From contig NC_134035.1 of assembly GCF_964204645.1 (NCBI RefSeq), positions 7,162,451 to 7,226,450 on the forward strand: DNA of 64,000 nucleotides. The letters run 5' to 3'. Below, in pieces: positions 1-64,000 of this stretch (positions are counted from its first letter, which is position 1; every line of letters starts with the position of its first letter). A model generated the notes under the pieces. The model ran no database searches, was not told where the DNA came from, and worked only from the letters and a program-made list of their open reading frames with translations. Source of the stretch: Tubulanus polymorphus. Its lineage: Eukaryota > Animalia > Nemertea. Position numbers and translations under genes: made by a program.

Positions 1-136
1 ATCTAATGTCTGATAGATAGGCACAAGGAACAATTTAGGTAATTTCATATCGGATATAAAACCCGGCGCATATCTACGCAATCATCATATCATACTCAGG
101 GATCCCAATCATCCGACTTTAATCAGAATTCCGACT

Positions 137-700
137 TTTTAGCGCGGCTGTGACCGAAGGTCACCAGAGCTGATGGGTTAGGTGGATTATCCGTCGTCGT
201 CTGTCCATCTGTCAACTTTTGCTTCAATTCGCTACTAGTCCTACAGTTTTAATCAGATCAATTCCAAGTTTAGTATGAATATTCTATTGACCAAGGCCTA
301 TAAAGTTAGAGCCATTTTTTGGATTCGTCCCCCAGGGGGCGCCCCTGGGGATGGAGTTTCTATTTCTTCAAATCGCTACTAGTACTACAGTTTTAATCCG
401 ATCAATTCCAAATTTGGTATGAATGTTCTATGGACCTAGGCCTATAAAGTTACCGAGCCATTTTTTAGATTCGTCCACCAGGGGGCGCATCTGGAGATGG
501 AGTTTCTATTTCTTCAAATTGCTATTAGTCCTACAGTTTTAATCAGATCAAGTCCAAATTGGGTATGAATGTTCTATGGACCAATACCTACAAAGTACAG
601 AGCCCTTTTTGGATTTGGCCACAAGGCGGCACCCCCTAGGTATGCAGCTTCTATTTCTTCAAATCACACAGCGGAGCTATGTAAGATAGGCTCCTTGTGA
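137..700. mobile_element. Non-autonomous Helentron/HINE-like element with about 3 internal ~146-bp tandem subrepeats
   Basis: It starts in a T-run with a short hairpin (tgaccgaaggtca) and a ccgtcgtcgtctgtcc microsatellite-like motif. The unit ttcaa-tcgctactagtc-ctacagttttaatc recurs at about 223, 367 and 513, and partially at 658. The layout resembles invertebrate HINE/DINE-type repeats. Confidence 0.6.
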
Positions 701-1060
701 AAAATGTTTATGGTCTCTGAGATCGATAAAGATTTGATGTTAAAATAAAGGGGGTTGGGGGTTATGATCAGTTATGACACTTGTGGTGAGTTCCGTAATA
801 ATCGACTTGCCGTGGCTAGCCTGAGCGTACATCTAGGAAAATTAATGTACTGCGTACTGCTACAACAGTATTGTAGGCGGCCACGCGCTGACACGATATA
901 CGAAAATAGTGGAACGATGTGGTTTAAACGATAGCATTCATACACGCGCCACACGCCAGTGAGCAGCGTCTATACATAGCTGATCACTAGAGTATATATA
1001 GAGTATATACCTGCGTGCACGTGGTCTATTGATTATTGATTTCCGATTTTTTGGTAACTA

Positions 1061-1777
1061 CAGGGTTCGTCGCGGGCAGTGAAAGCAGTGAATAGCAGCG
1101 AATTGAAAAAAATCTATTCACGGCTGTTAATAGCAGTGAATATTTTAGAAAGGCAGTGGAAATGGGAAAGGGGGCAGTGAATTCGGAAATGTGTTCAATT
1201 TTGTCTGAGATTGGCAATTTTGAAATGTCACGAGAAATATACCGACGATGTCATGCCGACGGCAATTCAATTTCATTTTATTCATTGGTGTTGTGACCAT
1301 CGACGTGACAGCCAATTCAATTCAATTTTATTCACGAGTTTTCATTTTTATGGTTGCCATGGCTACCAGGTCCAGGCACCTGTTTCACAAAATTGCAAAT
1401 GGCGGTGGTTTGCGTTCAGATTTTTTATAAATCTCTGGCCCGTTACACTATGGAAAAATGGGAAAATGTACATCGCAAGATTCATCAAGCTTCATCATCC
1501 GGAGTACCGTAGCTGGATTGAACGTGTTCCGAATTGTATTCATAAGTTTAGATGTAGAATTTGCATGAAATCGAACGAACTTGGAGCCGGTGGAAGTATT
1601 ATGCGAATATACCTAGTTGGTGCTTTTTGGTTCTTCAGCGGGTGTTTGATTGTTTTGGCTCTATCCGTAGTCTTTTGGTAACATGTCTTTACTAGGTAGC
1701 CAAATGGCAGTGAATTTGACTTTTCATTGGCAGTGAATAGCAGTGAATTTTTGTCAGCAGTGACACAATGAACCCTG
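1061..1777. mobile_element. hAT-like MITE with a 6-bp target-site duplication
   Basis: Termini are CAGGGTTC...GAACCCTG, flanked on both sides by TAACTA. Subterminal gcagtgaa motifs are repeated. Confidence 0.7.
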
Positions 1778-2209
1778 TAACTATTGTTGGGATCCCTGCA
1801 TACTTACATCGTATGATTGTCCATAATGAACCAATCCTCTGTACAAAATCACACCAGTGATGAAAAGCTCCCAGCTCCATTTCATCTTGCATTCTGATTA
1901 GCAACCAATTTTCGTGCAGACAATCTGCAGCGTAGTCCATGCTGCCATAACGATTTCTACACACATTGCATGCATAAATGTAAAACATATTTGATTTGGA
2001 CGATCAAACGTCAATACCACTGCTCACCTTCAAGATGATACGAAAAAAATGTACTCAAACGAGGATACGATGAATTGGTTTGCGCCGGGATTAATGAACT
2101 TATTTTCTTCTGGTCCCTTGAAGCGCGTTGTATCTGCCGTTTTAACGATTGCGGGTTTTTACTTCAACGTAAGTCAACAAAATTATGTTGTTGTGATTTT
2201 ATTTTCAAG

Positions 2210-2365
2210 GTCGACGACATCGTGAAAGTTCTGAAGATGAATCGAAGCGGTGAATGGGAGGGAGAAGTCAACGGCAAAGTCGGTTATTTTCCGTTCACTC
2301 ACATTCAGTTCATTGACTCGAAAGAGACACCGTCGCCAATGACATCGGCGCCGAACAATGATTAA
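2210..2365 (+). CDS. crk: Last coding exon of a Crk/CrkL-like adaptor (C-terminal SH3 domain); upstream exons lie outside the window
   Basis: Acceptor ttttcaag|GTC. It encodes VDDIVKVLKMNRSGEWEGEVNGKVGYFPFTHIQFID...TAA, matching the Crk cSH3 pattern WEGE-x-NG-x-x-G-x-FPFTH. A long AT-rich putative 3'UTR follows, with an AATAAA near 8067. Confidence 0.85.
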   Translation, partial: VDDIVKVLKMNRSGEWEGEVNGKVGYFPFTHIQFIDSKETPSPMTSAPNND

Positions 2366-2958
2366 TAGAATCAACGACGTGTATCGATCTATTCGACGGA
2401 TATGAGATTTATCATCGTGTGTGAATATTCGACCAGTAAAACGTCACTGTCACTGTCGTCGTGTTGCGTAACGCGATGATTATTGGAATCGTCATCGAGC
2501 ATAAATCTTCAATATTTCACGAATATGGAAATCGTAAAATGCAAATGTTGCTCACGTTCGGTGTTTCTTCATCGACGACAACGAATACAGAGATACAGTG
2601 AACTCCGTATGAGTCGTATGTTTACCGTGATGTTGCATCGCTGTAAGGACAGAACTTTACTGGGAGATGCATTCCTGTATTATCGCACATTTATTCTGAT
2701 GCCACTTCCAAATTGCGTTTTGATTCTGAATCAGATAGATCCATTGTTGTGCAAAATTGATTTCGTTTTCAATCTTGCGCAAAATTCCATAAGAAATGAT
2801 GGGGTTGGCCGAAAATTACCATCATTTAGGTCCATTAAAATTTATACTTTCATTCACCATCAGATAAAGTACGTTCCATCAATATTATCTACCTTGCCAT
2901 AAATGATCCTCTGTCTTCAGTCTGCCTTCATTTTGTCCAAATTTTATACATTTATTTA

Positions 2959-3107
2959 CAGTAGACTCTGCTCAAGTTGGACTGTGAAAATGTGTCCAAC
3001 CTTAGTGATATCTATCCAAGTTTGATGTCACTAATAGATACCAAAAACATTCGAGTTGAACAGTTGTATCATAGTTGATAGGATCCGACTTGGGCGGAGT
3101 GTCCACT
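2959..3107. mobile_element. Tc1/mariner (pogo/Tigger-like) MITE
   Basis: TA|CAGTAGACTC...GAGTGTCCACTG|TA. A related end occurs at about 7600-7623. Confidence 0.55.
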
Positions 3108-4356
3108 GTAGGCTATGTAGAGTTATAACAATAAATATTAAATTACTGAGCGCAATATCTCAATTATGTCGTCGGCTGAATTCAGAATTCATTCCTAACG
3201 TTGCATCTACGGCTAAGGAATTTTATCGAATTCATATGATTTTGTATCATGAATTATGTACGTACGCGATTTGTGATTATTCGTCTACTGCAATGATAAC
3301 TTCTACGGGGTTAGTTGTATATATACATATATTGAGTGTCCTGTCCTGTAAAAGTGAACTGCTTTTTGATTATTTTGAGTATTTTCTCACCACTTGGAAA
3401 AACACATTCATTGGACATTTTCAAATTTAACAATCTGCAATATCTGATATCTGAAACATCAGTCACAAGTTGTACCATGCGTAGTCTCAGCGTATCATTA
3501 CTCAGTTTTCAGTCTACATTTTTGACGTGCTGTTTTAGAATTTAGAACACTCATATTATTAAGCAGGTTATCCATCGCTGAGAAATAAGAAATCAAAAAG
3601 CAGTTTATTTTATTCGGGACACGCGATGATATGATGCTATGATGAAAATGCTCACTGCAATAATTGTCTGAGACATTTATACGTGATATACAGTACTTAA
3701 AATAACTATAATGATACTCTGCACAATGCTTGTTGGTTATTATTATTAGTCAGGGATGTCGTCTTTTTATTTCTAGAGATTTCACTTTGATGTCTTGCTG
3801 ATGCTTTTTGTTGTATAAGAAATCGAATTTAGTAGTAACTGTCCCTCGTATATTAATTATAAGCGTATATTGTTATTTATTGTGGTCGTTTTGAGTTTTG
3901 TTAGTTTTTCGAGGTGCGTAGTTGCAGACATCAGATGGCATAAAAGTTGCAGCAGCCTTATTGAAGGTTGTTATGTAAACCAAATTATCTGCATTTTTTC
4001 GTACTGAATGGGAGCGTTCATGAAATGACGTATGCAAGCGGTAGCTAGGACGACCTAAAGTCAAAAGCATATGATCTGTATTTATATTTTAGCTAGGTAG
4101 CTATTTTACATACACAAAGCATCTACCAAATATTTATGAATGACATGTTGTTATGTTAATTGCACATACTGTATTTTTAATGACATTCGATTGGATATGA
4201 ATACAAAACTAATGGTCCTTCTGTTTATTTTATGATGTGTACGTCTTGAAGAGTAGCTTAAGACAGTCATAAAGTACCCGGTAACACAAAAATTCAAATA
4301 AATACATTGTAGTATGTTATGGTTACTAAAGGTATTTGCTCTACTTTCTGCATATA

Positions 4357-4610
4357 CAGTGAACCCTCGATATGTCACACCACCCTCCCATATACCGCAC
4401 CCCTGCCTACCGCCAGGTTTTCTCAATGTATATCTCTATACAAATACATATTAAAACACCCCTGATACACCGCCCTTCCATTTACCGCCAGGTTTGCTTG
4501 ATATGTTCATCTTCACAAATACAAAGTAAAACACCCGCAATATACCGCCATACTCTCTAACTAAAAAATCGTTCTGCACTGGATGTGGGCGGTATATCGG
4601 AGGTTGACTG
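4357..4610. mobile_element. Tc1/mariner-type MITE, copy 1
   Basis: TA|CAGTGAACCCTCGATAT...ATATCGGAGGTTGACTG|TA. Homologous to 6329-6503. Confidence 0.7.
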
Positions 4611-5240
4611 TATGCACACTCCCCTTCATATTTTAGATTTTTAGATGAATTACTTTAAATCAAACTACAGTTAACCTCTGCTTTACTGGGTTGTGTTATA
4701 TTTCTCCAATTGACTGGGTAAGTTCAAAATCATGGAAATAGAAGGTTTTCCAAATAGATTAAGTAAAATTCACCTACCAAAATTTAAGGAGTTTTCCGAT
4801 TTGCCAAGTGTCTGGTAAAGCGGAGTTTTTCATGCCATGTTATGTCCGTTCATGGGTAAAGTATTATGTTCCGATGAGAAGGTGTTAGCCTGCAACTACC
4901 TCGTTAGGCGTGCGCTTAAATATTAATACGGTACAGGATTTGTTGCAAGTCAGAAAAATTCTGAAAAATGTTTACTTTTGGAAAAATTTAGGATAGACCC
5001 TGATTAGTTCTTATTTATCAGTTGAAATCGTGAAGGTGCTGAAAATAAAATTCTTTTTGGACATCACAGGAAATTTCTATTGACATTCTACTTACAACTT
5101 ACAGATTTGAATTGGTTATATTTGTCAAAATTGATTTCAAATTTGATTCCAAATGTAATTCCATGTTTCCTGGCTTAATTGATTTAGAAAAATGATGACG
5201 TAAGCATCTGTCTGACTGCTACGAATCCTGTTAGTATATA

Positions 5241-5398
5241 GGGATCACTCATTTATTACGTACACATAAGGGGAGGGGGAGGGGTGCAATTGCGTACTTT
5301 AATGCTTAATGTATATGAAAAAATGGCCGATTTTGCGTACAGGGGGCTGGGGGGTTGAAAAGTCAAATTTCATGCGTATGTAATAAATGAATGATCCC
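5241..5398. mobile_element. PIF/Harbinger-like MITE
   Basis: Terminal inverted repeats GGGATCACTCATTTATTACGTAC / GTATGTAATAAATGAATGATCCC. Confidence 0.6.
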
Positions 5399-5526
5399 AT
5401 ACTTACATTTTGTACTAACTTACATTTGGTTGATGCTTAATAGGTGCTGATTGACACCATAGGGTTATTTTCTGGTTCTTGGGCTTCTGTGAGACCCTTA
5501 TTCTCATACTGTATGTCTCTGTTTAT

Positions 5527-5851
5527 AGCCGCGATCTCACGGAGATGATTTGGCCCAGGCCAAATTGGCACGTATCTGGCCCGAGCCAAATTTGGCCCGT
5601 GCCTAATTAGAGAGTGCGTTCACACGTATACCACTCACTCGATACTAAACAATGCTCAAACAAATCTAAGTGGGTCATTTCCGGTACCAGTTGCAATTCA
5701 AACGCAATCATTCGTCTAGTGCTAAAATTTGGCTCAGGCCTAGCCCGACGTTTTGGTTTGGCCAAACAGGCTGGGGTCCATTTGGCACCCGTGTGAACAG
5801 TTGTCCCGGGCAAAATTTGGCAGGGGCCAAAAACGCTCGTGTGATCACGGC
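5527..5851. mobile_element. MITE (Harbinger-like) with internal ccaaatttggc palindromic motifs
   Basis: Terminal inverted repeats AGCCGCGATCTCACG / CGTGTGATCACGGCT. Confidence 0.55.
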
Positions 5852-6328
5852 TTATGTGTGTGTGTCCGTCTTTCAGCTACTTAGCTTCATTAGTTTGGAA
5901 CGATGAAATGTGGGTAGAATGTAAATATGGGGGTTGAGTTGTTCGGTGTAAAGTGGGTCTAGTAGGCATGTTATTTACAGATTTTGAACCTGAGCCCGGG
6001 AACCGTTGCTCATAATTATCTTTGAATTTTTAGCGTGTACAATGTAATTGTAATTATCTGGCTCAGTGATAATGTTTAGAATTATGAAATTTGATAGGTC
6101 GACCAGTAATTGAATCATAATATTGCTACGTTTTTGTCTCTACTCGGCTAAAAGTCTACGCGTGTGTATGTATGTTTGAGTGCGACGATGTGTGTGATCT
6201 GACTGTAATCTCCAAGCTGTGTGGAGCGAACTGTACCACCAAGGCAGTGAAGGTGCACCAAATACTAAATGCAGAAAAAACTTCAGATATTTGTGGATGC
6301 TTCAATGTATCAATTCTATCTGTATATA

Positions 6329-6503
6329 CAGTGAATCCCCGATACACCACCCTCCCATTTACCGCCACCCTCGCCTACCGCCAGGTTTTCTAAATGTACA
6401 TCTCTATACAAATACATAGTAAAACACCCCCGATATACCGCCATTCTCTCTGTACCACCAAAATCATTATACACCAATGTGGGCGGTATATCGGGGGTTG
6501 ACT
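6329..6503. mobile_element. Tc1/mariner-type MITE, copy 2
   Basis: TA|CAGTGAATCCCCGATA...ATATCGGGGGTTGACTG|TA. Same family as 4357-4610. Confidence 0.7.
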
Positions 6504-7119
6504 GTATTTATAACTCATACCTTTTGAGCAGATATCAATCTTTGGTCTGGAAGACCGCTGAAAAATGTTAGGTGTTGGTCCAGGCTGCAGATTGATATGA
6601 TAGTGTAACTCATGTTGGTGAAATAAGTAATGCTAAAATACCGGTATTTAACATATTATTACAGAATTACATTATTACAGTTTAGCACATAATCAAAGCT
6701 CCGCCATTTCAATTTGAGTGTCATAAAATGCCTGATTATTTCTTGATTCAAAAGCTGATGATGTTCTGAGCAGTTAGATGTATAGCATTATATATACAGT
6801 AGACTGTTGGGACCACGAATATTCCCATTGAGTTGATGGGGTTTTAGGATCAAGGAAATTGAAGGTACCGGATACATATATTCTCATAGTAAAGTTGAAC
6901 ATTTTTTCTCCCGAGATACAATTAAAGTCTATTGTGATAGAAAAAACATTGGAAATATTTCTGAAAGCTAGTTTAGCGTGAAACAATAATGCTTTGGCCG
7001 TTGAATGACAGCATGATGATCAGATGGAATGCTGGTGTGATGTGATGAGTGACAGGAATCAATAATACTAATTCTTATCAGTTATTAGCAGAATATATTA
7101 TTATAATGAGTAAATATGA

Positions 7120-7122
<3 letters not shown>

Positions 7123-7190
<68 letters not shown>
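7123..7190. repeat. (TA)n microsatellite
   Basis: Perfect TA run of about 34 units. Confidence 0.98.
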
Positions 7191-7191
<1 letters not shown>

Positions 7192-8974
7192 CGTAAATAT
7201 TGTATATAAAGTGACGATGATAAGTGGTGTTACGCTGTGCTGCTGCTTGTATTGTGCGTTTGTATGGGAAACTTCTATTTTATAGACAGTTCAATGGTTC
7301 GATGAAAGTAATTTCTAACGCTTAAGTGTTTTTGTTTTCTAGGGCCTTCTCAATTATCAGGCATCATCCCAGTTTCTCAAAAGCCATAAACCCTTAAACC
7401 GTGGTGGAAAATGAGGATTAGACCTTAAAAAATACACTGGTCAAATTATGAAAGTATCACGGGGAGTAGTGTATTTTCAGAGTTGGTTGACTTAAAGTTA
7501 ACTTCAGAAATGAATTCCATTTATGACTCGGCTCAAGTTGAGTTCGGTGTATGGTACATGGTTAAAAAAGTAATTCAGAAAAATATCTGAGTTGGTCAGA
7601 TCCGACTTGGGTGGATTCTACTGTTTTGAAAACTTTGCCCTGGTTATCAATGGACTGATGTTTCTGTTAATGTATGCATGTTTATTTTAGACTGGTTCCT
7701 TTATGTACGTGATACCTCTCTATGTTTTCATAGGAGTTTTTGTGATTCGATTTACATTAGTTCGATTAAACCAGATTAGACAAATACGCAAGTGAATATT
7801 ACAGTTATTGTAATGACACGCTCTATGCCGTCGGCCGGCACAAGCCGTTGAACACCGATCGGCGCTGAACAATCTACTCACTTCCGCCGATAGATCACTC
7901 ATGCGGACCGTTTAACGATTTACATAATTGAACATAGCGAACGAACTAAACTGTCTGTGAATCGAATCGCTTCTGGGGTATGAAAGGAACGAGTCTAAGA
8001 TGGTGCTTTCTGTTGTTCTTATCGAATCCTATACTATAGCGCCGCCGTATTTTGTGAATAATGTAAAATAAACATGTATTGGCCTAGTTTTTCAATTACC
8101 TATTCAAGCGTTTTATGAGTTGTGAGATTTTTAAGGATAGTATCACCAGGATTTAAATGTTCATTACAGTCGAAGCTGTCGTCCCGCCTTGGAATTGAAT
8201 CCAGCATTGAATCTGTTTCATAATGGCAACATTCCGTATTACTAGATCATTAGGCACTTTCCCTATGTTCATACTAGCGCTGTCATTTCTGGGGATAGAA
8301 AGGGCTACGAGAAATCATCTCAACCTTTGGGAATTTCTTTTACAACGACGAAGCGAGCACCGAAGGGGGAGTTCTGGGGTCTCCAATTTATATGTTTTTG
8401 ACCGCTGTGCACTCAATCGGGACAGTTCCTCACTAGCTTTACTGCGGCAATATCATTTATTAACTTCGCGCCATATCCTATCAGATAGTTGTACGCCTTG
8501 AAATCAGCTGACACATGTATACGAAGTGTGGCTATATGTATACGTTCTGCTGCTTCGCGTAAATCCCGCGCTGTGGTGAAACCGCGTGGAGTGGGGCCAA
8601 TATGGTACAAAAGGGGTACGATACGGTCGGTACTAATGGGGCTTCAGCCGAGCGGATAGAAAACCGCAAATAAAAGAATTTGATTCGATATATGAATATC
8701 GCCGACTTTTTTATTGGTTTACTGATTGCGTGGCATTTGTCTCGTTAAGTATTGGGTCTAGTTGCTGATTTCTCCGAAGATACACTCGCAATACAATAAA
8801 CCAGTGTAACCTGAGGGAGGTCTCGCTCTTCCAATATAATCGCCATGGTAGTCAACAAGGACTGACTTCGCGGCATCCTCCAAAGCCAAAAATGACATAC
8901 AAAACGTAATTACTTGTTATTAAACCCACAATTCTATATCACTTTAAATCTAAAAATAAATCTGACCTTGCACT

Positions 8975-11900
8975 TCAAAGAATGTTACATGTTTTTGACT
9001 TTTTCGGTGGGTCGTTTTGTTTGGGTGGAGCTGGTTGTTTCACATTATTTTGCTGCGCATTGTTACTAGACACATTGTTGAACTGTGGAGTTTCCAGAAG
9101 TTTATCATTGTCCATATCATGGCTTTCCTCTGGCTTTTCCTTGACAGGACCTTTGGTGGATGGATTTGTAGCTTCGGGTTCTGTTACTGCCATTGCTTCG
9201 CGTGGTTTAGACACGATTGGAGATTCCTTGGATTCCTCTGTAACGCTGGGCTCCGGATTGTCCGTTGATTCCTCGAGAGGGGCCTTGGAATCTTGGGCAT
9301 CATTTTTGGCATCCGTTTTCTCGTCAACCGCTGCGCTCGAATCCTGGGGATCGTCCGCATATATTCTCAATTTTTCGAACAGTTGATCGAATGAATTTCC
9401 TGTCCAAGTTTCTTGAACATTTTCTTCGTGAGCAAAATCTATATAAAGCAACTCTGTGAATACCATGCTCATAGGACCGCCCGGTGGCCATCTTGTATCT
9501 TCTAACAATAAGGGAATAATCGGCTTCTTCAAGGCGTCGCACAGTGAAACCTCTTTACGACAATTTGCTGATTTGGAATATGTTTCAGTGACACACGATA
9601 CAACTACTCGACAGTTTCTAATTCCGCGGTCGATTTTATCGTACAGTGAGTCGCCGCCTCCCATCTGATAGATATCCATCCAGCAATGAAATCCTAGTTC
9701 AGTCAATCGGCGATACAGCCGTTTAATCTGAGGCTGTTTACCCCACTGGTAAGATATGAACACTTGCGCTGCTTCGGGCGGACTCTCCGCTGGAGATGTT
9801 ATCTGTAATATAGAACCATTCAAAAAGTCGTGAAGGATGACGCACCATAGGTTTCGATGAGAATTTACGACATATTCGAAATCAGATTCTAAATTTCATG
9901 TGTTAACCTGATATGTATACCTGATTCGATTTCGTCTTCTGATCTTCTCGAATGGGAAGAATTATCTCCTCCGGCTCGGGTTCCCACCAATTTCTGTACT
10001 CTATTCGATAGAAATGCGAATCAACATGATACACGGGGTGGATGGAGTCAATAGTTTTTTTTTAGTGTTTAAGCGCGGTACCTACCAGGATCGACAATTT
10101 CTTCTTCGGGCATTATCTTATTGAAACTGAGCTGCATGAGTAGTTCACTGAATTTCTCATCGTGCCAATTCCTTTCCCCTCTCCCCAGCGATCCCTTCCT
10201 CAGGTGCATGCTGATATACAGATATTCGCCGAATATGGGCCCCATTGATCCAGCTGGTGGCCACTGCACTCGCTCTAGTAGAATCGGGATGATGGGCTTG
10301 CCCAGATTGACAGCCAGGTTCACCTGAAAGACACAATTGTCCCCAGACACAGTGAGATCTCGAGTCTATGTACGTGCATTCTAGTAGGAGAATTTCACCC
10401 TATATACCAAAAGCCCGGGATTGGCATTTAATTCAAACTTGCAGAATAATATTCGATTCAATTCAATATTTCATATCTTAGATATTACGTTGTAAATCAT
10501 ATGATACACATGATATTTGAATTCGTAAATGAAGCACATTCGACGGTTGTTACCTCTCTGATACAATTTGGAGATTTCGCGTATTTCTCTGTAACGCAAC
10601 AAACGACGACTTTAGCTGCCCGAATTCCTTCGTCTATTTTGGCGTAGAGTTTATCGCCCCCTCCCATCTGACCGATGTCCATCCAACACTGAAATCCGGC
10701 CATTAGCAAATGCTTGCGAAGTAGCTTCACCTCTGGTTGATGGCTCCACTGGTAACTGAGGAAGACGGGTGGAGGCGAGGCATACTCTGGAGCCTCTTCG
10801 GTCACGACGTCCTCTGTATTGTCAAATATGTTATCTTAACTGCATGTTGTTTAAGGCTGTATGAAGCACCGTTATAATATTCAATATACAATTTTTATTG
10901 GTACCGGTACAGGCTTTGAGGTTTAATTTCTAGAGTATCGTGGTGGATTGTATTGTTTTTATGAACCAATCTCTCAATATCGCTACGGAGCGGTTGTAAC
11001 TTTTCGTCCAGCATTCGAGAAATCAATACAGAATACAAATGCGCTATCGGGTTTCTATCCGTTTCTAGTTGCCCATCGTGTATAAGGACAACCACGAGTT
11101 TGGAAACAGATAATGTAGATCTTTGCTTATCTCGAGAACTAGATTGGGTACAGTGTAACGTTTAAAGATGTGAGACCATTGCAAATACATGCTGCCGATT
11201 TTAATGTGTTTTGAATGTGTATGCTCCGAGTTAGGACAATTTAGTAGACTTACCAACATTTTTAAGAGCTTCCTCGATAACTATTGCAGCGTCCAATCTG
11301 TCGATTTCAACCAATATCTCCAAAACTGCATGGCTGGCTTCGCTGGTTTTATGCGTGGCAAACCATTCGCTAAGCAGTGACATACAGGGATCGTTTTGAG
11401 TCGCCCAGCCACGAATATCAGTCGGGTTATACCCGAGACGCTGGGCTAACAGGCGCCAGTCGTGTTCGGCTTCGGGGTTCAACAATGTTGAAACTTGTTT
11501 CGACCAAGCGGGTGCATTACTCACAGTCTACAAGAATTCACCATCAGAAATGGATATGGATCAAATATTGCTTTATTTTGTGTTAATTTTCTCGAATATA
11601 ATGTTATCCTCGACATCAAATGAAGCATTCTCTCCCTGCAGGGATCCGAACCTGATGACATCGAGACTCGCCCTGCCACACTAGCCCGAGTGCGCCGCTT
11701 ACATGCGAAGCTTAGATGGTGTCATTATTAGCCAATCAGATATGCCGTTTTATTCTAGTACGGGTTTTTCAATTTATAGTTTTTACGTAAAATTTGTCTC
11801 AGCGATTATACAATGGGCAATCTGATTAGTGCCGCAAGTTTTCCTTCAGCAAACCTGCGCACCCGGTCTAGTGTGGTAGGGTTTCATGCTGTTGCTGAAT

Positions 11901-14900
11901 ATAGCAATGCCAACAGGTTCGAATACCTGCCAGGGAGTATGTTAATGGCTCCTGTTCTTTCCGGCAACGCAGATACTTGTAAAAGAAAACATTTCAACCA
12001 TATATGTCTTGCACACAAAGAAAGGTAATCCTGATAGTGAAACAGGAACCGTAAGGACAGTTACTCAAAACCTAGTATACAATCTACATACCTTCATATC
12101 TATTTCTTCTACCTTTTCATCTAATTCGTCAACTTTATCGTCAAGATTATCCAGACGTTCGTCTGCGACGATCGCGGCTACAGCCAGTTTATCAACTTCT
12201 TCTTTGGTCTTATCAACATCTTCGGTCAGTTGATCAACATTATTTTCAGCCGTGGTAACTCTTGTGTCTAAATCATCGATATCTTCTTGATGTTTTTCAA
12301 CAGTTTTTACGATATTACCTAAGCTGTAGTCGTATTGATTCATTAAATTAAGCTTGTTACAATAATCCCGTTGGCGCTTAGTTATTGTATATGCATTTTA
12401 AGTTGTAAGGTATGACGAAAACCAGTTTTAAAACCCTTACACAACTGGCTAATGGTGGGAATATTTACCTTCGTCCTTCGATTATGTTGATTATATGTTC
12501 AACCGCTTGAGCAAGTCCTCCGTGCTTTTTTGCAAGCGCTTCGAACAGGTTCCGTTCCCTGGTCAGCAATGCCTTATATTCAACTCCGAACTGACCGACT
12601 GCACCAATTCCTGTTACACAGGTTTGAGCATCATCTGTATTCTTTTTCACCCAGTCTATCAAAGCGTTGAATACCTTTTCTGCTACAGGAGAGGGTCTCT
12701 GATAAAAACAATTTAAGTTAAGTGAAGTATCATACATGTCGTGGTCAAGAAACTAGCTAAATATAGTGTTTCATACATTCTTTGTAAACGGGGCATATTA
12801 AACTCCTCGCAAAACCAACTCCGACTGTCTTTTCCAACGTCCCCTTAGACTACACCGCATATAAGACTGTTACACTGTGATCAGACCAAATAGCCAATTA
12901 CCCCTCGGATAGGAGGAGCATAGAAGCCATGACATAAAATGTCAGAAAGTTTAGAGCACTCCAAACATTCGCCTAATCCATATCTTTCAATTTAGAGCCG
13001 TTGCGATGAGTTAATACTTGTAGATATCTTTTAATTAAACTTAGCAAACCTTTTTCGAATTTTTAACTATGCTAGCAAGCATGTAAGGCAACATGGCAGA
13101 TTTCACTTGACTCGCTCCGATCTCTTTTGTTATGATATCCACAGCACTCGGTGATATCGGCGACGGGTCCTTCTGCGCAAGCGTGTTCAACACCATAATC
13201 GCCGATCCGAACCTCGATGGGTCGTTGAAGTCGTGTTTCATTATTTGGTCGATCATTTCTTCTTTTATTATCTGCAGTAGGAGAATTCATAGGCGAGTGT
13301 TATCTCAAAAATTTGTGATAAAAAGATTATCCCATAGGTTTCACAATTGCTGGAATACATAACCGCCTCCCAATATAAGGCAAACGTAATGGTATGATTT
13401 TCAAAATGGACGCTATCATGGCTGCCTACTACCCGATGGTTTGGGCTCATGAAGCGGTTCATCTATAAAGTTCCTTGAGATATTATCCAAACGAACTGAG
13501 AAAATGATTTAGAAAAGTTAAGCAGAGAGATGATTTAGAAAAGGCAAACCACGTGGACTTCGTTCAACAGAAGGTGGCTCTATGTTTGTCTTTGGAGGTA
13601 ATTTTGAGAGTTGGAAATACTGGTATTTAGATAGAACTTGAAACATACTGACGGATTCTCACTCGCTATGGCGTTCAGTAAAATAGCCCAGTATTGTCTG
13701 CAGTCTCCTTTCGCAACCGCTTGAAGCTCGTCTAACTTAGCTTCGACAGGCTTCGGACATTCGGGATACACGGCAGCGATTACACCTAAAATCACGATTC
13801 GTTTGAATAAATATTTCGAGTGTTTCAATATCATTCGATTATTACATTATATGTCTCATGTATTTTACCGAATAGATCAGTTTTTTCGTCCACAATTACT
13901 AATCCTATGATTTCATTCAATATTTTCGCTAATATCACTGGTTGAGTTCGTGATATTAGTTCTAAAACTGTTTTCATACAGTTCGACAGATCTTCGTCCT
14001 CGTCGTTTAGTAGTTTAACTATGTGTCCGAAAAGTGGTTCGAGTACTTGCAGTGTACAGCTCTGAGCGTGCTACAATATACAAAACAATAAGCCTTTCGA
14101 ATTGAATCCTGTCCCATTTCGAACACTAGGCTCTGCTCTGTTGATGTTACGTCAACTAGTCCTACAGAGCCGAGCGATCATTTTCCAACAAAAATTAAGG
14201 GTCTTTTTAAATCTAAGATGATCGTTCTTATTAATTTCACGATAACTTCTATGAATTCATGAAATAGAGGACATCCACAACGTTCATCATTTTTACAATT
14301 GGTGTAAGGGGTACCTTAGAAGTATAAACAGGTAAGCATTGTAATGTCAATAGGCCATACGTATTTTTGTTGCCGCTTGAATAGTCCATATAGTCACGCG
14401 TTAGACATTGCTCGTAGATATAAGTGAAAGACTCACTATAGGCCATCAGCTCAGTACCATCTCTATAATTGATGATAAAGATAACAACTGTACAAAAGAC
14501 GTTCTTATTTTAACAATGATAATATGGAATTAATACCACTTTCACAGTTGTGAGTTAGGATTTGTAAACTTTGTAAATGTTGGGGAATATGAACCTCTCC
14601 TCTGCAACCATGGATAGGTCTAGGTTTTATACGATGATTTTTCTTAAATGAAACTCACTCGCAGACCTTGAACACAGCGTCGAGCAGGTGACTAACCACT
14701 TTATGGCACCAACCAATCTCAAAATCAAAATCCTCCTTTATCAAACGCGCTAATGTTGTAACCACATCCTTTATGAAGTGTTTATGTTTCTGTAAGATAT
14801 TCATCGTCAGTTTCATCTTTCATTCTTTTAGAAATTAACAGAGTATTTTATGTAGTGCAGTTACCTTTAAATCGACGAATTCGCACGTTTCTCTCGCGAT

Positions 14901-17900
14901 GTTGATCAAATACGGCGAACCGGACTTAAGAGATTCTAACGAAAATCTAAATATTTCTTCTTGATAATGATTTACAACGCGTGAACTCCTGTCAATTATA
15001 AAACAATTCAATGATTACCAATGAAATCTAAGAGAATTTATATATTGGTATATTATCTGAAATGAATATATTCTGAAATAAAGTTTTAGATAATCGGAAG
15101 CCTGCTCGATAGTGCAAGTTATGACTCGAAGTTTTGCCTAAGCACTGTGACGTGGCATAATTTAATTAGATTTCTTACTCTCGTAATGGGGAATTAATTT
15201 GTCATTCGTCTCGTTCGCGAATTATTGAGTCATAGCGTATAACATTTGAATAGGTATTCATTTCCCGTTCATGGTTGCACACATAGACATTGTTTTGGCA
15301 GATTGAACTTTGTAAATATGGTCTATAGCTTACTGTAATGATTCAAGGAAATCTTCGATGAAATCAGCTATAGAGCTCGCTGTCCAAAAGTCCTCGTGCT
15401 CCAGTTCGTCTGGAGTAAGGTTCTTGTAGGCCGACGTCGCCAAGGCTATCATTCCGTCAAACACAGGCCTTGCGCCTTCCACATCATCCTGGAGCATTAA
15501 TAGATGAAATAGACTTTAGTCGAAACAAGGTTTCTTAAACATTACGGGGAAATATGGTGCCAAATTCTGCCGCTGGGATTTGGGTGGAGTGAACGAGATC
15601 CTACCTTCCAGCGCATCATGTCTTTGTAATGTTCGATCATTCTATCGCAGGCCGACGCTATTTCTTTCTTCGGTTTAGTTACCAACATTCCCATATACGA
15701 GGCCCACAATCTTTGTACCTTTTTGTTCCTAATTGATAATCGCAGTAGGTAAGTACAAAACTCAAACCCGAAGAGAGTCACGAGTAAAAAACGAGTATTC
15801 AAAGTTTTGTAAAAACATACAGGAGGGAATTGATTTCAAAGATATTGTGATTGTTTTAGGAATTTCTTTCAAAATTCAAAACTGGCAAATGTTTGTTTCT
15901 TTTGTTTCGCTTCAAATCTAGGCTTGGTGCATACAGCAAAAAATTGAACACAAACAGAACAGCGCTTCTGGCGTGTTTCGTGGCTGTGAACACGGTCTTC
16001 GCGACACCCTTTTTTCAAAAGTTGGTTTCACGAAATCCGAAAAACTTATTTCGATTGGTGTCTGCTTTCTCTAAAAACAAGGAACATTCTTCAGCTTAAG
16101 CCTGGCGCACACAACAGAAAAACCTCGAAACAAGTCGGATATAGTATGATCCTTTCTTATTCTCTGTTAAGCGGTGATGTCGGTTTGTTTGCCGTATAGG
16201 ATAGCGGTCGAACAAAACATTGGAACGCATGAACACAAAATCCGTTCTCTTGTTTCGTGTGTTTCTTGTTGTACGCGTGCTAACTTTTGCTGTCTTCACT
16301 CTCCGAATGGAGCAGACTTGTTTCTACAACATAAGTTTCCTTCATTCCGTGTTTCGTGTTTAACTTACTGCTCTTTGTTGCCGTGGCTCACTTTACAAGC
16401 CGCATCCAGAAAATCTGTGTATCGCGCGATTACCTTCGCCAACAATCTATAGTTTTTCAACGAATGTCCTAAATCTGTCATTTTCTGGATGTATTCTTCA
16501 AACAATTGTTCGTTATCCTTCAATACGAAGACTATTATATGAGCGTTTGGCGGGTTTTTACAGTATGCTTATGACATGTAATATGGTCATCCCTTCCGTA
16601 AAGGATATAAATAATAACGAGAGGATCGAAATTCACAGCATTCATATCAAACAGATCAGAACATTCTGCCTTAATATCATATAAAATGACCAGGAAACTC
16701 CTCCAGAATGCTGAATCTGTTTCCCAAATGTTATAGATTTGATTGAGGCGGGTACCTGAGATAGGCCTACCTGAATATATGGACGAAGCTCATCGCTGTC
16801 AAGACGTCGATAGAAAGTAGTCACGCTATCCAGGAGATCTTTTGCCAATTTAGTTGGTTCGTGGTCTACGGCCACCTCTAAAAGCCGAAACACCGTCGCA
16901 ATCTGCTTCAAACATATTTCTTTGCTGGATCTAGAAATACATGTCATATTGTAAGTTCTCCATTCGTAGAACATAATATGATACATTTAGGTATACTTTG
17001 CGACAACATCAATTACAATTGCGTTTATTTCAATCTTCAACGTATTTCTACCGCTGACAAATGAAAATGAATATATTCCTTTATGGAAAGAAACGTATAT
17101 ACAAGATTTTCTATCACGTTTAGACTGGTATTAATTCACCTTATATTCAAGATTCTATAATTTATCACCAAGCAGTAAAACTTACAGTGCAGATTTTATA
17201 TAAGACTTTATTTGATCGATCACATTTTCGACTTTGTCTTCATCTTCAATAAACTTTTCATCTTGGATTATTTTGATGATTCCTTCAATGTTGAATGGGT
17301 CTCCCGGTTGCTGTCACAAAAGAAATGTTTCATATTCAAATTTCTCGGTAATGATAAACGAAAACATTCTCGAAAAGTTCTCCCACTCATAATGTTCATT
17401 GCATATCTTATCTTACCTTAAGTATTTCAGCTTGAATCTCATCTTCCAATTCACGATCCAACAAACGGCAGACGTCCTGATAAACACTGGCCATATCAGA
17501 TGAAAGATTTGAATCGTTGGACTTGCGTTGGTAATACACGTACAGCTCCGTAGTCTCAGTAAGTACATTCCTATACTGGGTTTCACTGCGAATATGAATA
17601 TTCATGAAATTAATGTTTGAAAATGATAATATTGTTTCGATGAACTGACAACCGTAGAAATAGGTCTAGGTTTTTTCTCACGTACATATCTTAGGAATTT
17701 AAGAAAGCAAGCGATGCGCTTTGTATCTTACTGAGACCAGACTAGTCATAATAGATTAATCGCATTGAAGACGACACTGTCGATATACGTAGGCCTTTAT
17801 CAAGCCTTTGTTTATTTCACAGCGTTTTGAAATGAGTTTTGTCCCAATGAACTATTATAGATATACCTGATATAATCGAATATATAATTCCTCAGCAAAT

Positions 17901-19122
17901 CGCTGACCCATGAACTGTAGAAATCATCCGTGGTTTCCACGTGTTTCTCGGGTATGAATTCACGCATTAAGATCCTCAGTAATTTCTTAAGCTGTTCAGA
18001 ATCTAATTTGTCCTGCAGAAAACGTGGATATGATTCTATGCCACGGTAAAGCAATGGTAAAAAAAGCAAGTGACGTCTGATTTTGGTTTTATGAAAACTT
18101 AGGCTCGAAATTCAACATTAAATCAATTAGCAGCTGGACTGTAAATCAAATAAACGTTTAAAAGTATTCTTCGCACACAATCGTGGGAAAAAGCTGCATG
18201 AAAACGCATGAATAATGAGGGTTGTTTTTCTTCAAATTGTGGGTGTGTGCTTCTTCTTCATATTCAATGCCTTTGTTAACTTTAGTCATGAAAATGGTAT
18301 CAAGATGGTTTACGATAGATCCAGAAATTGTACATACTTAAAAATTTTGATTTTGGAAATTGTGGATTGTTTGTTCTTTATCGCTGTTAGCGGATGATTA
18401 CATCGCGTTTTCCATCATACCAGTATTTGTAGGAATACAGATTTCTTCTGGGTTTTTATTAGACCTATCAATATCTATTCACCGTCGCGACATACCTCCA
18501 TGTATTCTTTCATTTCAAAGCGTCGGAATATCTCGCGTATCAATTCTATATGGGTTGAACCCGGTCCAGCAGTAAGCAGGTGCACGACCAAATCATAGAT
18601 TAATGGGTAGAATTCGTCTGCAACCGAATCCTCAAAATCACTTTCAAATAGAAAACAATCTTTTATACGCGTTTGATATGCCGCCGATGCACGTCTGTCC
18701 TATGTTTTCATTTTTCTTACTTATCTGTAAGTCCATATCGCAGATTACAACTTAATGATCGTTAATGTAAAGCACTAGGCCTCTGATAGATCAGAACACT
18801 ATACATGTTTATATTCTAGAAACAATTCTAAGAATGTTCAGATTATCTTTAATTATTCATAAGCGATGACGATTATCATCGTTAAATTCAAACCTTACTC
18901 ATGTTTCGATTTAATCCATTGCAGAGCGGCAATGGCCATCGTCCCTGGTGGAGTTGAGTAGCGTGGATAACCTGGTGCACACACCGCATCTCGCAGGTAT
19001 TCTATCTCCCCGATTAGTTGTGCGCTCGAAACTTCTCGATAACCTTCCTCGTCGTCCCTAAGGAGATCTTCGTCATCCTCGCTCGCATCTTTAAAACGAT
19101 ACCGCGGAAGAAATTTCGCCAT
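8975..19122 (-). CDS. Multi-exon gene, about 1500 aa: ARM/HEAT-like helical region - coiled coil - Death domain - TIR - TIR - CaaX
   Basis: There are 22 GT-AG exons with consistent phases: 19122-18899, 18640-18496, 18012-17867, 17585-17417, 17310-17186, 16930-16771, 16517-16369, 15728-15605, 15488-15334, 14988-14865, 14789-14659, 14462-14315, 14070-13869, 13785-13649, 13271-13050, 12698-12469, 12323-12092, 11527-11254, 10813-10554, 10323-10086, 10000-9921, 9802-8975. They sum to 4503 nt (1500 aa plus stop). A minus-strand AATAAA lies near 8710. The C-terminal domains are clear; the N-terminal fold and the exon 7 boundaries are less certain. Confidence 0.85.
9360..9765 (-). other. TIR domain 2 (TIR_2-type)
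   Basis: VFISYQW...[62 protein letters not shown]. The Glu codon is at 9553-9551. Confidence 0.92.
10130..10770 (-). other. TIR domain 1 (TIR_2-type, split by one intron)
   Basis: VFLSYQW...[62 protein letters not shown]. The Glu codon is at 10556-10554. Confidence 0.92.
11254..11527 (-). other. Death domain exon
   Basis: LLNPEAEHDWRLLAQRLGYNPTDIRGW...PCMSLLSEW...VLEILVEIDRLDAAIVIEE shows the Death-fold motifs DWRxLAxxLG, LLxxW and LxxIxRxD. Confidence 0.88.
11625..11940. mobile_element. Palindromic repeat with tRNA-like arms, copy 1 (intronic)
   Basis: The left arm ctgcagggatccgaacctgatgacatcg and the right arm ggtctagtgtggtaggg...aggttcgaatacctgc are inverted. The core is shared with 42705-42980 and 58603-58935. 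Confidence 0.65.
12092..12323 (-). other. Acidic coiled-coil exon
   Basis: Nine clean heptads: IDDLDTR VTTAENN VDQLTED VDKTKEE VDKLAVA AIVADER LDNLDDK VDELDEK VEEIDMK. Confidence 0.85.
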
Positions 19123-19956
19123 TTTTGTCGTTCACTTACTTATTAGTTCTTTCATACTGAATACAATTTTCATGCACCGTTCTACCCGGTAGTAATTGTC
19201 ACTATGCGCATACGTCATTCCGTGCTATGTTTATATTTCAAAACGTTTCATTTCGATAACCTGTTTTCCTGTGTTAACGTTCCCCTTATTCAAGCAGTAG
19301 GTTGGTGTATTTACTGGCGTAGAACACAAATGTGATCGAATGGCAAACGACCGTACGTTTTACTTTTTGTCTGATTAATCCATGAGCTGTAATAGCTAAA
19401 GGTTGGCTACGTTCTATGTACTGTAGTAGCTTGGGATACAGCTGATCGTTTGCCTGGTTGCTATTCGCGACAATCACACGATACCGGTACTTTAATCATC
19501 GATGTACGCTTCATTCTGATTCTGATTATTCTTTTGTTCAACGGCATAGTTTAGCTGCTATTCGAAAAAAATTGTTATATTACCATTGAAGCTGAAACTA
19601 TAACCAGATGAATGCAGACTTTGCATGAATGAAACTTTTATCAGAAACGGCGAATCGAATGAACAATCTGTGACGTTTGATGGATGATTCGGGCCATTTG
19701 AAAAATCAAGGACTTCCCGGTGACAATAAGCCAGCGGTGTTAGAACTAGCCACACATTTACAGGCGCGGATCAAGGATTTTTTCTAGGAGGGGGTTCATA
19801 AAACATGTTAATGTTAAACTGCCGACTAAAATCTCTAATGATAGGTGGCCTATACGGCATGTTGTTTGGCCCAACATAAGATGATATGGTACTGATTATG
19901 TGGTACCGTCCGCATTTGTCTTGAGTTCATCCCTTCATGAAAACGATAATAAAATC

Positions 19957-21340
19957 TTAGCATCTTAGCATTTGAGTGTTAGTACGAAGGTCGAAAAGGG
20001 AGATGTTGCCGTTAAGTAGGAAGTTTATCTTATTGGTTTCAGTGAGATTTGAGATGTGATCAGTTATTTTATTGTCGAATGAGGAAAACAGAGCGTCGAT
20101 TTTTGTTTTGTGACCAGGTGACTGGCATTTAAGCATAAAGTGTTTAGTGTTAGCTGGTTTGTTACATAAGTTGCATGTAGGATTACGGACATTGATAAAG
20201 TTGTGAACATAAAATTGAGATTTTAAAAGGTCGGCGCGTAATCGGTTAAGTGAAATTTCTTCATCGCAGTTTATGTCCTTAAACAAGTAGGTTGGAACAG
20301 CAGTCGAAACTTGATGTTTGATACGAGACTTGAATATGGAAAGCGTAGTCAGCGAGCGAAGATTATTGTCGGTGTTGTTCCAGGTGTCTATGAGTAAAAA
20401 GGATGGGGACGAACGAATTTCCGCACTAGTACCGGCTGGTATGGTGAAGGGTCGAGGATTTCTGATGAAGCGAGGTCGAGCCGATTTGTATGTATTAAAG
20501 ATAGTAGAGACGTAAGTGGGAATATTTCCTGATGAGACTCGGTACATATATGTTTGAAGTCGTTCTTTCCTACGAGTATCGAGTGTTTTCCAGTTGAGAC
20601 AAGAAAAGACTTTGCTAGAATTCGAGCCACGGATACACCCGGAAACGCAAGGAGCTGCTGAGTAGTGGACTCGGTCCAGTTTTGCGAGGGAGGCTTTACT
20701 TGCACTGTTGTACAATATGCCTCCATAGTCGATATGAGGGCTAATGAAGGACGAGTAAATCTTATTGAGATGACGGGATGTAACAAACCGGGATAAGTGC
20801 TTCAGTGGATTTATTTATTTTTGCACCTTATTTGCTAGAGACTCCACATGATCATTAAACGAGAGATTCTCGTCAAAGATGAATCCTAAATGTTTGTGAG
20901 TTTTTTGCTCGGAACGACTTCGTTTCCCAACTTTTTAGAGCCTTTCTTACTAAAAATCATATCGACGCTTTTCGATGGTTTAAAGGATAGGCACCATGTT
21001 TGTGACCACTCAAAGATCTTATTTAGGTCCGATTGTAGTATAGAGTAGCGGGGTTTTCTGGGTCAATTGGGATGTAAAGAGAGGTGTCGTCTGCATAAAG
21101 GAAAGTTGGCTCAAGTCCATTAAAGCATTAAATAGTTCCAAGTGAGACTTATCACATTGGACTGGTATTTGGCTCATTGGGTTGTAGACATTGTCGACGA
21201 GTAGAAACGGTCGCAGCCGAATATTCACAGTATAAAGAACAAGATTCTCTAGTACAGGCAATGATTGAAAATTCGCGGATCAGCTACCAAAATAGGTGGA
21301 AGATGCTTTGTGTACGTTTAAAAGATTTATATAGACGTAT
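19957..21340 (-). mobile_element. Degenerate non-LTR retrotransposon (CR1/L2-like) ORF2 3' part
   Basis: Post-RT segment (...PHIDYGGILYNSAS..LAKLDRVH..AA; WKTLDTRRKER; WN.L...FKS), a C-terminal CCHC-like CNLCNK..HFMLKC, and upstream KHLGF- and YADD-region-like remnants. It carries frameshifts. Confidence 0.8.
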
Positions 21341-21637
21341 ATGTGTTTTTGTCTCCTAGTAAACCAGTCAATCAAGAGAACGATAACAGTGTTCTTTGAT
21401 GACGATAATTCATAGCTGTCACCTTTTATACAATTTTTTACAATCTTTATTTTCTATATTTAGGCAACATTCATCCCAGAATAAGAAAGAAAAATGAGCC
21501 CGAAATGTATCCTTGAGTTAATTAATGGTAATCCAACTAGTCATCTTCAGGAATACTGAATGTCACTGCACCTGGAAACATTTCAGCCTCGTTCTTTTTT
21601 TTCTTATTGTGCGACTCCACATCATCGTTACGTTTCA

Positions 21638-23234
21638 TCAATGATTTAAAGTTTCAATCTGTTGACTGATGAGCGGTTTCGTCACAGGAATTTTTAACTG
21701 ACCAGGCGATGTAAGATTCATTTTATCATCAGGATCCTCCCCTTCCTCCTCAAGCTCCGAAACCACTTCACACCGCCTGTGTTCATTGCAGCTCTTCCAC
21801 CACGTTTTCAACAAAATCATTACGGAACAGATTATAGAAACGGCAGTGAAATAAAGCGAATATTTGTAATCACCACTGGTAGAATAAATCCACCCGGCGA
21901 TCGGTGCTCCGATGATCAGTCCTATACCGCAGGTGAAACTGAGATAGGCGAATCCAATTTCAAATCGCTCGTAGCCAACAATATCAGTTGTTATTGCCGG
22001 CGATAATACTCCATAAGGTACCGACATAAAACTAGTTACACAACCGAATATAAGCATTATCCAGAACTTATTCGTTACTGTCATTAGTATTACACATATT
22101 GCCATTATCATATAGGATAATAGCATCTGAGAAAATAAGTGTACTTTCTTTATATGAGCGATTGGACCTTGAATAACACGACCTGCTAGATTAGCAATAC
22201 CGTATCCCATTAAAAATCGACTTGCTTTTAATTTACTGACGTTCGTTTGGTGCTGCACCAGAGCCGTCAGATGCACGAACATTACTGATAACGCCATCGC
22301 AAAAAGAAACCCGTTGATGAGCAATAGTAAGAAAGGTACAAATTTCAACATCGACAACTGTAAGACGTTCTTTTTGGTTTTTGGTTGTTCGTGCTGTTTT
22401 AGTTTTGGAACCAGGCGAATCATTACTCCGCATACCGTCAGATTAAGAGACATACCAGCTAGTATCAATATGCTACCGCGCCAACCATATGCTACAATAG
22501 TTGATTCAATTATTAGTGGCATAACAATCGTTCCTAATCCTATTCCGGATATTGCAAATCCCTGCGCTAATGACTGTTTTTCAGGGAAAAATGTAGGTGC
22601 GATGACTAGTAACGGCGTGAATGCAATACCGTAACCAAATCCTGAAAAATATACATAGGTAAAGCAGTGACCGATTCTTGACCGAAATGAACTTCAAAAT
22701 CCACCACTTACCTGTCATGATACCGAATGTAATTATCAAAACATGGATATTGTTTGCAAATACGGCTGACAACATTCCGGCAAACGAAACAATTCCGGCA
22801 AATATAAATACCCAGCTATATCCAATGTAACTGACTAGGACACTAGCCAATGGACCTGAAAAATAAACGAGTCAATATACTAGTATTACATCTCGTCTGA
22901 TTTTCTCATATCCTAACGTATTTTTGTAACTCTCAACTCTAACTACTCTGAGCTCGGGCCAATTTTGTCATCTTATCGGTCACCTCTTGTCAATATGATT
23001 GCTATACTACTACATATTTCATATGTAATATGTTTAGTGTATTTAGTTGAATAACATACCGAGCAAAGACGACAGACCGATATTTAACGATGCTACAATA
23101 CTCGTTAACGAATAACTCTCATCAAACGACTCAATCCATTCGACGTAATAAATACTCGTAGAGTATGAGATTCCAGTTGTAACGAATCCTGCAATAAACG
23201 ACGATACAACGACAATCCAGCGTGTTTCTGGCAT
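21638..23234 (-). CDS. Monocarboxylate transporter-like MFS protein (SLC16 family), about 440 aa, 3 coding exons
   Basis: Exons 23234-23060, 22855-22712 and 22641-21638 join in phase. The N-terminus WIVVVSSF...G and GFGYG..FTP.L...FFPEK..LA.G...SG.GLG are typical of SLC16, and there are about 12 hydrophobic segments. The start codon could lie further upstream. Confidence 0.88.
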
Positions 23235-23619
23235 GGGACAGGTTTTTGTTTCCACGTTGTAGCAATAGCAATATTCACATATAAGCCCAGGTAAAATTTA
23301 TTCGGTCTGAAAAACTGGTTCTTGCGATCGTCATTTATCAACAATAAAATGTGACATTTATTGTACAATCGTTATTAGACCTGTTTAATCCGACGCTATA
23401 CTGAGCCCGTTTGTTCGGTTATACAAAACACCATCCACAAGTCAGTTTTCTTCGACGATAGGTTCGTTCTATGTAATTGTATGACAAAGTGATGCAATAA
23501 CCCAGATTTTTGTAATTTCAAAAGATGGCAAAAATCAACATAGTTGATCACTTATCAACATAGGTAGCAATGGGGTAACGGTGCCGCTACTGTGGCAAGT
23601 GATGGCATTAGTGACGAAT

Positions 23620-23830
23620 TTGCATCAGTCTATTGTAATAATTGGCGCCCGCCGTCCCAGAGAAAACGCTTGGGTCAGGGACTGTCATCGAGTTCATGGG
23701 GATTGAGCTGGATTCCGTGAGCATGCAAGCATGCTTACCCCGAGATAAACTGGACAGGTATCGCTTACTTCTTGGTGAGCTACGAAGAGTAACTTTACGG
23801 GTGTTGCAATCAGTTCTGAGCCTCCTACAT
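23620..23830 (+). mobile_element. DIRS/Ngaro-type retrotransposon RT fragment
   Basis: PEKTLGSGTVIEFMGIELDSVSMQACLPRDKL resembles the DIRS RT C-terminal motif EKT.GP...EFLGI.LD...M...LP.DKL. It is truncated at the duplication edge. Confidence 0.65.
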
Positions 23831-23994
23831 TGATGTCAGTTCGACCTGAGGTTCTTAACAAAAAGAAACAGACAAACGATTTTGGTTATGTTATGTCAGC
23901 TATTTAGGTTTATTCATTTCGAATTCATTCTAACTCAATTAATTGAAATATTTCTATGACATTCTATACTGGATTATAGCTGATAATTTTTGAT

Positions 23995-26900
23995 TCATTT
24001 TTTCGTTCCTGGCACTCCTGCTCCAGCACTTCCAGATCCTGTAAGAAAATATATTTTTGTAAACCAACATTCGATTATCGTTCAATAATCACATCGATGG
24101 ATGAAACTACCTTTAGCGCAGATTTTCTGAAGGGCAGCCGAAACCTTAGTGGCAACTCCTTGCCAGGAGGAAACAAGAATTTTCAAATCGTTGTTGTTAT
24201 TGGAAATAGCCTGATATTCCGTCTGGCTTCTTTCACTCATCGAGTGACCGGGAACTCCGACTACGATAGATTCAATTCCTGCAAAATATCAGATCTAAAT
24301 TAATATAATCATCTGTTTGTATCTAATTTCATCGAATCCTCAGACGGTGACGATAAGGGCTCCTTAATGTTGATTTTGTGAAATTTATTCATTTCGATAT
24401 ATTCAATTTTAGATATTTCAGCGATTGACAATGAGAGCGATATTTGGCCAGGTTTTATAAGGCAAAATCATGTAAAGTATTCGTCAATAATGAGTATCAT
24501 AAAAAATCCAATCGAAAAAGGGTTCTACCGCGTATATAGCAATTAGAAAATTAGCTGGTTACTTCGAACAGGGTCTGTATCATATGGTTTCTGTCCGTGA
24601 ATGAAGGGTAAATAGAAAGAAACGCATCGAGTGAAGCGACTCGTCGCGTCGACCCCGATGAGTCGAAGCTGTGTTTACCTGCATCGACGTTCTTCTCGGA
24701 TTCTTGTTTAACCCAGTAAGCGCTTCTCGAAACACCATCGTACAGCAAGACGATCATTTTAGCCGTTGAGTTTCGTCTGGAATGCGCTGCAGAGAAGCTA
24801 ACGTCTCGAGCATATTTTAGAGCATTACTTGTAGCCGTGCTGCGGCCTAGGTATTCCTGTAAGGTAGGACGTGAGAAAATATGTAAAGACGAGGAGCTAA
24901 ATCTACAAGATTGCTGATGAAATACTTACCACAGAGGATTTCGCCACGAGATCAGTGACAGCTGCTTTTGAATTTCCTGCTTTCAGAGCAAAGTTTCCGT
25001 GTGTCGCACGAGCGTATGACAGCAGCCCAATTTGAGTTTCGTTACCAAAATGACCGAAAGCGTTACTCGAAACGTAATCTACAACATGCATCGCATTGGC
25101 CCATTCGGCTGTTCTAGTGCTCGCCGATACATCAACGATGAACACGATATCAGCCAGGTCACACTCTAAAGTACAAAGATTCGTTTGTTTTAGACATACA
25201 AAACTTTAAATGACCAATCATACATACTTTGAATGTCATTTAATCGCAATTTGTTATGTAGTTAATGAAAAAACCCACAATATTGATACATGGAATTTGA
25301 ACAACGAAAAATCTGTTTCATATCAGTGACGTTTCAGATTGATGATGGTTGGAAGGAATTTGTCTAAAACGTCGATATTGTGGATTTCTATATATTTAAC
25401 AATACATCAATGTCTGAATATGTAAATGTTTTTCTCTTTTAGTACGAATTATGTATAAATGATTAAATTTTGAAATCGGTTGCTTACTTTTCTTTTCTGG
25501 TGCTGGTGCAGGTGCTGAAATGAATACAATGAGAATATTTAATGAATCGTATACAGAATTATCATCAAGATAAATGAAATGCGGTCCTTGTTTACTAACG
25601 TTTTGGGCAGAGGTCATCAAAACCAGAAATGAGCTTTTTAACAGTCTCTTCAATGAATCCATTGTCCGCAGCGCTGCCAGAGTAAGCATCGGAGCTTGGG
25701 TTCGCCGCTAGTTTGAAGTTAGTCTTTTGAATATCGTTCGGTTCCACGATACGTCGTGGATCCTGAAGATTTAAGACAATTCGCTTCACACCATTTTTGT
25801 TCAAGCCATTAGCTGCAGCCGTCAGGGCTGTTTGATTACTGGGAAATCCATCGAAGAATACTATCATGAATTTTTCGGCATCAGCTCGACCTCCATACGC
25901 CTGCGACATGCTCTTCTGGTATGATTTCTTAATCGCCTCACCAGTTATTGATCCATGAATAGCAACATCCTTTAGATTGAAAAAAAATCATGATGTTAAG
26001 ACGTACTTATGTTATCGATAATTATGATAATGTATTGAGGTACTAACTGGCATTTTGTTTGAAATAATGTCATTAAGAAGTTGCTCCTTATTGTCTGTGC
26101 TATTCAGAAGGATCGACTGTTTCCAGTTATTTCCGTAGTAGTCAATACCAACGCGAAAATCATCTTTTCCTACGAGAACAAATATATACCTTCGTTTCAC
26201 TGATATTCAAAATAACTGAAATAAGGTAATATGTCGAGCATTTTGTGCTGTAAATTGGGAATCTTGGATGTGTAATTTAAACGAAGGATTAGGTTTTGGC
26301 TATTACTGGCACAGGTGGTGAAAAATGAAACAGGTCGAGCACAGATTGAAGGATCATTTCTTACAACAGCTGGTATGAAACTATAGAGACAATGTCTATG
26401 ATAATTTTACCGGAGCAATTTGCAATGGCGGTGATCATTCCGGGGGTAATCTTCGAGGGGGATATTACTTGAGGCATTGTCCTAGAACCTCCAATGAAGT
26501 CAGGCGAAATGAAGACGCCATTAGTGTACTTAATATTCTTTCCAAAAAATATATATTTTCCCCTTCGTTAAACATGGATCCATTTGACGTAACATACTAG
26601 CACATCTTTAGACCGTTAGAGTCTATCAAACCACTAATAAGGTAATGCTTTGATGATACGTGTTCATTGCGGATGAATTGAGGAAACTATCGTTTCCGGA
26701 TGGAGTGTCTTACCTATTGCTGGGATAGCAGAGACGTATCGTAATATGAAGCTTTTGATGTTCATTTGTCTCAGATCTCTTTGACTCATCGATGCGTCCA
26801 CAAGAAATATGACGTCACGTTTTCTTGGAACGCAAGCTGGAAATATTTAAAAAGGCGATTTTTATCGTATATAATTAATAAGTATAATGACAAAGGGAGT

Positions 26901-29348
26901 AACGTTCGAACTGCACTGGATAATTGGCATGAAGTAGCGTTCGTTGACTTACGTGTTGGCTCATTATCCGGAACTAGAAAAAGATACACAAATTATGGCG
27001 TTATGGCATACGCATTTTATCGTGTCAATCGGGAAGCTTTAATGTGCGGCCAGGTTTATTGATGTAAGTTTAGAATATTGGACCTAATTTTTAAACCTCG
27101 AACTATGGACTGGCGATATCTACTACATTTCATTTCATTTGCGGATTTAAATTTCCTACATATGAGTCCATGTCTGACCACCGGTATTCAAGAAATAACT
27201 CACATAGTGAACATAGTATTTTCGAAGTCAATTCAACCATACCATCACCCGTCAATTGTATGCTTCTTTCCAGTATCATTACCCCGGAATTACCAATCAA
27301 GGTCATCAAATTATCTGACGTGACATCCGGTCCAATGCCGAATGCATAACTGTAATAAGAAAATTATCACGTATCTATTGTCATAGCCTAATCGAATTAT
27401 TCAAGTATTCTTTGAATGGTATTTCATACCCGTTAACGTTAGGGTCTTTGAATGTTGAACCACCTGGTACCGCAATATTCTTGTCGGTCAGTAATACAAC
27501 GGCTCTAGCGACGCCTAAAATCAGAAAATACATTTTCCAGATGTGCTTGAAATCTGTGTTCTACAGAAATCAGAAATAGTTCATTAAAGAAGAAAGATTC
27601 ATTACCAGATCTGGCTCCGTTACCAGCTGTGAACAGATGATTATGGAGGAAATCACCGACGGAGATACTGGAATCAATTTCCTTGTTCAAATTGTCGTTT
27701 GGATTTGTTGCCCAATTAGTGACGGTGAAATCGCCCATTTTGCTACTGGTACCGTTATACAGAACGATTGCGATCCGAAGGTCTTTAGTGACGAGACCGG
27801 GTGTTGGAAGGATGCGTCGTTTGACGTTTGCGACGAAATCTAACATATCCCTTGCATTGGAGGAAGATGGCGCGTTTATTACAAAAGCTACGTCCGCTTT
27901 CATTTGTCTGTCGCATACTATTAAAAGTGTAGAATACAAACTCATTATCATAAAAGATGGAAAATAAAAAAAAAAAGATTAATTTCGTTTGATTTTCAAT
28001 CGATTGAAAACTATGTTTTGGAAAGCAAGCTTTTTAAAGATAATCTGGTAGTAACTACATCATAAATATAAAGCTAAATATAAATAGATATAAAAATTAA
28101 GCTAAAATTTACCTGAGATTGATCGCCGTTACTACATTTTCAAAGAAAAATTTAAAGTTCTTCTTGAAATAGCAAAAGGTAGAAAGTTTCTAATGTACGA
28201 TCGACAGTACCGGTAGCGCCGCTACTTAGCAATAATAAGAACTAATGTTATTGACGATGTTTTGTTAAGTGGAAAGACGCCGAGTACCAGTATATATTCG
28301 ATAGGTTCGAATCCCCAATTTCTGATTGACTCGCCTAATACTAAAGGGCAGTTGGTTCCACAAGAGAAGTACTATAAATTAAATGCCCTGTCACCGTTTA
28401 TAGACTGGTTAAACTAAAAAAGTACTTATATCATGACTGAAGCAGTGATATCTGGTAGGTGCATGAATAGATATAATAGACCATAAGTACTCTGGGTCCT
28501 GATCGTTTAGCTAGGTACTTGTAAGTGTCGAGAAGCACTTAAAACTCGTCCTTGTAGAAATTAATTTTGATTAATGTTTTTAATGTTGGCTTGATGTGCT
28601 CAGATTCTTTCATCTCACATAAAAGACGAGCAGCATTATTTTGAACTAACTGCAAATGCTTCAACGAAGTAGCATTTATCACAACAAGTTAGAAGTTAGC
28701 ATAGTCAAGTCTGGAGGAAGCCAATGCAGAAACTGCTGCCTAACATGACGAATCATCATGCAGATGTCGAATTTTGCTGATAGAATATGGGTGGTAATTG
28801 GCTGTCCGCCAAGTGTCATTTTTATAACTGACAAAGGACTGGTTTTTGTCATGACTGACGGCAAACAATTCTGGTTAAAATGAGAAATAACCTCGCCATC
28901 TGCAATTAGATTAAGATCGTTTGGCAGAAACCCTTTGCCACGAAAGAGATGCCAGTATAATAAATTATATTTTGTCAAGAGTTTGCTTTTACGAACATTT
29001 TTGATTGTCATTTAGTTGAAAAGCGCACTTATTGGAATAATTCTTCATCAGATGCAATGCTGACATGGAATCAGCGAAACATTTTGGATTATTTGACTAT
29101 TATTGATTATTAACTACAATTATTCTAAAACAATGGTTCTAAAAGAACAGGAACACAAGTTTAACGAAAGGTTTATTTTCTAGCAAGTTTAGCGTTTCTA
29201 ACTGATATATCTAATGTCACGGCACCGATCTATTGTTTTGCTTAAAAAGATTTCACAAAGTGTACACCACGCACGCATACATACCTTGGACTGGAGACAT
29301 TGTTTGGCTCACTCCAACGCAAGCAACTAATATCGCAACGAAAAGCAT
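23995..29348 (-). CDS. Secreted triple von Willebrand factor A (VWA) domain protein, paralog A (about 631 aa)
   Basis: Thirteen coding exons are in phase: 29348-29285 (signal peptide MLFVAILVACVGVSQT), 27917-27606, 27514-27430, 27349-27204, 26973-26953, 26836-26714, 26169-26048, 25969-25600, 25514-25488, 25165-24930, 24856-24679, 24278-24111, 24038-23995. VWA signatures are DVAFV, DVIFLVDASMS, DIVFIVDVSAS, RVGI, IVFFDG and IVLLYDG. Confidence 0.85.
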
Positions 29349-30074
29349 CCTGGAGAAGACAGATGCTAATTCTTTATTCAACCACATAATTTTGTCTTAT
29401 GGAATATATACGGATATAAGGGCATGACATTTCTATAGACATATCACTGCCCAGTTCCCTAGTTTTAATGCAATGAACCTTCTTATAGCGGTGTTGAAAC
29501 GGTTCGACTCATCTGATATAGCGTTTTGATGCTTCTTTAGCAATTAAACCGTCAAAAAGAAATGTAGAGATTTGAGTCACGAATTGTAGATTCTGCGCCT
29601 GAATCAGCCGCCATACAATGTATTCAGGTTAAGCTGACATTGGCTTGAATGCAATATTTAACACAAGTTTAAGGTTCTTATCATGAAAATAACAACTGCA
29701 ACATATTTACGAACCACCCTGTAGTTCGCACCACTGCCACACTAGGATACAATATTTCCCGAAAGCATTGCTGAAATTGATGGCGTATCAGACACCAATT
29801 AGTAAAGATGAATCGACATTAGGTCGGACGTAAGCGGAAACATAGAGAGCTATTTTTGAGAATTCTGAACCCAACCGTAGTGACATCACAACAATATAAG
29901 GACAGTCCAGACCACAGCAATTTGGACTGGACCATTTTAGAATCCTTTTATGATCATGCTATCTCCCTAAGATGCTTCCGTTATAATTACGACTGCCAAA
30001 GTGAACAACAGAAAACAATGAAGTTCATCATAAATTATCAGTGTTTAGAAAACATGTATTTGGAAAAGAAACTT

Positions 30075-30150
30075 ACTTGTTGAAAGCTCCTTTACCAAAC
30101 GGTAGATCAGCTCTAAGTGATGCAATTCCAATCGTAAGCGGCTATATACA
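30075..30150 (-). promoter_or_regulatory. TATA box, Inr-like site and short non-coding exon 1 of VWA paralog A
   Basis: On the minus strand, TATATA (30148-30143) is followed about 25 nt later by TCACTT and then the donor gtaagt. The same arrangement is conserved in paralog B. Confidence 0.6.
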
Positions 30151-30699
30151 TTTATATCAAAATACTGTGGATTTAATTCGACCGTGTTGCCACTTCAACA
30201 AAACTCGTCATCGTGAGAAACTAACCTACTTGAGCGCTCTTGTTTTGGCTACTTACCACAATCTGTTGGGCGAATTCTCGCGTTTCCAAATTTACACGTT
30301 TACATGTTTTCCCAAACTGATTAGTATGTAGACAACCATACTAGAAAAGCTGAAACACAAAATATATTGAAGTGTATCTTACTCGTACAAATCCCTCCAA
30401 TCCGAAATGTATGTGTGGTCATTTTGAGAAGTGCACAAATATATGTGAAGAAAAGTTTATAGCGTTGTGATGCTAATGTGAAATAACGATTAATGGCAAT
30501 TATGGTAATGTCCAGGAGCCGATGGACGAATCACAGTATCTACTCATTATGTAACACATTATTAATGCAAGATTCAATGTTTAGTATATTCACTCATGTT
30601 AATCTCTGTATCTTATGTTTTGTTTCATTCTACATACAATCGACGAATAAATCCTCTTTTTGCTCCTCGAAATGAATTGCGTACTAAAGATACCCATAG

Positions 30700-30790
30700 G
30701 GACGGAGTTAGGGACGGAGTTAGGAGGGGGATGGAGTTAAGGGGGATGGAGTGAGGGGGAGTTGGGGAGGGTGGGAGGTAGGGAGGGAGA
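30700..30790 (+). repeat. G-rich purine low-complexity tract
   Basis: agggacggagtt twice, then GGA/GGG runs. Confidence 0.8.
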
Positions 30791-31419
30791 GACAGTGGTC
30801 AACTATGTTTGTCAATTCAGGGTTCACTATGTTTAACTTGTTAATTCAACTATGACCACCGTTTTGTAGTTTACGAGGTTCGAAGTAGCAGATCACATGA
30901 CTTATACGAATCATCGCCTTCGATATTATGTGATACTTTTTCACAACGCCAGTGGCGCTGTAGGTTGGTCTCCTTCGATGTTTCGTGTTGGCTGTGCGGA
31001 AGCGGGAACACCAAACTTCAAAACATTTTGTTTTGGGTTTATTTTCTGCTGTGTGCACTTGACTTGAATAAATAATCTCCATCCTCCCACCTTAACACGC
31101 CAGTCCTCTCTGGCTTCACTGCTCTGGTGAGCCAGTATGTAACTATGCCCTGTGCACATACACGAAATTTAATTTGAAACTTCGAATCGCCATGACACGT
31201 GTAAACGTTGGAACTCAATCCCCAACAGCCAGGGACACTCGAGACTGGTGCTAGGAGTTTTCAAAAAATTATCAGAATATTAAACGTGAAAGTAACTGAG
31301 GTAAACACAACAGCTGGCATTTACTTTTGAACAAAAGACGGATTTTATTTCACCAGAGTTTCCCATGCAAACCTGAAATGCAATAGCCGGTTAATGACAC
31401 ATGTCATATTTGATCGATT

Positions 31420-31630
31420 TCAAATTGTTTCTGGGTTTCTACTCAACTAAAATTCACACCGTCTGACCGACTTATTGGAATTGACAATTGAGATTTTTGG
31501 AAGAAAATGATAAACATTCTGTCACACATCGAACATTAAATGGCAGGAATTCGCCTGACATTGTTCGCCTGTTGTGATACGTTTCCACCGAAATGTGTTC
31601 AGATCTTGTATTCCAGTTGGTGCCATCGTA
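31420..31630 (-). pseudogene. Decayed copy of the PAN/apple exon of the C-type lectin-mucin gene
   Basis: Aligns by eye with 55320-55550 (TMAPTGIQDLNTFRWKRI../RRTMSG..NVR..TECLSF). It carries a 1-nt frameshift, a deletion and a stop. Downstream flank 31190-31370 is also homologous to about 54320-54500. Confidence 0.8.
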
Positions 31631-31669
31631 AACGTAGATGCTGCGAAGGGTAATTGTGTCCCACAGTAT

Positions 31670-32370
31670 CTATTTATTCATCTATCTATTTCACAAATAA
31701 ATTACAACAATGTGTGAAAATCAATAAATAATGTTGTGATATAACACAGGAGTTTCAGTAAAAGCGAGGCTTGTACGGACAGAAATCCAGAGAAGAAATA
31801 TAAGATATAAAATGTAGTACATAGTCGGCTAATGGAGAATGCCGAGCCAAAATGAAATGCGATAAATGCATAGATTTGGGAATGCTTCAGTATGCTGAAT
31901 AGATAAAGCAGCTTAAAATGAATCAGCAAATGAAGAACGTCAATAAGTGGATATATAATGGTGTTCAGCTTAGATTTGAAAACATTCAAACTCATACTGG
32001 TTTTCATTGCCTGACTAATTTGAGGAAGAGCGAGAACTTCAGGATAATCAGATTGATTAGCCATCCTAGCAAAATCTTGTTCCAAGCGCTATACTTAACC
32101 TCCTATAACCGCAAGCAGAAGCCATTCTAGTTGGAGAACAGGCAGGTTCCCGTAGAGAAAGATCGACAACGGAATAGACTTTCGAAATCCTATGTGAAAA
32201 TACAGACAGCCAATGGAACCAATCTACCACACGATCATCGACTACGAAAAGTGTTTCGACCGAGTATGGCAGGATGGCATATGGGCATTTCTAAGACGGT
32301 AGGTATAACATCAGCAGAGGCACAGTGAACGCAGTTGAAGCTCTCTAAATGCATAAGGAGTTTGGTTTGA
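31670..32370 (-). mobile_element. LINE (CR1/L2-like) 3' remnant
   Basis: SMSLNVFKSKL-type terminal peptide with a simple-repeat tail near 31670-31700. Confidence 0.5.
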
Positions 32371-32379
32371 TTGGGAAAA

Positions 32380-33330
32380 GTTTCAATCATGGCTCGGAAG
32401 GAGTGAGGCTAGGCTGTCTGTTATCTTCAACCCTGTGCAACAGCTTACTTGAAAATATCATGGCTGAAGCGGCAGCTGAAACATAGTCTCCGCCAAAGAT
32501 GGCTGGCAGAGCGATTACCTACGTCTTGCCGAAGACATTGATCTACGCTCCACAACACCGGATGGTAAAAAAGCCGGAATGTAACAACTCGACGACAGCA
32601 GTCGAAGGTATGGCATGGAAATAAGCATACCTTAGACGAAAACCATCGTAACAGGTTGTTAAGATGAACTAGATGTCTGCCTTCGCGACCACGATCTCGA
32701 ACAAGTAGACGAGTTCACATACCTTGGTTCGGTACAGCGGGATGTCTCGTTACGTAAATAGGTCAAGACTAGAATCGTCAAAGGCTACAACAACACTCTA
32801 CACGCTCAAACCTGTTAGGCGTGACGGCAACATATCAACGGTAACATGTAAACTCTATCTACTCAGTCTCTTGTCCAGTCAGTGTTTATCTATCCATCAT
32901 TAGAGTAAATGGACACTCAACACCGAGATCGAACGCCGCATAAATCCACGAGATGAGCTGTAATTGGAGACGCCTACAAGTTGACTATAAATCTTACACA
33001 ACAGCAATCAGAGAAACGGTTCAGCGGCTAAGTGGCTGCCTCATGAGCTCTTGCTGTCGACAGTCAAACGAAAAAAAGGTTTGTTTGGCCACGCGGTAAG
33101 ACCCCGAGGATCACTGGCCAACACCATTCCCGCTAACGTCGGTGAATGCACTAGAAAGCAGGGTCGGCTCAAAAGGCAACGTGTCGACGACATCAAAGAT
33201 TGGACTGGCCCTCGATGGAATCTATTAAAACGATCTGTTTCTACTCGTGGTAATGGGGTTTTCTTGTGAACTGCTGCATCCAACCTCAACGGCGAAGAGA
33301 CGGATGGTGGTGATGACGACGACGATGATT
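32380..33330 (+). mobile_element. Degenerate RTE-clade LINE
   Basis: Remnants of LR-[F]-A-[D]-DIDL, YGMEIS, EQVDEFTYLGS and L..VKRKK..FGH..R are visible, and it ends in a (GAT/GAC)n tail. Confidence 0.7.
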
Positions 33331-34190
33331 CCAAGGTTTAGTGTGACTAAACAAGTCAAAATAATCGAGTAGAAGTAGAAGACCTTTAGTAAGTTGTGCT
33401 AGTGAAAAGTTAGCACAGTGTTTTTCGGTATGATTATAAGGATAACATTCCCAGCCATTCACAAAATGATTGGGCATATGAGATTAAATGCTATTTTATA
33501 CTGCATTTGTTTGACATTTGCACTATTAGAAACAAGCGGCCTAATATTGCAAGGGTGCACGGACATATTCCATAAGTGGTTTTTCGTTTTGACATGATTC
33601 GTCGGGACATCCAGTCATCCGGATTCAGTCACTCAGTCATCGGTCGCACATTTGCTCAGTCGTCGAGTCGTCCAGTCACACAGTCGTCCACTCGTTGAGT
33701 CGCCCAGTCGTCGAGTCACACAGTTGGATGAATATAAATACACACTGAACTGAAAAAGTTTTAACTATTTGTGTTCGATGTATATCATTAATCCTGGAAG
33801 TACTCAACTGGATTATACAATTGGGCCCTGCTTTTGTAATTTTTTGATATTTCACTCTCTACCGGTGATTCGACATGGTGGAACTGGTATGCACTATACA
33901 GTGCCGTTTACGGCCAATAAAAGAACAACATATAAGTCAATTCACTATTTCGGCCAATTGCATACAATGTATAATTGTATTTTTGCCATGGCAAAGTAAT
34001 ACACACATGTAGGCCCTGACGCTGATGTCAGTTCGACCTGAGATTTTTGACAAAAAGAAACAGATAAACGATTTTGGATATGTAATGTCAGCTATTTAGG
34101 TTTATTCATATTGAATTCATTCTAACTCAATTGATTGAAATAGTTTTTATGACTTTTTATACTGGATTATAGCTGATAATTGGCGATTCA

Positions 34191-37100
34191 TTATTTTGTT
34201 CCTGGCGCTCCTGCCCCAGCACTTCCAGATCCTGTAAAAAGTGTATTTTTGTAAACTAACATTCGATTATCGTTCAATAATCATATCGATGGATGAAATT
34301 ACCTTTATCGCAGATTTTCTGAAGGGCAGCAGAAACCTTAGTGGCAACTCCTTCCCAGGAGGAAACAAGAATTTTCAAATCGTTGTTGTTATTGGAAATA
34401 GCCTGATATTCCGTCTGGCTTCTTTCACTCATCGAGTGACCGGGAACTCCGACTACGATCGATTCAATTCCTGCGAGAAACATTATATATGTATTTACAT
34501 TAATCTAATCCTTCATTTCAATCCATTTTGATTTTATAGTTTCAACTATAAATGCTTGGAAATCATCGTGAAAAGATTTTGTAAAGATTATTCTTTTTGA
34601 TATACTTTATCTTAGACATACGCTGATTTCATTCATTTGGACATAAAATAACATTTTTATTTTTCGTAAATTATTTCACGTCGAGATGATAACGCAATAT
34701 AAAATCGGTGAATTATCGGGAAAATTTGTTATTAATCGTAAATTAATTAACGATGAGATTCATCATTATTTTATCGAATCACCAACGATATGGGCTGCTT
34801 AAAAACTATCGAATAGATTTTGTGAAATTTATTCATTTCGATATATTCTATTTTTGAAAGGCTTGGCGATTGACAATCGGAGCAATATTTGGCCAGGTCT
34901 TATAAGACAAATCGTGTAAATGATTCGTCAATAATGAGTATCATAAAAAATCCAATCGAAAAAGGGCCCTACCACTTAGAAACTAGAAAATTAGCTGGGC
35001 ACTTCGTGCATGGTCTGTATCATATAGTTATCTGTCCGTGAATCAAGGGTAAAAAAGCGCATCGAGTAAAGCGACTCTTGTTTGCGTCGACCCCGATGTG
35101 TTTACCTGCATCGACGTTCGTCTCGGATTCTTGTTTTACCCAGTTAGCGCTTCTCGAAACACCATCGTACATCAAGACGATCATTTTAGCCGTTGAGTTT
35201 CGTCCGGAATGCGCTGCAGAGAAGCTAACGTCTCGAGCATATTTTAGAGCATTACTTGTAGCCGTGCTGCGGCCTAGGTATTCCTGTAAGGTAGGGCGTA
35301 AGAAAATATGTAAAGACGAGGAGCTAAATCTACAAGATTGCTGATGAAATACTTACCACAGAGGATTTCGCCACGAGATCAGTGACAGCTGCTTTTGAAT
35401 TTCCTGCTTTCAGCGCAAAGTTTCCGTGTGTCGCACGAGCGTATGACAACAGCCCAATTTGAGTTTCGTTACCAAAATGACCGAAAGCGTAACTCGAAAC
35501 GGATTTCACAACCTGCATCGCATTGGCCCATTCGGCTGTGCTAGTGCTAGCCGATACATCAACGATGAACACGATATCAGCCAGGTCACACTCTAAACAA
35601 AGAAAGTTTCTTCGTATTCGATTAGATACAACGAGCCGAAATGTATCAGGTGAATTACTGATTTACCTGATGCATCAGTAGCTATGCATTTATATCATTA
35701 GCAATGTATTTCGATTGTAAAATAGGGACGTTTCCAGTAACCAGGCGCCATTTTGAGTCGGTCCCACAGAGTTGGGACAGATTTTAACATTTTTTTAACT
35801 AAAACCTCTAGCGCGATTAATTGTCCTCCATCCCTCTTTTGGCACAAACTTTAAACTTATGAATCGTTAGAAAGGTGGCCGTTTCTAATATCTGATGGTG
35901 TTTATTTCATTTTTCTCGGCTGCAACATTCGAACAGTTTAAAGGGTAACTGACACTTTTTAAAAGATTTTCTACTTTTTACACGAAACGATATATCATAG
36001 TATGCAATAAGGCTAGGTGATTTCATAATTGGAAAAATCTTTTCAATCTAGTCAGAATTGATGATTTTGATGTTCGCGCACCTGTTCAGTGTATACATTG
36101 CTTTTGCTGAACGCGTGGTACTGTGTCTATTAATAGAACTACGTCACCAAAGTGACGGCTCGGAAATGATGTCTATAGAAATGAATAGGAAATAAGCAAC
36201 AAGAGCAATTCAACTTAATTTTATACCTATTTGGCATTCGAATTGAGTCAAAATGCCTCTTGATTTTGAAAGTCTACATATTAATGATTATAATTAGCTG
36301 TTGAACGGACCATATCCGTTCAAACTAAACGCAAAAATAGGATTTGAATAGCAATCCATGGCATTTTCTAGTAGACAGCAAGGAACACGGATGTTTAATT
36401 CATCGTTTTGTATTACCATTTAGTGATAGTAAGATCATGGTTAGATCTAAGAATGTTTTGACTTATGAACTGATGAAACTTAGACAGAATTAGCGGCAAG
36501 AACAATTTCAACTGTTTTCTTGAAATATACCTCGTATTGGTAGCGGCTTTAGTCACAAAATTAGAATATTTCCTCATCCATCCTATTCTAAAACTTAGAA
36601 ATAATGTTTGTGAAAGATTTGTGATGTAATCTATCAAAACTCTGCAGCGTGAAACTTTAATCGAAAAACATTATTCCTTTGAATATTTGTTGTAAAGGCT
36701 GTAGAAATTCATGAAAGTTTTTGTAGAGTTTTGAAGTGTTAGTTTTCAAACTACTTAGTCTTAAATTACTTTGAAAAATAGTAAATAGTAAACGAATATG
36801 AATCTATTTATTCTTTAGCGAGATCGAAATCTGTGATCGCTTATAAGACACTGTGTAGTATGCTTGTGGTGCTGAACTATAGGTGAACTATGCAGCAGCA
36901 GTAACAGTGCTGAGAGCTTAGCATAGTGTACCTTGATAGCTTCATAGCAGCGGATTGAAATCTGCATCTTCAATTTGATCGATTTAGCCTTATCAATATA
37001 CTCATTGATTCTTTGAAATAGGTTTATTTCTCAGCTCTGCCTGTAATGACGTTGCAGCGCGCACCTGCTGATTAAGCCGACGCTGAACAGTAAGCGATGT

Positions 37101-40100
37101 AAACAACGAAATGAGGTCAAAAATCTTGTTACAAAATCACAAATTGCGCGTAAACTAAACATTTTGGAACAGAACGGTTGTAGATGAGTGTATAGATCAA
37201 CAGAATACATCATATTTTGAAATAAAAAAAGTGTCAGTTACCCTTTAAAAAAGATACGCCACCTTTAGGAAGGCGCCTAAAATGATTGGTGATTTTGTGT
37301 CATTGGCTGTAACTTTTTCATTTTTGAGATACAATTTAGAATTGTTCACTGCAGATTTAGTTTTATCTGAGGATTGTGGTGATACTGCATTCGTAAAAAT
37401 ATCTTCTTAGAAACGCGCGTGGCCACCGGTTGTCAAGCGCAAAGCTCGCGCTAGTGGTTGACGGTCGATTTTTCGCATACACAGATTACGCAATTTTCAT
37501 CGAAAATTACAAAATTTTAAAGTTTTTTTTGGATTAAAATCATAGTTTGATTATTTACATGTTGAATTGAGGGAGATCAAACGATGATTTTATCAAAAAA
37601 ATCAAAATGGCGCCTAGTAACTGGAAATTTCTCTTTTCTCATGCTCATGGCATTCACTACGATTGATTACTATATATGTTCACCAGGGGATGTTTAATGT
37701 AAAATTATAAGATTGACTAGCATTTCACCGAACGGGCACATGGTCCCTAGACCCTTGTGATAGTTCAAATGCAAAGTATATCACGTCAACATCTGGTCAT
37801 TTAATCTCAATCGGTTGCTTACTTTTCTTTTCTGGTGCTGGTGCAGGTGCTGAAATGAATAAAACGAGAATAGATGATGAATCGTATACAGTATTATTAT
37901 CGAGCTAAATGAAATGTGGTCCGTGTTTGCTAACGTTTTGGGCAGAGGTCATCAAAACCAGAAATGAGCTTTTTAACAGTCTCTTCAATGAATCCATTGT
38001 CCGCAGCGCTGCCAGAGAAAGCATCGGAGCTTGGGTTCGCCGCTAGTTTGAAGTTAGTCTTTTGAATATCGTTCGGTTCCACGATACGTCGTGGATCCTG
38101 AAGATTTATGACAATTCGCTTCACACCATTTTTGTTCAAGCCATTAGCTGCAGCCGTCAGGGCTGTTTGATTACTGGGGAATCCATCGAAGAATACTATC
38201 ATGAATTTTTCAGCATCAGCTCGACCTCCATACGCCTGCGACATGCTCTTCTGGTATGATTTTTTAATCGCCTCACCAGTTATTGATCCATGAATAGCAA
38301 CGTCCTGTAATTTGCAAAAGTATTATCAACTGAAAAGACAAAGGGACCTTTGCCATATATAAGTCATCAATGATTTTGATGATATTGAAACATATTTGAT
38401 TTCTATACAGCACTTACTGGCATTTTATTTGAAACGATGTCATTAAGAAGTTGTTCCTTATTGTCTGTGCTATTCAGAAGGATCGACTGTTTCCAGTTAT
38501 TTCCGTAGTAGTCAATACCAACGCGGAAATCATCTTTTCCTGCAAGAACAAATTTTCGTCATACAATTTTTTACAGCAACTGAAATAAGTTGATTTGTCG
38601 ATTGCAAGCGGTCTAACTGTCCTTAGGACGCATGACGAGTCGGAGCAGAATGGATCTCACTGAAATGATTTATAAGACGATGAGATTTGAGATGAAAATG
38701 ATTTTGTTAGATTTCTTGAGGTCAAACTCCGCCGGAAACGGACAGTTTAACGGTGGTAAATGAGAATAGGGAAGAAGAAGTAGTTTCTAGTTGAATTACT
38801 GGTACTTAGATAACTGTATTTCTTACTGAAAACTGTAATATCAAACCCTATATCATTTAATATCTTTTCTGCATTATGTTTTTCCATGTATGATCTTTTT
38901 AGACCTCCTTAATAAAACGTTTGAGTCAGGAGGATAAAGTTATATATTTTCTTATCTTATTTCAACTTGTTTTGTTTTACATTGTAGTTAATATTTCGTC
39001 TGGTTTTAAAGTGACCGTGTGAAATAAAGACTGCAGGGCGAATTAGTGAAACTGTTTGTCATCCTTTGGTCGTGTGTTATCTTCATGGCAAAATACTACA
39101 CCACGCTTCTGTTCATTATGTTTTTAACTACCGTAACGAAATTAACGAAGGCACGAAAGCAACAACTTGATGACACATTGCGGATGAATTGAGGAAACGA
39201 TCGTTTCGAGATGAGCTGCATTACCTATTGCTGGAATAGCAGAGACGTATCGTAATATGAAGCTTTTGATGTTTGCTTGTCTGGCATCATTTTGACTCAT
39301 CGATGCGTCCACTAGAAATATGACGTCACGTTTTCTTGGAACGCAAGCTGTGAATATTTGAAAAGAACAAACGTTTTTTTTTCATCATTCGCAAAAATTT
39401 GAAAACGACAGTGACATTACAATTCTCCTGCACAACATTGATAATAGTGATGATTTTGATAACGATTATAAGATGTATGGATTTGATGTTGAGTTATAGA
39501 ACTACAAAGGCCTTTGTGGATATAAGAATAACAGATCCCACAATGAAAAAATGTTTAATAGGTAGGTTTTAATTACGAAGGAAGAGAATTCCATAGAGCG
39601 TATAGAAAAAAAGAAGATTATTAGCTTGTAGTTGCGTTGACTCACGTGTCGGTGTCTTGTCCGGAACTAAGATAAATAAAACGGTACATAGAGTACATTA
39701 TCAATATCAATCGGGAAATATCGCTGTGTGTGCGATCAGCTTTTTCGTTTAGATTTTAGAATAATGAAAAAAACTTATTTCTAAACAATAAACCTAAATC
39801 GAACTACTCTGTCGAAATCTGTAAAAAGCACTTCATTTTCATGCGATTGTGTTCGATTCAAGAACTAATGAATATAGAATGAAACTCACGAAGTGAACAG
39901 ATTAATTTTGAAGTCATTCCAATCAGTGTAGCTTCCTTCAAGTCTGCGATTCTATCCAGCATCGTAATCCCAGAATTACCAATCACAGCCTTCAAATTAT
40001 CTGACGTAACATCCGGTCCAATGCCGAATGCATAACTGTATAAACAAAGGTCTTCTATGTATATCACGTATCTATAGCGGGTAATTTGGGTAAAGTAGAG

Positions 40101-41494
40101 TGATATCCAATGCCATTTGCAAAAATGAAATATAGCAGAATTTTGTTTTCCCCGCCTGTTTTTGCATCCAAGAAAGGAAGAATTACCGCGCAAAAACCAG
40201 AGATACCGAATTTTTATTTATGTCTACTACACGGCACGCACAAACGAACAAAAGTGGATGATAACACGGAAATTCGATTTTGTATTCGTTAATTTGCGTT
40301 TTTTTGCGTGGTAATATTTGGGTGAGTGGGCCAATGTTGGACTTTATAATCTAGGAAAACAAGGTATCCTTTTAGCCTAATTGAATTATATCGAAGTTGC
40401 CTTATAAGAAGCATATTACATCATCCATACAGTTTGAGTATGAAGTTTGAAAGAAACGTCTTCAACTTGTTTAATGATTTGGAAATAACAGAGACGATCG
40501 ATTTCTTTTAGTTTATATTTCGTTTTGTCATATTTCATACCCGTTAACGTTAGGGTCTTTAAATGTAGAACCAGCTGGTGCCGGAATATTCTTGTCGGTC
40601 AATAGGACAACGACTCTAGCGACACCTAAAATCAGAAAATACATTTTCCAGATGTGCTTGAAATTTGTGTTCTACAGAAATCAGAAAAAGTTCATTAATG
40701 AGGAAAGATTCATTACCAGATCTGGCTCCGTTACCAGATGTGAATAGATGATTATGGAGGAAATCACCAACAGAGATACTGGAATCAATCAGCGTGTTCA
40801 AATTGTCGATTGGATTTTTTGCGAAAGCTGTGTAGTTGAATCGGACTAACACCCCACTGTCACCGATATACCGTACGATGGCGATCCGAAGGTCTTTAGC
40901 GCCAAGATCGGACGTGGCAAGGAGTCGTCCAAAGACGGCATGCCCGAAACTTTGCAAATCCGTTGTGTTAGATGACGATGACGCGACCATTACAAAAGCA
41001 ACGTCCGCTTTCATTTTTCTATCGCATACTAAAAATGGGGAAAAATGTGTCCATCAACCAATAACTTATCACAATAATAGTATTTATAGTAGCTAGTCTG
41101 ATGTATAGAAGGCAAAATAACGCAAATGATTGATGTCTATTTCGATAAAAAAGAGGGAAAGCATGTCAGATATTTTCTGTGGAAAATATAATCATCACAA
41201 TAATAAATCGTTCTAAGGAATCAGAACCAGTTGAAGAGCCAGTTGGTAGTTCTCTGTTACAATTCGAATCAAGTATCAAAATGTTGGAAATGATCTCAAA
41301 ATCATTTCAATCTCAACCGATACCGTTTAACTGGGTGTTAAACGAACGATATCATTCTAGCGTTATCAATTGTGATATCTGTCACTGTTATTTTAGAAAG
41401 GTTCACAAAATGTTTATACATACATACCTTGACCTGCAGGAGACAATGTTTGACTCACTCCAACACAAGCAACTAATATCGCAATGATAAGCAT
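34191..41494 (-). CDS. Secreted triple VWA domain protein, paralog B
   Basis: It has the same 13-exon structure as paralog A. The signal exon is 41494-41428 (MLIIAILVACVGVSQT), VWA1 about 41028-39890, microexon about 39665-39645, VWA2 about 39347-37935, microexon about 37850-37823, VWA3 about 35592-34304, and the last exon GSGSAGAGAPGTK* stops at 34191. I saw no disabling changes. Confidence 0.85.
35724..37634. mobile_element. Non-autonomous DNA transposon in an intron of VWA paralog B, hosting a nested element
   Basis: Terminal inverted repeats gggacgtttccagtaaccaggcgccattttga / tcaaaatggcgcctagtaactggaaatttctc. It is absent from the equivalent intron of paralog A. Confidence 0.7.
35942..37244. 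mobile_element. Kolobok-like non-autonomous element (TTAA target-site duplication)
   Basis: TTAA|AGGGTAACTGACACTTTTT...AAAAAGTGTCAGTTACCCT|TTAA. Confidence 0.75.
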
Positions 41495-41717
41495 CCTGTA
41501 GAGAATAGATACCGATAAGATTCGTCGTGCAAACATTTTCTAAATCATGACCCTAAGATGTTACGGTAATTATAACTTCACCCAGTTTCCGTAATAAAGA
41601 TTAATTTCAATTGTTGTTTGAAAATGAGACGATTGTCATAAGCAACTGATCTCGCTTTACTGGTCCAAGAAAAAAATCAATTGTAAAATCATAAGTATAT
41701 ATTTGAAATAAAAGCTT

Positions 41718-41797
41718 ACTTTCTTGATCAGGTGTCCTTTTCTGACCGGTAGATCGGCTCAAAATGATGCAATTCTAATCGCACATGCCTATATAAA
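41718..41797 (-). promoter_or_regulatory. TATA box, Inr-like site and non-coding exon 1 of VWA paralog B
   Basis: On the minus strand, TTTATATAG is followed by TCATTT and the donor gtaagc. It is homologous to 30075-30150. Confidence 0.6.
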
Positions 41798-42559
41798 TCT
41801 ACATCAAAACCCTAAGGATTGAATTCGACCGTGATGCCACTTCAGCAGAACTTGCCATGGCAAGAAGCTTAACCTACTTGAGTGCATTTGTTTTGGTACT
41901 TACCACAATCTGTTAAGCGAGTACTCGCATTTCCAAATTTCTGTTCACACGTCTACCATATAGTAGTAACTTTGATATGTAGACAGCTGTATGAAAAAAA
42001 TTCAACAGAAATACAAAAAGATTTCTGCACATAGTTGCACTACTCATATACAGATTTGACGGGAAATGTATGTTATTGCCTCGGGATCGAACGTCGGAAA
42101 ATGAATTTGCAAAGTATAGAATTTAAACATCACTAAACAATTTTCAGTCAATAAAGAATATTTCATTTTAGATGGTAGCGATGTTCACGATAAAGTGAAC
42201 ACATGAACACATTTTCACTGACTGGGATACTAACCTAACAGGATGACTAATCACACATTGGCCTATTCTTACTACATGGCTCTGCGGATAGACAGGGATT
42301 TCAGTTTGGCTTTGGTTCTCCTCGCTGTCGGACGTGCTTGCTCGGTTGTGGTGGTTCACTACTTGGCTTTGGTCTGTACCATGTATTTCGTGTCTTCCTT
42401 TGTTCAGTCAGGAGGCCGTTGCCCGGGAGTAGCCCACTGTGTGGTCGTCCACTGTATTTGTTCAAAACATGTATCCCTTTGTATGTGGTCGTTCCTGTGG
42501 ACTGTGTGTCCTGTTGCCTGCTGTGTGCGACCTGAAGGGCTGTGTGCCCCGGTGTCCAC

Positions 42560-43358
42560 TGGGTGTGTACGCCAGCGACGATCGCGTCGCAACGACCAAC
42601 CGACCTACGCTGCCTTGCGACTGCCAGCGACAGGTTGCGACTGCCAGCGACGCCAGTCGCAATGAGTCGCACATGTTCTACTTACTGCGACGCGACCGTC
42701 GCAACCCTGCATCAGTAGACCGGGTGCGCAGGTACATGCGCAGCTTTCCGAACGAAAACTGGCGGCACCAATCAGATTGCTCGTTGTATAATCGTTGAGG
42801 CAAATTTCAAGGAAGAACTATAAATGGGAAAACCCGGGCTAAAATAAAACGGGATTTCTGATTGGCTAAAAATCACGTCATCTGAACTGCGCATGTATCT
42901 GCGCGCACGGTCGATTATGGCAGGGTTTCGTGCCGTGGCAATCTCGATGCCATCAGGTTCGAATCCCTGCCGGCGGAGGATGCCGACCTACGAGCTCTTG
43001 CGACTGGGAGCGACGCGGTTTCTTCTAGTAATACTGGGATTCGAACGCACAATGGTAATGAGATGCGTTTTGAAATAATTTTTTGAAGGCTCGATAAAAT
43101 TTCTTAATTTAATCTCCTCCATTTGGATTCACGGCGTTGCTTCGACCATAAAGACCAGTATTTATGCTTCAGGTCAAGACTATTACCATATAGTCTATCA
43201 ATCATGGAATGGAACCGGTGGGTGGGGTTAGGAATTGCCACATGACAACTAGAATCGCGGATCGCGTCGCTCCGACCTACGCGCTCTTGCGATTGGCAGA
43301 AACTAGTCGCACACAGTCGCCAATTATCACGTCGCAAGGCCGACCTACGCCCGGCTTG
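42560..43358. mobile_element. GC-rich MITE-like repeat (cgacctacgc / gtcgc motifs) interrupted by the tRNA-arm element
   Basis: ccgacctacgc recurs at about 42600, 42984, 43273 and 43340. One end reads cccggctt; the other end is unclear. Confidence 0.45.
42705..42980. mobile_element. Palindromic repeat with tRNA-like arms, copy 2 (reverse orientation, one arm truncated)
   Basis: Reverse complement of the core at 58690-58865. It ends in gatgccatcaggttcgaatccctgc. Confidence 0.65.
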
Positions 43359-46300
43359 AGGGCTTAAGGGCTGTATGTCCTGTTGCCTGCTGTTGTCTGG
43401 GCTGGAGGGCTGTGTGTGCCATGGAGTCTATGAATACCCTCCATTAGTTTTTTGACCATGTTACCAAGATGAAGCTAATCGTAGAAGTAAAATCTCTCAA
43501 GTTTTTGCTAGGGAATAAAACTTTACTTTTATCACTACCTGAAGGGAACATAAAAAGGAAAGACCAAAAAGGGTTTTTTCTATCATCGATATGAAATAAT
43601 AGAATGTTTAACATGGCAAGTCATTGTAAATTTACATCGAAGAACATTTTAGATTATCAGGAGCTGCAGATCATAGTTTCTACAAGTCAGCAAACACAAA
43701 CAATATAAAGTTCAGTTAGGATTCATATAAGATATTGTTTATTTCTTTCTCGGCAAACATAAATGCAGCCCTTTTTTTGGGGTTTCACCCTGAAATGGAA
43801 TTAAGACTTAGTAATTTGAAATCAATTTACAAAATTGCCGACAGCTTTTGAAATGTTCATCATTCCAGTGAAACACATAGATTAGTTAAAAACATGTAGT
43901 AGTTTTTAAACAGTTTGTCAGTTCGTTAGGGTTTCCCAGTTAGGGTCGGAGTGAAGGGTATGAATATACGAATGGACGCTGTTTGAATATTGATTTTTGT
44001 TTATATTTTGCATTTCATGGTGATGAAGTGGAAGAGTCAACAGTTTGCAGCTGGTGGTGGGGTGTGAAGTTCCTCCCCACTCATTCAAAGGATTTATACC
44101 GGATATATGACACAAAGATCGTTCGAGCATTCCTTCATGGCCAAACTTTGCAGAATATCGGCGAAGTGATGAATAAGTGCTGCTTGAATATTGGCTTTTT
44201 ATATATTGATGGTGAAATGGAGGGGTGCACAGTCTACAGCTGCTGCACTGTAAGTTCTAAGTTACTTATCCAGGTGATTTGTGGATATATGACACAAACC
44301 TTGTTTGAGTTTTCCCTTATAAACCTTATTCTTGGAGATCGATGAAGAGTTTGACAGCATACTTTTTTCGGGGCAGACATCAATGTGACCCATCCTCCTC
44401 TTTATCGACGAAATGACCATCTAAGATATATTGGAAAATTACAACGGTAATGCTTAAGTTATGTGTTATGAACTGAGCTAAATCGGACATTCGAATTGCG
44501 GGATTCGAACACCATCGACCAGAATTAATCGAGCGACGTTAATTGTAACGGAATTAAATGATAAATATCACTTTTATGTTTTCATTATAGACATTGACGT
44601 AATATCATCAGTACTCTAGAATTGACTACCGTCTTTTCTTTTTGCACTTAAGTTAGAAATTATCATCGAAATCAAAAGATGAAGGGTCACTTTTGAGTGA
44701 ACATGGGTTAGGTTTTAATACGTATAAATATATTTGAATAATCAACCATTCATCAGTCGCTGAACAATCTAAGTAGTTTGTCTACTAAATGCGTATCAAA
44801 TAATACAACAATTTATACACAATTCAGATCAAGTCACATTGGACAGAGATTAAGATTTAAGTACCGGTACGCTGTTTTTTTTTGTAACAGATGTAGTTTT
44901 GGCGGAAAGCGCTCGCTTCTTTTTCCAGGCTTTTTCGAGATAGCGGCGGTCTTTGGAACGATCATTTGGCCATCGGTAGATTTACTGAATTTGTCGCACG
45001 CTTTCGGTTGAAATTTGTGAAATTTTGATACGAGTATAGGTCCTTCTCGGCATCTGATTTCTGTCACCAAACCGCCTGGGAAACAACTAATTTTCGTAAT
45101 TTTGCTACTACAGTGTATGGCGTAATTACCTTGGCCATGTATTGCTCTGCGAATATCAGCATATTGCAATTTAACGATCTCGTGTAATTTTTCATGAATC
45201 AGCGTTTTGTCCAATAAAGAAGTTTCCAGTTTCTAGGCGCCATTTTGTGGCGGTCCCGCAAGGTCCCCATTGTTGCGATAATTTGCGCTCATTTTTAAAA
45301 CATAAGTTTAGATTGAATATCATATAGTTCTGCAGTCCCTTGCTCGACGAAATCAATTTACACACCATTTTAAAGGAAATGAAATGCAGATATTTGCTGG
45401 CGATTCTTGGAATTTTTGAACGCAACAATTGAGAACAGTGACGATGTGAAACCAAGGACCGTATATCTTAACCGTGCGTAAAAGAAATCGCAATATTTAT
45501 TAATTTTAAAATATCTTAGTATCTCTTAAAGCTATATTTCCTATTTTCACAGAGGTTAAAGAGGGTTATTTGCAGTTTAAGCCTGCGTTAAAATCTTTTG
45601 AATATCTTACCTGACGACTGATCTGTACCCGCTTGAGTTTGAGATTACGCGCAAAAGGGGTCTCCCACTGCGCATTGCAATTTCACTGAACATTGAGATT
45701 TGCGACAAGAAATTTTTAAATGCAATTTGATTTCTTCACATTTTCCATGGGGATATTTTGAGATGATAATCCATATCTTCTTTGTACCGTATTTTGGCGG
45801 GGGCAATTCGTTAATCTGGTTTCGGGATCCGGTTTGTCCCGCTATTGAAGTGTGAACGGCCCAGTTGAGGAATTGTCGTATACAGCCCGTCCAGCCTAGC
45901 GCCGATTTTGTGTTCGGTGAAATCAAACGTTTTAGAGTCGATGGTGAAATGTGCCAGTCAATTTAAACGCTTAGGACATATTTAACACATATCTCTCTCT
46001 GGTAATCCCTCATTCTTCGATCATACGATGAATTTAATGAATCTCAACCTTCTTGCTGGGAAACATCGACCAGAAAACCTTACTGATATAAAATTGCAAT
46101 ATAATATTTAAAGGGGTTCATATCTGTCCCCCATTTGATATTCTGTTTTAGGGGGTCAACGTCCAGTTTGGCAACTTTCAGCTGCGCCGCATATTCAAAA
46201 ATATATAAAAACTTAGATTTTTTTTCTAGTGTCCAACCATGAGTGGTACAATCGGTTGAAACGCAAATTAGGTTCTCAACTAGGCCACATTTGCAACCAA

Positions 46301-46851
46301 CACAGCAAGTCCCCACTCTTACAAGAAATCCTTTAATTTCCCAACGCTACAAAACTCGAATTCATCAAAACACTCAAAGTCCATTTTCAACCATACGAAA
46401 ATAAAGGTAATATATAACCATCAGAAGCAATAGTGATAATTACAAACCAGTATAAAATCTTATTTTTGCGATTTCTTTTCACAAATCTCAATGTTCAGTG
46501 AAATGGCGGTGTGCAGTGGGAGACCCCTTTTGCGCGTAATCTGAAACTCAAGCGGGTACAGATCAGTCGTCAGTAAAGATATTTAAAAAAATTCAACGCA
46601 GGCTTAAACTGCAAATAACCCTCTTTAACCTCTGTGAAAATAGGAAATATAGCTTTAAGAGATACTAAGATATTTTAAAATTAATAAATATTGCGATTTC
46701 TTTTACGCACGGTTAAGATATGCGGTCCTTGGTTTCACATCGTCACTGTTCTCAATTGTTGCGTTCAAAAATTCGGCTCAACTCCAGAACAGGTAAAAGT
46801 AGATCTGCCCAGGCTGAGTACATAGCACGTATTCTTCCGCGAGCCAGGTAG

Positions 46852-47346
46852 CCGACCTGTTTTACTCGTCGATAATTCCGACGATTTAGAATTGCCCACC
46901 TATTTTACTCGTCGACAATTCCGACGATTTAGAATTGCCAACCTATATTACTCGTAGACAATTCCAACGATTTAGAATTGCCGACCTATTTTACTCGTCG
47001 ACAATTCCGACGATTTAGAATTGCCCACCTATTATACTCGTCGATAATTCCGACGATTTAGAATTGCCCACCTATTTTACTCGTCGACAATTCCGACGAT
47101 TTAGAATTGCCAACCTATATTACTCGTAGACAATTCCCACGATTTAGAATTGTCGACCTATTTTACTCGTCGACAATTCCGACGATTTTAAATTGCCGAC
47201 CTATTTTACTCGTCGACAATTCCGACGATTTAGAATTGCCGACCTATTTTACTCGTAGACAATTCCGACGATTTAGAATTGCCGACCTATTTTACTCGTC
47301 GACAATTCCGACGATTTAGAATTGCCGACCTATTTTACTCGTCGAC
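46852..47346 (+). repeat. 43-bp tandem repeat, about 11.5 copies
   Basis: Unit ccgacctattttactcgtcgacaattccgacgatttagaattg. Confidence 0.95.
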
Positions 47347-48345
47347 ACCCTGATATAATGTGGCTGGGATCGAGGGGCTGTGTGTGTGCGTGGATTACCC
47401 TGATATAATGTGGCTGGGATCGAGGGGCTGCGTGTTTGCGCGGATTACCCTGATATAAAGTGGCTGGGATCGAGGGGCTGTGTGTTTGCGCGGATTACCC
47501 TGATATAATGTGGCTGGGATCGAGGGGCTGTGTGTGTGCGTGGATTACCCTTATATAATGTGGCTGGGATCGAGGGGCTGCGTGTTTGCGTGGATTACCC
47601 TTGAATAAGGTGGCTGGGATCGAGGGGCTGGGTGTGTGCGTGGATTACCCTGATATAATGTGGCTGGGATCGAGGGGCTGCGTGTGTGCGTGGATTACCC
47701 TGATATAATGTGGCTGGGATCGAGGGGCTGCGTGTGTGCGTGGATTACCCTGATATAATGTGGCTGGGATCGAGGGGCTGCGTGTGTGCGTGGATTACCC
47801 TGATATAATGTGGCTGGGATCGAGGGGCTGCGTGTGTGCGTGGATTACCCTTATATAATGTGGCTGGGATCGAGGGGCTGCGTGTTTGCGTGGATTACCC
47901 TTGAATAAGGTGGCTGGGATCGAGGGGCTGGGTGTGTGCGTGGATTACCCTTGAATAAAGTGGCTGGGATCGAGGGGCTGCGTGTTTGCGTGGATTACCC
48001 TTGAATAAGGTGGCTGGGATTGAGGGGCTGTGTTTTTGCGTGGATTACCCCTGATATAAAGTGGCTGGGATCGAGGGGCTGTGTGTGTGCGTGGATTACC
48101 CTGATATAAAGTGGCTGGGATCGAGGGGCTGTGTGTGTGCGCGGATTACCCTGATATAAAGTGGCTGGGATCGAGGGGTTGTGTGTTTGCGTGGATTACC
48201 CTTGAATAAGGTGGCTGGGATCGAGGGGCTGTGTGTTTGCGTGGATTACCCTTGAATAAGGTGGCTGGGGTCGAGGGGCTGGGTGTTTGTGTGGATTACC
48301 CTGATATAAAATGGCTGGGATGAAGGACCGTGTGTAGATTACCCT
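47347..48345 (+). repeat. 50-bp tandem repeat, about 20 copies
   Basis: Unit accctgatataatgtggctgggatcgaggggctgcgtgtgtgcgtggatt. Confidence 0.95.
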
Positions 48346-48412
48346 TTATAGATACAAACTGCAATCGGCATCAAGTGGCCGTGTCGTTGCTTGAAAATTA
48401 ATCTTCCCTTCA

Positions 48413-48676
48413 ACAATTCTAAATCGTCGGAATTGTCGACGAGTAAAATAGGTCGGCAATTCTAAATCGTCGGAATTGTCGACGAGTAAAATAGGTCGGC
48501 AATTCTAAATCGTCGGAATTGTCGACGAGTAAAATAGGTCGGCAATTCTAAATCGTCGGAATTGTCGACGAGTAAAATAGGTCGGCAATTCTAAATCGTC
48601 GGAATTGTCGACGAGTAAAATAGGTCGGCAATTCTAAATCGTCGGAATTGTCGACGAGTAAAATAGGTCGGCAATT
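48413..48676 (-). repeat. 43-bp tandem repeat in inverted orientation, about 6 copies
   Basis: Reverse complement of the 46852-47346 unit. Confidence 0.95.
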
Positions 48677-50845
48677 AGAAACCGAACCACTCACTTCATT
48701 AAAGAAAATCCTCCACGATGGAACTATATTGACCTATTCTGGAGTTGAACCAAAAATTCCAAGAATCGCCAGCAAATATCTGCATTTCATTTCCTTTAAA
48801 ATGGTGTATAAATTGATTTCATCGAGCAAGGGACTGCAGAACTATATGATATTCAATCTAAACTTATGTTTTAAAATTGAGCGCAAATTATCGCAACCAT
48901 AGGGACCTCGAGGGACCGCCTAGAAACTGGAAACTTCTTTATTAATGGGTACCGATTTGTTGTTTTTGATCGGTTCAAAAACGAAATCTTTTAAACGCGG
49001 TATCAATTTATCATAATACGGCACGAAATCATTTCTTAATTTCGAATTCGTAATTGCCCGGTTGCTGCAATAAACCTTCTTTTTGGCATTTCTTAAATCG
49101 ACATTATAATGTTTTTAATTTCTTTGTCAATGCATCCGATTCTATGACGTAGATATCTTACCGTATTTTCTTCCAAATGTCGGTGGCACAACAGCTGTGC
49201 GGCAGTAGGAAACGGCTGCCGAATAGCTTTAAGTATCGCTTTTTCTTCGTCCGAACCGAAAATATGTTCCGAAAGACCGAGCTCCGTATCAATGTCTCCG
49301 ACGTCGAGTTTTGTATGCAAATGGCTGAAAAATATTTGGTACGTACAGCACTGGCCATCTCAATGCGGACAAACCGGGCCTACCGGGATTTGCGGCTCTC
49401 CAGTCGACCAGCCTAATAAATACGGGCTTTTACAAACCGTTACTGTTATGAAACAAGCACCTAAATTGAATGTACGGTCTACACGAGAACAGATTTACCA
49501 TCCCCATTTTTACAGCAAAATTTCCGTTCGTCTTTTAATTGCTGGGCTCAGCTGTTTCACAAAAAAGTTTAACTCAAATTTTTGGCGTAATTGCTATTGG
49601 TTACTTCATATTTTCAATGAGGACAACAATTCAAACTTAACCGTTTTAGGCTTAAACTTTTTCGTGAAACAGGTCCCAGGTCTAGATATAGGAGAGCCAT
49701 AGGTGGCGCCCCGTTCTTAGAACCAATAACTTCCTGTACGAATTCGCTGTAGTTAAGCATGTTCATAACAGATTGCACCTCATCGGCTACATTTTGTCTA
49801 TTCTCCCTAGAAGGTGTACTTTGTAGGGATTGCTTGATATTTTGAACCTGTTTCAAATTTCGAGGTGTACTTGCGGAGTTATCGAGCATCATTTGTGTGT
49901 AGATTTCACGTGGATTGACATCTTTTACTGAACTCTAAATTTTATCGATATGGTTTCCGTCGTAGTCCAAATATATTTGTAATCTATAATTCTTTCGCAT
50001 TTCCATGAGTAGTAGTGCATGTCGGCATAGTTCTTAAAAAATTCGACAAGTGCCACTTTATTGTTTTCATCAAATGAATCCTGAGATTTTTCAATCCAGG
50101 TAACTCGACGCTTGTAGGTATTGTCTCTGTTTAATGTGCTGTACGATACCTTTATACGCATTATATCCGATTCGTCGGGTTGGGGATCACATGGCTGCCA
50201 CTTGGCTTTCTGTTTCGTGCAGTACCATTCATTTTTCATCTCGAAAAAACTGAAAAGGTATTTAGAATATATAGTAAAATTTACACAGAGTAATTCTATG
50301 AGTTTAAAGATACTGTAATTAAATTTCATCGGGTTTTAGACTCTAAACTACCCGATGTGTATTAGAAGTAGAAATATACTCGTATGTACGTTGTTTCGTT
50401 GATGACGATTTCGAATCCCACGCACCGCAATCATCGATGAATAAACTGTTATTAACTTTTTTGCGGCTTTTCGAAATTTTTTATTCTCCACGATGAAAAA
50501 GACGTCATTCTTTGTACCCTTCGGTGAACCGATTAAGGAAGGAATGTATTTCAATGCGACGATACAAGCATCAAACGAGAGAAGATGGTCGTTGTAAATT
50601 TTTTGTGAATTTTCGGGTATAAATAAAGATAAACCATCGTAGTTCATTAGCTATGAATAGAAAAAGGCCATCAGCCGCTCGCGATGACACGATGAAACGA
50701 TGAAAATCGAATCATCCCGAATACCTTTGCAATTTTTATGAGGGCCTCGAGTTGGATTCAATCACTCGACTGAGCTGTCATTGAGACTGCTTCATCCTTT
50801 AATTCTGATTGACTATTAACATTTTCGTCAGAACATCGACAGCGT

Positions 50846-51037
50846 AGCCTGCACACCTTAACCTTTTTAGCGCACGGTAAAATCGCACGCGGAAATATCA
50901 AACATGTTTCATTTTTTGCGATGAAGCGATGATGCGATCAAATCGGCTCTGGATGCCACCGCATACCTTTACGATGATGCGATAAAACTATGCGATGGAA
51001 CTATCATACGATCAATCGCAAAGGTGTGCGCCGGGCT
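50846..51037. mobile_element. Small Harbinger-like MITE
   Basis: Imperfect terminal inverted repeats agcctgcacacctt / aaggtgtgcgccgggct, with gcgat repeats inside. Confidence 0.4.
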
Positions 51038-51584
51038 GCCTAGCCTTGCTAACCCTCACGGTTTCACTGTATTTTCGTTACATAGCCGGGCGAGCGTGTT
51101 TACGTTGTCGGTCGACGTCGCACGTACGTATACCACGCGGTCAATCCACGAATGTAGAGACAGATGAAACTTTATGAACTTATGGGTTACCAAATTTATT
51201 TGAGGGTAATGAGTACGTAAATGCAGAAACAATTAAGACAGTGTCTGCATTGTCTTTGTTTTTAGATTATTCCAGTATAGGCCTGCTTTTATTTCATGGT
51301 TAGTAATAATGACCCAACAATACAGGACAAAAGTACCCTAACAAAATGGCGGCTAGCAACTGTAAAATGGTTTATTCACTGATGTTGTTAAACATAAATA
51401 TGGAAATAAAGGAGCATTTCCGGCCCAAGTCCGATATACGACATTATAGTGCAACGTGTAGAGATACTTTTGGAGTAAATCAGGGAATTAATGCGCAAGC
51501 TGAAATATAAAAGCGTAGTAATATGGAACTAAAAGAAGTTCCATGAAAATAGATCCTTGATTGGGGATCCATATTCTACAGCTG

Positions 51585-51955
51585 ATGACACGCGACACCT
51601 TACATACTAGGGTGATGACTCTAAATGACGGTTGACAGATGACACCCAACACACCAGTTAGGTGACGACTCGACAGGACGGTTGACAGATGACACCCTAC
51701 ACACCAGTTAGGTGACGACTCCACAGGACGGTTGACAGATAACACCATACACACCAGTTAGGTGACGACTCGACAGGACGGTTGACAGATGACACCCAAC
51801 ACACCAGTTAGGTGACGACTCGACTGGACGGTTGACAGATGACACCCTACACACCAGTTAGGTGACGACTCCACAGGACGGTTGACAGGTGGACACCCTA
51901 CACACCAGTTAGGTGACGACTCCACAGGACGTTTGACATGTGACACCCTACACAT
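51585..51955 (+). repeat. 50-bp tandem repeat, about 7 copies
   Basis: Unit gatgacacccaacacaccagttaggtgacgactcgacaggacggttgaca. Confidence 0.92.
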
Positions 51956-52056
51956 CCTCCCTATGATAACCCAAGATGAACGACACGTCTGGTTGCATTA
52001 GAAGAGAAAAAAAATATCATTGAAAAGTAAACGTCGTGGCCATCTGCAATTCGATC

Positions 52057-52117
52057 GAATTGAAACCCCACCGATACGATTACGAGCGCAGCGTCATACC
52101 ACAAGACCAACGAGCTC
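52057..52117 (-). pseudogene. Degenerate tRNA-derived sequence (SINE head or pseudo-tRNA, Pro-like 5' half)
   Basis: The minus strand reads GAGCTCGTTGGTCTTGTGGTATGA...GGGTTTCAATTC. It resembles the tRNA-Pro A box and a decayed B box, with no intact cloverleaf. Confidence 0.35.
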
Positions 52118-55100
52118 GCTGACAACCATGTGAATGTTTTAACTATCTATAGTACCTCACCTTACCCTAATCCTATCCCTAGGGGTAAAACGGAACCCTC
52201 TGGACCCTCTTCTCACCCTTTTGACACTAACCCTATCGAAACCCTAGCCCTAAACCCAATATATATAGTAATAATTTACGGTAAGATAGTGGAAGTAAAT
52301 ACTTTAAATATCCACTTCGGCTAAATATACGGTTAAATATCCACTTCGTAAAAGGCTAAACGCTGGTGTAATAATCTTGGGTCTGTATCGCAGTCCGGAA
52401 AAATCCAGCGTTTCGGCGTTAAGCGGTTACCCCCTGGTGAAAGTGCTTCTGGAGTTGGCTTAAAGAATAAATGCCTTGTCGCATACATGGTACGACATCC
52501 TTTACGAAATAAATTATCCCCAGCGCTTTTGAGGTTCGATAGAATTCATGCTTGAATCAGCTGCTAGCTGTACTGACAGATTGGATGTTGATATTTCGTT
52601 TTTATACCGAAATAAAGTAAGCACGCTCAATGAAGCAGGAACTATAATAGGTACATATGGGGACGCTTATTCACGCATGAACTTGCCTGTTTTGACAGTG
52701 AAATCACTGAAGTGCATGCGAATTTGCCCCGGAAATAGACTTGCAATTTTATGCATGTACCTTTTTGGTATTTTCGAAATATTAAACATATATAGGCCTA
52801 TGTCATCCGCAACCTTATGATTCTACACACTGCATATAAGATAGACAATGACAATCTATAATGAAGAAAATATCAGCAAAAGGCAGATGAAATTAAAGCC
52901 ACACTGTAGTCATGGTTGACAGGTTGCCTCTCGTCGTTTACTCTAACTGTCAACTGTCAACTGTCAAACGCTGTTAACACTGACCGAAGAACGCAGTGTA
53001 ACTCTACACACGCACTATAATGTCGTATACTGGACTAGCACCGCATTTCCTTTTGAAGAGAATGTCCCTGTGCTGTCAACATTGGTAAGTAATTTTTAAG
53101 AATATTCCATACTTGGGAGAATATTACCAGGTACCTTTATAGTGTCCGATGTTGGTCACACTAGGATCATAGAGCGATGGAGTTTATTGTGGATACAACC
53201 ACTTCCAGGACGGGTTGAAGGGAGCAATAGCTTTGATTCAGTGTTATAAAACCTACAGTGAAAAATTGATTACTGACGAGTTAAATTTCAAACTTGGTAG
53301 GCTAAGTTATGAAAATATTTCTTGCTCGTTCATTTCATCGATATTTTCATGGTTACAGATGCCGTTCGCAAATCTTATAACTGAATCAGACATCATGGAA
53401 GTTATGCGAAATCACATGCTGCTGGATTGAGTTGGCTGTCAAGAGGAAACTAACACCATAACGAATCTTAGAATAAACTGACTATGTCTAATTCTTGATT
53501 TCTTAAATCGATAAGTAGATTACTACAATTCGTAGTAAGGTTGTGCTTTTTCATGGTTTGTTAGTTTTGATTTTATTTTTGGAGTTAATTATGTCATATG
53601 TAAACCATTTGTTAATCATAAAATGTTATTTCTATATGTGTTTCAAGTATATTTGCTTGTTTCTGGTTTTATTGGTAGCTTATCAGGCTAACATTTCGGT
53701 TGGTATTGAGTCATATTCAGATTTAATATGATCTGCAAACAGGTTGGGTGGAGGTCTAGACGCAGACGTTGTTATTCCATGTTCATACGACGTTGGACTG
53801 ACATGTTATAATTTGGTTTAAATCTAGTTGGATATTGGTTGTTTTATGGCGTTGATTTCTCGTCGGACTATGAACGTCGATTCACTTTTCAAAATCATTC
53901 TACAGACGACGTCGAAACAGAACGTCGTTTCAACGTTGATTCAACGTTGATGTGCCCACTGGGGCCCTGGTCCAGTGTCATTGCACTGTGTCGTACACGC
54001 AGCAACTGTTGGTAACGTAGACATTTTATACAATGATCAATGTCGTGAGTATGGAGGCATCTCGACTAGGACCTTTTGCCGATCGTTAGTAGCATTGGTG
54101 AATGTTGGTGAATATATGATAATAATCAAAAGGATAACGATAGGATTTTGGCAAAGAAGCAGAAAACCCTGATTACAGTATAGATGTGTAGATTATTACA
54201 ACCGACTTAGAGATATTTTACATATTTTCAAGCGTTATCACTTTATGCAACAAATGAATGAAACCGAAACGAATGTTCTATGAACTCCATATTCCATGCG
54301 CGTAAGTAAACGTGAAACTTTAACACGTGTGAACATTGGAAATTGGAACCCAATCCTTAAAAGAAACGTAAAATTCAGAGAGACCTGAGCTAGAACCTAG
54401 TCTTTTTTTCGCAACATGATTGGATCATTCGTGAAAATTACAAGCACAACAGCTGGCATTCCCTTTTGAACAACGTAGTGCGGTTTTATTTCAACAGAAT
54501 CTTTCAAGAACGCGATTCTATTTCAACGGAATATTTCATGTTATGCAGCTATCAATGTGAATCGTGAATCCTGACCTAACCCCCCCTCCCCCCAAGTGAG
54601 ATATACGTCGGATCTGCATATAAGCCTGGGCGTATCAACATCGAAACGTCGTTAGGTGGATGGCGAATATTAAATGTTGGTTGCTCGACGGATGTCTGAC
54701 TTCCTCTCTCTCCAGGGATTTTTGTTGGGAGTCTCGGAATTCTGACGAAAATATTCGCGTGAACGTGAAATCTTGACGAACAGAAACTTTTAATCATATT
54801 GTTAAAAGAATAACTGTTCCTGTCAACCTAACACGTGAACATTTGGTCCGACTAGCCCATAGGTGGCGTTTTGACGGAAGGCCGCGGCTGAGTCCGTGTT
54901 TCCATTGACGAGTTAAGGTCTGCGATGGCAACGGAACCACAATCATTCTCTGTAGTATTACTGCTTAAACATAAAGTATATACATGTATACCCACCAAGA
55001 ATCTAAAGAAATTCTTGTCGTCTCCGAAATAGAAAAAAACCCTTAAGTTGAAAAATTTGCTTTTCATCTTGTCTCCTTGTCATGAATTTTTGACAAATGA

Positions 55101-55271
55101 TGATCTCGGATGAAAGTTTTTGGTGAATTGTGATTTTAAGCTAGGTGTTTAAGTATTAAAGCCTGGTATAGGTGTTGATATCCTGTTAGGGGGGGGGGGG
55201 GCGGGGGAGGTGGTCCAGGGTTCACATTGATAGCATATAACCTAAGTATATAAGCTATAGCTGGATTAGAG

Positions 55272-58200
55272 TCACATATTCACGTTTGTTCTGTAATAGT
55301 AATCGAAAACGGAACCGATTTCCAATTGTGTCTGCATTTCTGAACTACTTAATTCGCACAGTCTCACTGATTTGTTCGAATCTGTTTGTAAATTTGCAGA
55401 CTTACAATTGAAACTTATGGAACAAAATGATAAACATTCAGTCGCACTTCGAACATTAACTGACATGAATCTGCCTGACATTGTTCGCCTTGCGCGAATA
55501 CGTTTCCATCGATATGTCATCAGACCCTGTATTCCTCCAATTTGAGCCATCGTTGTAGACTCAGTTGTTTGTTCCACGATAGTTGATGTAGACCATTCTA
55601 CAGGAGAGGTAGACGGGTTGATGGTTGTTGAAGGTTCTGTGGTAGTTGTTGTAGGTTCCGTGGTAGTTGTTGTTGGCTCTGTGGTAGTTGTTGTAGGTTC
55701 CGTGGTCGTTGTTGGCTCTTTCGTAGTTGTTGTTGGCTCTGTAGTAGTTGTTGTATGTTCCGTGGTAGTTGTTGTTGGCTGTGTAGTAATTGTTGTTGCC
55801 TGTGTGGTAGTTGTTGTTGGCTCCGTGGTAGTTGTTGTTGGCTCTGTGGTAGTTGTTGTTGGCTCCGTGATAGTTGTTGTTGGCTCTGTTGTAGTTGTTG
55901 TAGGTTCCGTGGTAGTTGTTGTAGGTTCCGTGGTAGTTGTTGTTGGCTCTGTGGTAGTTGTTGTAGGTTCCGTGGTAGTTGTTGTTGGCTCTGTGGTAAT
56001 TGCTGTAGTTTCCGTGGTAGTTGTTGTTGGCTCTGTGGTAGTTGTTGTAGGTTCCGTGGTAGTTGTTGTAGGTTCCATGGTAGTTGTTGGCTCTGTGGTA
56101 GTTGTTGTAGGTTCCGTGGTAGTTGTTGTTGCCTCTGTGGTAGTTGTTGTAGGTTCCGTGGTAGTTGTTGTTGGCTCTGTGGTAGTTGTTGTAGGTTCCG
56201 TGGTAGTCGTTGTTGGCTCTGTGGTAGTTGTTGATGGCTCTGTGGTAGATGTTGTAGGTTCTGTGGTAGTTGTTGTTGGCTCTGTGGCAGTTGTTGTAGG
56301 TTCCGTGGTAGTCGTTGTTGTAGATTGTATGGCTGTTAAGTAGAGACTATCAGCTTGAGAGTTCCATGAAATAGACACTAGCGAGAATTGGCAACAGCTT
56401 GTGTTTACATGCTTCCTCCATACCTTTTTTCTGGCAAATTATCTCTTGGTCGTTCGTACATTCTCTTTTCTCCCATTTTTCACCCTTATTGTGACTTCTT
56501 ACGCATAATTTGCTCGAGTCAAATTTCTGATTAATGAAATCATTATCGGCATTAGCATACGTCGGTTTTCCCCCACTTGCTATCCACAAGTAAGTCTGAG
56601 TTGCCAATGTCGCACGTAGCCCCAGCCAAAAGTCATTTCTGTCGTGAGGTCTGTTGTATAAAAGACACATAATTATAGTAAACTTTTTAGGGATTAAGAC
56701 TATAATACAAATTAGCTAGATAATTTGTCAATAAAAATTTGTATGATATCATTGTTTGATACGTATTTGTCTGATAATTCGATATTAGGGAAGTTGTTCA
56801 GTTGTTGTTATCAAGTCGCCATATTTATGTCGACATACCGCGATATATCGCGTCAAGTCGACATGAATATGTCGATATATCGTGACGTTTTGATGACATA
56901 TTTCGTTTTCACGACCACTTTCCTCGCGACAAGTCGACATATTCATGACGAATTACAACTCAGTCGTCATATCACTGGTGTCCTCATCTTACATTTAGAC
57001 ATGTCTTCAAATGACGGCTTGTCCCGTGGAAAATGGGCAAAAAAGCGAAATTTGTCGTGATACAGTCACGATATGTCGACATCTTCATGTCGACTTGACG
57101 CGATATATCGCGGTTTGTCGACATAAATATGACGACTTGTCGAGTTGGAACGCGACATCTCGAGGCCCTTTATCGCTTCCGTAGATACGACTACCGAATT
57201 TGGCCCAGACAGTCGCTCGTGAAAACGGTAGCGTTTACTACGTACTTGTCGTGTGCCAGGAATAGCTGCCCAGATGTCTACGGAAGCGATAAAGGGCCTC
57301 GAGATGTCGCGTTCCAACTCGACAAGTCGCCATATTTATGTCGATATATCGCGATATATCGCGTCAAGTCGACATGAATATGTCGACATATCGTGACGAT
57401 TTCACGACAAATTTCGCTTTTTCGCCCATTTTTCACGGGACAAGCCGTCATTTGAAGACACGTCTAAATGTAAGGTAAGGACGCCAGTGAAATGACGACT
57501 GAGTTTCAAGTCGTCGTGAATATGTCGACTTGTCGCGAGGAAAGTGGTCGAGAAAACGAAATATGTCGTCAAAACGTCACGATATATCGACATATTTATG
57601 TCGACTTGACGCGATATATCGCGGTATGTCGACATAAATATGACGACTTGTCGAGTTGGAACGCGACATCTCGAGGCCCTTTATCGCTTCCGTAGGGGGC
57701 AATTAAATTGTAGCTGGTGGTCTCCAAAATCAAAGCCGTGCAAACGAGTATCAACGTGCTAGAATCAAGGGATCAGTACGGAAGCGATAAGGGGCCTCGA
57801 GATGTCGCGTTCCAACTCGACAAGTCGCCATATTTATGTCGATATATCGAGATATATCGCGTCAAGTCGACATGAATATGTCGTCATATCGTGACATTTT
57901 CACGACAAATTTCGCTTTTTTGCCCATTTCCCACGGGAAAAGCCGTCATTTGAAGACACGTCTAAATGTAAGACGAGGACGCCAGTGATATGACGACTGA
58001 GTTTCAAGTCGTCATGAATATGTCGACTTGTCGCGAGGAAAGTGGTCGAGAGAACGAAATATGTCGTCAAAACGTCACGATATATCGACATATTCATGTC
58101 GACTTGACGCGATATATCGCGGTATGTCGACATAAATATGATGACTTGTCGAGTTTGAACGCGACATCTCGAGGCCCCTTATCGCTTCCGTAGATCAGCA

Positions 58201-59568
58201 ATATAACAAAGTAAAATGATCGATTCAATGACGGTTAGGTGATACACGTGTAGGGCTATCTCGACCGAGTCACGGGGAGGCCCTTCATTCATCCCAAATT
58301 AACTTATCAACTCACAAGACGGTCTCTCCAAGGAATAAATCTTCGTCAAGGGACATAACTGACGGAAGATGTGCTTCGACTCCATAGTATCTCATGCACA
58401 TTTTTTGTGCATCGTCCAAAGTTAGTTTCGTGTCGACGAACATGAAACATGAGCTGGTCGGGGTGTATTCATGCCAGCCCGCATCACACGTAGCAAACAC
58501 TAGAATCGAAAACGGAAAGAAGAAAATCTATATCTATTATCTCTCATTATTTGAACAGAAAGGTCGGAGCCAATTCTGAAAATCGAAGTGTTCTAAAACA
58601 CATTCTCCCCTGCAGGGATTCGAACATGATGGCATCGAGATTGCCACGGTACGAAACTCATCCACACTAGACCGATCGCGCGGCTACACGCAGCTTAGAT
58701 GATGTCATTATCAGCCAATCAGATATCCCGTTATATTTTAGCCCGGGTTTTTCCATTTATAGTTCTTCCGTGAAATTTACCTCGGCGATTATACAACGAG
58801 CAATCTGATTGGTGCCGCAAGTTTTCGCGCGGCAAAGCTGCGCATGTACCTGCGCACCCGGTCTACTATGGCAGGGGCTCGTGCCGTGGGTCAGTGTAGC
58901 GATGCCATCAGGTTCGAATCCCTGCAGTAGGAGGGTGTCTAAAACAATGATATGTTTTCTGAAAAAAATACATTCAAGCCAATCAGAATTGTTTCTACGT
59001 TTTGAACGTAAACATACGGAAGCGATACGGGGCCTCGAGATGTCGCGTTCAAACTCGACAAGTCGTCATATTTATGTCGACATACCGCGATATATCGCGT
59101 CAAGTCGACATGAATATGTCGATATATCGTGACGTTTTGACGACATATTTCGTTTTCTCGACCACTTTCCTCGCGACAAGTCGACATATTCACGACGAAT
59201 TGAAACTCAGTCGTCATTTCACTGGTGTCCTCATCTTACATTTAGACGTGTCTTCAAATGACGGCTTGTCCCGTGGAAAATGGGCGAAAAAGCGAAATTC
59301 GTCGTGAAAACGTCACGATATGTCGACATATTCATGTCGACTTGACGCGGTATATAGCGTTATATCCACATAAATATGGCGACTTGTCGAGTTTGAACGC
59401 GACATCTCGAGGCCCTTTATTGCTTCCGTATAAACAAGAGGTTTTGCTTCCTGTCCAAATCTGAAATTCTCATTACAATCGCAATGTCTCTTGTTTAGAA
59501 AATGATTTATATATATGCATACCTGTCAATGCAAAATCAATAAGAAAATAGATCCTCAACAAAAACAT
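55272..59568 (-). CDS. Secreted C-type lectin domain - Thr-rich mucin stalk - PAN/apple domain protein (about 505 aa)
   Basis: Exons 59568-59523 (signal-like MFLLRIYFLIDFALT), 58499-58316 (CDAGW...SSCF...AQKMC...HLPSV), 56650-56424 (FWLGL...WI...C...WEKREC...ICQK) and 56332-55272 (TTTTTEP repeats, then VRSATECLSFCSISFNCKSANL...CELS) join in phase, giving 1518 nt. Confidence 0.85.
55625..56320 (-). repeat. Coding 21-bp minisatellite (TTTTTEP, about 33 units; mucin-like O-glycosylation region)
   Basis: Repeated gtggtagttgttgt(t/a)gg(c/t)tc units within the last exon. Confidence 0.95.
56812..57183. mobile_element. IS3EU-like MITE, copy 1 (left end truncated)
   Basis: It ends in ...TATCGCTTCCGTA, and the body is near-identical to the other copies. 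Confidence 0.75.
57279..57694. mobile_element. IS3EU-like MITE, copy 2
   Basis: TACGGAAGCGATA...TATCGCTTCCGTA with long terminal inverted repeats. No matching TSD. Confidence 0.8.
57777..58192. mobile_element. IS3EU-like MITE, copy 3
   Basis: TACGG termini with a 6-bp TSD, GATCAG. Confidence 0.85.
58603..58935. mobile_element. Palindromic repeat with tRNA-like arms, copy 3
   Basis: Inverted arms CTGCAGGGATTCGAACATGATGGCATCG ... CGATGCCATCAGGTTCGAATCCCTGCAG. Confidence 0.7.
59015..59430. mobile_element. IS3EU-like MITE, copy 4
   Basis: TACGG termini with a 6-bp TSD, TAAACA. Confidence 0.85.
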
Positions 59569-61019
59569 GATGATACTACCAGTTAAATTCCCCAACGGTG
59601 TTTTGCAATTGAAAACAAATTCTTCACGCCTCACGCCCAATCAATTGCAGGAGGATGATAAATTTCCATACTTGAGAATCAATTTTTTGCTGATCACCGA
59701 ATTCATGGTTAGTGCTGAACGCTAAATCCTTCAAAAAGTTCGATGAAATTCCGCACGTAATTACTGTATATCACGTGGTACCGAAAGAAAAGTTAAAGTA
59801 AATTAGACCGACAAGATGGCTGCGTCCATTAATTCCACTACGACATCAATTATAAGCCTTCGTAAATCAAGCATATATATTCTGCCTTCGTTTATTGACA
59901 TAAGTCAAATCACCAGATAATTCGATGGAGCCATAACATAGGCAGTAGTCCTAACTAGAGGGGGCTAAGTTACTTTAATTCCAGATCCGTATCTAGCGTG
60001 GCTCAATCGGTAGCAGTAAAACTGATAAAACGTCTACGTGTATAATGCAAGACTTCAGTTTCTTTCCGGTCTTCGAGTTGATTGCTTTTACACTAATCCC
60101 CTTATTACTGTCAGTTTCGGTTCAATCGCCATAGTTTCGTCGGATGCCATTTGTTCACGCAGATCCGGTTTACGTCGAGATCTATTCTGTCGTGCGGCAC
60201 GGCATCAATTTGTCTACTAATTATCGAAAATTAGCAAATCGGAAATACGTCGCCGCACGAAAGCCTTTTATATGCTATATTATCTTCCTATGTGTTTCTT
60301 TCTGCTGGTACTTTTTTCAAAACGTTTCGCGCAAAGCGTAAACAACTGCAGTTCAGTACATTAGGGCAATGGAAAGCTAGTTTAGGACCCCATACGAATA
60401 GTCAGATTGCTTATTGATATATCTTTATCTCTGCTAAAACAGTACTTAGATTTCGGAATTGTCGAGCCGAATATGAAAGCGGGTCCTGAACGTTTCCGTC
60501 TAAAGTGACAAATGAGGATCGTATTGGACGTTTGTGTGTAACTACAGCAGCGTTTAAATACGCATGTTAGCAGCGACTTTAGATCTTGATCTTGAAATAG
60601 GGAATCATCCCTCTTACTTATTTGATTGGGCCGATTAATTCTGATTTGATTTGAGTTCTGTGTCCCTTACAGATCCAACGCACCTGTCGGGAAAATGGGT
60701 TTTACGTCGGATGATCGGTGACATTTCACCGATTTTAAGCTCGATGACCTGCACATTCAACCGCAGTAGGTTTTGGAACGACGGACTGCAAAGTCTGCCA
60801 TGTGCCGGAAGTCTCAAGATGATTCAAATCTTCGGTCAGTATGTAGACTAAACCTATTGAATTCGAGGAACAGTTAGAAGGCGACAAGACCTTACGATAG
60901 CGAAAAAGGATATTTTTGGGAATCGATCCTGACGTACTATATAATCTCGAAACAAAAGAGACAAACTTTTTCACTGTAACCGAAAATATTTCATAAAAAT
61001 AATTTCCAATTTTCATACT

Positions 61020-61590
61020 CAATTCAATTTCAATTTATTCATCATAAATCCAAATTGTAAGATTATGAATGAAGAAAAACAACGCTAACAAACAAAAAAA
61101 AAACGAAAAAGATGCACAATAAAAAGAAAAAAACTAATAGAGGTAATAATATTATATATTATATACATACAATAAACTTTAAGTGGTATTTACAAGCCCA
61201 TGGTGTATAAATTTCGCGACATTCCACAAGATTGGTTTATTTGGTTTAATAAAGGCCGAAAGAAAAGAGTCTAGGTTTAGATTTACAATACTATATTTAA
61301 TTCTTAGGTTATCCTGAAGTTTACAATATAAAAGAAAATGTGATTCGTTGCCGATTGCGTTACAAGTGATGGAAATACGATTTGATTGATCAATGCCAAG
61401 TCTCCTTCTTCCTTTTTCAATTATGAGATTATGACATGACATTCGAAGTTTCGTTATTGCTGATTTCAACGAGTGACCTTTTAAGAATAATGAATATGGT
61501 TCTAGCTCAAATTTTGATTTAACAGTTCTATCAAAGTTATACCGGCTGTGAATCGGATCATTGATCTCTGAATTCCAGAAAACAAGAAAA
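61020..61590 (-). mobile_element. LINE (CR1/L2-like) 3' end remnant
   Basis: ITKLRMSCHNLIIEKGR...CNAIGNESHFLLYC is a typical LINE ORF2 terminus, followed by an AT-rich tail with aattg repeats. Confidence 0.75.
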
Positions 61591-61692
61591 CCCTCCTACA
61601 TATATTTACATATATTTACATACAATTCTAGTTGATCTGGTTATTTTTGGATTGTGCCCGATATTTTCCCATGGTTAAGATTACAGTCGGAT

Positions 61693-61795
61693 GGGGAGGG
61701 GGAGGGGAGGGGAGGGGAGGTATAGGGAGAGGGAGAGGGAGAGGGAGAGGGAGAGGGAGAGGGAGAGGGAGAGGAGAAGGAGAAGGGAGAGGGAG
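61693..61795 (+). repeat. (GGGAGA)n purine microsatellite
   Basis: Direct inspection. Confidence 0.95.
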
Positions 61796-64000
61796 TTGTG
61801 ATTGGAGATTGTTTAACAGTCGTTGAACTCTGTCCCGTTGAACGAGTCAGTTCAAAACCTTCAACAACGTCACAACTAAAAACATACAAAATGATTATAA
61901 CAGATGGTCAAGAGTCATCAAATGAGTTAATATTGGCTCTTCTGGAGATTGAATTCTACGATTTTCTATGGCTGCCTGCATGAGATCCTTGCGAGATGAT
62001 GAAACAAAGCCACATTCTTCAAAGCGACTGTTTTCTAAGTAAATTGAGTTAGCTGTTCGTGAATGAAGTAACAAGGCAACTCATCGAGGTATTTGTGGGG
62101 ACTACGATTATTCAAGAAGGTTTCATATTGTTTCTTTGAACAAAATTGATCACAAAGAGATGATATGCGCATATTCATCGGGAGCACGTAGCGATGCTCT
62201 TAATGCAGGTCGGCATCTTTTGTTAAGTGCCAGTTTTTGGTGATATAGATGCCTCAAATCCGTGACCGTACGCAGCACATTGCTATCGTGCAAAATTATC
62301 TTTTTATTGCTAGAGCTCGATAAAGAGAGCTGCTCTTTCTCTTATTCGGTTACGGATATTGGATTGTGAACGCGTATGTTCAAACTATATGATATTCTTC
62401 GTGTAGATGTACGTGTTTTAGAAAGACAAATCAGAACTGTTAATTCGATGCCAGGTCTTCACAATTTCTCGGTAGATAAGATCGGATTGAAGTTTCTGAA
62501 CAAATCAAACGACATTAAACAATCCCACGGAATATATTTTGATCTCGACGAGTTAAAGAGTCGGATGTTCAATCGGATTCAACACTTCTAGATTGAACAT
62601 TGTCGAATAGATCGTTACGTAGTTTCCACGCATAGGTCAAAATCGTTTTGCGAAAAATATTAATGCGTGAAGATATCGACAACAGTTAGAGAGATTGCGA
62701 GAAGAATGCATGGAATCGTGGGCGACGCGTACTTAACTATACGGGAAAATTCATAATAAAGAAAATCGAAGTGAATTTAGTAGTGTGAACTTTGCCACTT
62801 ACGTCGAAGACGAACAAAGCCTCGTTTGAATGGAGATTTCGAGCTGTATGTAGGAGGCTGTCTCCGGTCACAGAATCCCGCTGTTTGTTTTCCGTCCGAA
62901 TACAATAATCCCGCATATGATTAAATCCGATTTGCGGGGAATAACACAATAAGACTATATAAGCAGCCGATGCTCTAAAGCTAGGGACCTGATTTTATTG
63001 TCTACGAGCCATACAACGGTAAACTAGGGGGTCGGAGGAACCATCGATATTTACGATTGAGTCGATTCATGGTCAACGCGAGGTGTGTCGATTGAAAGGA
63101 AAGGAAAATATTTCGTAGAAAACGTTATATATCGATAAAGATCGTTTCGGCGGCTTGTTTGGTTTGAATTTGAGGATGGACGACGGTTTGTTTTTTAAAC
63201 GGCAGAGCAAATGCTTATATATCTATATCCCGTTCAAAGCACGTTGAATAAACATACGACGGGGAAACGTGTCCGACATGTGATCGTAATGTTTCATGAC
63301 TTCGGTATTTCAGTGAGCATTCAGCCTATCTTGAAATAAATATTCAAAAGTCGAGTAGTATTATAGTGTTGGCGTTGCATTTCCTCGACCATCTTTGACA
63401 GTGAAAACCGCAATAATTAGCAAGAGTACGTAAGCACTGGTCCGCTGCTGCAAGACGCCGCTTTGTCGCATTGAGTGCTAACGAAAACACATTGACATCG
63501 ACTCAAGACATTTACGCGGCTCAACCATCAGTTTAAATAGAATAACATCGATACGAATCTTATCCGCGGAATTTTCTATTCGTATATATTAAAATGCAGT
63601 CGTCGGCTGTATTGAGATTGGAGCTGTTGCTACTGATGTCGAATAGTAAGTACTCATTATATTTCTTTTATCATTTTGATGTAAAAGATTGAATCAAATC
63701 GTGACGGATTAACAATCATCGTCTGCGTCTTAAAAATGCCTTGATTTCCGTGGTTTATATCTGGTATAGAATTCTTGTTTTAAATCTAAAGCTATGCGCA
63801 ATAGTAATGTGGGCGTGTAATTGGGATTGCTATATAGATGGCTCAGTTGATCGGTAGTTATAGTGGCATCGCTGTATAGATTATATCTATTAGAACCGAC
63901 GAAACGCTTGCGATCCGACTTTTGACGGGGAATACGGATCAGTTTCCTTTGCAACGACCATATTTCAATTTAAACAGTTGTAATTCGACACAAAAAAGAT

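What the first reader, a model, noticed from the sequence alone, without database searches (positions are those of the whole stretch)
9360..10770. Both tandem TIR domains retain the NADase catalytic glutamate and look TIR_2/bacterial-type
Seen: TIR1 reads YAKSPNCIRE-V (E at 10556-10554) and TIR2 reads YSKSANCRKE-V (E at 9553-9551). Both have VF[LI]SY and a W-M-D...GGGD BB-loop region. Established: the alphaC Glu is catalytic in SARM1, plant TNL and bacterial Thoeris-type TIRs, and it is generally absent or non-functional in TLR/MyD88 scaffold TIRs. TIR NADases need head-to-tail TIR-TIR contact to form the active site. Inference: the covalent TIR tandem could pre-form a composite active site that cleaves NAD+ or makes cyclic ADPR-type signals.
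Basis: partly seen in the sequence, partly recalled or inferred. Interest (0 to 1): 0.82.

Follow-up and report, generated by a model that had tools for sequence, protein, structure and literature searches.

The report
Death–TIR–TIR gene with intact NADase-type pockets
An expressed invertebrate immune-type gene (Death domain, two TIR domains, lipid-anchor tail) keeps the residues of NAD+-cleaving TIR enzymes in both TIRs, so it is probably an enzyme rather than a passive adaptor, but it is one more member of a catalogued family and of a recently published pattern.

Summary
On the minus strand, a spliced and expressed gene encodes Death – TIR1 – linker – TIR2 – low-complexity tail – CaaX. The Glu codons lie exactly where stated (10556-10554 and 9553-9551).

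Profile alignments place the family Glu on human SARM1 E642 and Cat1 E74. They also place the family's Ser, Asp and Ser on other mutation-tested pocket residues. The AlphaFold model of TIR2 (pLDDT 90.5) puts the Glu on helix alphaC.

By sequence, both TIRs belong with SARM1 and bacterial TIRs (Pfam TIR_2), not with TLR/MyD88 TIRs. By fold alone the two classes cannot be told apart.

The gene is the single-copy ortholog of ecTIR-DC family 6, an invertebrate family that is catalogued but has not been tested biochemically. Across 263 related domains, TIR2 keeps the Glu in 170 of 171, while TIR1 keeps it in 69 of 92. TIR2 is therefore the obligate catalytic candidate. TIR1 is intact here but has degenerated in some lineages.

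The tandem model has pTM 0.51 and a disordered linker.

A 2026 preprint already reports that most non-TLR animal TIRs keep this Glu and that about a fifth of those tested are active. This is a new member of a known kind. No enzyme activity has been shown for it.

The parts
11254..11527 (-). Death-domain exon
   Evidence: Pfam Death, E=1.1e-11. The exon ends come from the spliced contig. It is 73% identical to the oyster orthologs.
10554..10813 (-). TIR1 exon a: betaA through alphaC, ending on the Glu codon
   Evidence: Pfam TIR_2, E=1.3e-18. The exon ends come from the spliced contig. phmmer finds PdTIR and SARM1 TIR.
10554..10556 (-). TIR1 Glu codon (GAG), equivalent to SARM1 E642 and Cat1 E74
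   Evidence: Read from the sequence. The family TIR1 profile aligns this column to SARM1 chain residue 86, which is E642.
10653..10685 (-). TIR1 betaB/BB-loop region, W-M-D-I-G-Q-M-G-G-G-D
10324..10553 (-). Phase-0 GT..AG intron directly after the TIR1 Glu codon
   Evidence: Joint 10321/10552 (cut +2) in the spliced contig.
10086..10323 (-). TIR1 exon b (VNLAVNLGKPIIP... to ...IVDPG)
   Evidence: tblastn matches orthologs at 55-58% identity.
9921..10000 (-). Linker mini-exon carrying the conserved Y-x-N-W-x-x-P motif
   Evidence: The consensus of tandem alignment A2 shows the motif.
9344..9781 (-). TIR2 domain, 146 aa, lying inside the last exon
   Evidence: Pfam TIR_2, E=7.8e-24. AlphaFold model: pLDDT 90.5, pTM 0.86. 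Fold matches to SPARTA, SARM1 and AbTIR.
9551..9553 (-). TIR2 Glu codon (GAG), residue 77 of the modelled domain, on helix alphaC
   Evidence: It aligns with Cat1 E74 and with the WPQKE Glu of PdTIR. It is kept in 170 of 171 TIR2-clade domains.
9650..9682 (-). TIR2 betaB/BB-loop region, W-M-D-I-Y-Q-M-G-G-G-D
   Evidence: GGGD is kept in 169-170 of 171 domains.
8975..9802 (-). Last coding exon: TIR2, a low-complexity tail, C-terminal CNIL (CaaX, 8978-8989) and the stop codon (8975-8977)
   Evidence: Of the first 120 homologues, 111 end in C-a-a-X.

Best explanation
This is the single-copy ortholog of the invertebrate 'ecTIR-DC family 6' gene. Its layout is a long N-terminal helical region, a coiled coil, a Death domain, TIR1, a linker of about 55 residues, TIR2, a low-complexity tail and a CaaX box.

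Both TIR domains carry the complete pocket signature of enzymatic TIRs: the betaA Ser, the betaB Asp, a Gly-rich BB loop, the Ser before alphaC, and the alphaC Glu.

The most likely mechanism is inferred, not shown. The protein would sit on a membrane through its prenylated tail. Its Death domain and coiled coil would cluster it on a signal, and that clustering would bring TIR domains head-to-tail. At least TIR2 would then cleave NAD+, either depleting it or producing ADPR or cADPR-type products. TIR2 is the obligate catalytic unit. TIR1 is intact in this animal and may be active too, or it may serve mainly as the partner that completes a neighbouring site.
For: - **Gene and expression.** A spliced contig with four GT..AG introns covers the region.
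- **Domains.** Pfam finds Death and two TIR_2 domains.
- **Catalytic equivalence.** The family profile aligns its Glu to SARM1 E642. The numbering offset of 556 was checked on S567. The Ser of F[IL]SYQW aligns to SARM1 S567. That Ser is required for activity and lies 2.6 A from the Glu (10.1101/2025.04.09.647920).
- **Cat1 pocket residues.** The same columns align to Cat1 S7, D33, S68 and E74. With N10, K121 and Y122, these line the solved NAD pocket. Alanine substitutions at N10, D33, S68, E74, K121 and Y122 abolish function; S7 was not mutated (PMC12162218).
- **Structure.** The Glu sits on helix 72-83 of a model with pLDDT 90.5. SARM1 residues 561-700 superpose on model residues 4-141 with Z 16.3 and rmsd 2.4.
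- **Selection.** In a tree of 263 domains, TIR1 and TIR2 form separate clades with support 0.98 and 0.95. The TIR2 clade keeps Glu in 170/171, Ser in 167/168, Asp in 169/171, Ser in 169/171 and GGGD in about 170/171. The TIR1 clade keeps Glu in 69/92.
- **Family spread.** Homologues occur in molluscs, annelids, bryozoans, rotifers, flatworms, echinoderms, hemichordates and amphioxus.
- **Oligomerisation and anchoring.** The Death domain and coiled coil are seen. A CaaX box ends 111 of the first 120 homologues.
- **Tested relatives.** By eye, the closest experimentally tested TIRs share the SYQW / WMD / [NS]-C-x-x-E signature. The coelacanth TIR depletes NAD+ and the herring TIR makes cADPR in E. 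coli, according to Hurieva et al. 2026 Table S4.
Against: - No activity has been measured for any member of this family. None of the 154 TIRs ordered by Hurieva et al. carries this family's motifs. Only 12 of the 61 animal TIRs with the Glu were active in that screen.
- A Glu at this position is not sufficient. TLR2 and IL-1R9/10 have it but are inactive.
- The aromatic residue four positions before the Glu (SARM1 W638, AbTIR W204, Cat1 W70) is an almost invariant Asn here.
- Death plus TIR is also the MyD88 adaptor layout, and the published guess for this family is a TLR adaptor (PMC6836662).
- I could not inspect model coordinates, so the side-chain orientation of the Glu is unknown.
Confidence: 0.55

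Rival explanations
1. It is a pure scaffold or adaptor. Like MyD88, the protein would use its Death domain and TIRs only for protein-protein assembly downstream of Toll-like receptors. The conserved Glu, Ser and Asp would be structural or interface residues.
For: It has the Death + TIR layout. The literature speculates an adaptor role and reports co-expression with TLRs in bivalve gills (PMC6836662; PMC5549309). Fold similarity to MyD88 TIR (Z 16.3) equals that to SARM1. Most Glu-bearing animal TIRs were inactive in E. coli.
Against: MyD88 has Phe at the Glu position (Hurieva Table S2). No TLR, MyD88 or IL-1R chain is found by the family profiles at E<=0.01, whereas Cat1, PdTIR, AbTIR, SARM1 and SPARTA are. 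Four or five separate pocket positions are nearly invariant in TIR2 across phyla. In the lineages where TIR1 loses its Glu, those positions relax together. That pattern fits a dead versus live enzyme better than an interface.
Confidence: 0.25
2. The two covalently linked TIRs pack against each other within one chain. That forms a ready-made head-to-tail composite active site, so the enzyme needs no higher-order assembly.
For: TIR active sites are built from two TIRs; the Cat1 pocket uses K121 and Y122 from the second TIR. Both TIRs keep the BB-loop glycines and an aromatic residue at the Cat1 Y122 column (Tyr or Phe). Loss of the Glu from TIR1 alone is compatible with a fixed division of labour.
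Against: The AlphaFold tandem model gives pTM 0.51, although both domains have pLDDT above 90. Linker residues 169-196 fall below pLDDT 50. The roughly 55-residue linker, the upstream Death domain and the coiled coil point instead to regulated intermolecular clustering. A constitutively formed site would be a constitutive NAD+ sink.
Confidence: 0.1
3. The TIRs act on a substrate other than NAD+. [quoted passage not shown]
For: The Cys three residues before the Glu is almost invariant here, in 166/171 TIR2 and 90/92 TIR1 domains. The equivalent L7 C132 is needed for the synthetase activity but not for NADase activity (10.1101/2021.11.09.467869).
Against: No nucleic-acid-binding feature was seen. 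That activity is reported only for plant TIRs. The basic alphaD residues were not examined here.
Confidence: 0.07

Closest known systems
ecTIR-DC family 6 (Gerdol et al. 2017, Dev Comp Immunol 70:145, as described in Yuen et al. 2019, PMC6836662). Examples: oyster LOC105336991 / LOC128175812, 1,451 aa.
   Same: Central Death domain followed by two TIR domains, behind a long N-terminal region. Found only in invertebrates. The window maps colinearly to the oyster protein from about 18600 down to 9230. Identity is 73% in the Death domain and 67-78% in TIR1.
   Different: Nothing defining differs; this is an ortholog in another species. Pfam does not detect the N-terminal 'ARM-like' repeats here or in the oyster protein. 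The literature treats the family as a putative adaptor. In the papers I could read, it does not mention the catalytic-type pocket or the CaaX tail.
SARM1 TIR domain (human E642, S567)
   Same: TIR_2-class sequence. The VF-I-S-Y start, the Ser, the Asp after betaB and the alphaC Glu all align. Z is 16.3 with rmsd 2.4 over 127 residues. Activity depends on clustering by other domains.
   Different: There are no ARM-SAM-SAM domains; the Death domain and coiled coil take their place. There are two TIRs, not one. Asn replaces W638. SARM1 has a four-residue insertion before the Glu. The BB loop is QMGGGD rather than EKLEAGKFED. The protein has a CaaX tail. A separate ARM-TIR-SAM gene was noted elsewhere in this genome (s1-496761, not checked).
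Bacterial NADase TIRs: Cat1 (9mud), PdTIR (3h16), AbTIR (7uwg/8g83), SPARTA TIR-APAZ
   Same: These are the best PDB sequence matches: Cat1 at 5e-11, PdTIR at 3e-8 and AbTIR at 4e-8. Cat1 pocket residues S7, D33, S68 and E74 are identical in both window TIRs. Foldseek ranks SPARTA and SARM1 first.
   Different: Identity is only about 20%. This is an animal gene with introns and animal-only relatives. It shows no sign of recent transfer. The Trp before the Glu is missing.
Coelacanth H2ZXV5 and herring A0A6P8EVF3 TIR-only proteins tested by Hurieva et al. 2026
   Same: Compared by eye, they share the LSYQW, WMD, S-x-[NS]-C-x-x-E and IIP motifs without gaps through betaD. One depletes NAD+ and the other makes cADPR in E. 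coli.
   Different: They are short single-TIR proteins without a Death domain, a tandem or a CaaX box. The similarity was judged by eye from the supplementary table, not computed.
MyD88
   Same: A Death domain lies N-terminal to a TIR, with similar fold scores.
   Different: MyD88 has a single TIR of the PF01582 class, with Phe at the Glu position. The family profiles do not find it.

Membership tests
Enzymatic (NAD+-cleaving) TIR domains | TIR (flavodoxin-like) fold | tested here: met
   The TIR2 model has pLDDT 90.5 and pTM 0.86. Foldseek probability is 1.00 to SPARTA, SARM1 and AbTIR. VIA Z is 14.5-18. TIR1 was judged from the oyster ortholog model.
Enzymatic (NAD+-cleaving) TIR domains | Glu on helix alphaC at the position of SARM1 E642, AbTIR E208 and Cat1 E74 | tested here: met
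   HMMER alignments are explicit. The Glu lies in model helix 72-83. Both window TIRs have it. Side-chain orientation could not be inspected.
Enzymatic (NAD+-cleaving) TIR domains | Conserved Ser next to the Glu in space (SARM1 S567, SNC1 S26, Cat1 S7) | tested here: met
   The Ser of VF[LI]SYQW aligns to SARM1 S567 and Cat1 S7. It is kept in 167/168 TIR2 and 83/87 TIR1 domains.
Enzymatic (NAD+-cleaving) TIR domains | Asp after betaB (Cat1 D33, SARM1 D594) and Ser before alphaC (Cat1 S68) | tested here: met
   The D of WMD and the S of K-S-x-N-C align to these residues. Both are nearly invariant. The Cat1 D33A and S68A mutants are defective.
Enzymatic (NAD+-cleaving) TIR domains | Aromatic residue four positions before the Glu (SARM1 W638, AbTIR W204, Cat1 W70) | tested here: not met
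   Both window TIRs have Asn here, as do 165/171 TIR2-clade domains. This is not disqualifying. Tested TIRs with N or S at this position are active according to Hurieva Table S4.
Enzymatic (NAD+-cleaving) TIR domains | Glu-dependent NAD+ consumption or cADPR-isomer production | not testable with these tools
   This needs expression and LC-MS or an etheno-NAD assay.
ecTIR-DC family 6 | Central Death domain followed by two TIR domains in one protein | tested here: met
   Pfam hits. The spliced contig joins the exons. Orthologs show the same layout.
ecTIR-DC family 6 | Long N-terminal region with ARM-like repeats | tested here: inconclusive
   The spliced contig carries 2,874 nt upstream of the Death exon. 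The region maps colinearly, though weakly, to the 1,451-aa oyster protein. Pfam gives no ARM/HEAT hit here or in the oyster protein.
ecTIR-DC family 6 | Present across invertebrate phyla, absent from vertebrates | tested here: met
   Named hits come from molluscs, annelid, bryozoan, rotifers, flatworm, echinoderms, hemichordate and amphioxus, and none from a vertebrate or arthropod. The search had length limits, so absence is not proven.
MyD88 | Death domain plus a single PF01582-type TIR that lacks the Glu | tested here: not met
   There are two TIR_2 domains, both with the Glu. MyD88 has Phe at that position.
SARM1 | ARM - SAM - SAM - TIR architecture | tested here: not met
   No SAM or ARM hit in the gene or its orthologs, which carry a Death domain instead.
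Thoeris ThsB | Match to ThsB_TIR (PF08937) above its cutoff | tested here: not met
   The window TIRs give no hit at E<=0.01. A few orthologs give only weak hits near the cutoff, with no matched stretch passing on its own.

The most novel reading that the evidence does not exclude
ecTIR-DC family 6 would be a bilaterian-wide NAD+-consuming or cADPR-signalling executor that is independent of SARM1. It would be anchored by a prenyl group, nucleated by its Death domain, and asymmetric. TIR2 would be the obligate catalytic subunit. TIR1 would be a partner that completes the site and has become a dead pseudo-enzyme several times. The module would have been lost from vertebrates and ecdysozoans.
Probability: 0.3. 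Interest if true: 0.65.

Novelty: new member of a known kind. Interest (0 to 1): 0.38.

Why it matters
If the family is enzymatic, a Death-domain 'adaptor' conserved from rotifers to amphioxus would be a second animal TIR NADase lineage beside SARM1. It would link death-fold assembly directly to NAD+ metabolism or cADPR-type signalling at a membrane.

The contrast between TIR2 (Glu in 170/171) and TIR1 (Glu in 69/92) gives a clear design for a first experiment: mutate each Glu separately. As it stands, the result mainly adds one well-annotated example to a pattern published in 2026.

Tried and rejected
- **C-terminal-half profile to bring SARM1 into the printed alignments (A3).** Only Cat1 was found, at E=0.02. 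A TIR1-only profile solved the problem instead.
- **Fold comparison to separate enzyme-type from scaffold-type TIRs.** It does not discriminate. TRR-2, MyD88 and IL-1RAcP score like SARM1 and SPARTA.
- **Tandem packing by AlphaFold.** No confident interdomain arrangement came out.
- **Gerdol et al. 2017.** The paper is not held. The family number comes second-hand from PMC6836662 and PMC5549309.
- **Bacterial origin or recent transfer.** Rejected. The gene has four spliceosomal introns and its close relatives are animal. The one 'bacterial' close hit (P0113, a Sedimenticola MAG) ends in CSIL with an animal-like tail and looks like host contamination.
- **Run X5, labelled as possible RNA.** It held nothing of the stretch.
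- **The costly representative-protein search.** Not used, because the family was already clear.
- The window's own TIR1, which an intron splits, and its whole tandem were never sent joined to a search or fold tool. Exons were searched one at a time by reference. The Saccostrea ortholog (P0173:326-673) stood in for the tandem model.
Full report
**What is in the sequence**

The window comes from an animal genome: a 268-Mb assembly with spliceosomal introns, whose closest relatives for this gene are molluscan. On the minus strand the finding's region holds three Pfam-recognisable coding blocks:
- a Death domain (11231-11524, E=1.1e-11);
- the first part of a TIR (10497-10805, TIR_2 E=1.3e-18);
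- a complete TIR in a 282-codon open frame (8975-9823, TIR_2 E=7.8e-24).

Pfam's TLR-type model (PF01582) scores far lower, at 1e-6 and 4e-4.

- ...YAKSPNCIRE, with GAG at 10556-10554;
- ...YSKSANCRKEV, with GAG at 9553-9551;
- VFLSY and VFISY;
- CWMDIGQMGGGD and CWMDIYQMGGGD.

**Gene model and expression**

A 4,579-nt contig in public run X2, from the same organism label, lies on the stretch in five pieces: 8952-9802, 9921-10000, 10086-10323, 10554-10813 and 11254-~11527. The four skipped parts all read GT..AG on the minus strand. The contig continues for 2,874 nt upstream of the Death exon. Runs X3 and X4 hold unspliced pieces. The kind of library is not on record, so 'transcribed' rests on the four precise canonical excisions.

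One intron (10324-10553, phase 0) starts immediately after the TIR1 Glu codon, and the next exon begins VNLAVNLGKPIIP. The product reads Death – TIR1 – mini-exon linker (E-Y-R-N-W-W-E-P...) – TIR2 – low-complexity tail – CNIL – stop.

A 1,451-aa oyster protein (LOC105336991 / LOC128175812) maps colinearly onto the window from about 18600 to 9230. The whole gene therefore spans roughly 8952 to at least 18600. The genome holds only this one copy, plus two more distant TIR_2 loci on another contig.

**Is the Glu the catalytic one?**

- **SARM1.** A profile of 28 orthologous TIR1 domains finds human SARM1 TIR at E=1.3e-7 and prints the alignment. The family's r-E-v aligns with SARM1 h-K-E-I-V. I counted along the chain and fixed the offset (556) on the VFISY serine. 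That serine is S567 according to 10.1101/2025.04.09.647920. With that offset, the aligned Glu is E642.
- **The nearby serine.** The same paper reports that this serine is required for activity and lies 2.6 A from the Glu. Both window TIRs have it.
- **Cat1.** A profile of 104 TIR2 and TIR1 domains finds the CRISPR-associated TIR Cat1 at 5e-11. Counted along that alignment, the family's S, D, S and E fall on Cat1 S7, D33, S68 and E74. [quoted passage not shown] It shows that the N10A, D33A, S68A, E74A, K121A and Y122A mutants are defective (PMC12162218). The Cat1 Y122 column is Tyr in both window TIRs, but the alignment there has low posterior probability.
- **PdTIR.** PdTIR aligns its WPQKE on CRKE.
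- **Model.** The AlphaFold model of the window's TIR2 (pLDDT 90.5, pTM 0.86) puts residue 77, the Glu, in helix 72-83, which is alphaC. SARM1 residues 561-700 superpose on model residues 4-141 with Z 16.3 and rmsd 2.4 A.

I could not read coordinates, so the side-chain direction is not known. This matters because TLR2 and IL-1R9/10 have the Glu but point it outward.

**'Bacterial-type'?**

By sequence, yes, in the sense of the TIR_2 class that also contains SARM1. Every PDB chain found at E<=0.01 belongs to this group:
- bacterial TIRs: Cat1, PdTIR, AbTIR, SPARTA TIR-APAZ, TcpB, TIR-SAVED, and a bacterial SEFIR protein;
- animal: SARM1;
- plant: Roq1 and AtTIR.

None is a TLR, MyD88, MAL or IL-1R chain.

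By fold, no distinction can be drawn. The top VIA Z-scores are Hydra TRR-2 at 18.0, SPARTA at 17.6, SARM1 at 16.3, MyD88 at 16.3 and IL-1RAcPb at 16.2.

One signature difference from the classical enzymes stands out. The aromatic residue four positions before the Glu (SARM1 W638, AbTIR W204, Cat1 W70) is Asn in both window TIRs. The Cys three positions before the Glu, as in plant TIRs, is kept.

**What the relatives show**

Two word-index searches returned 207 distinct proteins. The named ones come from:
- bivalves and gastropods;
- an annelid and a bryozoan;
- bdelloid rotifers and a flatworm;
- sea urchins and a sea cucumber;
- an acorn worm and amphioxus.

No vertebrate or arthropod was named. 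Those long enough show Death – TIR_2 – TIR_2. Of the first 120 hits, 111 end in C-a-a-X.

I cut out every TIR domain and aligned 263 complete ones. In the tree, TIR1 and TIR2 form two clades with support 0.98 and 0.95, so the duplication predates the bilaterian phyla sampled. Column counts by clade are as follows:

| Column | TIR2 clade | TIR1 clade |
|---|---|---|
| Glu | 170/171 | 69/92 (Gln 18, His 2, others 3) |
| betaA Ser | 167/168 | 83/87 |
| Asp | 169/171 | 85/87 |
| Pre-alphaC Ser | 169/171 | 78/92 |
| Asp that ends GGGD | 169/171 | 68/92 |
| Asn at -4 | 165/171 | 72/92 |
| Cys at -3 | 166/171 | 90/92 |

Parsimony gives about seven Glu/non-Glu changes on the tree. In the sequences whose TIR1 carries Gln, the neighbouring pocket columns change too (S to D, N to T, loss of the Asp after GGG).

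This is what one expects if TIR2 is an enzyme everywhere, while TIR1 is an enzyme or partner that has repeatedly become catalytically dead. The window's TIR1 keeps every one of these residues, as do the TIR1 domains of the named mollusc, annelid, bryozoan, echinoderm, hemichordate and amphioxus orthologs.

**The tandem idea**

The window's TIR1 is split by an intron, and a joined model may not be sent to the tools. I therefore modelled the tandem of the Saccostrea ortholog (P0173:326-673) with 34 aligned tandems. Each TIR is confident, with pLDDT mostly above 90. However, pTM is 0.51 and linker residues 169-196 fall below pLDDT 50, so AlphaFold does not place the two domains against each other.

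This does not exclude an intrachain site, but it gives the idea no support. The Death domain and coiled coil upstream are the obvious clustering devices, just as the SAM domains are for SARM1.

**What is already known**

Yuen et al. [quoted passage not shown] TIR domains'. They call this characteristic of ecTIR-DC family 6 of Gerdol et al. 2017, and they guess at a role in relaying TLR signals (PMC6836662). A mussel atlas reports family 6 as gill-enriched (PMC5549309). ecTIR-DC proteins are said to be absent from vertebrates (PMC6321704).

Hurieva et al. (bioRxiv 2026, 10.64898/2026.04.20.719644) show that most non-TLR animal TIRs keep the Glu. They tested 61 such animal TIRs in E. coli and found 12 active, most of them making cADPR. 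The TLR4 TIR was among the active ones.

Their table of ordered sequences contains none with this family's motifs, so the family appears untested. By eye, the nearest entries are a coelacanth TIR (S-R-N-C-K-K-E), which depleted NAD+, and a herring TIR (S-R-S-C-K-K-E), which made cADPR. A non-aromatic residue before the Glu is therefore compatible with activity.

No paper in the held library links ecTIR-DC proteins with NADase activity. That is a statement about this library only.

**Verdict**

Both TIRs carry an intact enzyme-type pocket and belong to the SARM1/bacterial sequence class, and NAD+ cleavage by at least TIR2 is the best-supported mechanism (my estimate is 0.55). The pre-formed intrachain site is unsupported, and the premise about TLR TIRs is outdated.

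The gene is an ortholog of a catalogued family, and Glu retention in such animal TIRs is now a published generalisation. I therefore class this as a new member of a known kind.

- the explicit residue mapping to SARM1 and Cat1;
- the TIR2-versus-TIR1 asymmetry;
- the near-universal CaaX tail;
- the confirmed splice structure.

Noticed in passing
window 8978-8989 (-), and homologues P0001-P0120: The protein ends in CNIL, a CaaX box. Of the first 120 homologues, 111 also end in C-a-a-X, mostly with L, S or M last. Prenyl anchoring therefore looks like a family feature. It is not mentioned in the papers I could read.
   Followed up: partly
window 9921-10000 (-): The 80-nt mini-exon between the TIRs encodes a Y-x-N-W-x-x-P motif. 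The motif is conserved across phyla inside a linker that is otherwise variable and predicted to be disordered (alignment A2). It may be a docking or regulatory motif.
   Followed up: no
P0113: A protein filed under a Sedimenticola metagenome-assembled genome is 63% identical to TIR2. It carries the animal-style low-complexity tail and ends in CSIL. It looks like host (animal) DNA binned into a bacterial MAG.
   Followed up: no
G000 contig C2, loci L003-L005 (about 30.24 Mb) and L004 (28.29 Mb): Two further TIR_2-type loci in the same genome match the TIR2 query at 40-60% identity. One match contains a TAG.
   Followed up: no
window 10324-10553 (-): TIR1 is interrupted by a phase-0 intron placed exactly after its catalytic-position Glu codon, whereas TIR2 has no intron. 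Whether orthologs share this intron position was not checked.
   Followed up: no
window 9151, 9996, 10441, 11330 and others: Single-letter differences separate the window from contigs of runs X2-X4, for example G>A at 9996 and A>G at 11330 in all three runs. They are probably allelic variation.
   Followed up: no
window about 7049-7285 (+): A long (TA)-type microsatellite reads as a run of I-Y-I-Y in one frame, downstream of the gene's 3' end.
   Followed up: no
window 12092-12349 (-): The exon just upstream of the Death exon is a heptad-rich coiled coil. It gives many weak coiled-coil Pfam hits and aligns to the same position in orthologs.
   Followed up: partly
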